Source: a virus
Direction: 5' to 3' (one strand)
Virus record (IMG/VR): IMGVR_UViG_3300034095_001343
Span: 50,930 to 114,929 of that record
Length of the DNA: 64,000 bases
In this document: positions 1 through 64,000 of the stretch, in pieces
How the letters are laid out: each line of letters opens with the position of its first letter
Numbering within the stretch: the stretch's first letter is position 1
Program-made: the position numbers and the translations under genes
The notes under the pieces: model-generated
What the model was told of the DNA's origin: nothing
Seen by the model: only the letters and a program-made list of their open reading frames with translations
The model's database searches: none

Positions 1-1
1 C

Positions 2-223
2 CCTAAAGAAGTTATTATACAAGCTGCTGCAAGACAAAAGTTTATTGATCAATCACAGTCATTAAATATAATGATTCATCCATCAGTACCAGCTAAAGAT
101 ATTAACCAGCTTTATTTATTTGCACATGAGACGGGAGTTAAAACTCTTTACTATCAATTTAGTCAAAGTTCAGCACAAGCATTCTCAAGAAATATATTAG
201 AATGCGCAAGCTGTGAAGCATAA
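2..223 (+). CDS. nrdA: Ribonucleotide reductase class Ia alpha subunit, C-terminal fragment (truncated by window edge)
   Basis: Manual translation of frame 2: ...QAAARQKFIDQSQSLN...GVKTLYYQ...ILECASCEA*. Contains IDQSQS, the KTLYY tyrosine pair and a C-terminal CxxC, all typical of NrdA. Confidence 0.93.
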   Translation, partial: PKEVIIQAAARQKFIDQSQSLNIMIHPSVPAKDINQLYLFAHETGVKTLYYQFSQSSAQAFSRNILECASCEA

Positions 224-226
224 TTT

Positions 227-273
227 TAAGGGGGAAGATATAAACCATGTAGGTTGAAAATCTGAACCCCTTA
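227..273. terminator. Extended interrupted hairpin between convergent nrdA and virion genes; probable bidirectional terminator
   Basis: TAAGGGG...CCCCTTA outer stem with inner AGAT/ATCT and AACC/GGTT pairings, in the 57-bp gap between the convergent stops. Confidence 0.55.
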
Positions 274-280
274 TAATTTC

Positions 281-3200
281 TTATTTAATATAGAAGTTGG
301 TCAGATTTAAGAATTCATTGTATTTCTTAATTGAATATAATATAGGCACTACATCTGCCCAGTTTTTATAAAGTTTTATTTCTCTCTTTCTAGTTCCTCT
401 TTGATAAACATAATCTGAATCTAAGTAGAAATCTTCTTTACCTTCAACCAGATAAGCAAGCGGTGTCATTACACTTAAAGATAATGCTTCACCAAACTCA
501 CCCAAGGTTCTTGTTGATGCAATAGGAGATTTAAACATTTGATAGATTTGCTGAGCACCTATAGGAGTAAATAGAATAAGTTCCTTATAAGTTCTATCTG
601 CTTGATATCTCATAAAGTTTTCCATTCTCTTTTCAAACTCAGTATCATCATCATCATCTGAGAACATTGCTGCAAGAATACCATTAAGAGCAACTGTCAC
701 CATGATGATTCCAATTTCTCCTAAAGTTCTATAGGCACCAAACAGTTTGTCTCTGGCTCTTTGATCTCTCTGTGAACCATCTCCAGTATAACCATATTGC
801 TCCATAAAGTTCTCACTATGCTTACCAAATTCAAGTTGAAACGTAGCAAGCTGTTTTGTGCTATAAGCTAAAAATTTCCAGAAGGCTCTATATCTACCTT
901 CCATCCATCCTAAGTTTTCATCAAAGTATTCTCTACGAAATCTTGCTTTAATTGCTGGAGCAACCCACTTGTGAAATTGTGCAGCAAGTCTACCAACAGC
1001 ATATGATTGAATAACCATTCTATCATCCTTAGCATAGTTACCGTGAATTTGTTTATTCACTTCACGGATCTTATTTCTAAGTTGATATCTAAAGTCATTA
1101 GTGTATTTGACTTCTTTAATTACTTTAGGCTTTCCTTCATCATCAACATTCTTTCTATCAAGGGTTACAATTGTATCATAACCATCTTTTAGTTTTGCTT
1201 CTTTTGTTTCTGAATCAAATTCAAAAGCATCATACATAGAGATGATATCTCCAGTTGCTTTATTCATGATCATGGTATCTATAAGGATAGCCATACCAAT
1301 CTTAGTCTGAACATTGTATTCAGCCATATCTTGAAGTACATAACCAAAGTCAGCAGCTTTTCTAAACCAAGACTTGCCAATAGGCTCAGGACCAAATTGA
1401 CTTTCACGTATGTCAGATTTAGCATCCATCATTCTAAATAAATCAACTAAAGCTTCATACTTACTTGAAGGCTCTTCAGGATCATAATCTGATTTATTAA
1501 AAGGTTTCTTTGCAACAGCTCCCAATCTTACTACAAGATCTGGCAAAGCTCTTTTGTTAAATTCAAACTCAGCTCTAGCATATGAAGAACCAGCAAAGAA
1601 TCTTTGACCCAGTGCTTCAATAGTATTGTTAATTCTACCTAAAGCATAGTTATTAAAGTTACCAAATGGGTTAAATGCCACATAAGATAAAGATGAATAT
1701 TCCATCAAACCGTCAGTAACTTTTTCTAAGAAGCCTTTAGTGATTCTATCATTGTCATAGTATACCATTGACATCCACTTCTTAGCTCTCTTAACTACGT
1801 TACTTTCAGCTCCACCTTTTTTACCTTTTGGTATGAACTTACCTTTTACCCACTTTCCTAATGTTACTCCAGGATCTGCAGGTTGGTAACTACGTTGTTC
1901 AAGAACTTTAATGAAAGCTTTAAAGGTGTCTTCAACTGTAGACATCACTTCATAATGTTCAGCCATTGAACTGAATCTCATGAGGGCCGTACCCATATCT
2001 TTATTAATCTCACCTTTAGAAGGTCTTGCTTGAATAGTTGCAAGTCTTCCTTTTAAAATAGGCATTTGATTATCATAGGCATCTCTAGTTACAAAACCTT
2101 TCTTTCTGTTATTTTCTAATGCAGTAATCTCTGCATTAATTGCAGCAAGCTCTTCATCTGTTCTTGCTCTTCCTGTATAGAAGATAGGAAGCTGATCAAT
2201 AAGATTACCTTCTTCATCTAATACAATACCTCTCTGTTCTGCAGTTTCTGATACAAGATTGTTAACACTTCTTGTAGCCTTAGACCAAAGCTTACCTACA
2301 ATATTAGGTTTAGCTTTTATATCTTGGAATAATTTACCTTTTACTACGGGCACATTACCTAACATTTGAGATCTATATCCCATAGGTAATTTGCCAAGTA
2401 ATTGATTTTCATAGTAATTTACAAATGCTAAATAAAACTCTTTTTGAGTTTGACCTAATGCATCTGAAGGATTCATAATTTTTTCATACTTTTCACTTAC
2501 CATTCTCTCACCAGTACGCAGATTATAATCATTTGCAATACGGTTTTGTGGTTTAACAGCATGGAACACAGACTCTCTTACAATTGCTCCAGTAAAATTA
2601 CCATTCTGATCTTTTTTAGCATATGTATATTCAACTTCATTAAAATACTTAGCTAAGTAAACTTGATAAGCTCTGTCAGATACACCAGCCTTTCTTCTCC
2701 ATACAGGTTTGCCATTAACCGGAACATAGTATTGGAACTTAGCTCTTTCAGTTTTAAACTCATCAGTGTATTTATGGAAGTCCCCATCCATAAGTTTATC
2801 ATCTAGACCCACTCTTTCAGCAGCCCAGAATGCAGCATACTCAGACTTAGCCTTAGCAAGTTTAATGTTAAACTCTAAATCTTCTTTTTTAGCAGTTGCT
2901 GCTTCACTTACATCTCTATATTCTAAGGCATTACCATTTTCATCATAGAGTTTATCTCTAAGCTCCTGTTGCTTTTTATAGTATTGTCTACCTAATCTTT
3001 GAACATATCTTCCGTTAAATTCACCATCATCGTCAAACTCAAGCATGAAGTCATACATTTCTTGAGTATTCTTATTAGGAGATAGTTTCTGAAGTCTTGA
3101 TGCTAGACCTGCAATAGTTCTGTTTCTTGTTTCTACATTATCCAAAAGCTCTTGCTTTTTAGTCTTGTAGATTTTATCCATTACTGCAAGAATAGTATCT

Positions 3201-6010
3201 CTTGAAGTTGCTAGATCACCAGTACCCAGTTCCATATAATCTATATCACGGGCATGCTTCATTAAATCATTTAAAACATCATCGGTTAAGTCATCTCTTG
3301 TTGACCAATTCTTAATCTGTGCTTTTACATAATTTGTAATAGCTTCATTGATAAGACCTTCTTGCTTTGAGTTACTAACACCCAAATTATTCAATTGAGT
3401 TTGTAACTGTAAGATTAAAGATTTCTGTGTAGCATTGATACCTTCAAGATCTTTTACAGAATATAATCCTTCAAAAGTTTTAATGAATCTATTGAAGTTA
3501 AGAACGTATGTAATGTATTCTGATTTGTCAAAGTTATCTACATTGTTTACATAGTCTGTAAAGTTTTTAATCTGCTTGAAAGCATCTCTTAATAACTCTG
3601 TAAATAGTGCAGCACGTGCCTTAGGACCTTCAGCCATTGCTAAGCTAATGGCAGATAGAGCATTAAGAATATTTTCTTCAGTTTGCTCTCTAGTTCTATC
3701 AATATAGATAGCACTTTTAATCTGCTCCATTGCTTTAAGCTTTGTTGTCAAAGCCATTCTATAGTTTTCTAAAGCTTGTGTAATAACTTCATACTCAGTA
3801 TATGGATCAGCAAAGTCTGTATCTTCTGGCATCTTTTCAGCATCTGTTAATTCTGAATCCCAGTTAACAGCATTGTCTAATGCATCATCAATGTTTTTCT
3901 CTAAATCTTCTAATGAAATTGAGTCAACATTTTTTGGAACAAGAAGATCAACATATAAACTATTTTGACTTGCAGGATGAGCCACCCATTCATCAGATCT
4001 AAACTCACCAGTGAATTCTTGCTGAGCATCTTTACCTTTGATACCAACTTGAATGTGGAAAGTAGAAGCACCCATTTCACTCATGTCTACTTCATAACCC
4101 ATATTTTCAAGCATCCTTCTATACATGTTTACTTGAATACCCTGTTGAGCTCTTGTAGAAAGACTTTCAATCCCTGCCTTTTTAAGATCACTATTTTCTC
4201 CTAGTTTATATTCTTGGTCATACTTAAGTTTACCTTGAAGTCCTACTTTAGTTTTAGCTTGCTCACTTAACACCATATCTCTTACAGAGTTCTTGCTTGT
4301 CTTAAGATCAACAATTCTAAGTTTACCATCTGGCAAAACAACAAGAATGTCAATTGATCCGGCAGTCTTTGACTTCTGGTCATAAACAACAACTTGAGGA
4401 ACGGCAACACCGCCACCTCTAGTAATCTCTCTAAGATTTTCTTGTAATTGTAAATAAGCTTTCTCAGCTTGTTCTCTATTAAGAACTTTCATTTGAGAAA
4501 AGACTTCATCTAATTGTTTATCTGAAGTTAATCCTTGCAATAACTTATCAAAGTCATTACCCAGATCAATGTTCAGTTTCTTATTAAACATATCTTCTTC
4601 AGAAAGCTTTCCTTTAATTCTTTCTGTAGTAGAACTGAAAGTCTCAGTTGTATCTAATAAGTTATAGTATACATGATTCTCTTCATTAAGAACAACAATT
4701 GGTCCTTCAAATCCGGCAGCCATTGAACCAACTTCTTCTTTTGTAGTTTGTGCTTGATGGAATAGTCTATTGATTATTTCAGCTTGAATTGCATTTGATT
4801 GTCTTGTAGCATAATCTACAGTAGACTGAAGTTCAGGAGTTAAAGAAAATCTAATCTTAGCATCTGCTCTAGCCGCTGCGTTAAACTGAATACCAGAAGT
4901 ATTTAACAACTTAGCAATATCAGATAAAGTAGTTGTAGGTTTAATGTCTTGAAGATTAATTCTCACAACTTCAGAAGGTGTTTGAGATGGTTGAACAACT
5001 TCAGAACTTCTTAAAGAAGATATATTAATACCTGTAATATATTTATGAAGATTGTTTATAATATCAGCAAACCAATCCAAAAACTCTTTTACTCTTTCTT
5101 TAAAGGTCTTGGTTGGATTTTCTTCATATTCTTTTTTGAAGTGTCTTGTCAAAGCTTGTGTAACAAGTTCAAGATCTCTGTGTCTTTGATTAAAACCACG
5201 TTTCTCACTATAAGCATCTTCAATTTGCTGACTTAATACTGGAAACATAGTCTTTGCTTCTGATAGTAATGAATCAAACAAAGCTTTATTATCTACAAAC
5301 AAAGCATCTGTAAATGGGTGAAGTATCTCTTCAATAGCTGTCTCATCTGTAACACGTCCTCTAATTAAAACAACTTTATTTGATAGAGGATTGAAATAAG
5401 AATTTACTTTTTCAAAAGGTACATTAGCTTTTTGAAATTCTGAAAGACTATTATAATAAGCTTGTGCCTCAGCAACTGAAACTAACTCTACTTCAACATT
5501 AGGAAACATTCTCATTAAATGAGTAACAACGTGTCTACTTCTAGTTTGATCCCAACCTCTTGTTGATTGCATCATATCTTTAGAAGTAAATACATTCTCA
5601 TCTACAGTAATTTTAACTAAATTTGCAGTAGGTTGAAAATTAACAGCCTTCTCAGGAATGTTATTAATATCAAGATATCTTTTTACTTTGTTCAGATTAC
5701 TTTGCAAAACTTGAGCATCATAAGCTCTAGTTTGTCTGTTAGAGTTATTTATATAATATAAATTACCAATCTTGATAATTAAGTTCTTCCTAGATAAATT
5801 ACCCAGAATAGCTTCTGCAAAATTTCTTTGCTGAATGTTAAAAGCAATTTTCTTATCCTTTAAGAATTGTTTTGCTTGTCCAACTGTAGGAAAAGCTTCA
5901 CTATTATTTACATTTTGCCAAGACGTAATTATTCCATCAACCTGTATATTGCTACTGAAAGCACCTAATAAGTTTTTATATTCTTGGGTATTTCTATTAA
6001 AACATGCCAT
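281..6010 (-). CDS. Giant virion ejection protein (1909 aa) with degenerate zincin-like domain and PD-(D/E)XK nuclease-like domain
   Basis: Directly downstream of the vRNAP gene, as in crAss-like phages. Motifs AIEEILHPF (HExxH-like) and AGSIDILVV...IVDLKTSK...QVNMY (PD-(D/E)XK). Confidence 0.7.
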   Translation of the reverse strand: MACFNRNTQEYKNLLGAFSSNIQVDGIITSWQNVNNSEAFPTVGQAKQFLKDKKIAFNIQQRNFAEAILGNLSRKNLIIKIGNLYYINNSNRQTRAYDAQVLQSNLNKVKRYLDINNIPEKAVNFQPTANLVKITVDENVFTSKDMMQSTRGWDQTRSRHVVTHLMRMFPNVEVELVSVAEAQAYYNSLSEFQKANVPFEKVNSYFNPLSNKVVLIRGRVTDETAIEEILHPFTDALFVDNKALFDSLLSEAKTMFPVLSQQIEDAYSEKRGFNQRHRDLELVTQALTRHFKKEYEENPTKTFKERVKEFLDWFADIINNLHKYITGINISSLRSSEVVQPSQTPSEVVRINLQDIKPTTTLSDIAKLLNTSGIQFNAAARADAKIRFSLTPELQSTVDYATRQSNAIQAEIINRLFHQAQTTKEEVGSMAAGFEGPIVVLNEENHVYYNLLDTTETFSSTTERIKGKLSEEDMFNKKLNIDLGNDFDKLLQGLTSDKQLDEVFSQMKVLNREQAEKAYLQLQENLREITRGGGVAVPQVVVYDQKSKTAGSIDILVVLPDGKLRIVDLKTSKNSVRDMVLSEQAKTKVGLQGKLKYDQEYKLGENSDLKKAGIESLSTRAQQGIQVNMYRRMLENMGYEVDMSEMGASTFHIQVGIKGKDAQQEFTGEFRSDEWVAHPASQNSLYVDLLVPKNVDSISLEDLEKNIDDALDNAVNWDSELTDAEKMPEDTDFADPYTEYEVITQALENYRMALTTKLKAMEQIKSAIYIDRTREQTEENILNALSAISLAMAEGPKARAALFTELLRDAFKQIKNFTDYVNNVDNFDKSEYITYVLNFNRFIKTFEGLYSVKDLEGINATQKSLILQLQTQLNNLGVSNSKQEGLINEAITNYVKAQIKNWSTRDDLTDDVLNDLMKHARDIDYMELGTGDLATSRDTILAVMDKIYKTKKQELLDNVETRNRTIAGLASRLQKLSPNKNTQEMYDFMLEFDDDGEFNGRYVQRLGRQYYKKQQELRDKLYDENGNALEYRDVSEAATAKKEDLEFNIKLAKAKSEYAAFWAAERVGLDDKLMDGDFHKYTDEFKTERAKFQYYVPVNGKPVWRRKAGVSDRAYQVYLAKYFNEVEYTYAKKDQNGNFTGAIVRESVFHAVKPQNRIANDYNLRTGERMVSEKYEKIMNPSDALGQTQKEFYLAFVNYYENQLLGKLPMGYRSQMLGNVPVVKGKLFQDIKAKPNIVGKLWSKATRSVNNLVSETAEQRGIVLDEEGNLIDQLPIFYTGRARTDEELAAINAEITALENNRKKGFVTRDAYDNQMPILKGRLATIQARPSKGEINKDMGTALMRFSSMAEHYEVMSTVEDTFKAFIKVLEQRSYQPADPGVTLGKWVKGKFIPKGKKGGAESNVVKRAKKWMSMVYYDNDRITKGFLEKVTDGLMEYSSLSYVAFNPFGNFNNYALGRINNTIEALGQRFFAGSSYARAEFEFNKRALPDLVVRLGAVAKKPFNKSDYDPEEPSSKYEALVDLFRMMDAKSDIRESQFGPEPIGKSWFRKAADFGYVLQDMAEYNVQTKIGMAILIDTMIMNKATGDIISMYDAFEFDSETKEAKLKDGYDTIVTLDRKNVDDEGKPKVIKEVKYTNDFRYQLRNKIREVNKQIHGNYAKDDRMVIQSYAVGRLAAQFHKWVAPAIKARFRREYFDENLGWMEGRYRAFWKFLAYSTKQLATFQLEFGKHSENFMEQYGYTGDGSQRDQRARDKLFGAYRTLGEIGIIMVTVALNGILAAMFSDDDDDTEFEKRMENFMRYQADRTYKELILFTPIGAQQIYQMFKSPIASTRTLGEFGEALSLSVMTPLAYLVEGKEDFYLDSDYVYQRGTRKREIKLYKNWADVVPILYSIKKYNEFLNLTNFYIK

Positions 6011-6013
6011 ATG

Positions 6014-9000
6014 TCAAAGATAACAATTATTAAAGTGATCTAAAAATTCTTGTTCATTTGTGAACTCACTATTTTCAAACAACTCAATAAAATCTTCAAG
6101 GTCTTGCACCTTAAATTTCATATCTGGATTGTCTCTGTGAGCTTTAAGTTTGTTTCTATTATCTAATGCCGCCTGACTAAATGGATCATCAATATTTGAA
6201 TCCCACCAAGTAGAAAGCTCTGGATATTTATTTTCACCAGCATCATTATCAGCAAGTAGATTATTGAAGAATGAGTTAGCTGAGATATCAATTGCTCCAC
6301 TAAGATCAATTAAATCTTCACCACCAGTTTCATCAACTTCAGGTTCTACAAGATCTTGATTTTCAATTGATTCTGCAGACTCACTTACTTTACTAATATT
6401 CTCACCATTAACTTGGATACCTTTTTCAGTAGCTACTACACTAGAACCTGCTGAAATTTTTACACCTTTTTCCAAATCAATGTTATCTAATACTGAGTCA
6501 ATATCAATTGAATCAAAAGCTGCATCTAAAGGATCTGAAGAGTTTACACTATTTACAAAGCTTCTTAATTTTTTTGTAGTAGGTCTTTCTCCAAACATAA
6601 ATCCAATTGGATTCTGAGCAGTTGAACCTTTTATGTCTACTTCAACGTATTCAGCATAACTACCAACAGCCTTATTATTAAAATTGATTAAATTTTCTGC
6701 TGGGAATAAGCTTTGTGTTTTTGCAAGTACATAGTATCTATACTCAGCTTTATATTCTGATCCAACATTTTGTCTAACAACCATTGGGAATTCTACTTCA
6801 GTGTGATAGTCAGAACCTTTCTTAAGATTGATATTCTTAAAACCCGCCTTAATTAATTCTTCTTTGTTTTTATCAAAAGTATCCGCCAATTGCTTAGTTA
6901 ATTTAGAAACAGGTGGAGTATTTCTTACTGAAGAAACATTGTTTGTTTTATCAAGTCTAGAAATACCAGCATATAAATCTACAACTAATCTTCGTACCAA
7001 GCCTGAAGCATTTACGTGAACAGGAGCTCTTAAGATAGCAGGATCTGCAACTTTTGCAGCTTTCTTTTCTTCTGCAGACTTCTTAGCCTTAGGATCAATG
7101 TTATATTGAAGATCTTGTAAAAGTTTTGCTTTTACATATTCAAATACAACCGGACTATTCTTTTTAAAGTCTGCAAGTTCTGGTGCTGAAATCAAATCTT
7201 TTGCAAAAATAACTTGCTTTCTTTCTGCAATCATATTTGTTAACTGCTCTACTTGCTCATCAAAGATTGTAATAAAGTCTCCTGCTTCAGCATTTGTGTA
7301 GTAAGAAGACTCTATTCTATTCATATCCTTTTTGAAGAACAAGCCAAATGCATTATCCAAACCTCTAACTGAGCTATTACCAACACTACCTTGTTTTGCA
7401 ACGTTATCTCCAAATACATAAATGGCTTCAGGATTAGATGTTGCAAGTGCTTTAGTAAATACTTTAGGCTCAATAGTAATACCTTTTGTTTCTGGAGCAT
7501 AGATTGCAGCTCTTACTTTTTTAATCACATAAGCATTAGGAGCTGAAGTTAGATAACCTTGCATGAAATCAATAACCAAATCATCCAGCTGCATACCAAA
7601 TGTTGACTGAAATACAGTATCATTAGGTCTTTCTATTGCTGCTTGTACAGTATCAATATGAGATAAGTAACCATCAAGAGCAATTGGAGCTACAGATTCT
7701 ACAATAGATTTATAACCATACTGAAGACCATCTTTAACCATCATATAATGAACAAGTGTCTTTGCATCAGATCTTGTTAAAGGATTTGCATACAAAGTCA
7801 TAAAGCCATTTTGGATATCTAGCTTTTGTGAATCATTATATCTTAAGAATGTATTTGCTCCCGCTAAATTTAAACCAGTCTTATTACCTTTCAAATTTGC
7901 TTTCTCTGTGATGATAAAAGACTTTAAGAAATAATTATTAGCACCTTCTTCAGTTGCTCTAAGTCTGTCTAATACTGCGGTTATATTCTCAACACCATCT
8001 TGATTATAAATTAATCCATTAGTAAGAGTAGCTACAGACTGTGCGTTATTAACTAAACCATTATGCATGTAAGCCTTAATAGTTAAGTATGATAAAAAGT
8101 CTCTAGCAATTTTAGTTTTAGTTTTATCTCTTAGTTCATAAGGTAGATTGTTTACAGTACTTTGGTAAACTACTTCATCAGTTACTCTTCTAAATAGAGG
8201 GCTTGCTGAAAGAACCACTTTAGGTAATAAGAAATTAGTAAACTCCTGGAATCTTTCAAGATAACCAGCTTGCCATGTTTCACCTTTAAATATAGGTCTA
8301 GCATCAATCATTGGTCTATTAACACCTAATGCTAAGAACTCTTTGTCAGATAAGTTAAGACCTAACTTTTCTGTTGCTTCATTTCTCTTATCAATTGCTT
8401 CAAGACCTTGACCTAAACCATTGGTAAGATTTATGATGTCTCCCATATATTTTGTAGTGTTAGATAAACTAGCAGCATTTAAGAATTGTTCTAAGATTGA
8501 AATTTCTTCAATCACCTGCATTTTTGTAATCTCACCATTTTCTCTAAGTTCAGCCATATCAGCTTTAGTAGCAGTTGCTTTAATTAAAGGAGTGTCAATT
8601 GCTTCCATCAAAGAATTTTGAGTAACAGAAGTTCTTATCTTTTCTTCTTTCTTCTCAAGAAATGCTGTTTGTAATGCTATAATTCTTTCTTCTACAATAC
8701 TTCTTGCATATACTTTTTTATCTGCAGAAGCATTAGCTTCCATAAAATAAGCTTGTCTAATAACAGGGTGGTTAACCAAAAGAACTGAAGTCTTTACAGG
8801 AACGCCTAAAGCTATTAGATTAGCTACAATAGAAAGAGCATTGATATTAAGACCAAGCTTAGCCAAAAGTCTTTCTTTAGCGTTATCCGTTGCTGCAGTA
8901 ATTAAAGCAGATAAGATATACTGAGTTCTTTGACCTTGACTACCATCTTCATTTAACTCAAATGTATTTCTAAAGTTGCTGAATGTAACTCCTCCAAATT

Positions 9001-12000
9001 CAATTTGAGGCAATACTTCTTCACCGCCAACTTTAGTGCTGGCAATTTTTACATCATACTCTTGAAGAAGATTTAAGTATAGGTTAGGTAATACAACCGC
9101 ACCAATTGATCTAGAACCTTCTTTGTTGTTAGCAAACATTCTAAGCTTGCCGTATAGGTTGTCTACATCAATACCTTCTTCTTCAGACAAAGCGGCCCAT
9201 TCAGGAAGTTCTGTCTTAAGTTCATCCCAAAGATCCTTTAAAACTTCTATATCTGCAGCCTCATAAGAAATTGCCACAGCTGTTCTTTGTTTACCGTTTT
9301 TATCCAACGCAGGCTTACCAGTATTTACAGTAGTTGTTTTACCATTCTTATCTAGGAATAAAGGTTTTCTTTCTGTAACATGGTCATTACCCATAAGAGC
9401 AACTTTGTAATCAAGAATATCATTGTTGATTGCTGCAGCATATGGTTCATGTCCAAATTTTTTCTTATAAGTCTTATATTGAGCTAAAGTAACAGGCATT
9501 CCTAATACTAAAAGAGCATTTATTGAATCTTCTTTTAAACCACGACTTTGAGCAGTTAATAAATCTGAATTTGTAATGCTTATATTCTTACCCGTACCCC
9601 TTCCATTATATTTATATAATGCTTCTCCATATATAGAATCTGAATCTTTTACTTTTTCGTTTACATATCTAACATAATCTAAATATTTATTATCTTCTGT
9701 TTTAGCTTTACCATATTCAAAGAACTCTCCATTCTTTTCATAAAACTCTTTAAACTGCATGTAAACCTTATCAATATCAAAGTCAGCTCCTGATATCTCA
9801 ATAAGTTCTCTTGCAAACACACCAGAAGAACCATAAGCGGCAGGCATAAAGTCTATCCACTTAACGTTATAAGTTGAATGGTTATCTTGTGAAGGAATAC
9901 GTACAGCAAACATTTTACCTACAACATCAGGAATAGATTTTCCTTTAAGTTGTAATTCTTTCATCACTTCTTTGTGATGAGGTGGTAATAACATCTCACC
10001 ATACTTTTGTCCTGTTGCTTTTCCTTTTGAGTCATACTCTTTCATGTTATGTCTCAAACGGTCAATAATAACAACACCGGCACCTTTAGATTTTTTTACT
10101 GCATCTTTAAGACCTGCAATATTTTCATCATTACCAGGATAAGAACCTTCATCAATATTAAATAGAATGTCAGGCTTACTAGCCATAGCTTCATATTGTG
10201 CTTCAGTAATAATCTCATGTTTATCTGGCATACCGTTTTCATCTACAGAAAGAACTCTTCTGTAAACTCTTATACCATAGTCAGAAACCAATGATACTGT
10301 TGCACCAGGTACCTTCTCATTAAATACACTCTTACTAAAATAGCTCATAAATAAATTCAAGAACTTATCATAAGTAAGAGGGTTGTTAAGATTATACTTT
10401 TGATTTCCTGATTCATCAAGTGAGAATAGTTCCATCAAATGACTTGAAGAACCTGTAGATGCAAGACTGGCTTCAGCATATCTTAAGTATGTATAAAGAT
10501 CTGCAGTAATAGCATTTTCTTTAATACTCTTCTGAAGTTCATCCATTGCGTAGTCTACATCAAAAGAGAATACTAAATTTCTCTTGTTGATATAATTCAA
10601 GTTACCTCTATCTCTAGTTGCTTTGTGATAAGCAGCTCTTACCTCACCTAATGTTAATTTCTCACCATTGATGATTACTTCTGTTGAATCATTTTGTTCT
10701 GAAGTAACCAAGGTCTTAACCTGAGTAGGATCTGTTATAACAGTTTTGTTAGATGGGTTGATTACCTGCAATCCTAAATAATTAGCATCAAGAGTAACAG
10801 ATTGATCTTGCCCTAATGGAGTTGTTGTTCCAGTAACACCATGAATGTTAGATACATTCTTTTGCATCATCTTTAAGGCTGATCTTGGAGCAGCTACTGA
10901 AACTGTATCATTTTCTTTTTCAAATGCTTCAAGCTTAACTCTTAAGTTATGTAAAGCAAGTTTGTTAGGTTTAGGAATAGTGTAGTTACCTTCAGAATCT
11001 TTCAATGAAGTAAACTGTGGTAATAATGGGAATGCAGACATCTTAACAAATGTTTTACCATCTGCATATACAAGCTTCTGAGAGTTGAGCATTTCTTGTC
11101 TCTTAGCATATCCTGTAGATTCTTCTGTCCCAAAAATATCCTCAGCACTAATATCCTCACCTCTTTCAATTCTATCAAACAATTCTGCTTGAGCCGGAGT
11201 AAGTTTACCAAAACCATATTGGAAGTTACGGAAAGCTTTAGTAGTCATCCATAACTGAGCATCCGCATTCTTAACTTCACCTACATTGTATGTTGCATTA
11301 ACAATAGGTTCTGTTAATTCAAACAATGAGATTTCTTGTAATGGTTTAAAAATACCATACTCTGGTGCAGCTACTGTACTTGCAGCACTATAGTAAGATG
11401 CAGATTGTGCTTTTGCTCTTTTAATTTCATCAACAGCATCTTTCAAACTATAAGCACTATCACCTAACAAAATCTGATTGATAGCTGTGGTATTAATATA
11501 ATCATTAAAGAAGATCTGCTTTAAGTTGTATTCAGTATCTTCAGGAATAATGTTTAGTAATCTAGCAGATTTTTGGGCATCTCCAGTTACTGCACCACCT
11601 GCTGTCTGAATACCATTGGTTAAGAAAGTTCCTAACCCACCTTGTGAATCAACAACTTTCTTGTTAGTTTTTGAACCAACAAGTTCATCTAGTGTAATAT
11701 TAAACTCTGCAAATTCTTGGTCCATTCTATTTTGCAAGAATGCTTTCAACTCTGATTCCTTTATACCAAGCTTTTGGATAGCTTCAGCAAAAGTTAATCC
11801 TGCAAACTCTGGAGAACGTGCAGCTTCGGTTAGTTTATTTACGTAACCTTCTACTTCAAATCCACCAACAAGACCTGCAACTTGTTCCATTAAATTAGCT
11901 TCTCCAGCTTCCATCAAATCATACATGTACATAGGTTTCTTACCTTGTAAGAAATTTTGCTCATTGCTTGACTCTACATAGAACTTCTTAGTTCCAATAC

Positions 12001-15000
12001 GTACTTCATATTTGAACTGATCATTTTGAATAAGTGAAATAGAACCCTTAAGATCTTCAAAGATTCTTTCTCTATTCTCAGGAGTAACTCTTACCAAACC
12101 TCTACCAATAATTCTCTTTGGTACATTCTTATCTCCATCTTTAGTTTTTACAATAGCATCACGGACAACACCTGTAGATGTAAAACCAATAAACTGTTCT
12201 GCAGCTTTTTTATCATATACAAGAGAAGTCTGATCTCCTTTTTCAATTCTCGCTAACTTGATATCAGAAGTTTGAATTGTAACAATACCTTGACGGCTTT
12301 CTTTCTTCTGACCTAGTGGACTTAAAAGAACACCTGTTTTATGGAAGTTGAAAGCTCTAGCTTTATTTACACTATCACTTGCTACATTGATAGGAATGAT
12401 TTCTTCAGTTCCTGTCTCTGCATTTGGAATTGCGAGTGCGTTATATCCAACATGTAACTCTTGAGTTGCAGTTTCAGGATTAGATTCTCTTTGTATTCTT
12501 GCAAATTCTACAGCAACATTATTCAATATAGCATCAAGAGCTTCTTCTGTTAAAATAGTTTTCCCCCCTTTTTTATCTACAGCTTTAAATACAGGAAGAG
12601 TAATCATGTCACCAGTATTTGATGCTTCAAGTACACGTAAAAGTACTGGAGCTAATGTAGCAACCTCTATAGTTCCATCTTCTTTTGTCCAGGAAACAGT
12701 ATTAACTTTTCCAGTCAAAGGATCTACAGCATATGTGTAAGAGTTAATCAAGTTAAGAATAAACTCTCTTGGAGTTGAATCACCATAGGTTGTGCCTGAT
12801 GACGGAGTTCTACCTGAAGTTTCAGACATCAAACCATTTTCATCTACATCTATATTTCCTGTTTTTGAACCGGCAATTCTTAGAATTCTTAATCTACCTT
12901 CTGCAGAAAGCTGTTTAAAAGCCTCACTGTTTAATAAAAAGTTATTTATAAGATACTCATCTGAATTCTTAAGTTCTTCAATCTTAGAACCTTCACCGGC
13001 AACATCATTCAATGCAGCTATTTGTTTCAGGTGAAATGAAGGTAATTGGTGAGCATATACCAAGTCTCCATTTGGATTCTTAAATACAGATGCTCCAACA
13101 TTCTCATCAAAAGCAGCATTACCTAATGCAATTCTTCTAAGTCTGTTTCTTGCACCATCATCTGTATCACTGAATAGATCTTGATTACCTTCTACAATCT
13201 TTTTAATTTCTACAATATCTTGATAGTTCAAAGCTTTCTCATCTGCATTAGCATTCAATAAAGCTTTTTGATATCTTGTAGGTCTTTCAATATTTTTAGC
13301 AACACTAAATTCAATAAACTTAGGACTCAAGCTGATACCTAAATTCTCTTCAAGAACTTTTGCTGTTTGTTTAGCAAACTCTGCAAGCTTAGTATCAGTT
13401 AATGTCTTAAGACTTTTTTGTGTTATAGAATCACCAGCAACAAACTGAAGTCTGTTTAAAAGCTTATCTAAAGTATTTGCTACTACTTTTCTAGTTCCTT
13501 CATCTGTACGTAGTTTCTTAGACTTTTGCACATAGGCTTGACCCCATCTATCTACTTGAGTATGAGCGTCATCTCTATTAGCTGCAGTATAAGTGTACAC
13601 TTGGTCACCACTACTTCTATGTATAAAGAGGTAGTCAACCTTAGCATTCTCAAAACCTTTTAATACTGCTTGAAGAAGTAAAGGTCTTTTGATACCTTGA
13701 TTTAATTCTTCAACAGTTATTTCAGCACCAGCTTTAAACTTCTCAATTACTTCTGCTGTATACTGAGGAAGTTCTCCGTTTTCAAGTTGATCTTCCCAAG
13801 TAATACCTAAGTCATTGAATAATTTATTTACTACTGCTTCTGTCTGAGGATTGTTAATTCCAAAGAAGTAAAGCTGTTGTAAAATTTGAATAGGATCATT
13901 CAAGTTTTTAACGGCCTTTAAGAAACCATTGTATGCTGTAGCAAAATCTACAGTAATCATTAACTTCTCTCCAGTCCCCGGTACAATCTCTCCATTCTCA
14001 TCTCTTTCAGGAGCAATCAAGTAATCATTACCAAACTGATCCTTTTCTGAGATAGGAGTTGTCCCAATATATTTTCTCAAGAAAGAAGACAAAGAAGAGA
14101 ATCCACCAATGCTGGTTACATCTTTATCATACTGATCTGTAGTTCTAAGTCTATCTCCTACTTGATCATCTGTATCTTCAAGATCTTCTTCAATCTTTCT
14201 TGATTTAATTTCATAATATTTTAACTGATCATAAACAGCTTCTTTGATGAAGTCTGAGAACTCAGAAAAAGATTTTTCAATATCTCTAAGATTTCTCTTT
14301 TGCTCAGGAGTAAGCTCCATATTACGGTAAGCTTCTCTCTTAGTACTGTAAAGAGCTTTGAATCTATTGAAAGAATCATTAACCGCTTTCTTTACATTGA
14401 AATTAGAATCTTTATTTTCTTGCTCAAGCATAATAACTCTTGCAGAAATAGAAGACACTACACTTCTTGCAAAGTCATTATCTAAAGTTCTGTAACCAAA
14501 AGCACCTGTTTCACTTTCAATCATCTCTACAGGAATAATCTTATTGGCATTTAAAGTAATACCTGTTGCAAGACTATCTGTAAATCTGTTATTGATTGGA
14601 GATGCTGATTTAAATTTACCAGAATCAATATCTTTAAACAGTTGTTGTAGTTCATTACGAGTATATCTGTTAAACAAAGATTTAATCCATTCAATAAGTA
14701 TAGTAAAGTAGTTTTTAATTGCCGGATTAGCTTTTGTAGATCTAGGATCCTTCTTGAACTTTTCAAACTCATCAGCCATGTATTCTTCATAGAACTCTTT
14801 CTCAAGAGCTTTTCTGCTCATTGCTTTATATAAGTCCGCAGAGTTTCTAAACTTACCAAGCTCTTCTTCAAACTTATCACCAAGCTTTCTTTTTACTTCT
14901 GCTTCAGCAATCTTGTAAAGTTTATCCTGTCGTGCATTAGAAAGTAAAGATCTAAATACACCATGGAATGCTTCGTGATATTTGTATGGGGATTTTACAC

Positions 15001-18000
15001 CAGTATACAATGTACCTTTTACAGTCATTCCACCAGCAATTTGATTCATTGACAAAACAAAGGCACCTACACGTACACCATTAGTTACAAGGTTATCTCT
15101 AAGATTAGAAATATCCTCAATACTAATAAAGTCCGGTAAATTATCATTAGCCCAAATTACAAACTCATCAATATCAGCCACTTCTTGCTCACTAAGTTTG
15201 TCACTTACAATCTTGTTAGCAAGTAGCTTTCTTTGTATCTCTCTGTTGCGGGCAATTAACTTTTGTCTTTCTGGATTGTCTTCCATGAGTTCACTTGCCT
15301 TAACTATGTCCTTCGGGTTAGCAGTATCAATCTCTGTTTCAATCTCTTTAATTCTTGCTAAGTTCTGTTGCAACTCTTTCTTGAGAGACTGTGTGTCAGA
15401 ATCAACATTGTTATTTCTTTGAATCTTGCCAGCAAGTAATTGAATCACAGGTCCAGAGACAGCATTCTTTACCATTCTTTCCTCACGCGGAGAAAGCTTT
15501 TCACCTTTTGCAATCTTATTTGCAACTTGCTGTTTCATCTCAAGAGGTAACTCTTTGAAATCTGCTTTTGCAAATTCTTCAAATACCTCATCAGACATAT
15601 CAAGAACACTATCATAAGCTTCCTCAGAAGTTTCTAAGTCAGCTACAGGATCTTCAACTACTTCAACTTCTTGTTGTGCAGCTGTTGTTGCAGCAAACAA
15701 TAAAGCTTCTTGGATAGTATTTGAATCTGCAGTTAATCTGAGCTTATAATTAGTTCTTACATTTTCATTAAGAGTTGTTACAGTGTTATCAAGAACTGTA
15801 TCAATGCTTGCATCTTCAGCAAAACTTGCTCTTACATTATAAATTGCAGAATTTTCTTTACTAAAAAGTTTTAACTCAGTCCATTCAGGAATTTCTACAG
15901 AAGAATCTTTTTTCTTCTTTGCTTTAAATTCCTCAGCAGCTTTATCAATACCTTTCTTTTGAAGATTATCTAAAAGTCTTTCAATGATATCTGGTTTCTC
16001 AGCACCTTGATAATCAAGAGTACCTTGTCTACCTTCAGCCAAATATGAACTACCTACAACAGATTTACGTTTCTTATCATAAAGTTCTGCTCTAAATGTA
16101 CCATCAGCGTTAACATTAATTTCAACTGTGTATCCTTCAATATTAGTTGTAATGTAAAGTTTCTTGTTAAAGGCCTGATTAAACTCTACGTTAAAGTTTG
16201 AGTCTTTAATTTTCTTTGTTTCTACAGAACCTTCACCGACTAAGTTTTCATTAATAGTTCTAACACCCTCTTCAACAAGTTCACGGCTTAAAGTAAAAAT
16301 TTCTTCTTTTTCAAGTTGTCTACTTTTTAAAGGGGCACCTGTATAAATACCATTTGGTGTTTTAATTAAAGCAACATATCTCTGTGCTTTTTGTAGGGTT
16401 TCAAATAAACTTGGTTGTGATACAGCCAAATCTTGTTTAAGCTTTTCTATGAAAGCTTCTCTATCATCAATATCTTCAATGTCAGTTAAGATACGTGTTG
16501 ATATAGTGCCATCTTTAAGTTTGTCATTAATCATAACAACTTTAACACCATCAACTGTATTATGCTTAAGTTCTTTTACTGACTTTGGATTAGTTTTTAA
16601 ATCAACACTTGATCCAAGATTAAAACCAAATTCTGCAAAATCACTCATAGGAATAACAGCAGCATCTTTACCTTCCATTTTATCAGCAACCTGATCAACA
16701 AAAGCTTGTTGAATTGCAAAGTTGTTTAGAATAGTATTCACAGCATTAGCCTGCTGTAATGGGTAGATTGTAAAGGTATTCTCAATGATCTCCTTAGTAA
16801 GATTAACAGGATTTACAACCTGATCTTTTTCATTTAAGAATTGTATAGAACCGGTTCTTACAAAAGCAAATATACCATCAGGATGAGAACTAACAGGCAT
16901 CCCTTTTTCAGAAATGATTTGATTAATTCTTGCTGAAGTTTGTTGATTACCAAAAGCAATACCTACAGCAAATGGTTCAGCAACTCTATTGATATAAGGG
17001 TTTGCTTCTTTGAAGTTACCTTCTTTATCTTTTGTTTGATATTTCTTTCCTGTAGTTTTACCACCAGCAGGATTTCTAGTAATAACTAAAGTAAGAGTTG
17101 CCTTTTCTTCTGGAGTTAAATTATCCAGAATAGTCTGAAGTCTGGCATTAGCCATCATGATTCCTTCAGCAGCAGCTGTTCCCATACCATTTTCTAATGC
17201 ATAAACAGCAACAGCTTCATCAACTAAAAGTCTTGAAGCATCTTCAGGAACTTTATTAAAGTTAAATCCTTCTACATTGTACTCTGACTTAAACTCAGGC
17301 TCTGTAACTTTTTTAGACAGCTTATGTCTATCTTGTTTAGATTGACCAGGTTTAATAGAATCAACAGGCAACAAGAATAGCTTCTTGCCTTTTTCTACTT
17401 CTGCCGGAGTACCAATTACCATGTAACGGTTACCTTCTGCATCTGTTACAGTAGATCCATATGATACTTCCTTACCACCAAAAGTGAAAGTTGTTGTATC
17501 AACTGATACATCATCTAATTTCTTAGCGGCAGATCTAGCTTTATTTATATTGTCAAAGGTTGCACCTACAGGTACACCAGCTGCAGAAGTCATATCTTCT
17601 GTAAGTAGTTTACCTTTCTTGTCTCTAACTGAATACAATGTTACAGGTACAGGCATTCCTGTATCTGGATCAACTGTTGAAGTTTTAGTCTCAACAATTT
17701 GTACACTGTTGAAAGTATTATCTACAACTTTACCTACAGCCTTAACGTCTCCAATATCTGCATCTTCAACATCACCAGCTTCAAAGTCTTGTTCAATATC
17801 AATGAAGTCAGAGAAGTTTGTTTCAGTACTACGGAGCACCTTTCTAACAAGGTCATTAGTCTGTTGCTTTTCTAACCATTTATCAAAGCCGTTATCAGCA
17901 TTGAACTTAGCAAGGATTGCTTCAGGTTTATCTTTTGACTTTTGTAAATCTTTGAACCATAATTTTTTCAATGCATCATATGCTGTAATATATTTTGCAG

Positions 18001-21000
18001 CCTCAGCACTATTCACCCAACTGTCCATTGCAATAGGAGCTTTTCCTAAATTAACTTGACGGTTGGCATACTCTTTATATTTTTCTTCAAGCACTTGCTT
18101 GATCATTGGATTATCTGTTTCCTTACCTCCAAAGATTTCCACATCGGGAGTATCCTCAGCTAAGTCAGCTTCTTCCAATATCTCAGCAGTATCTTTCTTT
18201 CTAGTTTGCTTTTCTTTAGAATCAATCTTTTCTTCAGAAGTTTGCTCTGTTACTTGAGGAGTAACTGCAGCTTTATAAATACCAATTAAAGCTTGAATTT
18301 GATTATAGATATCTTTATCAGAGATTTGATTTACTGCACCTTTTTCAGTAAAAAAATCTTGAAGCACATCAATATTACCATTTTCCATAAACTCTTTAAC
18401 CTGTTTTGGATCTGGATAAACTTCAATTTTTGCTAACTCATTTAAAAACTGATTGATTTCAATTTTACCTATATACTTTTTAATTGAGTTTCTAAATACT
18501 TCTATCCTATTTTTGTAAATATTTTTAAAGAAATCATAAGTTCTTTGTGTAATTTCATTAAATCTTTCAGGATTATTCATGTACTCAATAGACTTATTAT
18601 AAGCAATTGCTCTACCTTTTAATTCACGGTAGTCTACAATTTTCTTAAGAGCTTCTCCAACTTTATCTGAATCGGCAAATGTATCATTTGACTTAGCAAG
18701 TTTTTGCACATACTTTTCAAAAGCTGATGTTAGTTTATCAACCTTACGTCTATCAAAGCCACCATCCTTGGTGAGATTCTCTTCTGCATATAACACAGAT
18801 AAGATTCCACTCAGACCTTCAAGCTTTGCAGTCTTAGCTTCAATTATATCTTTAGCTTCTTTAGGATCTAATGTTGCAATTTCACTAACTAAAGTTGCAA
18901 TTTCTTTTTGCAATGAATTTTCATCAAGCAATACGGTAATATCACTTGCTGCCATTTTACCTACAATAGGATCAGCTGCTAATTCATCATATATTGACTG
19001 TGATCTTTCTAAAGCTCTCTTAAAACCATCTTCTGTAAACATGTAAAGATATCTTGCATGTTCAAAAGACATCTGTTTAATCTTTTCTTCATTCCATTCT
19101 CTTGATCCATATTTATAAATATTTGGATCAAATGGATTATTAAACTTAGATTTATTAGTATAATATGATTCTTCAAGTTGATCAACTTTAGTAATCATAT
19201 CTTGCAATCTAGTTCTAATTTTACCTGATTTAATGTCAGCTTTAAATGATGGAAAAGCTTCTATTAATTCAACATCTGTAAGTTTTAAATAATCTTCAAA
19301 CTGCTGTCTAAACTCACCACTTTTGTTATTATTAAGAACTGTATAAATTGCTTGAAACTTAGAAAAGTCTTTAGCATCAACAAAGTCAAAATTTGATTGG
19401 TCAAATGCAGCTTGCAGCATATCTATACTAGCCTGACTTTGTGTTATATGATTTACCTTATTTGTATCAAATATTGATTCCATTGGGTTATTCGCAGTAA
19501 CCTCATAGACATCATTAAGTGAATCAACAAGACCTTTTATAAGTTTTTCTTTGTTTTCCTTGTACTCAACAAGATTAGCTTTTTGTTTTTCTGTACCAAA
19601 ACCTAGTGCGCCATAATTATAAATTGATGGGACACCTTGAAAAAAAAGTTTTTGAGGACCTTGAGCAATACCACCCATTAAGAAACCTGACATAAATGTT
19701 TCAAATCCTTGAGCACTAAATTGAGATCCAACAGCTGATGCAATTGAAGCAGACATTAAGTCATGACCACCTGCAGTAGGATGTTCAATCAATGTCTGAT
19801 GGTAATGTTTAGTTCCTTCAGCAATCGCTTCCTGTGTAATTTCTTGAAGACCTTCAGATAGGTTTGCTGCAAAATATCTCAATGAAGCTTGTCCAGCTAA
19901 CTTTGCACTTCCTTTTATACCAGCTGCTTTTAAAGTTTTTAAATAACCTTTTACACCATCTCCAACATATTCAAAAGGTCTTGTTACAACTTTACCTGCA
20001 GCATCTCTTAAACCTTTTGTTTTTAAAATTCTACCTCCAATACCTTGAATGTTATCTCCAAGCATTCTAGATAAGGTTCTATTATATGCGCCAAATGCAT
20101 TACCTAAAACAAGTTGGTTAGATAGATAAATAGTGGGAGCATTTAATAGGGTTGTATAATATGCAGCTCTTGAAGCTTTTTCTTCAATGTTCTGCATTTG
20201 GTCCGTTGTAATTGGTGAACCATTATTAAGTTGACTCTGTAAAGCATATCCGTTAGCTAATTGTTGAGAGTAAACCGTACCTCCTTCCATCTTAGATTCA
20301 GCAAGTGCTAAGTTTAAAGATCTTACGTCTCTATAAAAACCACCAAATGTCTTAGAAACCTTTGCCATATTAGAAAGGTTTTGTGCTCCATTTGCTGTGC
20401 TGTTTAAAGTTTTAATTGCTTGTACTGTTTCTGGAGCAATAATGTTTCCTAAAAAATTACCACCAGCTTTAACTGTATTATATAAATCCTTTGCACCATC
20501 TACAGAACGCAAACCTCTGTACATATTTCTAGTGGCATTTGCTAATCTAGATAAATCAAATGTATTTAGAATTGTTTTTCCAAGTTTTGCAATATTAAAA
20601 GCCGTTCTTTCTGCAGCAACAACATCAGATACAGGGTTTAAAAAACCTTGTGCGGCAGCAGCACCCCAAAGAGCAAGTTCTTCTGCAGCAATAGATCCAA
20701 TTACACCAGCCGTGTAACCAAACTGAAGTGCCAAGTTATTAGTAAAACCACTTACACCGCCTCTTGTAGAATTACCAATTCTCATTGCATCTGCAAACTC
20801 GCTTGCAGATTCCAAATCTTTCCCTGTAAAATAATCATCACTATCAAATAAATCACCAATAGATCTATATGCAGATAAAAACCCTGTACCTGCAAGATTA
20901 GCAAACTGAACTCTCATTCTACTTGCATCATCCCACCAAGTAGAATTAGCATTGTAGTATTCTTCATTATCAGCATAAGGATGCCATCCTAATTTAGAAA

Positions 21001-21433
21001 ACTCAGGATGCTTATAATATCTATCAAAGTTGTGTGATCTAATACCGGCATAAATCGGATTAGCAATCTTAACTTCTCCAGTGGGTTTTGTAAACTTACC
21101 TGTATTAGAAAGTAATTGAAGTTTACCTTCGGGTGTAGATAAATCTAAACCAACGCTTTGTCTATAAGGATTATAGGTACTAGTTGATAGGGTTGGATTA
21201 GGATCATTCATGTTACCAATAGGTGTTGGTATTGCACTATTGATCTTTTTAGCATGAATATCCAACATAGCCTTGTACTCAGGACTCATCAACTCACTAT
21301 ATTCAGGTAAGTCTGGAGATACTGTAAAATCACTAATAGGTTGAAATTCAAACTTACCACTTGAAGGAACCATTGGATTCAATGTTGGTAATGCACCTTC
21401 CTGTTGAAGCTGTTGATTAATATTATCTGCCAT
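6014..21433 (-). CDS. Virion-packaged RNA polymerase polyprotein (5139 aa) with zincin protease-like domain
   Basis: VRIPSQ and SGADFDIDK (two-barrel RNAP DxDxD, the DFDID variant known from crAss-like vRNAP such as phi14:2 gp66) near 9770-9900. KYHEAFHGVF HExxH near 14960. Gly/Ala-rich hydrophobic N-terminal region. Confidence 0.9.
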   Translation of the reverse strand: MADNINQQLQQEGALPTLNPMVPSSGKFEFQPISDFTVSPDLPEYSELMSPEYKAMLDIHAKKINSAIPTPIGNMNDPNPTLSTSTYNPYRQSVGLDLSTPEGKLQLLSNTGKFTKPTGEVKIANPIYAGIRSHNFDRYYKHPEFSKLGWHPYADNEEYYNANSTWWDDASRMRVQFANLAGTGFLSAYRSIGDLFDSDDYFTGKDLESASEFADAMRIGNSTRGGVSGFTNNLALQFGYTAGVIGSIAAEELALWGAAAAQGFLNPVSDVVAAERTAFNIAKLGKTILNTFDLSRLANATRNMYRGLRSVDGAKDLYNTVKAGGNFLGNIIAPETVQAIKTLNSTANGAQNLSNMAKVSKTFGGFYRDVRSLNLALAESKMEGGTVYSQQLANGYALQSQLNNGSPITTDQMQNIEEKASRAAYYTTLLNAPTIYLSNQLVLGNAFGAYNRTLSRMLGDNIQGIGGRILKTKGLRDAAGKVVTRPFEYVGDGVKGYLKTLKAAGIKGSAKLAGQASLRYFAANLSEGLQEITQEAIAEGTKHYHQTLIEHPTAGGHDLMSASIASAVGSQFSAQGFETFMSGFLMGGIAQGPQKLFFQGVPSIYNYGALGFGTEKQKANLVEYKENKEKLIKGLVDSLNDVYEVTANNPMESIFDTNKVNHITQSQASIDMLQAAFDQSNFDFVDAKDFSKFQAIYTVLNNNKSGEFRQQFEDYLKLTDVELIEAFPSFKADIKSGKIRTRLQDMITKVDQLEESYYTNKSKFNNPFDPNIYKYGSREWNEEKIKQMSFEHARYLYMFTEDGFKRALERSQSIYDELAADPIVGKMAASDITVLLDENSLQKEIATLVSEIATLDPKEAKDIIEAKTAKLEGLSGILSVLYAEENLTKDGGFDRRKVDKLTSAFEKYVQKLAKSNDTFADSDKVGEALKKIVDYRELKGRAIAYNKSIEYMNNPERFNEITQRTYDFFKNIYKNRIEVFRNSIKKYIGKIEINQFLNELAKIEVYPDPKQVKEFMENGNIDVLQDFFTEKGAVNQISDKDIYNQIQALIGIYKAAVTPQVTEQTSEEKIDSKEKQTRKKDTAEILEEADLAEDTPDVEIFGGKETDNPMIKQVLEEKYKEYANRQVNLGKAPIAMDSWVNSAEAAKYITAYDALKKLWFKDLQKSKDKPEAILAKFNADNGFDKWLEKQQTNDLVRKVLRSTETNFSDFIDIEQDFEAGDVEDADIGDVKAVGKVVDNTFNSVQIVETKTSTVDPDTGMPVPVTLYSVRDKKGKLLTEDMTSAAGVPVGATFDNINKARSAAKKLDDVSVDTTTFTFGGKEVSYGSTVTDAEGNRYMVIGTPAEVEKGKKLFLLPVDSIKPGQSKQDRHKLSKKVTEPEFKSEYNVEGFNFNKVPEDASRLLVDEAVAVYALENGMGTAAAEGIMMANARLQTILDNLTPEEKATLTLVITRNPAGGKTTGKKYQTKDKEGNFKEANPYINRVAEPFAVGIAFGNQQTSARINQIISEKGMPVSSHPDGIFAFVRTGSIQFLNEKDQVVNPVNLTKEIIENTFTIYPLQQANAVNTILNNFAIQQAFVDQVADKMEGKDAAVIPMSDFAEFGFNLGSSVDLKTNPKSVKELKHNTVDGVKVVMINDKLKDGTISTRILTDIEDIDDREAFIEKLKQDLAVSQPSLFETLQKAQRYVALIKTPNGIYTGAPLKSRQLEKEEIFTLSRELVEEGVRTINENLVGEGSVETKKIKDSNFNVEFNQAFNKKLYITTNIEGYTVEINVNADGTFRAELYDKKRKSVVGSSYLAEGRQGTLDYQGAEKPDIIERLLDNLQKKGIDKAAEEFKAKKKKDSSVEIPEWTELKLFSKENSAIYNVRASFAEDASIDTVLDNTVTTLNENVRTNYKLRLTADSNTIQEALLFAATTAAQQEVEVVEDPVADLETSEEAYDSVLDMSDEVFEEFAKADFKELPLEMKQQVANKIAKGEKLSPREERMVKNAVSGPVIQLLAGKIQRNNNVDSDTQSLKKELQQNLARIKEIETEIDTANPKDIVKASELMEDNPERQKLIARNREIQRKLLANKIVSDKLSEQEVADIDEFVIWANDNLPDFISIEDISNLRDNLVTNGVRVGAFVLSMNQIAGGMTVKGTLYTGVKSPYKYHEAFHGVFRSLLSNARQDKLYKIAEAEVKRKLGDKFEEELGKFRNSADLYKAMSRKALEKEFYEEYMADEFEKFKKDPRSTKANPAIKNYFTILIEWIKSLFNRYTRNELQQLFKDIDSGKFKSASPINNRFTDSLATGITLNANKIIPVEMIESETGAFGYRTLDNDFARSVVSSISARVIMLEQENKDSNFNVKKAVNDSFNRFKALYSTKREAYRNMELTPEQKRNLRDIEKSFSEFSDFIKEAVYDQLKYYEIKSRKIEEDLEDTDDQVGDRLRTTDQYDKDVTSIGGFSSLSSFLRKYIGTTPISEKDQFGNDYLIAPERDENGEIVPGTGEKLMITVDFATAYNGFLKAVKNLNDPIQILQQLYFFGINNPQTEAVVNKLFNDLGITWEDQLENGELPQYTAEVIEKFKAGAEITVEELNQGIKRPLLLQAVLKGFENAKVDYLFIHRSSGDQVYTYTAANRDDAHTQVDRWGQAYVQKSKKLRTDEGTRKVVANTLDKLLNRLQFVAGDSITQKSLKTLTDTKLAEFAKQTAKVLEENLGISLSPKFIEFSVAKNIERPTRYQKALLNANADEKALNYQDIVEIKKIVEGNQDLFSDTDDGARNRLRRIALGNAAFDENVGASVFKNPNGDLVYAHQLPSFHLKQIAALNDVAGEGSKIEELKNSDEYLINNFLLNSEAFKQLSAEGRLRILRIAGSKTGNIDVDENGLMSETSGRTPSSGTTYGDSTPREFILNLINSYTYAVDPLTGKVNTVSWTKEDGTIEVATLAPVLLRVLEASNTGDMITLPVFKAVDKKGGKTILTEEALDAILNNVAVEFARIQRESNPETATQELHVGYNALAIPNAETGTEEIIPINVASDSVNKARAFNFHKTGVLLSPLGQKKESRQGIVTIQTSDIKLARIEKGDQTSLVYDKKAAEQFIGFTSTGVVRDAIVKTKDGDKNVPKRIIGRGLVRVTPENRERIFEDLKGSISLIQNDQFKYEVRIGTKKFYVESSNEQNFLQGKKPMYMYDLMEAGEANLMEQVAGLVGGFEVEGYVNKLTEAARSPEFAGLTFAEAIQKLGIKESELKAFLQNRMDQEFAEFNITLDELVGSKTNKKVVDSQGGLGTFLTNGIQTAGGAVTGDAQKSARLLNIIPEDTEYNLKQIFFNDYINTTAINQILLGDSAYSLKDAVDEIKRAKAQSASYYSAASTVAAPEYGIFKPLQEISLFELTEPIVNATYNVGEVKNADAQLWMTTKAFRNFQYGFGKLTPAQAELFDRIERGEDISAEDIFGTEESTGYAKRQEMLNSQKLVYADGKTFVKMSAFPLLPQFTSLKDSEGNYTIPKPNKLALHNLRVKLEAFEKENDTVSVAAPRSALKMMQKNVSNIHGVTGTTTPLGQDQSVTLDANYLGLQVINPSNKTVITDPTQVKTLVTSEQNDSTEVIINGEKLTLGEVRAAYHKATRDRGNLNYINKRNLVFSFDVDYAMDELQKSIKENAITADLYTYLRYAEASLASTGSSSHLMELFSLDESGNQKYNLNNPLTYDKFLNLFMSYFSKSVFNEKVPGATVSLVSDYGIRVYRRVLSVDENGMPDKHEIITEAQYEAMASKPDILFNIDEGSYPGNDENIAGLKDAVKKSKGAGVVIIDRLRHNMKEYDSKGKATGQKYGEMLLPPHHKEVMKELQLKGKSIPDVVGKMFAVRIPSQDNHSTYNVKWIDFMPAAYGSSGVFARELIEISGADFDIDKVYMQFKEFYEKNGEFFEYGKAKTEDNKYLDYVRYVNEKVKDSDSIYGEALYKYNGRGTGKNISITNSDLLTAQSRGLKEDSINALLVLGMPVTLAQYKTYKKKFGHEPYAAAINNDILDYKVALMGNDHVTERKPLFLDKNGKTTTVNTGKPALDKNGKQRTAVAISYEAADIEVLKDLWDELKTELPEWAALSEEEGIDVDNLYGKLRMFANNKEGSRSIGAVVLPNLYLNLLQEYDVKIASTKVGGEEVLPQIEFGGVTFSNFRNTFELNEDGSQGQRTQYILSALITAATDNAKERLLAKLGLNINALSIVANLIALGVPVKTSVLLVNHPVIRQAYFMEANASADKKVYARSIVEERIIALQTAFLEKKEEKIRTSVTQNSLMEAIDTPLIKATATKADMAELRENGEITKMQVIEEISILEQFLNAASLSNTTKYMGDIINLTNGLGQGLEAIDKRNEATEKLGLNLSDKEFLALGVNRPMIDARPIFKGETWQAGYLERFQEFTNFLLPKVVLSASPLFRRVTDEVVYQSTVNNLPYELRDKTKTKIARDFLSYLTIKAYMHNGLVNNAQSVATLTNGLIYNQDGVENITAVLDRLRATEEGANNYFLKSFIITEKANLKGNKTGLNLAGANTFLRYNDSQKLDIQNGFMTLYANPLTRSDAKTLVHYMMVKDGLQYGYKSIVESVAPIALDGYLSHIDTVQAAIERPNDTVFQSTFGMQLDDLVIDFMQGYLTSAPNAYVIKKVRAAIYAPETKGITIEPKVFTKALATSNPEAIYVFGDNVAKQGSVGNSSVRGLDNAFGLFFKKDMNRIESSYYTNAEAGDFITIFDEQVEQLTNMIAERKQVIFAKDLISAPELADFKKNSPVVFEYVKAKLLQDLQYNIDPKAKKSAEEKKAAKVADPAILRAPVHVNASGLVRRLVVDLYAGISRLDKTNNVSSVRNTPPVSKLTKQLADTFDKNKEELIKAGFKNINLKKGSDYHTEVEFPMVVRQNVGSEYKAEYRYYVLAKTQSLFPAENLINFNNKAVGSYAEYVEVDIKGSTAQNPIGFMFGERPTTKKLRSFVNSVNSSDPLDAAFDSIDIDSVLDNIDLEKGVKISAGSSVVATEKGIQVNGENISKVSESAESIENQDLVEPEVDETGGEDLIDLSGAIDISANSFFNNLLADNDAGENKYPELSTWWDSNIDDPFSQAALDNRNKLKAHRDNPDMKFKVQDLEDFIELFENSEFTNEQEFLDHFNNCYL

Positions 21434-21442
21434 TATACAATA

Positions 21443-24400
21443 TTACTTTTTTAATTTAGTTTTTTTATTATTGTTCTGATCAAAGTTATTTTGCTGTGCA
21501 ATACTATACATCTTACTCAATTCTTCTTGATATATTTTATCATAAAATCCAATTGTTTCACCTCTTTCATTTTGCATTTGAGTAATGTTCATTCTTATAG
21601 GAGACATTGGATCAAAACCAGCTGTTTGTTTATTAAACTGCAAAGGTGTAGTTTCCATAATAATGTTACTATTAGCATCTTGATAAAATCTAATTTTACC
21701 ACCTGCATCAATAGATTGAACATATTGTTTTTGAGGACTACTAACCATATTACTATAAACAGCAGAAAAATTATATTGACCTACTCTTCTAGGATTGATG
21801 TCTTTAGTTTGAGGAAAAGAAATTGTAATAGTTGTATAATCATTGAATTCATTTGCATCAATAATACCAGGTTTATTAGTAGTACTTTGAAGAGTCCTTA
21901 ACCACTCTGGTGAAAATGAAATAACATAAGCCGCTTTATCTTTACCAAGTGTTTTTTTTCCTGTTGGCCCATAAACTGGAGCATATCCAATTGTTGCATT
22001 TGGTAGATTTTGTGTACTAGCTTTTGGATCCTGAAATTTAGATACATCTTGAATCCATAAATTATAAATCTGTCTAGCTTTTGGATCTGAATCAGCAGTC
22101 TCATCTGTACCTATATCACGTTTATAAAATATAAGTTCCGAACTAGGTGTTCCTCTTACTTGATTCATAACTTCCGCCAATGCTGTAATCTGTCCTGGAT
22201 TTTTTCTCATCATAGTAGGATTAAATTCAATACTATAATATGGAGATTTTAATGCATCTCCTACCTCCATTTGTTCCATACTTATTCCTCTCATATATGC
22301 GTTTGGATCCCAAGGTTGAAACATTCGCACTTGAGCATCTGTCTTTTTATCCTCTTGTTCAGCAATAGTTTCAAGTGAACCATTAAGTGTACTATTAACT
22401 ATTTTCTTTTGATTTGCATATGATTCTTTAGCTAATTTAATAGCTTTATCCTTTGCAAATTCTGTAACTGTTCTTTGAGTATAACGTACAGCAGGATCAT
22501 CATAAACAGGAATACGCTTAGTACGGGTTACGATAAACTCTTGACCTGCAATCTGACCTTGTTTCGCCTTTGCTACATACGCATTTATAAACTCATCTTC
22601 TGTCATAAAATCAACAGAACCTGTTGTTTTATCTTCGGTAAAAATATTTGGTCCTGAGCGTAATTCTTCCTTAACCTTATTAATTTCTTTTGATAAGTCT
22701 GTTTGAAGGGCCTTTGTAAAGTTTTGAAGCATGACGGCATTACCAGTTGTAATCATATTATCAAACTGAAGTCTTTTTGCAGTTACGTCATTAAAATTTT
22801 CAACCATTTCGTGATACTTAACACCTCCATCTCTTTTTACAAATGATGGATATTTTGCGAAAAGCTGGGCAGAATCTCTAAACCGATTAGCCATCTCTTT
22901 ATACTTAGTATCTACTATATCTTCATTCTCCGGTTTTAATAATTTTGTTTTAATAGTAGTAAGGTCACCTTTAATATTTTCATTTACCTTATAAGAGTTA
23001 TTAGAATTATTCTCAAGCATTTCCAACGCTTTAAGATATAAATCAACCTGTTCACTTGTAACATTTTCTCTAAGTTGTTCAATCTTTGTATTATTAATTC
23101 CAACATAATCGGCTGTTGTAGGATCAACTGCTTGACCTGTTGCAGGATCAATTAAAACAGCCTCAGTTCCTTGTTTGGTATAATCACCTTCAAGATTGCT
23201 AAAAAGTCCACTTATAGCTGAAGCATAAGGATTTTCAAGTTCATATTTATATTTCTCAAGATCTTTTCTATTATCTTGTTTAATACCTTCTAATTCTTTT
23301 TGATTTTTAGATTGCTGTGCTATTTCAGCCATGTCATACTTAAAGTCTAATTTCTGCTTTTGATATTCATTAACTTTAAGTTCTCTACTTCTATTAATGT
23401 TTGAATATGAAATAGCAGCAGCAGATAAATCACTTTGTAAGTTATAACCCATTAATAGATTATATGCTCTATTTAAAAGACCTTGTGTACTTTGATCAGG
23501 ACTACCTTGTGAACTTTTTAATACTTGCTCTGTTGCATTTAACCCTTGCAGTGCCGCATCCAATGAACCTTTTTGAGCAATAAATATTTTTTCTTCATCT
23601 GACCCAGGAATGATACCTTGTTCTTTTGAATACTGTTCCCAATTAATATTAACATTTTTAAGTTCATTTACCTTTTCCTGTTGTTGAATAGATCTAGCAG
23701 CTAATTGTGATTCAAAAGCACTAATAGTTTCCTTAGCCCAAATAGCTTGACCTTCATCAACAGAAGAAAATTGACCAACTTTAATACCTTCTTCGGCAAA
23801 ATCTCTTGATCTTACATAGGCATCTGCATAATAAGCCTGTTGAACTATAGGATCATCCGACAAAGCTCTTTGAGCCATTTGAAATGCTTGCTCTGTAATA
23901 AGATTTCCATTTCTATCTTTTACTATCCAAAATCCTGTTTCATCTACATATTCCTGTGTAACATCTAATCCTGAAGTTTTTAAAAAGTCAATAGATTTCT
24001 GATATAAATCAGCATCACCAATATATCTTGGTGTACCCATGCTCAAGGCTTTATCTTGAGATGCGTTTTTAAAATCTTGCATCTGATACTCTAATGCTTT
24101 AACACCAGTTTGCCAATACATTTCTCTCTGATCTTTGTTAGGAGAGTTCATTAACATATTAGCATATTGCATTTCATTTTGATACTGCTTCGTAAATACA
24201 AGATCTTTTACAACAAGATCCTCCTCATAAAAAGGTTTAAATAGTTGTTGAGCGGAATCAATATTTTGTGCTACCGATAAATCCATACCAGAAATAAGCT
24301 GTAGTTGCTTACCCAAATTTTCAGCATATTGATTTCTAATATCCTGAGTATCTGCTCTAGAAAGATCTGAATATACAACCTTGCTATAAAGATCATTAAG

Positions 24401-24526
24401 AGCTTTATAGTTTGTATTATACCTATTAGTCTTTACATCTAATACATCAGACAAAAATTTATAATCTGGAGTAAAAGGTTGCCAATTCGGCATATATGGT
24501 TGTGATCCTTGTGTGTATGTTGCCAT
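21443..24526 (-). CDS. Virion ejection/core protein (1027 aa)
   Basis: First of three large genes in the vRNAP cluster. Helical, Gln-rich, N-terminal QPFTPDY segment. Assigned by position. Confidence 0.55.
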   Translation of the reverse strand: MATYTQGSQPYMPNWQPFTPDYKFLSDVLDVKTNRYNTNYKALNDLYSKVVYSDLSRADTQDIRNQYAENLGKQLQLISGMDLSVAQNIDSAQQLFKPFYEEDLVVKDLVFTKQYQNEMQYANMLMNSPNKDQREMYWQTGVKALEYQMQDFKNASQDKALSMGTPRYIGDADLYQKSIDFLKTSGLDVTQEYVDETGFWIVKDRNGNLITEQAFQMAQRALSDDPIVQQAYYADAYVRSRDFAEEGIKVGQFSSVDEGQAIWAKETISAFESQLAARSIQQQEKVNELKNVNINWEQYSKEQGIIPGSDEEKIFIAQKGSLDAALQGLNATEQVLKSSQGSPDQSTQGLLNRAYNLLMGYNLQSDLSAAAISYSNINRSRELKVNEYQKQKLDFKYDMAEIAQQSKNQKELEGIKQDNRKDLEKYKYELENPYASAISGLFSNLEGDYTKQGTEAVLIDPATGQAVDPTTADYVGINNTKIEQLRENVTSEQVDLYLKALEMLENNSNNSYKVNENIKGDLTTIKTKLLKPENEDIVDTKYKEMANRFRDSAQLFAKYPSFVKRDGGVKYHEMVENFNDVTAKRLQFDNMITTGNAVMLQNFTKALQTDLSKEINKVKEELRSGPNIFTEDKTTGSVDFMTEDEFINAYVAKAKQGQIAGQEFIVTRTKRIPVYDDPAVRYTQRTVTEFAKDKAIKLAKESYANQKKIVNSTLNGSLETIAEQEDKKTDAQVRMFQPWDPNAYMRGISMEQMEVGDALKSPYYSIEFNPTMMRKNPGQITALAEVMNQVRGTPSSELIFYKRDIGTDETADSDPKARQIYNLWIQDVSKFQDPKASTQNLPNATIGYAPVYGPTGKKTLGKDKAAYVISFSPEWLRTLQSTTNKPGIIDANEFNDYTTITISFPQTKDINPRRVGQYNFSAVYSNMVSSPQKQYVQSIDAGGKIRFYQDANSNIIMETTPLQFNKQTAGFDPMSPIRMNITQMQNERGETIGFYDKIYQEELSKMYSIAQQNNFDQNNNKKTKLKK

Positions 24527-24584
24527 ATTTTTAAGTTAATAAAATTTTTTAGGTTTTAAAGATTTATTAATAAACTTTTATAGT

Positions 24585-27080
24585 TTATTTGCCAATTTGT
24601 CCAATATAAAAAGGAAAAATTGTTTCTTTTATTTCTGTACCTTTTCTTGATTTAGATTGTTGAGCTTTTCCTGGATTATAAGAATAACCATATCCTTGCG
24701 GCATATTAGTATACTCTTTTTGTATATTAGTCTCTTGAGGTACAGCAACAGATTGAGTGATTATACCTTGAATCAATTCTGCTGTTGGTTCAATACCAGC
24801 TGCTTTTAACATTCTTGCAGTTTCTGCATACTGCTTAATTTTTGACATTGGATCTGGTAAAGGTGCAGGTTCAAATGCTTTACCGCTAAACTGACCAATC
24901 ATACCGCCAGTAGTGGGATCAATTTGATAATAATCTTGAATAGAATTTAAGTTGTAAGTATTAGCCCTATTAGTAATAGCATTAGACATTAACTGAGCAT
25001 ACTGTTCTCTATCAAAGTTCTTTTCGTCCATATAGTTTTGTAAAACAGCTTGTGTATCATCATACTCTCTTACAACTCTATCTCGTCTTTCTCTTTGAGT
25101 TGCTGCATCCATTTGAGCTTGCATAGCCAAACCTTGATTTATGGTACTTACATTCCTTTGATTTACTCTACCCACTTCATTAGCAATTGCTTGAGCGGCT
25201 TGACCTTGAGCTTGCGCAGTTCTAGCAGCTAAAGCTTGAGGACCACCAAAAGCCCCAGCACCCATAGTCTGAATACCTAATTGTTCATTAATAGCAGCAA
25301 TACCTCTAGTGGGTTCTTCCAATACATATCCTAAATCAATATTATTTACTGCAGGTTGAAAAGGAAAAAACATATCTCGTTCCCTAGCGGCAACAGCATT
25401 TAACTGAAGCAAGTCTTGTAACCACCATTCTGCATTTGGTCTTCTTGCCGACTTTGGTGTTTCAAATTGTTTTATACTTTTTTTAGGGCAGCAATTTTGT
25501 GAATATGTACCATCTTCACATGGACAACCTTCTGCTGGTGGTAAGAATGATTTTTTAACATCATATTTTAATGGTCTTCTAGATGAAGTAAATGTACCAT
25601 ACTTACCATCAAAGTCTTTACCAGTTCCTGCACCAAAACCAAAGTCATTTCTTAAATCTGTTGTAAGATCAAGTTTTTGTTGTTCAGTAAGTTCATTATA
25701 ACCAGCTGCTTTTAACTTAGCATTAATATCATTTACTGACTGAGGAATATATTCATTGTTAACCCAAGCTTGAAATTTTAAAACTTCAGGATTTTTATAT
25801 TTTTCATCTGCTGCAGGTTGATATGTTTCTAATGATGCAATTAGATCAGATGCATTTGGATATATTTGTCCCCAATCTTTTAACCAGCCTTGTTCATTTA
25901 AAGAAGCATCACCATATCTACCAGGTAATTGCTTTTGATTTTTTACTTCAGAACGTTGAACATCAGAATAAGTTCTTTCACCCACATTTTTAAAATCAAT
26001 TGCAATATTACGATCCTCATATTTCTTTATGATATTAGGATCTACAGCAATATTTCCTTTTGACTGTGTTTTTTTAGCAGGTGTATTATCAGGTTGCTTT
26101 GTTCTAGTTTCTACTGGAGGTTGTTCAAATGTCGTTGGAACATTAGTTGTTTCAACTGGTTTACCTATAAGTCTTCCTGGTAAATAATAGTTATTAGGTT
26201 CTTCTTCCTCATATGTTGATTCATCTGCATCTTGTGCTTTTCTTAATTCTTTACCATACCTACCCATTTCCATTTCTTCAGGAGATGGTTGTTGAGCCAT
26301 CTGTTGTTCAGAAGCTTGTGCTTGTTGCATCATTTGCTGAAGCATCATTAATTTTTGTTGTTGTTCTGGAGGAAGAGATGCAATGGCTTTTTGTTGAGCT
26401 TTTTCTTGAGAAATTCTCTCAACCTTTGCTGTAAAATCAATTGGATCAATTCCTTGTGAAGCTAAATAAGGATATGCCGTAACTGGTACACCCTCTTCAA
26501 AATCTTTCTTTGATTCTTGAACAAATGCAAGTTTAGATAAAGCTTTCTTATTCTTATCCATCATTAACTCTGCACTCTTTACTTGAATATCATCAGCATA
26601 CTCATCTTTAATAGAACCATAGTAAGTATTAAGGTCATACTTTTTAGATATGGTAGCCGGTGTCATTTTTTTTCTAGAATTAATACCAAAAGCTTTTAAA
26701 TCTGAACCACCTAACTTCATATCTTTAGTATCAGAAAATACAAAAGATTGTTCAGGAAGATTTAAAGGTACACCACCACTAGAATGTCTAGGTCCTTTAA
26801 TATCATAAAGACCAAACAAACCATCATTATCTAAATCTGTAAGTACAGTTTCTCCACCTTCAGCTTCAATATTAGCTTGTGTTCTTGGTACAGCATTTAA
26901 CGTATGTCTTACATTTATATCTCTAGTTTGATTTTTTTTATTGGGATCTTTAACATTTGTAACTAATCCAAAATCAAACTGGTCTCCTGTAGTCATTCCA
27001 CCTTGCTGCATCATACTGACAATCTTACCATTCTTTATAGTAAGACCAGGAGGTAAGCTATTAATTTTTACTTTTGCCAT
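24585..27080 (-). CDS. Putative internal cargo protein (831 aa)
   Basis: NIEAEGGE and GPRHSSGGVP motifs, MMQQGG, Gln/Ala-rich coiled coil. Sits between the muzzle and ejection genes, where crAss-like cargo genes lie. Confidence 0.5.
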   Translation of the reverse strand: MAKVKINSLPPGLTIKNGKIVSMMQQGGMTTGDQFDFGLVTNVKDPNKKNQTRDINVRHTLNAVPRTQANIEAEGGETVLTDLDNDGLFGLYDIKGPRHSSGGVPLNLPEQSFVFSDTKDMKLGGSDLKAFGINSRKKMTPATISKKYDLNTYYGSIKDEYADDIQVKSAELMMDKNKKALSKLAFVQESKKDFEEGVPVTAYPYLASQGIDPIDFTAKVERISQEKAQQKAIASLPPEQQQKLMMLQQMMQQAQASEQQMAQQPSPEEMEMGRYGKELRKAQDADESTYEEEEPNNYYLPGRLIGKPVETTNVPTTFEQPPVETRTKQPDNTPAKKTQSKGNIAVDPNIIKKYEDRNIAIDFKNVGERTYSDVQRSEVKNQKQLPGRYGDASLNEQGWLKDWGQIYPNASDLIASLETYQPAADEKYKNPEVLKFQAWVNNEYIPQSVNDINAKLKAAGYNELTEQQKLDLTTDLRNDFGFGAGTGKDFDGKYGTFTSSRRPLKYDVKKSFLPPAEGCPCEDGTYSQNCCPKKSIKQFETPKSARRPNAEWWLQDLLQLNAVAARERDMFFPFQPAVNNIDLGYVLEEPTRGIAAINEQLGIQTMGAGAFGGPQALAARTAQAQGQAAQAIANEVGRVNQRNVSTINQGLAMQAQMDAATQRERRDRVVREYDDTQAVLQNYMDEKNFDREQYAQLMSNAITNRANTYNLNSIQDYYQIDPTTGGMIGQFSGKAFEPAPLPDPMSKIKQYAETARMLKAAGIEPTAELIQGIITQSVAVPQETNIQKEYTNMPQGYGYSYNPGKAQQSKSRKGTEIKETIFPFYIGQIGK

Positions 27081-27082
27081 TA

Positions 27083-28972
27083 TTATAATATTTGAATGTT
27101 AGCACCTGCTGCAATTAATTGAGCAATTGTGTCAGGATCTAAATCTATTTCATTTGAAAACTCGTCATCTACAGTTTCACCACCAAACTGTCTCATGTAC
27201 TCAACTCTATTATCTTGTTCAGCCAATCCTGTATTAACATCCCAAGTACCTTGTTTATTTAAAGGATCTTCATAATAACCAAACATGTTATCAGCTTGTG
27301 TCATTTCATACAACCTTCCTTCCGCTTCTCTTGCTTTTTTGTTTTGATACATTTCATTTGCAAATCCAGCACCTTGTACTGCAAGATTACCAATTTTTCC
27401 ATAACCTTGCATAAATCTAGAATCCATAAATCTATTTAAATTACCAGCAAGTTTATTAGTAATATCTACTTTTGGTGCAGAAGGTTCGTTTGTTTGTGAA
27501 GGTAAAGAAGAAAGATAGTTTTCATATTCTTGATAATCTTGAAGTTCTTGACCTATCATACCTCTTCCTGTAGATTTTAACCATTCATCATAAGATAATT
27601 GTTGTTTTTCAATACCGTTTTCTGCAATTAAAAGATCACCACCATATTTCATAGAAGTTTGTTGTCTTACATAATCATTATATAACTGACTTGCATTTGC
27701 ACCACCTCTTATTATTGGATCTTCTATTATAAATTCTTGAAGCGTTTTTATCTTAGATGGTTGATCAACTAAATTAGTAGTATTAACAACAGGTGATTGG
27801 GTATTTCTAAAATTTGTTTGATTATATGTAGCTAATGGAAAATTAGATTGAACACCAAGATATAAAGGATTTGATGTATTACTTGTATTACCCGTAAGTG
27901 TATTTAATCCCATCATTGTTTCATACAAATATGGATTTTCTTGAGCACTTTTATATGATGATGCTTCACCACTTGGATTAATACCTAATGAACCCATTCC
28001 TTCTTTTTGTGATCCAATCAACATATTTAAAGTTTTAGGATCAAATCTAGATTCCAAATCCCCTAATGATGTACTATTTTGAAGAAATTTTTCTAAATCT
28101 TTTTTTTGATTTTTTGAATATATAGAAGAACCTGGATCAATCTTTCTACTAGAAAATTGTCCAACATATTGATTTTTATCTTTATCAAAATCAAATTGGG
28201 AAAATCTATTTACATCATCTTTATATTGTTGTTCAGTTCTTAGCTGATCTTTATTTCTTGCAGCATTATATAAATCAGTGGGATCTCCAGCGTAAGTGTT
28301 TTCATCTCCAGGCGCAGTAGTAACTTTATAATTATAATAGGAAGGTCTTGCTTCTTTAGCTCTAGCTCTCTTAGCTTTAATATCTCTATAAAAACCCTTT
28401 TTCAATCCTGTATTTGGATCTTCTTTACCACCAAATAAATCACCAGCTGCTTCTGCTAAAAAAAATCCAGCACCTGCAACATCACCTCTAGTACCAAGAT
28501 CCATTGGTAAATAATTTGCCATTGGATTCCTAGAATAACCATTTTTTTCTTGTTGTAAAGCAAAGTATTGATTAGCGGTTAAAGGAAACATTGACTCAAA
28601 ACCTGTTTGTGCTTCTGGTAATGCATTACCAAACATACCAAAGTTTACATCTTCAGCTTCATCATATTCTTCCTCATAATTTGCTTCTTGATTATTTTCT
28701 AATGCTTCTTCTGATTCTTCTTCTGATTCTTCTTCTGGTTCAAAAAACTCATCTAACTCACTTGATGAAATACCAGAATCCATTAAGATTTCTCTAACAG
28801 TAGTTTCATCATAACCCTGATTAATAAGTTCTTGTGCTATTTGTTGAAAAGAAGCTCCCGAATCTAATAAACTTTGAATCTGCTGAGTAATGGATTGTTG
28901 TCCACTTTCCATATCCTCACCACCTTCCTGCATATAAGATAAACTTTTTTTATTTAAATTTTTGTTGCTCAT
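27083..28972 (-). CDS. Putative internal cargo protein (629 aa), acidic N-terminus
   Basis: Low-complexity acidic region. Repeated MQEGG/AQTG/MKYGG/RQFGG motifs. Own upstream promoter-like box. Confidence 0.45.
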   Translation of the reverse strand: MSNKNLNKKSLSYMQEGGEDMESGQQSITQQIQSLLDSGASFQQIAQELINQGYDETTVREILMDSGISSSELDEFFEPEEESEEESEEALENNQEANYEEEYDEAEDVNFGMFGNALPEAQTGFESMFPLTANQYFALQQEKNGYSRNPMANYLPMDLGTRGDVAGAGFFLAEAAGDLFGGKEDPNTGLKKGFYRDIKAKRARAKEARPSYYNYKVTTAPGDENTYAGDPTDLYNAARNKDQLRTEQQYKDDVNRFSQFDFDKDKNQYVGQFSSRKIDPGSSIYSKNQKKDLEKFLQNSTSLGDLESRFDPKTLNMLIGSQKEGMGSLGINPSGEASSYKSAQENPYLYETMMGLNTLTGNTSNTSNPLYLGVQSNFPLATYNQTNFRNTQSPVVNTTNLVDQPSKIKTLQEFIIEDPIIRGGANASQLYNDYVRQQTSMKYGGDLLIAENGIEKQQLSYDEWLKSTGRGMIGQELQDYQEYENYLSSLPSQTNEPSAPKVDITNKLAGNLNRFMDSRFMQGYGKIGNLAVQGAGFANEMYQNKKAREAEGRLYEMTQADNMFGYYEDPLNKQGTWDVNTGLAEQDNRVEYMRQFGGETVDDEFSNEIDLDPDTIAQLIAAGANIQIL

Positions 28973-28982
28973 ATTATACTAC

Positions 28983-28990
28983 TAATATAC
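28983..28990 (-). promoter_or_regulatory. Recurrent promoter-like box GTATATTA
   Basis: Octamer 10 nt upstream of the 629-aa ATG. Confidence 0.5.
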
Positions 28991-29016
28991 GAATAAATAA
29001 AACATTTTACTAATTA

Positions 29017-32000
29017 TTATAGAGTTACTACATTTGTCATTATATAATTTGGAACAGACATACCTGAACTTTTAGCATCTTTATAATATATTCTATTTAG
29101 TCTATCATAAGTTTTTTTAGCTTTACCTTCTTCAAGCGTTCCAATATAGTCACCGTTAATATATTTTTTGTATATATCAAATGCAATTTCATTACCTGTC
29201 TGATATTTTGGTTGGTTTATATCACCACCATATTGTTTTATTACCATATTATAACCAGGATTACCTTTTCTTTTAAAATCTTGTTCATAATAATTTTTAA
29301 AATCTTGTTCCGTTAATCCTTCAGGATTAATACCATAATATTCATATCTACCATTATCTAAATGAATATATTGAGCATCTTTATTTTTCTTTAAAAAATT
29401 ATTTACTTTATTAACACCACTTTTTCCTGTATTAATATATGTAAACTCTGCTTTTCCTGTTGATGGGGAATAAAGAATAAACTTTCCAGTATTAGGTGTA
29501 TTTTGATAAATTGGATTTCCTTGTTTATCCAATAATCTCATTTCTTCACCATTTAATGTAGCTTTATCAATATTAATAGCACCGAATCTTCTTGGTACTA
29601 TTTCTGTTTCAGCATTAAATTCATCAGCCTTTCCTACTTTAAATTTACCATCTTCTATACCATAAAAAGATTGAATATCTTTTGAGGAATATTTTTTATC
29701 AGAATACGTATCACTTGCTACTAACCAATCTTTTGCTTTTCTGACTGTGTTATTTACATCTTCTATAAATTCTCCACCTATAATAATATCACCATCTGTC
29801 GTTTGATTAACTTTAGCAAAACTCATTGGTCTATTAGTTATATCAATAGTAGTATCTTGTGAACTAAGTCCACCAGGCACACCTTGAATTCCTAAACTTT
29901 TTAAAGCTTTACTTCTTATTGCAGGGGGTGCCCACACTAAACTGTGTAGTCCTAATACACCAGGAAATGCAGTTCCAACCAATCCTGCAGTTACATAGTC
30001 AGAAGTTCTCCAATTTCTACCTCCATATAAAATAGGATTTATTTTACTTCTATTTCCTGTAACAAAAGCTTCTAAAAGATTTTCTTCTGCATAATTAGGT
30101 AAAGTCCAAGAATCACCATATTTATTTTTTGCATCTAAATGATCTTTTGTATTTTGTTTATAATAATCAGAGTTTTTATATGCCTCTATTTCTTCTTGAG
30201 TCAATTTACCTTTAGGGTATTTTTGTAAAGCTCCTTTAGTATCAAAAAATCCCGCTTGTTGTATGTTAGGAGATCCTGGTAGTTGAGTAGGTGTGTTTAC
30301 TTGTTTATATCCTCTTAACCAATCTTCTTTTAATAATCTAGCTTGATCTAAAGGAATTTGATTTCTTGTAGTAGAGACAAGTTCGTTAATATTACGTACA
30401 TCAGATAAACTGGATTTTGGTATTTCTGCAATATAACTTGTTCTATCTACTGGAGAAAAAACTTGTTTAATTTCAGAAGGTTTACCTGGAATTGTTGATT
30501 CAACTTCTTGCCACGTCCATGTTGGTTTATTTCTACTATAGTCTTTAGCAATATTAATATCTGGTGACATATACATGTCATTATAAAAAGATCCTTCAGG
30601 TGTTCTTATTAATCTAGATTCTAAAGCATCATCTAATCCAGTCCTTCCTATACCTCTATAATAAGCTTCGGGATTAGGTTTAAATGCCCAAGGATTAATT
30701 TTATAAGCATTTTTTAAAGGAGTTTGTGTTGTCAAAAACTGACCAGTACCTGCCAAAGGATTAACAAGATTATTTACAAATTGTCCTGTTGTTTTAGCAC
30801 CTAAACCTGCAAATGCTCCTATTGCTAAAGGTAAACCTATACTTAAAGCTGCTTCTCCATAATTGCCTTGTTGAAGGTTTAAAGGTACCCTTCCTATTCC
30901 TGATGCAAAGTCTCCAAACCATACTCCAGGATTTATTGCATCTGGTATGTAATCTGATTGTAATTTATCTCCTATTGCTTGAGTTTCTCTTGCAATAACT
31001 TCTGGAAAGTTTTGTAAAGTATATGGTATTTTCTTAGCTGCTTCTGCATCAGCTATTCTTGCTCTTCTTTCGTCTTCTTGTATTTTTCTTAACCGTTGTG
31101 CTTCTTGAACACTTTTAGCTACTTGTTGTTTAGATACACTTAGTGTTGCAGTTGATACTGGTTTTTTAAGTTCTCTTGAGTTATAAGTTCTTGATGTTGA
31201 TTCTGATGCTGTTTGTCCATAATTAAAATCTGAAAAATTAGGTGGTATATATTTTCCTTTTTGAGCCATTAGTAATCCACCTAGTGCTTTTTTGTCTAAA
31301 TCTAAAAGTTCTTTATTCCCTTTCAAATATAGTTTATTACCATTCCATCCTGATGTCAATTCATTATTTCTTGAAACACCATAATTACCATTATTACCTT
31401 CTACTTTTATTCCGTTATCTTGAAATAATTTAAAGTATTGTTCTTTTTCTTCTTTAGAATGATATGGTATATTTTTTCCTTGAACGTTTATGTTTCCTAA
31501 AACTTGTTTTGGTATCGGTTCTTTATAAATAATAGGTTGAATAGGAGAATCGTACTCTGGTCTAATTTCCTGTTGTTTTTTACCGTTTTTAGTTACTATA
31601 CTTGGATAAACAACAACTTTATTAGGTTTTTGTAATAACTCTTTATCTGTTTCTTTATAAAACGTATTTATTAAAGAATTGTCAATATATGGTTTTTGTT
31701 TAGTTTTAATATAATCAAAAGATAAAGCATTTTTCCAATCTTCACCATATTGATAGTTATTTAAACTATCATTATAAGCCTTAAATCTTGGGTCATTCTT
31801 ATCATCTACATATATAGGTGTATTCTTTTTAGTTTCTTTTCCTATCTGAGCCATTGGTAGTTCAAACACTTGGTCACCGGGGAATTGATAATCAAATCCA
31901 GGCTGCATTAATTCTCTATTTCCAAGATTGTCTATACCTAAAATAGGTCCTTTTTTTAAAGGTTCTCCGTTTTTTTCTCTCATAGAAATATTCCCAGATG

Positions 32001-32142
32001 GAATAACGTTGTGGATATTATTTACATCTGGTGAATCATATCTATAACCATCCGTGGAAAAAACACCCGTTACATAAGTAAACTGCTCATTAGGTCCTCC
32101 GGGTAAACCTCTTCTTTCAATATGATTAAACTTATCTTTCAT
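29017..32142 (-). CDS. Modular cargo-like protein (1041 aa) with ADP-ribosyltransferase-like module
   Basis: N-terminal GYRYDSPD...IPSGNISM...MQPGFDYQFPG domain. Internal YYRG...YMSPDINIAKDY...YIAE segment. AQxG/KQYGG linkers. Confidence 0.45.
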   Translation of the reverse strand: MKDKFNHIERRGLPGGPNEQFTYVTGVFSTDGYRYDSPDVNNIHNVIPSGNISMREKNGEPLKKGPILGIDNLGNRELMQPGFDYQFPGDQVFELPMAQIGKETKKNTPIYVDDKNDPRFKAYNDSLNNYQYGEDWKNALSFDYIKTKQKPYIDNSLINTFYKETDKELLQKPNKVVVYPSIVTKNGKKQQEIRPEYDSPIQPIIYKEPIPKQVLGNINVQGKNIPYHSKEEKEQYFKLFQDNGIKVEGNNGNYGVSRNNELTSGWNGNKLYLKGNKELLDLDKKALGGLLMAQKGKYIPPNFSDFNYGQTASESTSRTYNSRELKKPVSTATLSVSKQQVAKSVQEAQRLRKIQEDERRARIADAEAAKKIPYTLQNFPEVIARETQAIGDKLQSDYIPDAINPGVWFGDFASGIGRVPLNLQQGNYGEAALSIGLPLAIGAFAGLGAKTTGQFVNNLVNPLAGTGQFLTTQTPLKNAYKINPWAFKPNPEAYYRGIGRTGLDDALESRLIRTPEGSFYNDMYMSPDINIAKDYSRNKPTWTWQEVESTIPGKPSEIKQVFSPVDRTSYIAEIPKSSLSDVRNINELVSTTRNQIPLDQARLLKEDWLRGYKQVNTPTQLPGSPNIQQAGFFDTKGALQKYPKGKLTQEEIEAYKNSDYYKQNTKDHLDAKNKYGDSWTLPNYAEENLLEAFVTGNRSKINPILYGGRNWRTSDYVTAGLVGTAFPGVLGLHSLVWAPPAIRSKALKSLGIQGVPGGLSSQDTTIDITNRPMSFAKVNQTTDGDIIIGGEFIEDVNNTVRKAKDWLVASDTYSDKKYSSKDIQSFYGIEDGKFKVGKADEFNAETEIVPRRFGAINIDKATLNGEEMRLLDKQGNPIYQNTPNTGKFILYSPSTGKAEFTYINTGKSGVNKVNNFLKKNKDAQYIHLDNGRYEYYGINPEGLTEQDFKNYYEQDFKRKGNPGYNMVIKQYGGDINQPKYQTGNEIAFDIYKKYINGDYIGTLEEGKAKKTYDRLNRIYYKDAKSSGMSVPNYIMTNVVTL

Positions 32143-35100
32143 TATCTAAGAGATAAAAGTAATTTAGTGTTATTTAACTTAAGAAGCATTTTCCTATTTC
32201 CAGAATTTTTTCTTCTTAAAATTAACTTGTTATAATAGTGTCTAAGTTTTTTTCTTTGTTCTTCGGGTTTTTGATAGTTTAAATTATTTGCATTAAGATC
32301 TCTAATGTAACCATTTAATCTTGTTATAAAGATTTCTTGCTCGCTGTTTGTAAACTCACCTCTATCATTTGTAATATCCCAAAACTGATTGAATCTATAC
32401 TTTTGTTCTTCTTTTGAATAAAGTATTCTTATATCACTTGTTCCAATAATAGGATATTGAAGTATATTATAAGGATCTTCTTTAGGATTAAGTTCTAATC
32501 TTAAAAGTCCAGATACTTGTTCTGTATTATAAAGAATCGCTTCATCAAAGTTAAAATCAAGATCATGCCATCTATCATCACCACAGCCATGATATAGATC
32601 CCCTTTATAAACATAAGACTCTAATTGATATTCAACACTTCTTACAGTGTTTACTATTTGTCCAGTGTTCTCAATTAGTTCTACTTCCCAAGGATAATCA
32701 TCACCATAGTAATTTGCATAAAGATCACAACGATAATTGTGTCTCCAGATTGAACCAACTCTAAAACTTGGAGGAGTTGTTTCTAAACTAAAGTAATTAC
32801 ATATTAACGGATTCATATTTATATAATCAGGATCCCCATTAGGACCTGTCAAATATAAATTATCACACTGACCTGTAGTGGTTGTTTGAGCCCAAGGAAC
32901 AGGTGGTGGAGGACAATTACATGTTACCTTTCTACAAATAGGTGCGTAAGTACCTTGCCCATTTGGAAAACATTCACCGTTTGCTAATGTCCAACGAATA
33001 GGTGGAGTTGCTGTACTAGGATAAACTAATGTATATCCAGGAGGACAATTACATTCATAATTTTCACCACAAGTTTTTTCTATAACAGCTTCTGCTACAA
33101 CGGCAATACCAGGTAAATCAACCCCTGAAACAGCAAACTGAAGCTGCGGTTGATCACAGGTGATTTCTTCTAGATATCCAGCTGTTGGTATTGGTGGATT
33201 ATTTGGACTAGCATATACAGCCATTACAAATTGTTTAGCTGGACCAACACATGAACCACCTAGTGTAGATGATTGATATCCGCAACCTACATCTAAACCC
33301 GGATATGTATTTGTATCTGTAACAAGAATAATATATTGTCTAAAGTTTGGTAAAGAACTTCTATCTCCTAATTGTGAACTAACCTTTGCATTTAATCTAT
33401 TTTCAGCAAAAGCAAGTGCAGGAGGAATTTCTGTTCCCCCCATTTGCCAGTTAGCTGTAAGCCATGTATTAACTTGTGTAGCCGTTAATGTATTACTCAT
33501 TGAAAATCCATTTGGATTCATGCTAACATTATTAAGAACAGGAGGTACAACGTTTGACCATGATGTAATACCTATCTGAATAAAACCCCCTATTAACCCA
33601 GATTGAATATTAGAATTATTTATAAACTCTGTAACAAAAGTTAATTCAGCTTGACCAATTGGATTCGTGGGTCCTCCTGGTCCTCCTGTACTTCCAGATG
33701 TATCTACGGCAATAATAACATCAATAAGACATTCCTGCGGACCACCTGTTATTAAAGCTTCAATTTGATCAACTGTAACTACAGCTGGTGCAGATTCATC
33801 AATTAATTTTTCACAGTCTCCTGTACTCGGATTATAGGCATATCCTGGAGGACAGTATGGTTCTTCAGAATTAATTGTCTTAGTTGTTAAAAAATGATTA
33901 ATGCTTGGAATAGTAAGTTCTGGGCACCAGTCATGAAATGAAATCCATGCTTTAGATTTTGGATCATATGATACTGTCCAACAAGCATCATCAAAATAAA
34001 ATGGATCTCCTAATTCAATTGAAATTTCTAAACCAGAAGGATATGTATATATAAATCTGTAACTTACAGGATCAAACCGCATACCACTCTTGTATTGAGG
34101 TTTAACACTATAATCCTTTTTACAGAAATAAACAATATCATCATTAATATCATATACAGCTTGACAACCAACCCCAATTACAGTATTATCAGCCAAAGGT
34201 GTTTCCTCTAATTCAGGAAACTCTCTTATAAGAACTGATGGTAAATATTTATTAAACCACCACTTCATACCTCTATTTGCAATATTCTCTAAACCATCTG
34301 CATATTGAAAAACTTTACCTTGAGCTTGTGATAAATAAAATAAACCAAGAGGTGTATTAATTATAGTTCTTGCACTTTCACAAGATCCATATTCATTAGG
34401 TAAATCTGAATTTGCAACATTTTGAAAAGGTTGCTCAAATAATCCACCATCACCTATAGTAATCTTAGTTCCAAGATCTGTTTGTAATGTATCAACTCCT
34501 TGAAACATCTGCGGAGACTGATAAGGAAAAAATATAATTGCTCCATTTTTATTTATAGGTTTAATTACACTAACCTTATCTTTAAAATCTTTATAGTTAT
34601 TTGGTAAAAAAACTCTCCAAAAATCTTTTTTTGCTTCTTCCTGTGCTTGCAAAGAATATATAAGTCTCTTAGGGTAATAATCAAAACAAGTCTCTGCAAT
34701 TTGAGGATTATAATCTCTTGTTTGTATTTCTCCAAATGATGTTAAGTTTGTAACAAATCTGCTTGCACTTAAAGAATAATCATACTTATAAAAATTATCT
34801 TCTTTAATAATTTCAGCATCAAATAAATCATCTACATTATTATATTCATAAGAATCATAATGTCTATCTTTTTTTCTATCTTCCCAATCTCTCTGTACTA
34901 AATTAATTTCAGATTCTGTAAAGAAATCTAATACACCATTACAATGAGTATACATATAAGCATATCTCATTGCAAATTTGGGATTTGGATCATTACCACT
35001 AAATAATGTAGCAAATACATTACAGCTATTTCCTCTATCCAAATAATACAAATCATTTGGTAAAAGACCATCTGCACTTCCAGTATTCAGTGCGGAAGAT

Positions 35101-38100
35101 ATACCAAGCGTCATTATTGCATCAGCAAGTTTGGTAGTATCAAACTTCTGAGTATTCATCCAAAATCTTGGATAAGGAATATTTACTCTTTTTAAATAGT
35201 TGTATGTATAACCATCAGGTTGACCAAATAAGAAATCAGAAAATATAGGCATTATCACCTTTTCTGTATATCTACCCACATAAGTATCTCCTGAAAAAAA
35301 TATTTCAGATCTGTATTTAAAGATATCAGGTTTGGTTGGATCTAAAAAATTAATACAGCCTCTCATAGGCACCTGTTTAATTCCTTCTATTTGACCATAT
35401 TGATTTTGAAAATTAAACTTAAGTGCTCCATATAACATGGAAACATCAGTAAGTCTACTAACACCCGGAGTCTCTAAAAAATTATTAGATGGTACAATGC
35501 TAGTAGCTGTTGCATTATATCCTCCTCCAATTACATATCTTGAAACATCAGTGACTGTCGGATCATTAAATGTATTAGCAATTGATATTGCAACTGTTTT
35601 TGGTCTAAATAAATTATTAATTTTATATTGACTATCAAAAATTTGAAACGCTGATCCAATATAATTTTGTTCTTTTATTCTTGATCTATATCTATTTCCA
35701 AAAATTGTTGATGCATAATTAAATATATCAGCATGTGAATTATGTTTAAAAGCAAAATCAGATGGTTGAACAAAATTATACATAAGATCAATAATTTCTT
35801 GAGCACCTTCTGCAATTTTTTGTCTAGCTGTATAAGCTCCTAGTAAACCTTGAATAAGACTAGGAAGTCCTCCTGTATTACTATCTAAATTAAATTCTTT
35901 TTCAAGACTACCACCTCTTATTAATGGTGATAAACCAAGAAGACTTTGAACAGTAGCTTGTTGAGTATTTGCAAGTTGTCTAACACCTGTTCCCGCTAAA
36001 AGGGCTCCAACGGCAAAAGCACTATCTGTAAGAATTTCTCCTGGGTTACCTAAAGTATTTATAGCTGTAATAATTGGTGTGGCAAGGAGTACGTTTGCTG
36101 TTTGCTGAGGTAAAGTAAGGCCAGCACCTGCAGGGCCTGCAAAAGTCCAACTTGATGCATTTCCTGCTTCCCAAGTTGGAAATGCATAATTAATTTTATC
36201 TTTTCTAACACCCTGTATTGCATTAATTGCATAACCAATACCAATAATTCCAGATAGTATTGCAGCTACATTTCTAAGTAATTTATATTGAGGATGTTGT
36301 TCAGATGCAATAAAATATCCTTCAGATTGACCGCTTAACTGACCATATATTCTAGCTTCATATGCATTTAAGAATGGTCTCTTAAACATCAACTCAGGTG
36401 AATGAAATGTAAAAACACTTTGTGAGTAACCAGTAATTGGTAAAAAACTAGCAACAGAGTTTGTTAAATCATCACAACCATCAGTTCTTTTTGCAGGACC
36501 AACACCACTTGCACCATCATGAAAATAAATATCAGGTCTTAAATCATTGTAAGGATAGTTTGGATATAACCCTTGAATATTATTCTGTCCTTGAGGAATT
36601 GTATATTCCCGCATATTCCTAAACACACCCTTAGCTAAAATAGACTTAGCTCCTTCTCTTGATCCTCTTAAAATTTCATAACCAACAACATTAGGAATAT
36701 ATGTTCCATCATTAAATTTAGGTCTTCCTATATTTCTAAAGTCAACACCAAGAATTCTTATAGAATCAGAAGATTGATTATATAACCCCAACACTGGACT
36801 TTTTTCTTCAGTGGGCATTTTATGATGTCTAATTGGTTTACCACACAAATCAAATTGTTGATTTGTTGTACCGCCAATGTTTACACCTGTATTAGGATCT
36901 ACATATGTAGAGTTCCAAATTTCAGGTTTACTAGCTGGATATATTTCAGTTGATTGCCAGTATGCTAAGTCTCCTCGACCAACTATAATACCACCATCTG
37001 GTAAAGTCTGTGTAGCAAGAGATATTATAGTGGCTGTATTAAATATTTCAAAATTGTAATTAGGACCATCAATAGTATTAATACCACCAGATAAACCTAT
37101 CTCATTAACAACATTACCATATTGATCTTCTCCAGCTAATCTAGGAGGTCTACCTGGTATATGATAAGACTTGCTTTTTTCACCAGTATTATAAATCCAT
37201 CTAATAAAAAATGAATAAACTTCATCTCTCAAAAAAGATGTTTTGTTACCACCTTTATAATAATAAGACTGAGGATATTCAGCAACAACCCATTGAACTT
37301 GAATTTGATTTGCAATAGGTTGGTAGTTAAAGTCAAACTGTTCAGTTGGACCTTGTCTTATCAAATAATCATTTACAACATACATTGCATCTGATTTTTC
37401 ATATGCAGGTTTTCTTGTAAATAAAACTGTAAAGTCAACACTTACAGTTGCTGGATCTATATAGTCTAAACTAATAACAGATTGCTCTGTGCTATAAGTA
37501 CCAATAACTTTAGCAACAATATTCTGCTGATTATTACTTAGTATTACAAGTTGATAATAGAAATAGTCTTTATCAAGATTAGTTATTTCAATATTTAATG
37601 AACCAGCATTATTATCATGATTAAAAAGACTTTGTAAATTTGATATTCCAATATAATCAGTTACAACTTGATCATTTTCCACATAAGCTAAAAATGCTTG
37701 ATATGTACCGTTTCTTAATAAACCACCATCTTGAGCTCTTGTTAGTTTAATACAAGGTGTATCTACAACTGGAGCCAATCTTAATCTTTCACAATCTAAA
37801 ACATCTGTATCAGCATAAATTACACAATCAGCTCCAGGAGGACTTACCACTTGCTGTACCCACGGTATATCATCTGCATTTAATGTTCTTGATGGATTGT
37901 TGGAATCATCCCAATAAATTTGCCAAGTACAATCATAATTTTCTTTTGAGGCACCTATAATTAAATATTTCCTATTAAAATTTAAACATGGATTATTTAC
38001 AATAGTTGTATAACTACAAGTACTTTCATCATAAAATCCAATTTCAGAATTTGTATCATCAGTGGAAAATACATACCATTGATCAGCTCTTTTATGAATA

Positions 38101-38312
38101 AATCCAATTATAGTATATGGTACAATACCACACTGAAGATTTGCGGGTTCATTACCTATAACTCCAGTATCCCCATCAACTGAATTATTATATGCATTTC
38201 TTGCATGTGACCAATTTTCTTTTGGTTGAAATGAAGCAAATAAATCCTTCACCATACCTTTTATAAAGCTATTAGTATCTATAGATGATGAATTTGAATA
38301 TTGTTTAGCCAT
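32142..38312 (-). CDS. Tail stabilisation / muzzle protein (2056 aa) with inserted vWA domain
   Basis: Starts with F-x-K-G-M-x-K-D and contains WTVSYDP..KAWISFHDW, characteristic of crAss-like stabilisation (P22 gp10-like) proteins. Follows the ring protein genes. DVIIAVDTSGS is a MIDAS motif. Confidence 0.75.
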   Translation of the reverse strand: MAKQYSNSSSIDTNSFIKGMVKDLFASFQPKENWSHARNAYNNSVDGDTGVIGNEPANLQCGIVPYTIIGFIHKRADQWYVFSTDDTNSEIGFYDESTCSYTTIVNNPCLNFNRKYLIIGASKENYDCTWQIYWDDSNNPSRTLNADDIPWVQQVVSPPGADCVIYADTDVLDCERLRLAPVVDTPCIKLTRAQDGGLLRNGTYQAFLAYVENDQVVTDYIGISNLQSLFNHDNNAGSLNIEITNLDKDYFYYQLVILSNNQQNIVAKVIGTYSTEQSVISLDYIDPATVSVDFTVLFTRKPAYEKSDAMYVVNDYLIRQGPTEQFDFNYQPIANQIQVQWVVAEYPQSYYYKGGNKTSFLRDEVYSFFIRWIYNTGEKSKSYHIPGRPPRLAGEDQYGNVVNEIGLSGGINTIDGPNYNFEIFNTATIISLATQTLPDGGIIVGRGDLAYWQSTEIYPASKPEIWNSTYVDPNTGVNIGGTTNQQFDLCGKPIRHHKMPTEEKSPVLGLYNQSSDSIRILGVDFRNIGRPKFNDGTYIPNVVGYEILRGSREGAKSILAKGVFRNMREYTIPQGQNNIQGLYPNYPYNDLRPDIYFHDGASGVGPAKRTDGCDDLTNSVASFLPITGYSQSVFTFHSPELMFKRPFLNAYEARIYGQLSGQSEGYFIASEQHPQYKLLRNVAAILSGIIGIGYAINAIQGVRKDKINYAFPTWEAGNASSWTFAGPAGAGLTLPQQTANVLLATPIITAINTLGNPGEILTDSAFAVGALLAGTGVRQLANTQQATVQSLLGLSPLIRGGSLEKEFNLDSNTGGLPSLIQGLLGAYTARQKIAEGAQEIIDLMYNFVQPSDFAFKHNSHADIFNYASTIFGNRYRSRIKEQNYIGSAFQIFDSQYKINNLFRPKTVAISIANTFNDPTVTDVSRYVIGGGYNATATSIVPSNNFLETPGVSRLTDVSMLYGALKFNFQNQYGQIEGIKQVPMRGCINFLDPTKPDIFKYRSEIFFSGDTYVGRYTEKVIMPIFSDFLFGQPDGYTYNYLKRVNIPYPRFWMNTQKFDTTKLADAIMTLGISSALNTGSADGLLPNDLYYLDRGNSCNVFATLFSGNDPNPKFAMRYAYMYTHCNGVLDFFTESEINLVQRDWEDRKKDRHYDSYEYNNVDDLFDAEIIKEDNFYKYDYSLSASRFVTNLTSFGEIQTRDYNPQIAETCFDYYPKRLIYSLQAQEEAKKDFWRVFLPNNYKDFKDKVSVIKPINKNGAIIFFPYQSPQMFQGVDTLQTDLGTKITIGDGGLFEQPFQNVANSDLPNEYGSCESARTIINTPLGLFYLSQAQGKVFQYADGLENIANRGMKWWFNKYLPSVLIREFPELEETPLADNTVIGVGCQAVYDINDDIVYFCKKDYSVKPQYKSGMRFDPVSYRFIYTYPSGLEISIELGDPFYFDDACWTVSYDPKSKAWISFHDWCPELTIPSINHFLTTKTINSEEPYCPPGYAYNPSTGDCEKLIDESAPAVVTVDQIEALITGGPQECLIDVIIAVDTSGSTGGPGGPTNPIGQAELTFVTEFINNSNIQSGLIGGFIQIGITSWSNVVPPVLNNVSMNPNGFSMSNTLTATQVNTWLTANWQMGGTEIPPALAFAENRLNAKVSSQLGDRSSLPNFRQYIILVTDTNTYPGLDVGCGYQSSTLGGSCVGPAKQFVMAVYASPNNPPIPTAGYLEEITCDQPQLQFAVSGVDLPGIAVVAEAVIEKTCGENYECNCPPGYTLVYPSTATPPIRWTLANGECFPNGQGTYAPICRKVTCNCPPPPVPWAQTTTTGQCDNLYLTGPNGDPDYINMNPLICNYFSLETTPPSFRVGSIWRHNYRCDLYANYYGDDYPWEVELIENTGQIVNTVRSVEYQLESYVYKGDLYHGCGDDRWHDLDFNFDEAILYNTEQVSGLLRLELNPKEDPYNILQYPIIGTSDIRILYSKEEQKYRFNQFWDITNDRGEFTNSEQEIFITRLNGYIRDLNANNLNYQKPEEQRKKLRHYYNKLILRRKNSGNRKMLLKLNNTKLLLSLR

Positions 38313-38320
38313 AATAAATA

Positions 38321-39205
38321 TTATCCAATAACAGGGTAACTCTTAAACATGTTATAATAGTTATGATATTGAGCTCTTCTATTCATCCACCATACTTCAT
38401 ATAATTCTCTAAAATCAGGTGTATTCACAAAACTTAAAGCATTATTTCTAGATGCTCTAAGTCTTTGCTCAATCAGTGTCATTTGATTACTAACATTTTC
38501 TCCAGCAAAAAGCATATTTTCAAGAATACGTTGTTTTAAAGCATATTCATAATATTCATTACAGTAAGGCTGATCTAATACCAACAAATTACCGTCATTA
38601 TCTTCCATAGCTCCTTGATAGCTGATATAAACCTTTCCTGTTGTAAAAGATGTAAGAATAAAACCATCTTTAATTTCAGCAATATCAGAAGCTTGTTCAT
38701 TTACATTTGGACAATCGCATGTGTATTTATTGACTGTTCTTATTCTTAAAGGTACAAACGCTGTAAAGGTTCTCCATGTATGCTCACCAATTCTTTGAAT
38801 TAATTGATACGCATTTTTGTCATTACATGTCTTTATAACACAAACATCTCTACATTCAGGATCTTCACATGGTCCTGACTCACCTGGAGCTGGTACATAA
38901 GGTACATCGTTGAATGTTTCAATATGAGTACCACTAGGCATTCTATCCGCAATGCTATAACTACCACATCTAAATGCATAGTTTAAGAAAGCAAAATCAT
39001 AAGGAAGTCTAGCTTTACCATGTTCAATATCTAAAACAACTTCTTTGGTTCTATGTATTCTCAAGCCAAGATCATAGTTAACCCTTGTTGCTACTTTAAT
39101 AAGTTGCCCCGGATCTATAAAGCCTTCAATATTATATGTAGCAAAATCAACAACTACATCATTATAAAGCTGATCAAAAGTTCTATATTTATGTGATATA
39201 CTCAT
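38321..39205 (-). CDS. Tail ring / tubular protein (294 aa)
   Basis: Size and position just upstream of the muzzle gene. KARLPYDF and GKVYISY...DNDGNLLV segments. Confidence 0.6.
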   Translation of the reverse strand: MSISHKYRTFDQLYNDVVVDFATYNIEGFIDPGQLIKVATRVNYDLGLRIHRTKEVVLDIEHGKARLPYDFAFLNYAFRCGSYSIADRMPSGTHIETFNDVPYVPAPGESGPCEDPECRDVCVIKTCNDKNAYQLIQRIGEHTWRTFTAFVPLRIRTVNKYTCDCPNVNEQASDIAEIKDGFILTSFTTGKVYISYQGAMEDNDGNLLVLDQPYCNEYYEYALKQRILENMLFAGENVSNQMTLIEQRLRASRNNALSFVNTPDFRELYEVWWMNRRAQYHNYYNMFKSYPVIG

Positions 39206-39870
39206 TATCTATGTGGATTAATTTTATTATCAGAATCTTCTGAAGGTATTCTTAATGTATTAGTCATAATACTTAAAACTTGACCTTCTATTTCCGCAAG
39301 TAAAGATTCTGGAATATTTACGTCTTGCATATAGTGGGGTATACAGTTATCGTCACACTGCCAATTAGATATATCTGAATCAAACACTGCTTCAATTCTT
39401 ACAGCATCCCATTCTAAATTTGGAAAATATAAATAATGATCTATGAACCAAAAGTATTTTGATTTATTATATCTAAATGAAGTTGTTTTAGACATTGCAA
39501 GATAAGTTGAAGGTTGGATAGGTTGCAATTCTTCAGAACCATCAATTGATGATACAATTCTAATCAGAGGACCCCAATAACCTTCAATCATATCAGGTAA
39601 TTTTTCTTTAGTTCTCATAAAAGTACAACCACTTTTAATACCTGAACATTGTGCTTCTACTCTATCTACTTCTATTAATTCAACATAAGGTAAAGATTTC
39701 CATATTGAATTAAACTTCATTAGCTTATTTAAGCTGTCTTGTCTTCTCATTAAGACTTGAGCAAATTTTTGAACAAGACTATAAATGTATCTATCAGTTG
39801 TAAAAGCATCTTGACTTTCAGCTTTTACCTGACCTCTAACTCTTGATATTACATCCGCAATTGTTGCCAT
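39205..39870 (-). CDS. Tail ring / tubular protein (221 aa)
   Basis: Position and size. RTKEKLP and YFWFIDHYLY segments resemble crAss-like ring proteins. Stop overlaps the next start. Confidence 0.6.
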   Translation of the reverse strand: MATIADVISRVRGQVKAESQDAFTTDRYIYSLVQKFAQVLMRRQDSLNKLMKFNSIWKSLPYVELIEVDRVEAQCSGIKSGCTFMRTKEKLPDMIEGYWGPLIRIVSSIDGSEELQPIQPSTYLAMSKTTSFRYNKSKYFWFIDHYLYFPNLEWDAVRIEAVFDSDISNWQCDDNCIPHYMQDVNIPESLLAEIEGQVLSIMTNTLRIPSEDSDNKINPHR

Positions 39871-39898
39871 ATTTTTAATTATTAATGTGCCAAAACTA

Positions 39899-40429
39899 TT
39901 ATTTTTCAGGAGTTTTGGCGGAATATAAATGAGCCACTCTATACTTATTCTTCATAAAAATATACTTAGTCCAGTTTTCAGGATATTCTTTAGCAACACT
40001 TCTTTTAAAATCTCTTAGTGCTTCAAATCTCCATAGCTCACGATTTTTAAACTTATATTTGGTAGACCAATTTGTATAGAAAATCTTTCCTATATTACCA
40101 TCGGTATCCCAGTTTTTATTTTGCAATACTTTTCCGTACTGCTTAGAAAGAGAATAATTAGTATTTACAGACTTACTAGGTTTACATGTTCCAATAAACA
40201 AATAACCTAATGAATCCGGTAATTCTACACCATCTCTATATTTAATTACACCCTGCCACACTTTTTTATTGAATATTCTAATTATACTTTTAAGTTTATC
40301 ATTATCAATATTTTCATACATGGGATATTTATCTTTAAAATCCTTTATTGTTTTACTGTTTAATAGCCCTAATCTTTTTTCTCTATATCTTGGAGCATTT
40401 AAATCTGGGTTTTTAAAGTTATTTATCAT
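39899..40429 (-). CDS. HU/IHF-like DNA-binding protein (176 aa)
   Basis: Basic protein with DGVELPDSLGYLFI, resembling the HU/IHF beta-arm entry. crAss-like phages carry IHF-like genes before the ring genes. Confidence 0.55.
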   Translation of the reverse strand: MINNFKNPDLNAPRYREKRLGLLNSKTIKDFKDKYPMYENIDNDKLKSIIRIFNKKVWQGVIKYRDGVELPDSLGYLFIGTCKPSKSVNTNYSLSKQYGKVLQNKNWDTDGNIGKIFYTNWSTKYKFKNRELWRFEALRDFKRSVAKEYPENWTKYIFMKNKYRVAHLYSAKTPEK

Positions 40430-40443
40430 ATAGTTGTTATTTA

Positions 40444-40451
40444 TAATTTAC
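40444..40451 (-). promoter_or_regulatory. Variant promoter box GTAAATTA upstream of IHF-like/ring/muzzle operon
   Basis: One mismatch from the recurrent GTATATTA box, preceded by a T-tract, 14 nt before the ATG. Confidence 0.35.
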
Positions 40452-40477
40452 AAAAAATTAAACACTTAAAAAAATCT

Positions 40478-41656
40478 TTATATTGAATAAACTAGTTCGC
40501 ATATAGTTCCTTTTGTAAATGACTGAAGTTCAAGAACTGCAGATCTTCTATTTCCTACATATTTATTATGATAATGATAATAATCTGTCTTGCATAAACT
40601 AGGTAAAGTTTTATGAATAAAACCAACTTCTTCGGATGTTGTTATATACTCAACTTTTCTATTTTGATGATAATGACCTGTAAATAAAGTTCTAAACCTT
40701 GTATAACCCCACATCTGAGAAAACTCTGTAGCATAAACAAGCGGTGTACTTTTAGATTTTACATCACCATGTTCAAACGCATTAAAGTTTTCTCCCCATA
40801 TGTAAGCTTTTCTTTCAGAATATTCTACATCCCATTCAACATTATCTGCTTCAATTGATTTTGATAAAGCATGTGCCAAATGAAAAGAAGAAAGTCTATC
40901 ATGATTTCCAGGCATATAGACTACAACTAATTTGTCACAAAAATTAGCTAAATTTGTTACAGCCCAATGCATAGAATCAAACGCTTGAATATAGGCATCC
41001 GTTGCTTTCATTGAGTTTTCAAGCTGTGTTCCAGAAGTTGTAGTTCCTGAAAAAGTATCCATATTTATAAGATCTCCTCCAATAACAAAATACAATACTT
41101 CAATATGATGAGATGAAGATGCTCTTACAATAAGATCTTCTAAAGCTTGTTCAAAATCTATATCAATTGTTTTGTTACCTTCTTTTCCAAAATGAATATC
41201 TTGTAATGACATTATTCCGCAGACAGTAGGTAACTTATTAGTTACATTTAAACTGCTTGTAATATAATTTTTTCTGGGTTTCCAATTCTTAAGAAGCTCT
41301 TTAAAAAGACGTCCTTCATCATTTTCTTTAATCTTTGTAACAAGAGCTGAAACTCTCCAACCATTTTGAACCTGTTTGTTCCAATATGAAGAAAGCTTCC
41401 AATCATTTATATTAATGTTTAAAAGCTTTATAATTTCTTCAGGTGATTTTGGTTCATGATTAATAAAAGTTTCAAACTTTATTTCACCTTTATCAAGATC
41501 AAAATGTTTAGAAGTTTTTTTATTAATACTTTTAGATTTAAGTTTTTTCTTAATGGATTTGTATAAATCTATTGATATACCCAATCTGTTTGCACAATAC
41601 TCAGGACTTTTTTTCCACATTAATGATTGTGAAATACGTTTTTCTAAAACAGTCAT
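40478..41656 (-). CDS. Calcineurin-like metallophosphoesterase with N-terminal HTH-like segment (392 aa)
   Basis: Complete motif set: QDIHFG, GGDL, PGNHD, HGD, TGHYH. Confidence 0.88.
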   Translation of the reverse strand: MTVLEKRISQSLMWKKSPEYCANRLGISIDLYKSIKKKLKSKSINKKTSKHFDLDKGEIKFETFINHEPKSPEEIIKLLNININDWKLSSYWNKQVQNGWRVSALVTKIKENDEGRLFKELLKNWKPRKNYITSSLNVTNKLPTVCGIMSLQDIHFGKEGNKTIDIDFEQALEDLIVRASSSHHIEVLYFVIGGDLINMDTFSGTTTSGTQLENSMKATDAYIQAFDSMHWAVTNLANFCDKLVVVYMPGNHDRLSSFHLAHALSKSIEADNVEWDVEYSERKAYIWGENFNAFEHGDVKSKSTPLVYATEFSQMWGYTRFRTLFTGHYHQNRKVEYITTSEEVGFIHKTLPSLCKTDYYHYHNKYVGNRRSAVLELQSFTKGTICELVYSI

Positions 41657-41700
41657 TTTTATTATTTTAGATTTGTTTGTAAATATAATATATATTTATT

Positions 41701-41730
41701 AAAAAAAAGAGGTCCCATTACTAGGACCTC
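41701..41730 (-). terminator. Rho-independent terminator after fibre genes
   Basis: Minus-strand GAGGUCCUA-GUAA-UGGGACCUC (GNRA loop, one G-U pair) followed by a U8+ tract. Confidence 0.85.
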
Positions 41731-41780
41731 CCCCAACGAGTGTGATAGAAAACCAACAAACTACCACTTTAGTTGCATCT
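41701..41780 (-). ncRNA. Candidate 3'-UTR structured small RNA with UUUGUUGGUUUU seed loop
   Basis: Stem GUGGUAG/CUAUCAC (G-U pair on minus strand only) with a 12-nt loop and outer CAAC/GUUG pairing, then the terminator. Loop is complementary to leaders at 54345-54359, 51031-51038 and 63633-63640. Confidence 0.4.
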
Positions 41781-42344
41781 TTAAAGAAGTGTAGTGATTA
41801 AAATTTCTACACTTTCACATACTAAAACTCCATACGAGGACACAAGTTTAATTTTATATTGAGTTGCAGGAGTAAGATTTGCTAATTGATAAGTTAAAAC
41901 TGTAGGAGCTATAGGAATGGCATTTGCCAGTACCCAACCTGATGGTGATGCTACTGTATCATAATAAACACTAATACCTGTTGTTAAAGAGGATTCATCA
42001 TTCCACAACACCGTTACCTTAGTATTTGTGATATTTGTTGCATATACATTATAAGGAGCATGATGAACATTATCTGCGTTGCAAGCACCAAATCCATTTA
42101 TAACAATTAATGAAAGTTTTTGAAGAATCATATCTAGTCTATCTCCTTCATTAATTTGAAAGATATTAGTTCCATCTACAATTCTAAAACTAGTACCGCA
42201 GTAACTAACACACTCAGCACACTGAATATCATCACATCTTTCACTACCTATGCTACAATCAGTGTAAGAGCATGGTGTATGAAGTGCTGAATCTGCACAA
42301 CCACAAGGTTTATTTGGATTACATTTACTACAATTACAAGACAT
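41781..42344 (-). CDS. Cys-rich protein with C-terminal fibronectin type III-like domain (187 aa), probable fibre/tail component
   Basis: N-terminal CxCxxC cluster. APYNVYATNITNTKVTVLW...NLTPATQYKIKL matches the FN3 pattern. Confidence 0.65.
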   Translation of the reverse strand: MSCNCSKCNPNKPCGCADSALHTPCSYTDCSIGSERCDDIQCAECVSYCGTSFRIVDGTNIFQINEGDRLDMILQKLSLIVINGFGACNADNVHHAPYNVYATNITNTKVTVLWNDESSLTTGISVYYDTVASPSGWVLANAIPIAPTVLTYQLANLTPATQYKIKLVSSYGVLVCESVEILITTLL

Positions 42345-42366
42345 AATTTTTTTTATTTATTTAAAA

Positions 42367-45300
42367 TTAAAAACCGCAATCTCCACATCCTGTTATCAAT
42401 GCTGGTGAAGAAACAGGTGCTGTATAATCTACACTTGAAAAAATTTCTTTTTCAGAAATAATTTCACCACAAGTCAATCCAGCAATAGGATCAGTAAAGC
42501 TCCAAAACTCTCCAATCACAGGTAAAGAACTAGCTAACCAATCAACCCTAATAATAGCACCAGTATTACAATCAAGCATTCTATAACCATCTAAAGTAAG
42601 CAGTGTACTAGGATATGTACCAGTACAATCTTGAATAGCTAATGTAAGTTGATTATTAAATTGTTCATCTTGATTACTACTAATATGAGTATACGTTAAA
42701 GCTTTTTCTATGTTGTTTAAATAAACCAACCAACCATACTGATATAAACCAAAAATTGTATTCCCGCCAGTAGTTACAAAACCACTGTATGGATTTGAAG
42801 CAGATGGAACTAAACCTTGCATTAAGTATCCTGTAACATCAACTACAGTTTCAATACCATATTCAGCAGGAGGAATCATTTCTCCAGTGTATGCAGCTAA
42901 TGCATGCAAAATCATTGCAGCATCTGCACTTGTACTACCTTTAACTGTAAAAGGATTTAATACAGCACTAAATCCATCAGGATATTGATCTACAGTAATA
43001 TTTAATGCTTGAGCCCAAGTACTTGTTTGAGTACCTGTAATTGCATCTATAAAAGCATCATAATCATCTTCATATAGTGAGGATGGTTGACCGGTAAATC
43101 CAGAAGCTAATGTTGTAGCATGATAATCTACAGCAGCTATATTAACAAAATTAATAAGAAAAGCACCATCTTTATACTGTGGCCCAGATCCTGTCCACAA
43201 AGGAGGTAAATTTTGTAAAGCTACCCAAGCTGGATCTGTATCTAATGTTGCACTAGCACCATCATCTACAATAGATTTCTGATAACCTAAATACTTACTA
43301 TCGGCAACAGGAATAAAATATATATCTCCTACATATCCAAATAGTGTATTCCATTCTGCGGCAAGATTAGTTAATCCAACTTGAATTTCTTGACCTTCTG
43401 TAGCACTATAACTTCCTGTATCAATAAAAGCATAAATAGGTTGATTCTCCCATAAAAGAGATACTTCACAAGGAATTATTTGAATTTGAATTGTTGCAGT
43501 AGCCTGTTCACATACACCAAGTACTGAAGGTACAAGAGTTACTCCAAAAGTATCTCCATATTGACCAGGAACAGTATTTGTATAAGTAAACTCATTTGAA
43601 ACAGAACTACTTTGAGTAAGAAGTCCATTAACAGGAATCGCACTAATTGTCATATTAGGAGATCCCTCACCTAACAAATAGGGTACTCTAAAAGTTGTTG
43701 ATCCGCTTTCATTGCAGAATATTTGAATAGTATCTGTTGAAATAAAAGCAGGACAAACACAACATTCTACTACAGAACTTGCTGCAGTTCCTGGAGTAAA
43801 TGTATCCTTCCAACCGGCATAAATATAAACTGTATTTCCGGATCTTATATATTTGCCTACATAATACCATTTGCTGTTAACACCTCCTCCAAATACATTA
43901 TAATTTGTTCCATCACAAGAAAGCACTTGAGTTGCAACTTCAACACCTGTAGGACATGTTCCTGGAATTGAACCATTATCACATTGTGTAACAGATGGAT
44001 TAGCTAAAAGTGTCCAATAGTCTGTTGCAAAATCATATCTATAAATTAAATATTCTGTGCTACCTACAGTACATTGAGTTTTTGCTCTAAAGTAAACAGA
44101 ACCTGATGTTGCACCTGTTGCAATATTTCTTGTACCAGGACCTGCAGTCAAATTAGGACTCCAAGAAATACCATCAAGACTATAGTTTGTTGTAATTGCG
44201 GTACCACCAATTGAGTAATTAAGATCAACCGTAATAACGCCAGATATACTAATACTTAAGTTTGTAGCAAGAGGAGCATCACAAGTAACAGTACCTGAAG
44301 TTCCTACAACAATTTGTTGAGTAATTGGATTGTACCAATAAGGAGTTTTTACATCACCACCAGGTGCCTCATGCCCCAAATAAATATCACTTACTCCATT
44401 TACACTACTAGTGCTAGCAGTAAAATAATTTACACAAGTTGAACCAGGTACAGCTACAGCTATAGGAGTACATGTTCTAACAGAGGCTCCTTGAGAAACT
44501 GTAACAATAATATTATATGTTCTACCAGGTATTGCTCCACCAAATGTATGGGCTACTGTAGTAGAAGGACTTGTTATTGTAGTGCTTCCCAAACTTGCTC
44601 CAGTAGTTGTATCAATTGCAACAATTGTATATGTTACACCTGTTCCTAATGCATTTGTAAAAGTTACATTAATATCAGTAAGAATAGGTGTAGCAGAAAT
44701 AGAAGTTGGACAAGGAATATTTAAAGGAACAATAGTTGTTTGTAAATTAGAGCACTGACTTGTTCCATCGGTAACACAAAATGGTACACTTAAAACTAAT
44801 GATGCAAGTGTGTTTAAACTAGCTACACTTACAGTAACACCAAGAGGATCGTTGGATAATGCTGTTACATTTAAAGATTGTGTTATAGATGAGCCGTTTG
44901 AATCTGTAATAGTAATTATAGTATTTCCACCACAATCATTAAATCCTGATGGAATATTTGAGCTTGTAAAATTCAAATTTAAAGCTTCTACAACACCATC
45001 TCCGTTTGAATCAATTGTTGTATAAGAAACACTAAATATTACACCATCACAACCAACATCGCAACAGTTGTTTTGAATATCGGATACTGCTGCATATAAA
45101 TCACATATTGCAAGCCATTGGTTAACATTACTTTGTGCTAATGTACTTGGAGAATTAACCCAACCGCTAAGAGCAGAATATGTACCTGGACCACTTAATC
45201 TTGGTGTAGTTCCAAAAAGACACTGAGCAGAAATAGCTTGATTAATTAAAGATACTGAACCTACAGCATTTCTAAATTCGCAAAATTGTGATTCAAGTCC

Positions 45301-45891
45301 TTGAACAAGTTGTGAAATAGGAACTAATACACCGGCAAATAAACAATCAGATATAATATCAAAATCACCACCAGAAGCTGGTATAGTGCCACAAGGTAAA
45401 ACACAGTTTTCAAGAACAGTTACTCTTATCTGAAGATCATAAACAGCAAGTTGTAAACTACTGATATCTGAAAGAATATCGCAAATTTTGTTACCAATTA
45501 AAGTTGCAAATTGATCTAAAGGTAATTGTAAAACAGGATTACCTAAAGGATCATCATATTGCAAACAACCTGGAAGAGTTATATTTGGTAATGTGCCAGG
45601 ACCTCCTGGATTTAAATTACATAAATAATCTATAATAGCTTGAAGAACAGATTCTAACTCTAAAGGAGTTTCTTCAGGTAAACAACTTAATGTTAAACCT
45701 GAAATATCAGGATTACATTGGCAAGCTGTATCTATAAGAGTACAAAGTTCTTCTGCTAACTTACCTATTACATCACTAATAGTATCACCATTACAAAGGT
45801 TAATACAAGGAATATCAGGACCTTGCCAAATAACACAATTGGATGATATTGGAGAACAAGGTGAAGTTTTACCGTTACTTACTGGTATCAT
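42367..45891 (-). CDS. Cys-rich tail fibre/spike protein (1174 aa)
   Basis: N-terminal SSNCVIWQGPDIPCINLC, a short coiled coil, and Thr/Ser-rich beta (Ig/FN3-like) segments (PGRTYNIIV). Confidence 0.6.
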   Translation of the reverse strand: MIPVSNGKTSPCSPISSNCVIWQGPDIPCINLCNGDTISDVIGKLAEELCTLIDTACQCNPDISGLTLSCLPEETPLELESVLQAIIDYLCNLNPGGPGTLPNITLPGCLQYDDPLGNPVLQLPLDQFATLIGNKICDILSDISSLQLAVYDLQIRVTVLENCVLPCGTIPASGGDFDIISDCLFAGVLVPISQLVQGLESQFCEFRNAVGSVSLINQAISAQCLFGTTPRLSGPGTYSALSGWVNSPSTLAQSNVNQWLAICDLYAAVSDIQNNCCDVGCDGVIFSVSYTTIDSNGDGVVEALNLNFTSSNIPSGFNDCGGNTIITITDSNGSSITQSLNVTALSNDPLGVTVSVASLNTLASLVLSVPFCVTDGTSQCSNLQTTIVPLNIPCPTSISATPILTDINVTFTNALGTGVTYTIVAIDTTTGASLGSTTITSPSTTVAHTFGGAIPGRTYNIIVTVSQGASVRTCTPIAVAVPGSTCVNYFTASTSSVNGVSDIYLGHEAPGGDVKTPYWYNPITQQIVVGTSGTVTCDAPLATNLSISISGVITVDLNYSIGGTAITTNYSLDGISWSPNLTAGPGTRNIATGATSGSVYFRAKTQCTVGSTEYLIYRYDFATDYWTLLANPSVTQCDNGSIPGTCPTGVEVATQVLSCDGTNYNVFGGGVNSKWYYVGKYIRSGNTVYIYAGWKDTFTPGTAASSVVECCVCPAFISTDTIQIFCNESGSTTFRVPYLLGEGSPNMTISAIPVNGLLTQSSSVSNEFTYTNTVPGQYGDTFGVTLVPSVLGVCEQATATIQIQIIPCEVSLLWENQPIYAFIDTGSYSATEGQEIQVGLTNLAAEWNTLFGYVGDIYFIPVADSKYLGYQKSIVDDGASATLDTDPAWVALQNLPPLWTGSGPQYKDGAFLINFVNIAAVDYHATTLASGFTGQPSSLYEDDYDAFIDAITGTQTSTWAQALNITVDQYPDGFSAVLNPFTVKGSTSADAAMILHALAAYTGEMIPPAEYGIETVVDVTGYLMQGLVPSASNPYSGFVTTGGNTIFGLYQYGWLVYLNNIEKALTYTHISSNQDEQFNNQLTLAIQDCTGTYPSTLLTLDGYRMLDCNTGAIIRVDWLASSLPVIGEFWSFTDPIAGLTCGEIISEKEIFSSVDYTAPVSSPALITGCGDCGF

Positions 45892-45932
45892 AAATATTTA
45901 TTTTACAAAGTACAAACATCTAGTACATACTA

Positions 45933-45940
45933 TAATATAC
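45933..45940 (-). promoter_or_regulatory. Recurrent promoter-like box GTATATTA
   Basis: Identical octamer preceded by a T-tract in several intergenic regions upstream of minus-strand genes. Confidence 0.5.
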
Positions 45941-46069
45941 AAAAGTTTTTGTAATCAAACAACCAGTTAATTATAAAAAGTTTACAAAATATTCAATATT
46001 AGTTTAATCCTGTATACCGTTAAGTTTTTAACTGATAGTTTTTGTTTGATTTAAAATATAATTAAATTT

Positions 46070-46366
46070 TTAAACTGTTTTATCTACAATATAAATATCG
46101 TTATAATCACATGTAACTTGATAATTAGCCTGATTGCATGAACAAGAACAATTATTAACACAAGCACTATGACAATCATCACCGCATTCTAAAATTGGTT
46201 GATAATTCAAAAGTTCTTGCCAATCACAAATTGCCTTCTTTATTTTCATATCAATAAGATTAGTATAACAACAAGACGCAATACCAAATCTAATTTCTCT
46301 AAACTCTCTATAAACAGCTTCAGCAAATTTGGACTCAATCTCAATCTTTTTAATTAGCTCGTTCAT
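46070..46366 (-). CDS. Hypothetical Cys-rich structural protein (98 aa)
   Basis: ORF tightly packed in the operon. RFGIASCC and a C-terminal Cys cluster. Confidence 0.6.
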   Translation of the reverse strand: MNELIKKIEIESKFAEAVYREFREIRFGIASCCYTNLIDMKIKKAICDWQELLNYQPILECGDDCHSACVNNCSCSCNQANYQVTCDYNDIYIVDKTV

Positions 46367-46552
46367 TTATTTCTTTGTGATATTTGAATATGCGTTTTTA
46401 ATGTTTTCTGTTAGTAAATCTGTTTTAGAAGAAACTCCAGATATCTTAGTCTGATATCCTGTTAAACAACTTTTATGTACAACAGAACCATCGTTTGCCG
46501 TTGTTTTTTGACAACCGCATGTAAATCCTTTATTACATTGTTTACAAATCAT
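46367..46552 (-). CDS. Small Cys-rich (zinc-binding-like) protein (61 aa)
   Basis: CxxC...CGC...HxxC pattern. Abuts the downstream gene. Confidence 0.6.
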   Translation of the reverse strand: MICKQCNKGFTCGCQKTTANDGSVVHKSCLTGYQTKISGVSSKTDLLTENIKNAYSNITKK

Positions 46553-46564
46553 ATTATATTAGTT

Positions 46565-47119
46565 TTAATGACATCCTATAGTTTTACAAACTATTTTTTC
46601 TAATCTACTTAGAGCATAGTTATACATTTCCATACCTAAAGATGGACTACTGCAATACTCAACTTTAGCAATTGCACCATCAATCAAAGTTCTGATAAAC
46701 TGCATTTCTTGAATTAAAGACTGCTTTTCACTAAAAGGTTCGCAAGTTTGTAAGTCTATATCACAAAGTGTTTTGTAATATAAATTTAAAATTTTTGTAA
46801 CCCTTAAATGATTATATTCTACATAGACTTTATCATTTGGAGCTACACTATATTTAATAATGTAAACACCATCAGGAAGATCTGATCTATGTTCACTACA
46901 ATTTTCTTTTTGAATTCCAAGATCACATGCTGTAATATCTAAAAAAAATCCTTCAACAACTTTTATAAGAGCACCTGCGTTAAATCCTGGTACAGTAATT
47001 AATAATTCTTCACAATCAATTGCTAACAAATTAGAATACTGACTAGTATCCCTTATAGAAAGAATTTCACAGTTTGCTACGGTAGGTACTTCTAAGCTTA
47101 AAATATGTTTACTAGCCAT
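46565..47119 (-). CDS. Putative tail hub/fibre-attachment protein (184 aa)
   Basis: IRDTSQY and DLPDGVYIIKYSVAP segments. Located just before the fibre genes. Confidence 0.45.
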   Translation of the reverse strand: MASKHILSLEVPTVANCEILSIRDTSQYSNLLAIDCEELLITVPGFNAGALIKVVEGFFLDITACDLGIQKENCSEHRSDLPDGVYIIKYSVAPNDKVYVEYNHLRVTKILNLYYKTLCDIDLQTCEPFSEKQSLIQEMQFIRTLIDGAIAKVEYCSSPSLGMEMYNYALSRLEKIVCKTIGCH

Positions 47120-47133
47120 AATAAAGTCTTTTA

Positions 47134-47160
47134 CAAATATACGTTATATACATAATATAC
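47134..47160 (-). promoter_or_regulatory. Tandem promoter boxes: GTATATTA (47153-47160) and Bacteroidota-type TAnnTTTG (TATATTTG, 47134-47141)
   Basis: Both motifs read directly between the terminator and the 184-aa start. Confidence 0.5.
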
Positions 47161-47176
47161 TAAAAAAACCAAAGAT

Positions 47177-47213
47177 AAAAAAGAAGGTGGGACATTTCTA
47201 CCCCACCTTCTTT
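47177..47213 (-). terminator. Rho-independent terminator after 486-aa gene
   Basis: AAAGAAGGUGGGGUA-GAAA-UGUCCCACCUUCUUU stem-loop running into a U-tract. Confidence 0.85.
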
Positions 47214-47231
47214 AATAATTATGACTATTTC

Positions 47232-48692
47232 TTAGTCAATATTAGATTCAAATGTAATTGGATTACCAGATGCACCAGCAACAGTAACAATCTCATCTAT
47301 CAATGTTTCCATCAAAGCTTGTTCTGCTGTATCGTCACACTTGATGTAAATCTTATAAACATATTGATCATTATCAAATGTTCCTGTAGGATTATTCAAT
47401 CTTGGGATACTATGTTGAATGTAATAAGTCTTATACAGAGCATTACGATCAATAGCAGATAAAATATCACTAGATCCTTCAATCTCACGAATACGTGATG
47501 AATCAGGGTTTCCTTGGTTATAAGGAGACTGCATATAAGCCTCAGTTAACAAAATGTCTCTCAACACTGTTTCACCTGAAGTTTGTTGCATAGTACCAGG
47601 AGTTGTAGTTACAACACCACAGTCATTACATGGATCACCAGTTTCATTAAGAACAGAACCAATCAATTGTACAGGCTCTTTTTCGTAATGATCACGTGTA
47701 TCAAATGAACAATTTCCAAACTTAGTATCTACATAAGCACCTTCAAAACTAACACAAGCTGTTACTTCATCAGTAACAGGATCAGTGCTAGCAGCATAAC
47801 CGCCTGTTAATACTTCCTGAATTGTATAAACAGCAGTGTCAACAATAGTGGCAACAACTACTGTACCAGTACCACCAACGGCAGTAACTATATTAGCAGC
47901 AGTATAACCATTACCAGGACATACTATAGAAGCAGCTGTAATTGCACCACCTGCACTAGTAGTGATTGACAAAGTCAAACCAGTACCAGAACCACCTGTA
48001 GTAGCTACAGTGTAAGTACTACTAGGTGTATAACCTGCACCACCAACAATTGCACCCAAAGTACCAGCAGCATTTAAATTAGGATAAGAAATCTCAATTC
48101 CACCACCAGTCTTTTCTTTTGCAAATGGTTTAATAATAGGATCTTGCAATAACATATCAGATGCTTTAGCCAAAGCTACAGCTGGATCTAAATAAGTTTG
48201 TCCTTCTATGCAGCAGTTGCCAGGAAAACTATTAGTGTTTGCATTACCTGAACTGTCACCAATTGCATAAGCATTATGGTTTAAGAAACGAAGAGCAGGA
48301 GATCCTTTAACATCCAAACGAAGGAATAGGTTAGATCCGCAAGGAGCGCAACTTGAACCTACACAAATTTTTACAGTTGCAGCTTCAGAAGTTTGACATT
48401 CAGAAGACCACAATCTAGAAATAAATCTAGCATTAATACCTTTCGATTTTACAGACTCACTGTAACCACCATGACCTGGGTTATTACCAATGTTGTCTTG
48501 AGTGTGAAAGCTACCTTGCACAAGATAAAAAAGTTCACCAGCAGTGATAGGGTTACCAGCTGAAGCTTGAACTGAAGCCCAACTTTGAACTACTTCAAAC
48601 TGACCGGGAGTAAATGCGGAAGTCTTAGTTGCCGCAGCAGCAAAGCTATCTACTACAAATGCTTTGCTAAACGCATGATTAAAATAAGCCAT
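47232..48692 (-). CDS. Abundant structural protein, probable auxiliary capsid/decoration protein (486 aa)
   Basis: Own promoter box and terminator. Ala/Thr/Gly-rich. Internal GGAGYT...GGSGTG...GNGYT insert. Confidence 0.5.
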   Translation of the reverse strand: MAYFNHAFSKAFVVDSFAAAATKTSAFTPGQFEVVQSWASVQASAGNPITAGELFYLVQGSFHTQDNIGNNPGHGGYSESVKSKGINARFISRLWSSECQTSEAATVKICVGSSCAPCGSNLFLRLDVKGSPALRFLNHNAYAIGDSSGNANTNSFPGNCCIEGQTYLDPAVALAKASDMLLQDPIIKPFAKEKTGGGIEISYPNLNAAGTLGAIVGGAGYTPSSTYTVATTGGSGTGLTLSITTSAGGAITAASIVCPGNGYTAANIVTAVGGTGTVVVATIVDTAVYTIQEVLTGGYAASTDPVTDEVTACVSFEGAYVDTKFGNCSFDTRDHYEKEPVQLIGSVLNETGDPCNDCGVVTTTPGTMQQTSGETVLRDILLTEAYMQSPYNQGNPDSSRIREIEGSSDILSAIDRNALYKTYYIQHSIPRLNNPTGTFDNDQYVYKIYIKCDDTAEQALMETLIDEIVTVAGASGNPITFESNID

Positions 48693-48746
48693 TTTTTTTA
48701 AGTTTTAAGTTTTACAAATAAACATTATGTGCACCGTGCACATATA

Positions 48747-48754
48747 TAATATAC
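48747..48754 (-). promoter_or_regulatory. Recurrent promoter-like box GTATATTA
   Basis: Octamer preceded by a T-tract. An inverted repeat (48726-48744) lies just downstream. Confidence 0.5.
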
Positions 48755-48776
48755 AAAAAAAATTTAAAATTCCAAA

Positions 48777-49274
48777 TTATGCTAGAAAAATTAATTTATA
48801 TTTTGCAAAATTTATTGCATCTTTTACAGTATCTAAAAGATTTACAATTTCACTGTGTGGCATTACAGATTGAAGTTCATCTACTTGTTCTTTCATCTGA
48901 CGCAAATATTCAATAGCACTCTCAACACTTTCAAGAACAACTGATCCTTGACCTTCATATTTTAAAATTACTTCACATGCTCCTTGATAACCTTCTGCAA
49001 TTGAATCAGATAAATCAGGCAATGCATCATAAATTTCATTTAATGCTTTATGAGCAGCAAAGGAACCAGGTCCTGTTACTTGCAAATGTAACTTATGAAA
49101 ACTTGTTGCAGCATTCATTAATTCCTGTACTAAAGCACCTGTCATTGCATCAACTTTTTGCATTTCTGGAGATCTTCCAGATTGAACTCTTTTTAGAGTG
49201 GAAGTTTTATTTTTTTCCATCATGCTTTCATCTGTACTTGACTTTGTTTTTAAAGTTCTTTTTGTATAATCCAT
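48777..49274 (-). CDS. dps: Dps/ferritin-like DNA-protection protein (165 aa)
   Basis: SFHKLHLQVTGPGSFAAHKALNEIYD...DSIAE resembles the Dps H-W-x-V-x-G-x-x-F...H...D...E ferroxidase pattern. Basic N-terminal extension. Confidence 0.75.
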   Translation of the reverse strand: MDYTKRTLKTKSSTDESMMEKNKTSTLKRVQSGRSPEMQKVDAMTGALVQELMNAATSFHKLHLQVTGPGSFAAHKALNEIYDALPDLSDSIAEGYQGACEVILKYEGQGSVVLESVESAIEYLRQMKEQVDELQSVMPHSEIVNLLDTVKDAINFAKYKLIFLA

Positions 49275-49276
49275 AA

Positions 49277-49981
49277 TTAATTATTTCTTTCTGCAGATTG
49301 TTGTTCTCTCTGCATTTGATTAAAGTTTTCTATATCTCCCGCAATTAATGCAGCAGTATCATCTAAAATTAATTCAACAATATCATCCTTAAATTCAGAA
49401 GTAACATCTACTGTAGACACAATTCCCGTATAGGGATTAATAACACCTGCAAACTCAATATTAATAGGTTTTCTATAATAAGTAAGTGTGGGATCTGAAA
49501 GAGTAAATTCTCTTATATAAATTCTAATAGTGTTATTAATCATTGTTAAAAATGTTTCCCCCCAGTCAAAATCTGGTCTTTTAAGAGTATCTCTAAGGTA
49601 TAAATCAACATTAGCTTCTTCTCCTAAATACACAGTCATTGACCGAGGTTTAGGGCAACATTCTGTAATAGCATTAGTACTAACTCTTTTATATTCTAAA
49701 TAGTTAGTAGGTGGAAAATTTGTTGTTTCAAAATACTTCTCATTGAAAACCCCAACTAAAGGTAATTCTGTAAGAAGTATTTGTAAATCATCAATTCTTC
49801 TTTTAGATAACTCATCTCCTTCTTTATAAAGATTATTGCCATGTAGCATTCTTCTTACCCATTCAATTTGAGCTTTATTAAATGCTTCAATAATCTGCCA
49901 ATTTTCTAGATTATCATAATCATTACTTGACAGTTTATTTAATCTTTGCTTTAACTTTAATCGAAGAATTTGATTATTCAT
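49277..49981 (-). CDS. Head-tail connector / ring protein (234 aa)
   Basis: NKLSSN...FNKAQ...RRIDDLQ...YYRKP pattern and position after MCP, as in crAss-like conserved head genes. Confidence 0.6.
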   Translation of the reverse strand: MNNQILRLKLKQRLNKLSSNDYDNLENWQIIEAFNKAQIEWVRRMLHGNNLYKEGDELSKRRIDDLQILLTELPLVGVFNEKYFETTNFPPTNYLEYKRVSTNAITECCPKPRSMTVYLGEEANVDLYLRDTLKRPDFDWGETFLTMINNTIRIYIREFTLSDPTLTYYRKPINIEFAGVINPYTGIVSTVDVTSEFKDDIVELILDDTAALIAGDIENFNQMQREQQSAERNN

Positions 49982-50007
49982 CTTTTATATTATAAAGTTC
50001 CGTTATA

Positions 50008-51024
50008 TTAAGTGGTCCAATAAGGTTCTACTTTATTAAGGAGATTTGTAAGAACTTCTTCATTAATAGGATCTTTTAAAAAATCAACAACTTCTGAAGG
50101 TTTCTTACCCAATCTTGCATTACCATCTAATGTTTCAATCCAACCATTAGATTTAGGAAGAATAAATCTATAAAACATAGCATCTTTTACAAGTGATCTA
50201 ATTTTAAGATCTTCCATACTTGCATTCGCAGCTTCAACAAATGATTGAGCAGCTCTTGTTTTATTTGATTCAGTACTATTACCATTAATAAATGCATCCA
50301 TATTTTCATATAAAATGTCATTTGGTGTAGACTTTGTATATTGTGTACTATCACCATCTACAACTTTTGCCACATACATTAACTTATTAGTATTTTTATC
50401 ATAAAGTTTTTGCAGTTCTGCAATAGCTTTATTCCTAAGTTTTGTAGTTTCTGTTCTTGTTGTAACAGTTTCCTGAAGTTGATCTAAATAAAACTTAGGA
50501 GGATTAACCGCTTTTCTGGCATCTTTAAGAGATTTAGCAACAATAGAAAATCCGCCAGAATTAATAGCATACAATTTAACTAAATCATATGGATCTGAAT
50601 CTGGATCTAAAAAAACAGGATCATTCCCACATCTCAAACTAATTCTTGACCAAAATTTATCATTATCAGGTTTTAATAATGATACTTTATTCCAAAAATC
50701 TTTGTCTTCTGGATCAATTACATTAGCAGCTAACTCCGCTTCAAGCTGAGCTACAACTTTTCTAATTTCCTTAATCTTAACTTCTCTTTCACCAGGAGGT
50801 AGTCTTTTTACATCAGGGGCAAACTCATTTAATCCAGTAACATATCTTTTAACTCCATTAAGTTCAAGACATGCTAAAGATTCTTCGTGCCATACTCCAT
50901 CATAAAGTGCCATGCCGTAGTTTTCAAGTCCCATGTTTTGTTTGTTTGGATCAAAATAAGGTCTAACTGCAACAGCTCTGTTTTTGTTTTGTTGATACTT
51001 TTCTACAATTGTGTAATCATTCAT
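50008..51024 (-). CDS. Conserved crAss-like head-module protein (338 aa)
   Basis: Position immediately downstream of the MCP region. YVTGL and FW motifs. Function not identifiable. Confidence 0.5.
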   Translation of the reverse strand: MNDYTIVEKYQQNKNRAVAVRPYFDPNKQNMGLENYGMALYDGVWHEESLACLELNGVKRYVTGLNEFAPDVKRLPPGEREVKIKEIRKVVAQLEAELAANVIDPEDKDFWNKVSLLKPDNDKFWSRISLRCGNDPVFLDPDSDPYDLVKLYAINSGGFSIVAKSLKDARKAVNPPKFYLDQLQETVTTRTETTKLRNKAIAELQKLYDKNTNKLMYVAKVVDGDSTQYTKSTPNDILYENMDAFINGNSTESNKTRAAQSFVEAANASMEDLKIRSLVKDAMFYRFILPKSNGWIETLDGNARLGKKPSEVVDFLKDPINEEVLTNLLNKVEPYWTT

Positions 51025-51050
51025 AATTATTTGGTTTTTAAATTATAACT

Positions 51051-51071
51051 CAAAAGTACATAATTATGTAC
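51051..51071 (-). promoter_or_regulatory. TAnnTTTG -7 box (TACTTTTG) overlapped by perfect 16-bp palindrome GTACATAATTATGTAC
   Basis: Box at 51051-51058 and palindrome at 51056-51071 read directly. Confidence 0.5.
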
Positions 51072-51087
51072 ATTTTTTATAATCTAA

Positions 51088-51103
51088 TGCCGGTTTCCCG
51101 GCA
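51088..51103 (-). other. GC-rich GNRA hairpin (UGCCGG-GAAA-CCGGCA) without U-tract
   Basis: Lies downstream of the 71-aa gene. May be an mRNA 3' stabiliser or a weak terminator. Confidence 0.5.
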
Positions 51104-51120
51104 AAAGTTTTTTGAGTTTA

Positions 51121-51336
51121 TTAAACTACCACAGTAATACTGTCTGTTGTTGTGTTAATATATAACTGTCCAACTTTAAGTCCAGCCGCTACTGCAGCTG
51201 CATTATTTACATATGCTCTCTTAGCCAAAGATCCCTCTAAAGCTTCAAGAAATGCCGGCTTTGCAAACAACTTCTCAATAGTAGAGTTTGTAAATTCACT
51301 GACATGTTTGAAAGGTGCTTTTTTATAAATTGACAT
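51121..51336 (-). CDS. Small putative head fibre/decoration protein (71 aa)
   Basis: YVNNAAAVAAGLKVGQLY resembles a motif found at phage fibre tips. Directly after MCP. Confidence 0.5.
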   Translation of the reverse strand: MSIYKKAPFKHVSEFTNSTIEKLFAKPAFLEALEGSLAKRAYVNNAAAVAAGLKVGQLYINTTTDSITVVV

Positions 51337-51364
51337 AATTTTTTTCTTTTATTTAGTTTAAGAT

Positions 51365-51402
51365 AAAAAAAGGGAGGAGGTATGACCAATCCTCCCCTTT
51401 TT
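51365..51402 (-). terminator. Rho-independent terminator after major capsid gene
   Basis: GGGAGGA...UCCUCCC stem followed by a U-tract. Confidence 0.85.
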
Positions 51403-51418
51403 AATTTTATCAATTTGA

Positions 51419-53038
51419 TTAGAATGATCCACCAGTTACAGGATTTCTCATTACAATCTTAAGAACTTTAGTTGGATCTTTTACCCAAATAGCTGGCATT
51501 GTTTGTGACATATACACACGGTAACCGTTAAACTGTCCAGAACTTGCAAAACCTTGAGTACGTCCCATATAATCCATAGTACCATTCTGATAGAACCACT
51601 TCAATTGGTTATCCCAGTTAAGCTTCAACAAGTAGATATTATCATTTCCGTTATCAGTAACATCAAAAATAATATAACTATAAGAACTCAAAGGACGACC
51701 ATCAATCAAAGGATTTTCAATGTCATTAGTATGAAGGTTATCAAACGCAGGGTTTAATACAAACTTCACATTAGCCAAGAAAGGAATAGTAAAGCTAGTA
51801 TATGCAAAACCAAAGTCAAGATCCATACCTTTTCCGGTTACAGCACCGATATCAGTAGCATTTTGAACTAAACCAGATCCGTATACCTCATTGGCAATTG
51901 CTCTGTTAATAAGTTGCATACCACCAATACCTGTTTGTACTACAAGCTTACGTTGAGGATCTGGACCTTTAAATTCAACTTTACCTTGATAGAAATTGTA
52001 AAGTTCAGATTTGAACATATCAAGATTAAAAGAAGATTTGTTGTAAACACGCTTGAATGAGTTATCAAGCTGACTCCACAAACCTACAGACAATCTGATA
52101 TCATCTGGACCATCTTGCTTAATTCTACCACCTTTACCCCACATTAAGTAAGTCTCAATGTCATTAGCAATTTTGCTCAAGTGAGCTGCTTCTAAATTAG
52201 TAAGAAATGTACGTGACAATTGACCACTTTCAAATGCTTGACGTGCACCTGCTTTACCCATAGATGCAACAAGTTGCTCAATAGAAGAAACTGAAGGATT
52301 ATTTACATCCTGATTAAAGTTTCTCCAAATCTCAGTAACGGGAACAGTACCGTCAGCATTCAAACCGCCTTTGATCATCAAATCAGCACGGCTAGAAATA
52401 GAATAGTGAACGTGAGCTTCAGCACCACCTACAAAGTTGTAAAATTCACGGAAGCCAGAACCAGTTTCCATATCAGAAAATCTTTCACCGTATTCACCAC
52501 GGGCAGAACCTTTACGGAAGAACTTAGTTCCAGGAGCAAGATACTTGTTATCAAGACTTGCAGCATTGTTGTTGTTCACTAGTTGCACAGTGTAAATGAA
52601 ACCATCACCAGCAGGAATAATATCAGCTGCTGTAACGTATAATTCCAAACCATTGTACTTGTCATAAGTGATAATATCACCATGACCGAAGGACCTCTTA
52701 GACAATTTAATTGAAAAGGTGGTACCGTCAATACCTTTTTCAGTATTAGTTGAATCTAAATCCAATACTATAAAAGGAAGGTCTTGAGCAATAGGCGTTT
52801 GCCATTTGTACTCACCTCTTGCATTGTCTACCATGATGGTATTTTTACCACCAAAGGAAGCCATTTGATACAGGGGCATTTCAACCTTTTGAGTCATTGC
52901 CCATAAATCTACCGGGCCCATATCCATAGGCTCGGCACTACCCAACATTTGAGTCAGGTGATAAGAATCTACATGAGAGCTAGCTTTGTAGTTAGTGTCT
53001 CTCAAAAAAATCCCATTGTTTAAAACTGGAGTTGCCAT
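51419..53038 (-). CDS. Major capsid protein (539 aa)
   Basis: Canonical terL-portal-scaffold-MCP order. Strong terminator. Sequence features of crAss-like HK97-fold MCP (EYKW, LMWGKGG, LNPAFD, IWVKDPTK). Confidence 0.88.
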   Translation of the reverse strand: MATPVLNNGIFLRDTNYKASSHVDSYHLTQMLGSAEPMDMGPVDLWAMTQKVEMPLYQMASFGGKNTIMVDNARGEYKWQTPIAQDLPFIVLDLDSTNTEKGIDGTTFSIKLSKRSFGHGDIITYDKYNGLELYVTAADIIPAGDGFIYTVQLVNNNNAASLDNKYLAPGTKFFRKGSARGEYGERFSDMETGSGFREFYNFVGGAEAHVHYSISSRADLMIKGGLNADGTVPVTEIWRNFNQDVNNPSVSSIEQLVASMGKAGARQAFESGQLSRTFLTNLEAAHLSKIANDIETYLMWGKGGRIKQDGPDDIRLSVGLWSQLDNSFKRVYNKSSFNLDMFKSELYNFYQGKVEFKGPDPQRKLVVQTGIGGMQLINRAIANEVYGSGLVQNATDIGAVTGKGMDLDFGFAYTSFTIPFLANVKFVLNPAFDNLHTNDIENPLIDGRPLSSYSYIIFDVTDNGNDNIYLLKLNWDNQLKWFYQNGTMDYMGRTQGFASSGQFNGYRVYMSQTMPAIWVKDPTKVLKIVMRNPVTGGSF

Positions 53039-53060
53039 AATTTATTGTGTTTAGTTGTTG

Positions 53061-54335
53061 TTAAAAGCGTTTAAATATATTGTTAGGTCTTTGCATTTTT
53101 CTTTTGTTAATATTTCTTTCAGTTTCCTCGGTTCTATCTACACCAAGTGAACTTCCTCCACTATTAGCTTGTTCAGTTTTTAGTTTTCTAACTGTAGCCT
53201 CAACAGATTTTTGAGATCCCTTTTCCATAATTCTTGATTTATATCCTTCAGGATCAGAAAGTAACCATAAAGCTTCTGAAATCAATGTATAATTAGGTTC
53301 TACAAACTGATACTTTTCTAATAAATGTCCAAGTAAGTTTGTATTTCTACCACTTACCGAAGGATAATTAGGCTGCACAAGACCATTATAAAGCATGTTC
53401 TGTGTTTTTTTATCAATTTTAAAATCACCTAATGCGCCATCTTTAAGTGTATCATATACATTTTGCATATATTGGTGTGATGCCTGCTCTTGTTGCTTTC
53501 TTCTCATTTCTTGTTCTTCCAGCTTTCTAGCAACAACAGATTCTTGCATCTTATCCAATTTTGGTTTAAACTTGTTTGCTTGTTGTTCAAGCTTTCCAAG
53601 GTCTTTCCAAACTTCAATTTCTTCTTCAATTTCTTCTATACTTCCGTAACCTGTAGCTCTCAAGTAATCACGAATAATTAATTCTTGATCTCTTTCATCT
53701 GTAACATCAAGATCTCTTGTTTCTTCAACTTGTGCTAAAGTTGAAAAAAGACTTTTTAAATCTGTACCACCATTAGCCACATAACGAGCAGCAATTTGAA
53801 GTTCTTGAGGCAATGAATCAAAAAATTGCTTAGGAGTCTCTCTTCGTACCTGATTAGCTTTTTCTTCTAAATTTGCTTCAATCAGTTCTTCCCAATCTTT
53901 AAGTGTATATTCTTCTAATGATTTATCATCTTCAAAAGGTACAATCTTATCTTCCTTAATAAGTTTTTGAAATACATCAGCAATACCGTCAATTTTTTTC
54001 CTACCTCTTGTCTCAATCTTTTCATCATCGTCTTCATTATCATTTGTATTAGACAATAAATTAAGAATATCATTTGATTCTTCAATTGTTAAATTCTTAT
54101 TTTGAGATTCTCCTTTAATTTCAGAATCTTCATCTTCATCTTTTGATGTTAAATCAGCAAATGAAAAATCTACATTTTTTTCTTTTGAAAAAATATTAAC
54201 TTTTTTAGAGTCTCCTGTTTTTTCATTAGAATTAGTTGGAATAGTAACGCTAGATGCTGAAACTGCTCCATCAAACAATTCATCCAGGTTAATATCCACC
54301 TGTTCTACTTTTGTTTCTACTGACTGTGTGTTCAT
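53061..54335 (-). CDS. Scaffold-like protein (424 aa)
   Basis: Very acidic N-terminus, coiled coil and basic C-tail. Located between portal and MCP. Confidence 0.65.
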   Translation of the reverse strand: MNTQSVETKVEQVDINLDELFDGAVSASSVTIPTNSNEKTGDSKKVNIFSKEKNVDFSFADLTSKDEDEDSEIKGESQNKNLTIEESNDILNLLSNTNDNEDDDEKIETRGRKKIDGIADVFQKLIKEDKIVPFEDDKSLEEYTLKDWEELIEANLEEKANQVRRETPKQFFDSLPQELQIAARYVANGGTDLKSLFSTLAQVEETRDLDVTDERDQELIIRDYLRATGYGSIEEIEEEIEVWKDLGKLEQQANKFKPKLDKMQESVVARKLEEQEMRRKQQEQASHQYMQNVYDTLKDGALGDFKIDKKTQNMLYNGLVQPNYPSVSGRNTNLLGHLLEKYQFVEPNYTLISEALWLLSDPEGYKSRIMEKGSQKSVEATVRKLKTEQANSGGSSLGVDRTEETERNINKRKMQRPNNIFKRF

Positions 54336-54470
54336 ATATTATTTTTTGTTGGTTTCTATATATACAATATAAAAAAATTATTTTACCTAAACCTATTATA
54401 TTTTAATAAACAACTACATTTTATGCAGTATATAGCTATTATAAAAATATTTTACTAGTTCAATCTAAAA

Positions 54471-57227
54471 TTATTTTTCTTTACTATTAGATTTTGCTTT
54501 AATGTCGTATTTATTTTTATTTTCTCTAGCAATTTCAAGTTGAGTATTAGCAACATCTCTTTGAGTTGTTAACCTATCTCTTTCAACATCTAACTTCTTT
54601 TGAACCATACTATTATTTATAGCTGATTGCTCTCTTTTAAAGTTTATTTGTTCTTGATATTGAGTTGACTCTTTAATATCTTTCATTGCATCTCTATAGT
54701 CAGACATCATGTTTTTATCAATATCTTGTGTTGCACCATAACCAGCTGCTCTAATTTCAGCTATAAGAAGTTCGTTTTGTCTATCCTTATTATTCTGATC
54801 TGCTTGAAATTGAAGTTTCATTTGTTCTTCTTGAGCTTTAGCTTGAAGAGCTTGTTCTTGCATTTGTCTTTGATTTTGAATTTCTTGTTCTCTTATAGCA
54901 TTTTGCTTTTGCTCTGAGCCTTTAAGAATAGTAGATACTTCAGCAATAGAATCTGCTTTAATAATACTACCAAGATCAAATATTGAAGATCCCATAGTAT
55001 TATTAGTAAGTGCTAATTGCTTTAACTGATCAAGAATAGCTCTATGATTAGTTTTAGTTGTAGCATAAATATTAAAATCTCTAAGTAAAAGTTCTGTTCC
55101 ATTAATGGTAAAATTTACTTTTTCTGCTTCAGATGTAATATAACTTAATCTTACACTTGGATTTCTGCTATGATAAAACTGCGATAAATCTGTTCTCATT
55201 TGATGAACTCTAGGCATTAAATGATCTGAATGCTGATTAAAATATATTTCAGTTTGTGCATAAGACTGATTCAAAGCTTGAGTAACACCGGTTGCTGTTT
55301 CTTGCGCTATAGGTGCTCCAAGTCTTTGTGGATTAATACCAATTGCATCAAAAGCTTGCTGTTTAAAATAATTAGAAAGTTGAATTCTTGACATCAATCT
55401 ATTAGTCTGTTCCATATTAAGAACTTGATAATGATTGAAATTAGTGGCGTTTTCAGTGTTTGTAATACTTGTATCTAAAGGTAACATCTGAAAATCTTTC
55501 ATTGCTACATATGCTTTTGCATAATTACCTTTACCCCAATCTTCACCCATTGAATGTCTCGGTAATGCATTTTGGTCAAACATAATTACTGTACCAAGTT
55601 CGTCTATAAGAATATCAGCAATCTGATTATTAACCATATTATAACCAACCTGATATGCTTTCATTAAGTCAACTAATGAAGTAGACCTTGTATTTCTATC
55701 AGAAAACACTCTTCCCTCTACAGGAAGTTTACAACCATATAAAGTCTGAGATCCTTTAAATTGAAATGGAATTCTTCCAGGTTTTGTTCTATTAATTCCT
55801 ATATAAATTGGATTAATATTATTACTAATATTTGATCTCCAAAAAGCAGGTAAGTTTGGGCCAACCTTAACTCCTCCCCATACTTCATTAATCCAAATCC
55901 AATCAATGTGTTCACCCTCAAGAAGTGTTTCTTTAGTTTTGTTTTTAAAAATAGATGTGTCATAAAGTGGTTTTTCTGTTATTTTAAATGTTTCATCTAC
56001 AATTTGCTGAATAATTTCCCCATCACTAGTAATCTTTACAAGATGCCCCACCTTTCTTTGTGTCTTCCAGTAAACTGTACAAACTCTCATTAGATAACTT
56101 TCACCCCAATTATGTACATCATCACTTTCATTGAGAATAGCACTAACAATATCACCACCTCTAGCAGGATCATTTGACCAATTGCTAACATATTGCCTAT
56201 ATGCTAAACCTGGCATATTAGTATTCCATTCATGAGATCTGCTTGGATCGTAATAAGAACCATCATTCTGATACCCGTTAACTTGATATAAAGCTGATTT
56301 AGCAGGATATATATTCTGTAAAGAATGAAGCTGTTCCTCATTCATTAAATAACCATATTTATCAATAACGTCAGCAACAGTCATAAGATCCAACTTACCT
56401 ACAAAATTACTTTCTGAGATATAGCGTGAATCTGGTGATTTGTGATAAAAAGTAAGAAGAGGATTCCATAATTCTACTTCATAATCATCTTCCATCATTC
56501 TAAAATGCCAAAACTCACGATCTGTGATAAGCATATCACGGAAAGCTCTTTCCTCTAGTTCTGCCATTTTAAATCTTTCTTCATCTACATTATACTGATG
56601 AGATGCCCATTCTTCTACTAAGGATCTATAATCCTTTCTAAAGAAGTCTTCAATTTCAGGTAATGATTTAATGTTTTCTGGAGCTAGTTGTTCCTGTGCT
56701 TCTGGACTATTTGGGTCCATACCCATTTCAATCATTCTAGCAATAAGTTTTGCTTCAGCGTCTGCAAGTAAATTTTGTTCTACTTGAATTCTTTTTTGCT
56801 CAAGCATTTCATTATATGATAAATCATCTACAGCTCTAAATTGAACTTTATTATATCTTTTTGAAAACTCACCACAAAGTACATTAATAACATTAGGAAC
56901 AATTGGATAAAACTTAAGCTCTAAAGCTGAGTTATCTTCTTTTGTTAAAATTTCAATAAGTTCTCTTTGATCATTATCATCAACGGCTATATAATCAGAT
57001 TTATCAATAATACCTTTTGCGAGTTTATAATTCTTAAGAAGTCTTCTAGCATTAAGTCTAAGAAACTCCATACCCTGAAGTTCTAACCAATCAATATTCC
57101 AACCACTCCAATCATCATCTTTTTCTTTTGATGAAAGAAACTGTATAGGTTGTGTTAGGCTTGAAGTAGTAGGATAACCTTCTCCTTTTGCACCTTTTTT
57201 TAAATCTAACGCATTATATACTTTCAT
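54471..57227 (-). CDS. Portal protein (918 aa)
   Basis: Follows TerL. FYPIVPNVINVLCGE and IGINPQRLG segments. Long C-terminal coiled coil (barrel), as in crAss-like portals. Confidence 0.88.
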   Translation of the reverse strand: MKVYNALDLKKGAKGEGYPTTSSLTQPIQFLSSKEKDDDWSGWNIDWLELQGMEFLRLNARRLLKNYKLAKGIIDKSDYIAVDDNDQRELIEILTKEDNSALELKFYPIVPNVINVLCGEFSKRYNKVQFRAVDDLSYNEMLEQKRIQVEQNLLADAEAKLIARMIEMGMDPNSPEAQEQLAPENIKSLPEIEDFFRKDYRSLVEEWASHQYNVDEERFKMAELEERAFRDMLITDREFWHFRMMEDDYEVELWNPLLTFYHKSPDSRYISESNFVGKLDLMTVADVIDKYGYLMNEEQLHSLQNIYPAKSALYQVNGYQNDGSYYDPSRSHEWNTNMPGLAYRQYVSNWSNDPARGGDIVSAILNESDDVHNWGESYLMRVCTVYWKTQRKVGHLVKITSDGEIIQQIVDETFKITEKPLYDTSIFKNKTKETLLEGEHIDWIWINEVWGGVKVGPNLPAFWRSNISNNINPIYIGINRTKPGRIPFQFKGSQTLYGCKLPVEGRVFSDRNTRSTSLVDLMKAYQVGYNMVNNQIADILIDELGTVIMFDQNALPRHSMGEDWGKGNYAKAYVAMKDFQMLPLDTSITNTENATNFNHYQVLNMEQTNRLMSRIQLSNYFKQQAFDAIGINPQRLGAPIAQETATGVTQALNQSYAQTEIYFNQHSDHLMPRVHQMRTDLSQFYHSRNPSVRLSYITSEAEKVNFTINGTELLLRDFNIYATTKTNHRAILDQLKQLALTNNTMGSSIFDLGSIIKADSIAEVSTILKGSEQKQNAIREQEIQNQRQMQEQALQAKAQEEQMKLQFQADQNNKDRQNELLIAEIRAAGYGATQDIDKNMMSDYRDAMKDIKESTQYQEQINFKREQSAINNSMVQKKLDVERDRLTTQRDVANTQLEIARENKNKYDIKAKSNSKEK

Positions 57228-59413
57228 TATCTAAAGTTTTTAAAAGCTGATCTTCCAGATTTACTTGAAGTCATAGCTTTATTACGTTCCAAGTTTTTAA
57301 ACGGACTATACTTTAATTTATACAAATTATTTTGATTTTGCAAATTCTTTGTTTCATCTTCCTCTTTTCTTTTACTAAAACCTCTATTTGACTGCTGAAT
57401 TTTAGCAAATGCAACCAAAGCTGAAAAAGCTACTAAACGGTCAACGTTAACTCCCGGTTGATAAGCTAACATTTCTTTTAATAACATTGGATCTGGAATT
57501 CTTTCTATACCTAATGTAGTGCTCATAATATTACCATGCTTGTCTAAGTCTGTGTCAATTTCTTCTCTTAAAAATTCAATAGCATAAGAAATCAAATGAT
57601 TTTTAAATAAAACACCTGTATTTTTCCAACCATATTCTTGGTACACTGATGCATTAGATCCTAAATCTTTTAAAAATAAAATCTGCTGCTTTGGTACAAG
57701 ATATCTTTGTTTTCTTTTAGATATCATATATTGAATAAATAAAGAAATATTATTCTCAACAACCGTCCAAGCATTATACCATTCAATAATTTTTTCTAAT
57801 TGCTCATGAGTCTTGTTGACATCATCATGTCTACCACACCAGGCAGCAACTATTTTATCTTTTTCTATAAAAATCTCATAGCCATCTGGAGTTTCTCTTG
57901 TTACTTCAGTAGCCGTCTTATAAACAAAAATACTACACAATGAATCAGAGGTAGTTGTTTTACCCTCTGAAACAGGGTCCACAGATGCATAGTACATTCC
58001 AAAGGATGGTTTCTTAACAGGTCTTTCCCATACAACAAGTACACCTGATTTATCTTGCATCTTCTTATCTACAGGAAATTGCAAAATAGGAAGTTTATTA
58101 CTTCTCTTTGCATCAACACCATCTGTTGTTCTATCCAATTCAATATGCTCAAAAGAATATTCTTTATCTTCAATTCTTTTAAGCTGCTTAGAAATAATAC
58201 CTTGAGGAAATATAGATTCCTTTCTATAAGCAAATGCTTCTGCTATATTAGTTGGTTTCTGAGAAATTCTAAGTTGATACTGCTCCGGATTTAATTCAGA
58301 TTTCCATTTTTCTCTTTCTTTATAAATTGCTTGTAAAGCATCTTCAACCAGAGAATTACCATATTCATCAATATACGGTGGCATTGACCATTGCTCAGGT
58401 ATAAATAAACTAGCAAATGCTATTGTACCATCTGGATCAATAAGATTTGTTTCCACTGCATATATATCATTATTGTTAGGATTAAGAACCATTTCCTTTA
58501 AAGGATTGCATTGTTCCAAATCACCAACAGATCCTGCAGCAATAAACATACCTGTAGTAACCATACCTGAAGACATAGCAGGTCTAAGATATTCATAAGT
58601 CTCCATCATCTTAGGAGCAATACCAGCTTCTTCATGAAAAAAATAAGTTGTTGGACCACCAACACCTGTTGTAGAACTTTTTTCAAATGAAGCACCTTGA
58701 ATCTTAGATTTTAAACCTTTAGCTGTTTTTCTATTACCTACTCTAACTTCAATCTGCTGTTGCCATAATAATACTTTTTCAGGATTACTTGGTCTATACC
58801 ATGCTGTATACTCATTTAAAAAATCTTTGTATTCGTCAAGAAATTTCCAAGATCCTTTGTCATTAATATAATCTTTTAGTGATGCTCCAATTTTACAAAC
58901 ACTACCTTCTTCAAACCAATAAGTATTTATCAACTTACCCATATGAAAATAAGAACTTGCAATCTGACGTTTTTTTAAAATAGCAGCATGCTTATAATTT
59001 AATTCAGCTAAAATTTCATAAAGTGCCATATGATATTGAGCATCTCTAACTTTAGCAAAACCATATTTCTTTTCTTCTTTATCATAGATAGGTAAGAAGT
59101 TAAGCCACATGTAGTAATCTCTAGTTAAATACCAAGTGTTGTTTTTATTTTTAAAAATTACACCTACTCTACATTTATTCTTCTGATCATTCCAGTATTC
59201 ATTAAAATCTTTTGATCTAAAAGGTGCAGAACAATAAAAACCATTTTGATTAAAATTTTTAGCCTGCTCATTAAAAATAAAAGCAGTTTCATCAAAATTA
59301 TATTGACCGGGTTCTTTAAATATGCTTAATAAAAAAGCAACAAACTCATCTTTTGAAATAAATTCGGTTGTAGTCCATTGACCATTTTCATATGTTGGTA
59401 TAATTCTACTCAT
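57227..59413 (-). CDS. terL: Terminase large subunit (728 aa)
   Basis: LKKRQIASS (Walker A-like), FFHEEAG (Walker B), ASVDPV RNase H-type nuclease motif, NVDRL. Confidence 0.9.
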   Translation of the reverse strand: MSRIIPTYENGQWTTTEFISKDEFVAFLLSIFKEPGQYNFDETAFIFNEQAKNFNQNGFYCSAPFRSKDFNEYWNDQKNKCRVGVIFKNKNNTWYLTRDYYMWLNFLPIYDKEEKKYGFAKVRDAQYHMALYEILAELNYKHAAILKKRQIASSYFHMGKLINTYWFEEGSVCKIGASLKDYINDKGSWKFLDEYKDFLNEYTAWYRPSNPEKVLLWQQQIEVRVGNRKTAKGLKSKIQGASFEKSSTTGVGGPTTYFFHEEAGIAPKMMETYEYLRPAMSSGMVTTGMFIAAGSVGDLEQCNPLKEMVLNPNNNDIYAVETNLIDPDGTIAFASLFIPEQWSMPPYIDEYGNSLVEDALQAIYKEREKWKSELNPEQYQLRISQKPTNIAEAFAYRKESIFPQGIISKQLKRIEDKEYSFEHIELDRTTDGVDAKRSNKLPILQFPVDKKMQDKSGVLVVWERPVKKPSFGMYYASVDPVSEGKTTTSDSLCSIFVYKTATEVTRETPDGYEIFIEKDKIVAAWCGRHDDVNKTHEQLEKIIEWYNAWTVVENNISLFIQYMISKRKQRYLVPKQQILFLKDLGSNASVYQEYGWKNTGVLFKNHLISYAIEFLREEIDTDLDKHGNIMSTTLGIERIPDPMLLKEMLAYQPGVNVDRLVAFSALVAFAKIQQSNRGFSKRKEEDETKNLQNQNNLYKLKYSPFKNLERNKAMTSSKSGRSAFKNFR

Positions 59414-59684
59414 TAATTATAGCAAGAATATCTCCTTGAGCAATAAGCAAATGCTTTTCACCATTATGTATCATTTCAACAGGAGTTGCATAATCAACAT
59501 ATTGAATTAAATCACCTACTTTTACTTCAGTAACTTCTTTACCAATACCTATAACATGTCCTTGATAAGCTTTACCTCTTAATGTTTCAGGAATTATAAT
59601 ACTAGTCCCTGGATAAAACTGATCCAAACTCTTCTCCAGTATCAGAACTCTTTTCCCCACTGGTGTAATCTTCAAATTTTTCAT
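59406..59684 (-). CDS. groES: Co-chaperonin GroES-like protein (92 aa)
   Basis: ITPVGKRVLI...SIIIPE...GHVIGIG...VKVGDLI...GDILAII matches the Cpn10 pattern. Confidence 0.88.
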   Translation of the reverse strand: MKNLKITPVGKRVLILEKSLDQFYPGTSIIIPETLRGKAYQGHVIGIGKEVTEVKVGDLIQYVDYATPVEMIHNGEKHLLIAQGDILAIINE

Positions 59685-59778
59685 TTTGTATATTTTTATA
59701 TTTATGTTTATTTATCTCATTAATCCATAAGCAATCATCCCAATAGCAAAATATCCACTCATTTTTTTTATCTTCCAT
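59602..59778 (-). CDS. Small unlisted ORF (58 aa, MEDKKNEWIFCYWDD...) overlapping groES start
   Basis: Manual translation. ATG lies 2 nt after the upstream stop and the ORF fills an otherwise empty gap. Confidence 0.4.
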   Translation of the reverse strand: MEDKKNEWIFCYWDDCLWINEINKHKYKNIQNEKFEDYTSGEKSSDTGEEFGSVLSRD

Positions 59779-59780
59779 AA

Positions 59781-60299
59781 TTATATTTGATCATAAGCCA
59801 AACCTTGTCCACCTCTAACATGACTTTCTTGTTCTTGTTTCATGTCATTAAAAGCACCTTTGTATGATTGTCTAATTTGTTCAAATTTAGCAGCAGCATT
59901 TACCATAGAATTTATGTTTCCATCTCTACCATGTTCAATAGCAGTTACTTCCATATATCTAGCTAATCTATCAAGCATTGATTTAATTCCTTTGTAAGCT
60001 CTGTAAGCAGGAGTTTCGTAAAGTCTATTGCATGTTTCAATAGCTTTAATAATCACTTCATCTTCAGGTGATTCTTGTAAACTTACTTCTTCAATAATTA
60101 AATCTTCTTTGTCTGATTCAGAAACATTAAAAAAAGGATTCATATCTGGATTAGGACAAGTCATATAAAAAATATACTGATATACAGACATATAAGTATC
60201 AGGATAATTATCCATTATTGCTTTTAATGAATACAATGAATAACAATGTTCTGTAGGTATAACTTTACCGTTTTGAATATCAAATAATCTTACTATCAT
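59781..60299 (-). CDS. Conserved hypothetical protein, candidate terminase small subunit (172 aa)
   Basis: Helical protein upstream of terL with C-terminal VRGG. Assignment from position only. Confidence 0.4.
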   Translation of the reverse strand: MIVRLFDIQNGKVIPTEHCYSLYSLKAIMDNYPDTYMSVYQYIFYMTCPNPDMNPFFNVSESDKEDLIIEEVSLQESPEDEVIIKAIETCNRLYETPAYRAYKGIKSMLDRLARYMEVTAIEHGRDGNINSMVNAAAKFEQIRQSYKGAFNDMKQEQESHVRGGQGLAYDQI

Positions 60300-61108
60300 T
60301 TTTTATTATCTTTTAACCACATTATTGTACTAATCACTTCATCATGTAAATACGGTACTTCATAAAATGTAATGTCTTCAATTACAGGTTCACCGTTTAC
60401 ATGTTCATTGATAGGATAACCATTTTCATCAACACCCAGTTGTACAAACTTTACATGTTGAATAACAAGCTTTCCGATCTTTAATCTAGGATTATGTTTT
60501 TTAATAATATACGCATAAATACTCAATTGTAAATTATAATGGTTTAAATTACAATCATCTAAATGCGAAACTGGGTGATACATCTTTTGAGTTATACCTT
60601 CCCAGTTTGTAAATCCTTTATCTTTAATTTCTTTATTGGTCTTGTAATCTGTAATGTTTAAAGTATTATTTACAACCTCTACTAAATCAGCTTGACCACA
60701 CAAACCAGCAGACTTTAAATATACTAAATGTTCTGGATAAATACCATCAGATAATCTTTGATCTGGTGCTAATTTTAAATCACCGTCAATAATAGGTCTA
60801 ATAATAGGTAGTTGTGAACCATCTCTTTCAATTGTTTCACACTCAAGCAAATCTGTTTCTCTTTGACCATGATACCAATTACCTAACTTGATAGCTCTAT
60901 CTGACTCTGATTCCCAAGCTTCAATAATTTGAACCGGAGTCATACCATACCACTTAGATTTTTTATTTTTTGATGCTTTTTTTGCAGTTTCTTTAGAATC
61001 AAACTTAGGTTTAAACATTCCAATAAAGGAAGTTACACTTAACCAATCTATTTTCTCATCACCTAAACTCTTGTATAAATGACCATCTTCTTTAAAATAT
61101 ATACTCAT
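60296..61108 (-). CDS. PD-(D/E)XK (Cas4/RecB-like) nuclease (270 aa)
   Basis: SVT, GNWYH, E...CGQADLV...DYKTNK, YNLQLSIY. Confidence 0.85.
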   Translation of the reverse strand: MSIYFKEDGHLYKSLGDEKIDWLSVTSFIGMFKPKFDSKETAKKASKNKKSKWYGMTPVQIIEAWESESDRAIKLGNWYHGQRETDLLECETIERDGSQLPIIRPIIDGDLKLAPDQRLSDGIYPEHLVYLKSAGLCGQADLVEVVNNTLNITDYKTNKEIKDKGFTNWEGITQKMYHPVSHLDDCNLNHYNLQLSIYAYIIKKHNPRLKIGKLVIQHVKFVQLGVDENGYPINEHVNGEPVIEDITFYEVPYLHDEVISTIMWLKDNKK

Positions 61109-61242
61109 ATGTATTTAAAGTTAATATTTTCATATGTTGTTGTAATCCAAAACATTAATAAATTTTCCGTTACAGTTACATTTTGTAAATACCCAACTTT
61201 CTCGTTCAAGGCTTTATCTTTGTTTTTATCTTCAATCTTCAT
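61105..61242 (-). CDS. Small unlisted ORF (45 aa, MKIEDKNKDK...)
   Basis: Manual translation. Overlaps the upstream stop and ends in an ATGA overlap with the nuclease start. Confidence 0.5.
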   Translation of the reverse strand: MKIEDKNKDKALNEKVGYLQNVTVTENLLMFWITTTYENINFKYI

Positions 61243-61552
61243 AGTTAATATTTTTTTTGAGTTGATGTTCAGTTTCTTCATCCATAATAGCGTTCCATTT
61301 TCCTAATGGACATTCTGATGATAAAGATCTTGTTTTAAATCCTAAGCTACAACCGCATTCACTACAGCATGGTTGGGTTCCCGGTGCAAAACACTTACTG
61401 CCTTCTTTATCCAAAAATAAACATTCTTTACATATAGACCATCTTAATGCTGCTTCTGCTTCAACATGTTCTTTTTTAAATACACTATTCTTAATACCTT
61501 CAAGAATTTGTGGTGTATTTTTAAATGCACCTAAAAATTTTTCTAATCCCAT
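61232..61552 (-). CDS. Cys-rich zinc-finger-like protein (106 aa)
   Basis: RxxICxxC...CxxCGC...KTR.....CPLGKW pattern. Confidence 0.7.
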   Translation of the reverse strand: MGLEKFLGAFKNTPQILEGIKNSVFKKEHVEAEAALRWSICKECLFLDKEGSKCFAPGTQPCCSECGCSLGFKTRSLSSECPLGKWNAIMDEETEHQLKKNINYED

Positions 61553-61557
61553 CTTTT

Positions 61558-61695
61558 TTATTTAATTATAAATGAAATATCCCATTTCAAAAAACATAGA
61601 CTAATTGATCTATAACCAGACCAACTAATATCATTACAATAACTAATAGAAGGTAATAAATAAAAACAATCCAAATTATGAAGTTCTATTTTCAT
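61558..61695 (-). CDS. Small unlisted ORF (45 aa, MKIELHNLDCFYLLPSISY...FLKWDISFIIK)
   Basis: Manual translation. Fills the 61553-61675 gap and overlaps the upstream gene end. Confidence 0.5.
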   Translation of the reverse strand: MKIELHNLDCFYLLPSISYCNDISWSGYRSISLCFLKWDISFIIK

Positions 61696-62050
61696 TCTTC
61701 TTGTTTTTAAATTCTTTCTTTTGTTCTATCATTTCATTCTGCATCTTACGGGCTTGTTCTAGTTTTTCAAGCTTTTCTTTTACACCCATTGTCTTTTCAT
61801 AACCCGCATAAGTTTGTTTACCTAAATTCCCAAGAATATCTTTGTTTCTTTTAATAGTCTTTTCAAGTTTCTGCTTTCTTAAAACAAACGTACCTAAACC
61901 ATCAACAAAAATTCTTGGGTAAGTTAAATTACTCAGATTCTTTCTAAGGTGACTATAGTAAAATGTTATAAAGTCTTCCACTACATTTTCGTGTACACCA
62001 ACCTCTTCTGCAATATTCTCTTTAAAATTTTTATATTTTTTAGGATTCAT
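61676..62050 (-). CDS. HU/IHF-like protein (124 aa)
   Basis: IAEEVGV...V...I...RIFVDGLGTFVLR matches the HU family signature. Confidence 0.65.
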   Translation of the reverse strand: MNPKKYKNFKENIAEEVGVHENVVEDFITFYYSHLRKNLSNLTYPRIFVDGLGTFVLRKQKLEKTIKRNKDILGNLGKQTYAGYEKTMGVKEKLEKLEQARKMQNEMIEQKKEFKNKKNENRTS

Positions 62051-62402
62051 TCCCTAATATTTTAAAATCTAAAAATATTGTACCATTTTCTTGAATTTCC
62101 ATTTTATCATTCAATCTAATAGTCTTTTTATTTTTTCCAGTTTTGGAAATTAAAAACTTTTTAGACGCTTTGGAAATTGAGTTCCTTGCAGATTGTGAAC
62201 TTTTAAAAATTTGTTTTTCTGTAATCAAATCACAAAATTTAGTGAGTTCAATATCTTTATTAAAAGCAAGTTCGGTTAAGCAATCTAAATCAGATAAACT
62301 TATCTGAACATCATTAAAAAAACAATAAGTGAGAATCTGATACTTAATTACACTTTCTCTATTAGTTTTTATTTTTTTTTCAACTTTATTTACTAATGCC
62401 AT
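62040..62402 (-). CDS. Putative winged-helix DNA-binding protein (120 aa)
   Basis: LSDLDCLTEL...SSQSARNSISKASKKFLISK, a wHTH-like arrangement. Confidence 0.45.
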   Translation of the reverse strand: MALVNKVEKKIKTNRESVIKYQILTYCFFNDVQISLSDLDCLTELAFNKDIELTKFCDLITEKQIFKSSQSARNSISKASKKFLISKTGKNKKTIRLNDKMEIQENGTIFLDFKILGNES

Positions 62403-62403
62403 A

Positions 62404-63321
62404 TTATAAACTTATAATTACATCAATCAATCTAGGATCGGGATAAACATCCATCTTATCACGTCTGACGTTAGTGTGAGATAATAAACCTTTTACTTTT
62501 CCATAATAGGCATCTTCCTGAAAACCAAATGCTTTAGTGGCACCTTGTTTTTTAATCCATTGTTGTAAACCAATTCTTAAGTCAATACCATCTCTTTCTC
62601 CGATGTATCTTAACCATTTCTCCACCTCTTCAATTTGCTTATCAGAATACTTATGCCAATATACAAATCCTCTAAATGCCTCATTAAGTGTGATCACCTG
62701 ACTACTGTGAGTTTTGGTTTTGACATAAGTTTTCATATCCTTATCAAGATAACCCATAGCGCATATCTCTAAACCTACAGTTCTTCGATTCATATAACCA
62801 GAACCAGAGTCACCAATATGCCATCCAAGATTACCTTCAGGAAAAGCTTGCACCATTACACCATCATACTTACTTTTCCCATTACTATGATCTTGACCAC
62901 CAAGTACAAACTCAGTAGCAATCTTACCTCTTGTATCTTTACCCCACATATCTATACAAGCATAAGGATTAGCCCCACCAGCTGTGTGATGTAACATTAC
63001 ATACTCATTATCAAGTTTCTCATGTACATACTCAGTCTTAGGTAAAAAATACTTATGAATTGTTTGGTTATACTTAGTTACATAATACTGACTAGATAAA
63101 TCTGTGTCTTGGTCAATAGCTTCTGTAAACCCACCTTTAGATAAAAGCAATGTCCACATTTCATTACCTACAACACCATCTGGTTGAAGTTCATGATGCA
63201 TTTGATATTTAATAACAGCAGCTTTAGTCTTGTCACCAAACTGCCCATCTGGTTTAACACCCAAGATCTGTTGAATCTTTCTTACATCTTCACCCGTATC
63301 TCCTTTTTTTAGCATTTTCAT
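62404..63321 (-). CDS. Endolysin: N-terminal peptidoglycan-binding domain + N-acetylmuramoyl-L-alanine amidase (Amidase_2)
   Basis: LKKG..GEDVRKIQ..LG...DGQFG..T and DGVVG repeats. LHHTAG, GLEIC and SHTNVRRDKMD Zn-amidase motifs. Confidence 0.9.
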   Translation of the reverse strand: MKMLKKGDTGEDVRKIQQILGVKPDGQFGDKTKAAVIKYQMHHELQPDGVVGNEMWTLLLSKGGFTEAIDQDTDLSSQYYVTKYNQTIHKYFLPKTEYVHEKLDNEYVMLHHTAGGANPYACIDMWGKDTRGKIATEFVLGGQDHSNGKSKYDGVMVQAFPEGNLGWHIGDSGSGYMNRRTVGLEICAMGYLDKDMKTYVKTKTHSSQVITLNEAFRGFVYWHKYSDKQIEEVEKWLRYIGERDGIDLRIGLQQWIKKQGATKAFGFQEDAYYGKVKGLLSHTNVRRDKMDVYPDPRLIDVIISL

Positions 63322-63322
63322 A

Positions 63323-63628
63323 TCAGCTACGTCTTAGAGTTCTACGAGAAGATTCCCCTTCTTCCGATTCTTCCATAGCCTTGTTAAAATCTTGTGCTGC
63401 TTCTTCAACAGAAGGATCTTTATCTGCGGCAAAGGCTTGTGCTAAAAACATCTGAGCTTGTACCCGCTTTGCTCTAAACTCTTCAATTTCAGTTAAGAGT
63501 TGTTCATATTCCTTCTGAGCTTTTAAATGAGGAATGTTAGACTTGTAGAATTCAGTGATTTCTTTTCTACGTTGTGTTAATTGTTCCTTAGACAATTGCA
63601 CTTGTTCTTCTGTGAAATTTTCTTCCAT
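63323..63628 (-). CDS. Hypothetical coiled-coil protein (101 aa)
   Basis: Operon-packed ORF downstream of a TAnnTTTG box. Confidence 0.65.
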   Translation of the reverse strand: MEENFTEEQVQLSKEQLTQRRKEITEFYKSNIPHLKAQKEYEQLLTEIEEFRAKRVQAQMFLAQAFAADKDPSVEEAAQDFNKAMEESEEGESSRRTLRRS

Positions 63629-63653
63629 AACTTTGGTTTTATTTATTTATTTA

Positions 63654-63661
63654 CAAATGTA
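63654..63661 (-). promoter_or_regulatory. Bacteroidota-type -7 promoter box TACATTTG
   Basis: Matches TAnnTTTG, 25 nt upstream of the 101-aa ATG. Confidence 0.5.
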
Positions 63662-63686
63662 CCAAAGAACTTTAAATAAAAAAAGT

Positions 63687-63947
63687 TTACAGATTATTTT
63701 TTTTGTCTAGTTCTGTTTTTAATTCTGCACAAAGCTCATACTCTTCCGTCTCTACAAAGTAATCTATAAGTTCATTAATAACATTTTGGGTAACCTCCCC
63801 GTAAGGATTATGCACTAGGAGAGTATGATTACCTTTATCATGATCCTCATCTAATAAATCTTCAAAGCTAACCTTATTAGTAACTATCCTATAAGAACTA
63901 TAATAAGCTCTTTCAAAATCTATATCTTCTTTAATCTCTTCTTTCAT
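63687..63947 (-). CDS. Hypothetical protein; likely true start at MKEEIKED (86 aa)
   Basis: C-terminal YFVETEEYELCAEL segment. GTATATTA box at 63953-63960 lies inside the longer ORF call, favouring the second Met. Confidence 0.55.
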   Translation of the reverse strand: MKEEIKEDIDFERAYYSSYRIVTNKVSFEDLLDEDHDKGNHTLLVHNPYGEVTQNVINELIDYFVETEEYELCAELKTELDKKNNL

Positions 63948-64000
63948 ACTTCTAATATACCAAATTTTTAAATCCAAATCAAATACCCCCCCTTAAATTA

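Follow-up and report, generated by a model that had tools for sequence, protein, structure and literature searches.

The c4 antisense RNA of the phages P1 and P7 (Rfam C4) exposes loops that pair with short complementary sites over a ribosome binding site in a message of the same phage. RNA and target derive from one transcript, out of which c4 is excised, and c4 controls the antirepressor of a temperate phage (immunity). PreS (LPR1) of phage lambda is a base-pairing sRNA of the lytic cycle which regulates the host gene dnaN in a host that uses Hfq (bioRxiv 10.1101/2024.10.31.621285). In Bacteroides thetaiotaomicron, sRNAs of the FopS/GibS type pair at the 5' ends of messages and block translation initiation (PMC11697453). 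OppZ and CarZ of Vibrio cholerae are derived from operon 3'UTRs and act in post-transcriptional feedback (PMC7398697).

The element analysed here is a hairpin with a conserved loop, which is encoded at the 3' end of the tail operon of an uncultured crAss-like phage. As in the case of c4, a phage-encoded RNA with an exposed loop faces short complementary sites in the phage's own messages. In contrast to c4, the hairpin belongs to a virulent-type phage, would target the leaders of virion genes in other operons, and has no Rfam match. Like OppZ and CarZ, and in line with the features that characterize RNAs of the OppZ/CarZ/CpxQ type, it is located in an operon 3'UTR, shares the terminator of that mRNA and contains a conserved seed complementary to regions near translation starts; post-transcriptional feedback is a further likeness, but for the phage hairpin only a proposed role (PMC7398697). 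It differs in that its targets would belong to other operons, its seed is in a hairpin loop, it is phage-encoded and it has no sequence relationship to OppZ/CarZ. Processing of the hairpin, and a part played in it by RNase E or Hfq, would be hypothetical. The FopS/GibS-type sRNAs come from the phylum that is also the presumed host phylum of the phage, and which does not rely on Shine-Dalgarno pairing. However, they are multicopy host genes with promoters of their own, whereas the hairpin occurs once per genome and lacks a promoter motif; the Rfam model BTnc201 for RNAs of this type scored 14 bits against a cut-off of 105. Unlike PreS (bioRxiv 10.1101/2024.10.31.621285), the hairpin has its conserved complements in the phage's own late-gene leaders. 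A search of the available literature yielded no description of such a hairpin element in crAss-like phages.

The window, i.e. the whole stretch of DNA that was analysed, comprises the right-hand 64 kb of a virus record of 114,929 bp. All genes of the window are on the minus strand. Genes for an amidase lysin, the large terminase, the portal and the major capsid protein were identified, together with a gene coding for a giant protein of 5139 aa; giant proteins of this kind are typical of crAss-like phages. The closest cultured match is Leptolyngbya phage Lbo-JY46, which is only a remote one (26–28% protein identity when exonuclease and capsid protein served as tblastn queries), and a blastn search with the hairpin locus recovered zero cultured relatives. 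The gene leaders are A-rich, a Shine-Dalgarno-like core occurs in 0–7%, and TAnnTTTG boxes are enriched in front of genes (16–19, compared to an expectation of 6–8). These three properties fit a host from the phylum Bacteroidota, which is therefore presumed here. Bacteria of this presumed host group are not known to use Shine-Dalgarno pairing or Hfq. The features of the hairpin locus are, in the direction of transcription:

Positions 45924-45944, minus strand: promoter-like motif TTTTGTATATTATAGTATGTA of the late type, ahead of the 1174-aa gene.
Positions 41781..42344, minus strand: 187-aa gene, an open reading frame with an fn3 domain (Pfam fn3, 24.4 bits, just below the cut-off of 25), final gene of the tail operon.
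Positions 41734-41775, minus strand: two-tier RNA hairpin, deduced from RNAfold and covariation.
Positions 41772-41775 and 41734-41737, minus strand: outer helix, CAAC paired with GUUG.
Positions 41761-41767 and 41742-41748, minus strand: inner 7-bp helix, GUGGUAG paired with CUAUCAC.
Positions 41749-41760, minus strand: loop UUUGUUGGUUUU of 12 nt, the proposed seed region, conserved and predicted to be unpaired.
Positions 41701 to about 41733-41734, minus strand: intrinsic terminator, a GC-rich hairpin with a GUAA loop, followed by U8.
Positions 41679-41692, minus strand: promoter-like box TATATTATATTTAC of the exonuclease gene, past the terminator.
Positions 40478..41656, minus strand: 392-aa DNA repair exonuclease gene (phrog_704, E = 5e-45), the downstream neighbour of the hairpin.

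The hairpin begins 6 nt past the stop codon of the 187-aa gene, and the terminator is directly next to it; the distance from the stop codon to the U-tract is 81 nt. The sequences that an initial annotation had given for hairpin, loop and terminator were all located at these positions, and its fold was reproduced by RNAfold. The predicted energy of the hairpin-terminator structure is -30.6 kcal/mol (z = -3.2), and the predicted unpaired probability of the loop bases is at least 0.91. The terminator stem consists of 13 pairs and is followed by U8, as is characteristic of Rho-independent termination. The loop-bearing hairpin itself is not the terminator, and the downstream hairpin was the sole terminator-like site in a scan of positions 41400-42500. 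The stem of this genome contains one G-U pair, which would give A-C on the opposite strand.

Relatives of the locus were represented by 115 IMG/VR loci, which were anchored on the 187-aa protein and the exonuclease. The hairpin is located immediately 3' of the 187-aa stop codon in 35/35 anchored relatives. It precedes the exonuclease gene, as the exact motif or a variant, in most of the 80 exonuclease-anchored loci; the few loci missed by the strict pattern have variant loops. Conservation was assessed with a set of 65 distinct hairpin sequences, whose flanking protein is 48–88% identical. The loop columns UUGUU, G and U are invariant in this set and the remaining columns are at least 90% conserved. 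In the inner helix, 92.5% of the cells are paired compared to 31–72% in slid controls, and the observed score was not reached by shuffles. Both sides have changed at six of the seven inner-helix pairs, and the same helix was predicted by RNAalifold. G-U pairs are frequent in it across the relatives, and it is therefore sense-strand RNA that has this structure. As for the outer helix, 63 of the 65 sequences can form one with 4 bp or more, compared to 37.7 in the shuffled control; in some lineages it is swapped for GCGAG/CUUGC, GCAAA/UUUGC or ACGA/UCGU. The sequence of the terminator varies freely among relatives, with hairpin and U-tract being constant. A near-invariant loop on covarying stems, which the initial annotation had proposed to look for in relatives, is present in the 65 sequences and in the RNAalifold prediction. 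The comparative data confirm the hairpin as a genuine, conserved RNA element of the minus strand.

A covariance model detected one copy per genome in six complete genomes with 50–69 bits. The next-best score was 21.6, and no additional hairpin copies were found in these genomes. A scan of IMG/VR with an exact 14-mer was less selective, as 8/80 of the matches listed were true hairpins and the others mostly chance. Searching the whole window with Rfam 15 gave no family at the gathering score. In E-value mode, the sub-threshold matches DUF3800-I (25.8 versus 44.2) and nse_sRNA (23.4 versus 75) were obtained; they are driven by the terminator and were rejected as an identity of the hairpin. The hairpin would be a new RNA family with a known mode of working in a new setting. 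Hairpins recognized by proteins are likewise marked by a loop that does not vary and a stem that covaries, and the element always adjoins an intrinsic terminator at a module boundary. Both properties would suit a cis element of the tail mRNA that binds a protein or is linked to termination, e.g. a site for a phage RNA-binding protein, an antiterminator or a stability factor; the leader complementarity described below would then be incidental. A model for such an element is the nut/boxB region of phage lambda, where a hairpin with a conserved loop, situated before terminators, brings an N-like protein to RNA polymerase.

The 200 nt upstream of the hairpin were inspected for a promoter in 72 distinct relatives. 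The late-type motif was found in 0/72 and the TAnnTTTG motif in 1/72 cases; as a control for the pattern, the late motif was detected before 36/50 scaffold genes. A stand-alone sRNA gene with its own promoter was therefore rejected. The absence of a recognizable motif argues for a 3'UTR element of the tail-operon message, from which a discrete sRNA would have to be processed. The mRNA that ends in the hairpin probably starts at the motif at positions 45924-45944, whose class also occurs before the scaffold, 486-aa and 184-aa genes. The hairpin may act either as a processed 3'UTR fragment or within the long tail mRNA. A late-type, promoter-like motif, TTTTnTATATTnTATATGTA, recurs at positions 54356-54374 and 45924-45944 and also precedes the 486-aa, 184-aa and 629-aa genes; in many cases AAGTTTA is found some 17 nt before it. 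The motif is similar to the tripartite middle/late motif reported for the crAss-like phage phi14:2 (bioRxiv 10.1101/2020.03.07.982082).

Complements of the loop are found in the leaders of three genes of the window:

Positions 54345-54359, minus strand: primary target site AUAGAAACCAACAAA, -10 to -24 of the ATG of the 424-aa (scaffold-position) gene.
Positions 51031-51038, minus strand: second target site AAAACCAA, -7 to -14 of the 338-aa head-module gene.
Positions 63633-63640, minus strand: candidate third site AAAACCAA, -5 to -12 of the 101-aa gene heading the lysin-terminase-portal block.

As had been supposed, all three genes follow promoter-like sites, namely either the late-type box TATATTGTATAT or the TAnnTTTG-type boxes TACTTTTG and TACATTTG. 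The 424-aa gene heads an operon with the major capsid gene. PHROG, Pfam and PDB sequence searches with the 424-aa and 338-aa proteins gave no match at threshold, and "scaffold" is therefore a positional label only.

The loop complement AAACCAAC precedes the scaffold-capsid ATG in every relative examined, and AAACCAA(C/U) occurs 8–25 nt upstream of the ATG in 47/47 distinct leaders among those listed. In these 47 leaders the tag is not at a fixed distance from the conserved late-type promoter, with differences of up to about 25 nt; it therefore tracks the start codon and not the promoter. The base after ACCAA is C in 33, U in 5 and A in 3 of 41 parsed leaders, and all three leaders with A carry a second CCAAC copy upstream. 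That C-to-U is tolerated and A avoided, although leaders are 50% A, fits a G-U wobble and thus an RNA duplex. The scaffold tag is predicted to be unpaired. Furthermore, duplexes of the loop with the start regions of 55 orthogroups, each common to at least five of six genomes, were ranked. The scaffold orthogroup is the sole outlier with a mean of -12.9 kcal/mol; the next group reaches -9.1 kcal/mol, as does the best reversed-loop control. In this genome alone, the scaffold site is third of 126 after accessibility correction, which counts against trans pairing; the single-genome accessibility ranking is noisy and the comparative ranking was used instead. The complementarity to the scaffold leader, noticed initially in this one genome, thus lies where it had been placed, distinguishes one orthogroup out of 55 and is accompanied by co-evolution.

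Several relatives illustrate how loop and scaffold leader have changed together. In L113, the loop UUAUAUUGGUUUU and the scaffold leader AAAACCAAUAUAA pair perfectly over 13 nt; compared to the standard sequences UUUGUUGGUUUU and AAAACCAACAAA, two positions are changed on both sides. In L016 (loop UGUUUGGUUUUU, scaffold leader AAAAACCAAAUA), a G-to-U change of the loop is matched by a C-to-A change of the leader. In L039, the loop contains GGUUUC opposite GAAACC in the scaffold leader. A leader C was never found in the lineage with a loop A at the matching position. Acceptance of G-U, but of neither A-C nor G-A, is the expectation for an RNA duplex. For 28 distinct loop-leader pairs, the energy is -11.1 kcal/mol for cognate and -10.2 kcal/mol for non-cognate combinations (permutation p ~0.0005, relatedness ignored; in the co-evolution statistics, phylogeny is accounted for only in part).

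The match in the 338-aa leader, likewise part of the initial annotation, is at the position listed, and AAAACCAA occurs at -9 to -14 of this gene in 51/53 distinct relatives with varying flanks. The duplex of 8 bp is weak, with a predicted energy of about -7.8 kcal/mol. Its usual partner is the 3' half of the loop, UUGGUUUU. In some genomes the U-run of the loop is shortened (GGUUCUC, GGUUACC, GGUUUC, GGUAUAU, GGUUUCA), and the 338-aa leader switches along with it: CCAAC(A) is found in 5/6 shortened-loop genomes compared to 0/28 with an intact loop (Fisher p = 2e-5). The switched leader pairs with the 5' half of the loop. In L057, for example, it restores the predicted energy to -11.3 kcal/mol, compared to -5.4 kcal/mol. 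A maximum-likelihood tree of the 338-aa proteins places shortened loops in at least 4–5 separate lineages, and the leader switch occurred in 4/5. Lineages that lack compensation are L105, which has a shortened loop, and L252 and L262, which have other loop variants. L400, L422 and L381 also have CCAAC-type 338-aa leaders; the stretch examined contains neither a hairpin nor an exonuclease gene in these three contigs. Taken together, the evidence that the loop pairs with the scaffold-capsid and 338-aa leaders is strong on comparative grounds, and what is new here is this co-evolution of the loop with both leaders.

These observations bear on two readings without RNA-RNA pairing. A cis element of the tail mRNA, as outlined above, is quite improbable, as it accounts neither for an exact complement being conserved before two start codons nor for the leader changes that, in several independent lineages, correspond to changes of the loop; a nut/boxB-like antitermination model likewise leaves the conserved, co-evolving leader complement unexplained. 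The other reading starts from the fact that, as double-stranded DNA, the leader tag is the loop sequence turned round. They could represent a shared double-stranded DNA site, AAAACCAAC, bound in either orientation by one DNA-binding protein, and a drift in its specificity would also be expected to change both in parallel. However, next to the terminator this sequence is enclosed by a helix that covaries, is rich in G-U pairs and is sensible only in the minus-strand RNA. Moreover, the position of the leader site is tied to the ATG and not to the promoter, the target tolerates C-to-U but not C-to-A, and the 338-aa leader compensates via the other half of the loop and not by copying the changed letters. 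A shared DNA site is for these reasons highly improbable.

Weaker candidate targets were also considered. The motif in the 101-aa leader is located where the initial annotation had seen it. However, it is kept in only 4/6 genomes, and its duplex energy of -7.4 kcal/mol is no better than that of the reversed-loop control, which makes this leader a weak target at best. More generally, the 8-bp, A/U-rich cores of -7.4 to -7.8 kcal/mol lie inside the range of the reversed-loop controls, which counts against trans pairing. On the scale of whole genomes, the predicted enrichment of the tag in leaders was observed in all six related genomes: AAACCAA occurs in 4–11 leaders (-25 to -1) per genome compared to 0.5–1.4 after shuffling (P <= 0.0025 each). 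It ranks first or second among words of the same composition, and the 8-mer ranks first of 56 same-composition permutations. Two sites are outside the window, in the left arm of the genome. AAAAACCAAA is located at -11 of a 169-aa gene (G000:C1:5360-5869, plus strand), whose orthologues have the motif in 3/6 genomes; this leader is possibly another weak target. AAAAACCAACAGAA is located inside a coding start, at +10 to +23 of the gene G000:C1:36105-36953 (plus strand), and its duplex with the loop (-9.7 kcal/mol) is among the best accessibility-corrected ones in this genome.

Two further observations concern the region upstream of the 338-aa gene. A perfect palindrome, TGTACATAATTATGTACA (positions 51055-51072, minus strand), overlaps the TACTTTTG box of the 338-aa promoter and is conserved with small changes in most relatives (L347-L426); it looks like a putative operator for a dimeric DNA-binding protein. 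An open reading frame of about 70 codons (positions 51121-51336, minus strand) precedes this promoter and lies between the terminator of the capsid gene (about 51360-51395) and a second hairpin, GCCGGGAAACCGGC.

With moderate confidence, we favour the following mechanism. The RNA would be the 3' end of the tail-operon message, which comprises the 1174-aa and 187-aa genes. Its two-tier hairpin would display a single-stranded loop of 12 nt, with the terminator of the operon directly next to it, and the loop would pair in trans with other late messages, whose 5' leaders carry the tag AAAACCAA(C). The first target would be the operon of the scaffold-position gene and the major capsid gene (11–15 bp), the second the 338-aa head-module gene (8–9 bp), and a few more are possible. 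These leaders are A-rich and unstructured and lack a Shine-Dalgarno sequence, and the tag is situated 5–25 nt upstream of the start codon. Pairing there would most likely occlude the landing site of the ribosome, and the synthesis of head proteins would be damped or timed relative to the expression of the tail genes. The phage-made RNA thus probably tunes the translation of two head genes.

Production and stability of the RNA, its action in trans and the sign of its effect are inferred, with repression being favoured. A duplex 5–25 nt before the ATG is within the ribosome landing zone, which argues for repression or tuning. For the target motifs, the predicted unpaired probability is 0.67–0.99, and their start regions do not differ in openness from the average gene of the genome; consequently there is no inhibitory structure that pairing could relieve. 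The preference for repression also leans on the precedents of translation-blocking sRNAs in Bacteroides (PMC11697453) and of feedback sRNAs derived from 3'UTRs (PMC7398697). What counts against it is that the regulator and its main target appear to share one promoter class.

The pairing might also be real and its outcome positive or different, i.e. activation or stabilization of the tagged messages (for example by protection of their 5' ends), an adaptor function, or a bridge between mRNAs by which the synthesis of tails and heads is coupled. All evidence for pairing applies equally to these possibilities. The shared promoter class suits coordination better than shut-off, and the position of the scaffold site at the predicted 5' end of the message in this window would suit activation or stabilization. 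Nevertheless, we consider a positive outcome unlikely: the openness of the leaders and of the motif leaves an activator without a structure to open, and in many relatives the site is 20–25 nt away from the 5' end. No feature that would contact the ribosome was found. The 16S rRNAs of 22 Bacteroidota operons, which served as stand-ins for the host, do not have TTGGTTT as a conserved sequence, and pairing of the tag with 16S rRNA was rejected. The tag was also rejected as a general leader element of the host: in two Flavobacteriaceae genomes used as stand-ins, AAACCAA occurs in 2/164 leaders of Polaribacter and in 7/507 of Flagellimonas (rank 4 of 21 permutations). Among rRNA sequences, the loop letters are matched only by AUUGGUUUUGG, which is located in a variable region of the 23S rRNA of four Flavobacteriaceae loci (L548, L554, L580, L619), is absent from the other operons of the set of 22 and is probably irrelevant. 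A more far-reaching version, in which AAAACCAA tag and hairpin RNA form a phage-private channel of translation control, as a positive adaptor or mRNA-mRNA coupler in a host without Shine-Dalgarno recognition, is very doubtful; if true, it would mark chosen virion messages for ribosomes, or tie the output of head proteins stoichiometrically to the abundance of the tail message. Of the riboregulator proposed in the initial annotation, the conserved loop and the enrichment of the tag have thus been borne out and the pairing with the scaffold and 338-aa leaders is further supported by co-evolution, whereas the 101-aa target is weak and the initiation adaptor gained no support.

With repression by trans pairing as the preferred reading, the hairpin would be a family-wide riboregulator of a virulent phage, aimed at its own capsid-assembly genes, in uncultured crAss-like phages. 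Phages of this group are among the most abundant known viruses, and their post-transcriptional gene regulation is, to our knowledge, essentially unexplored. Exact loop-leader pairs, including natural compensatory variants, are now available for testing, and a 58-nt model would allow the element to be annotated in metagenomes at large. Should the effect be verified, the hairpin would provide a simple handle on the balance between head and tail production in these phages.
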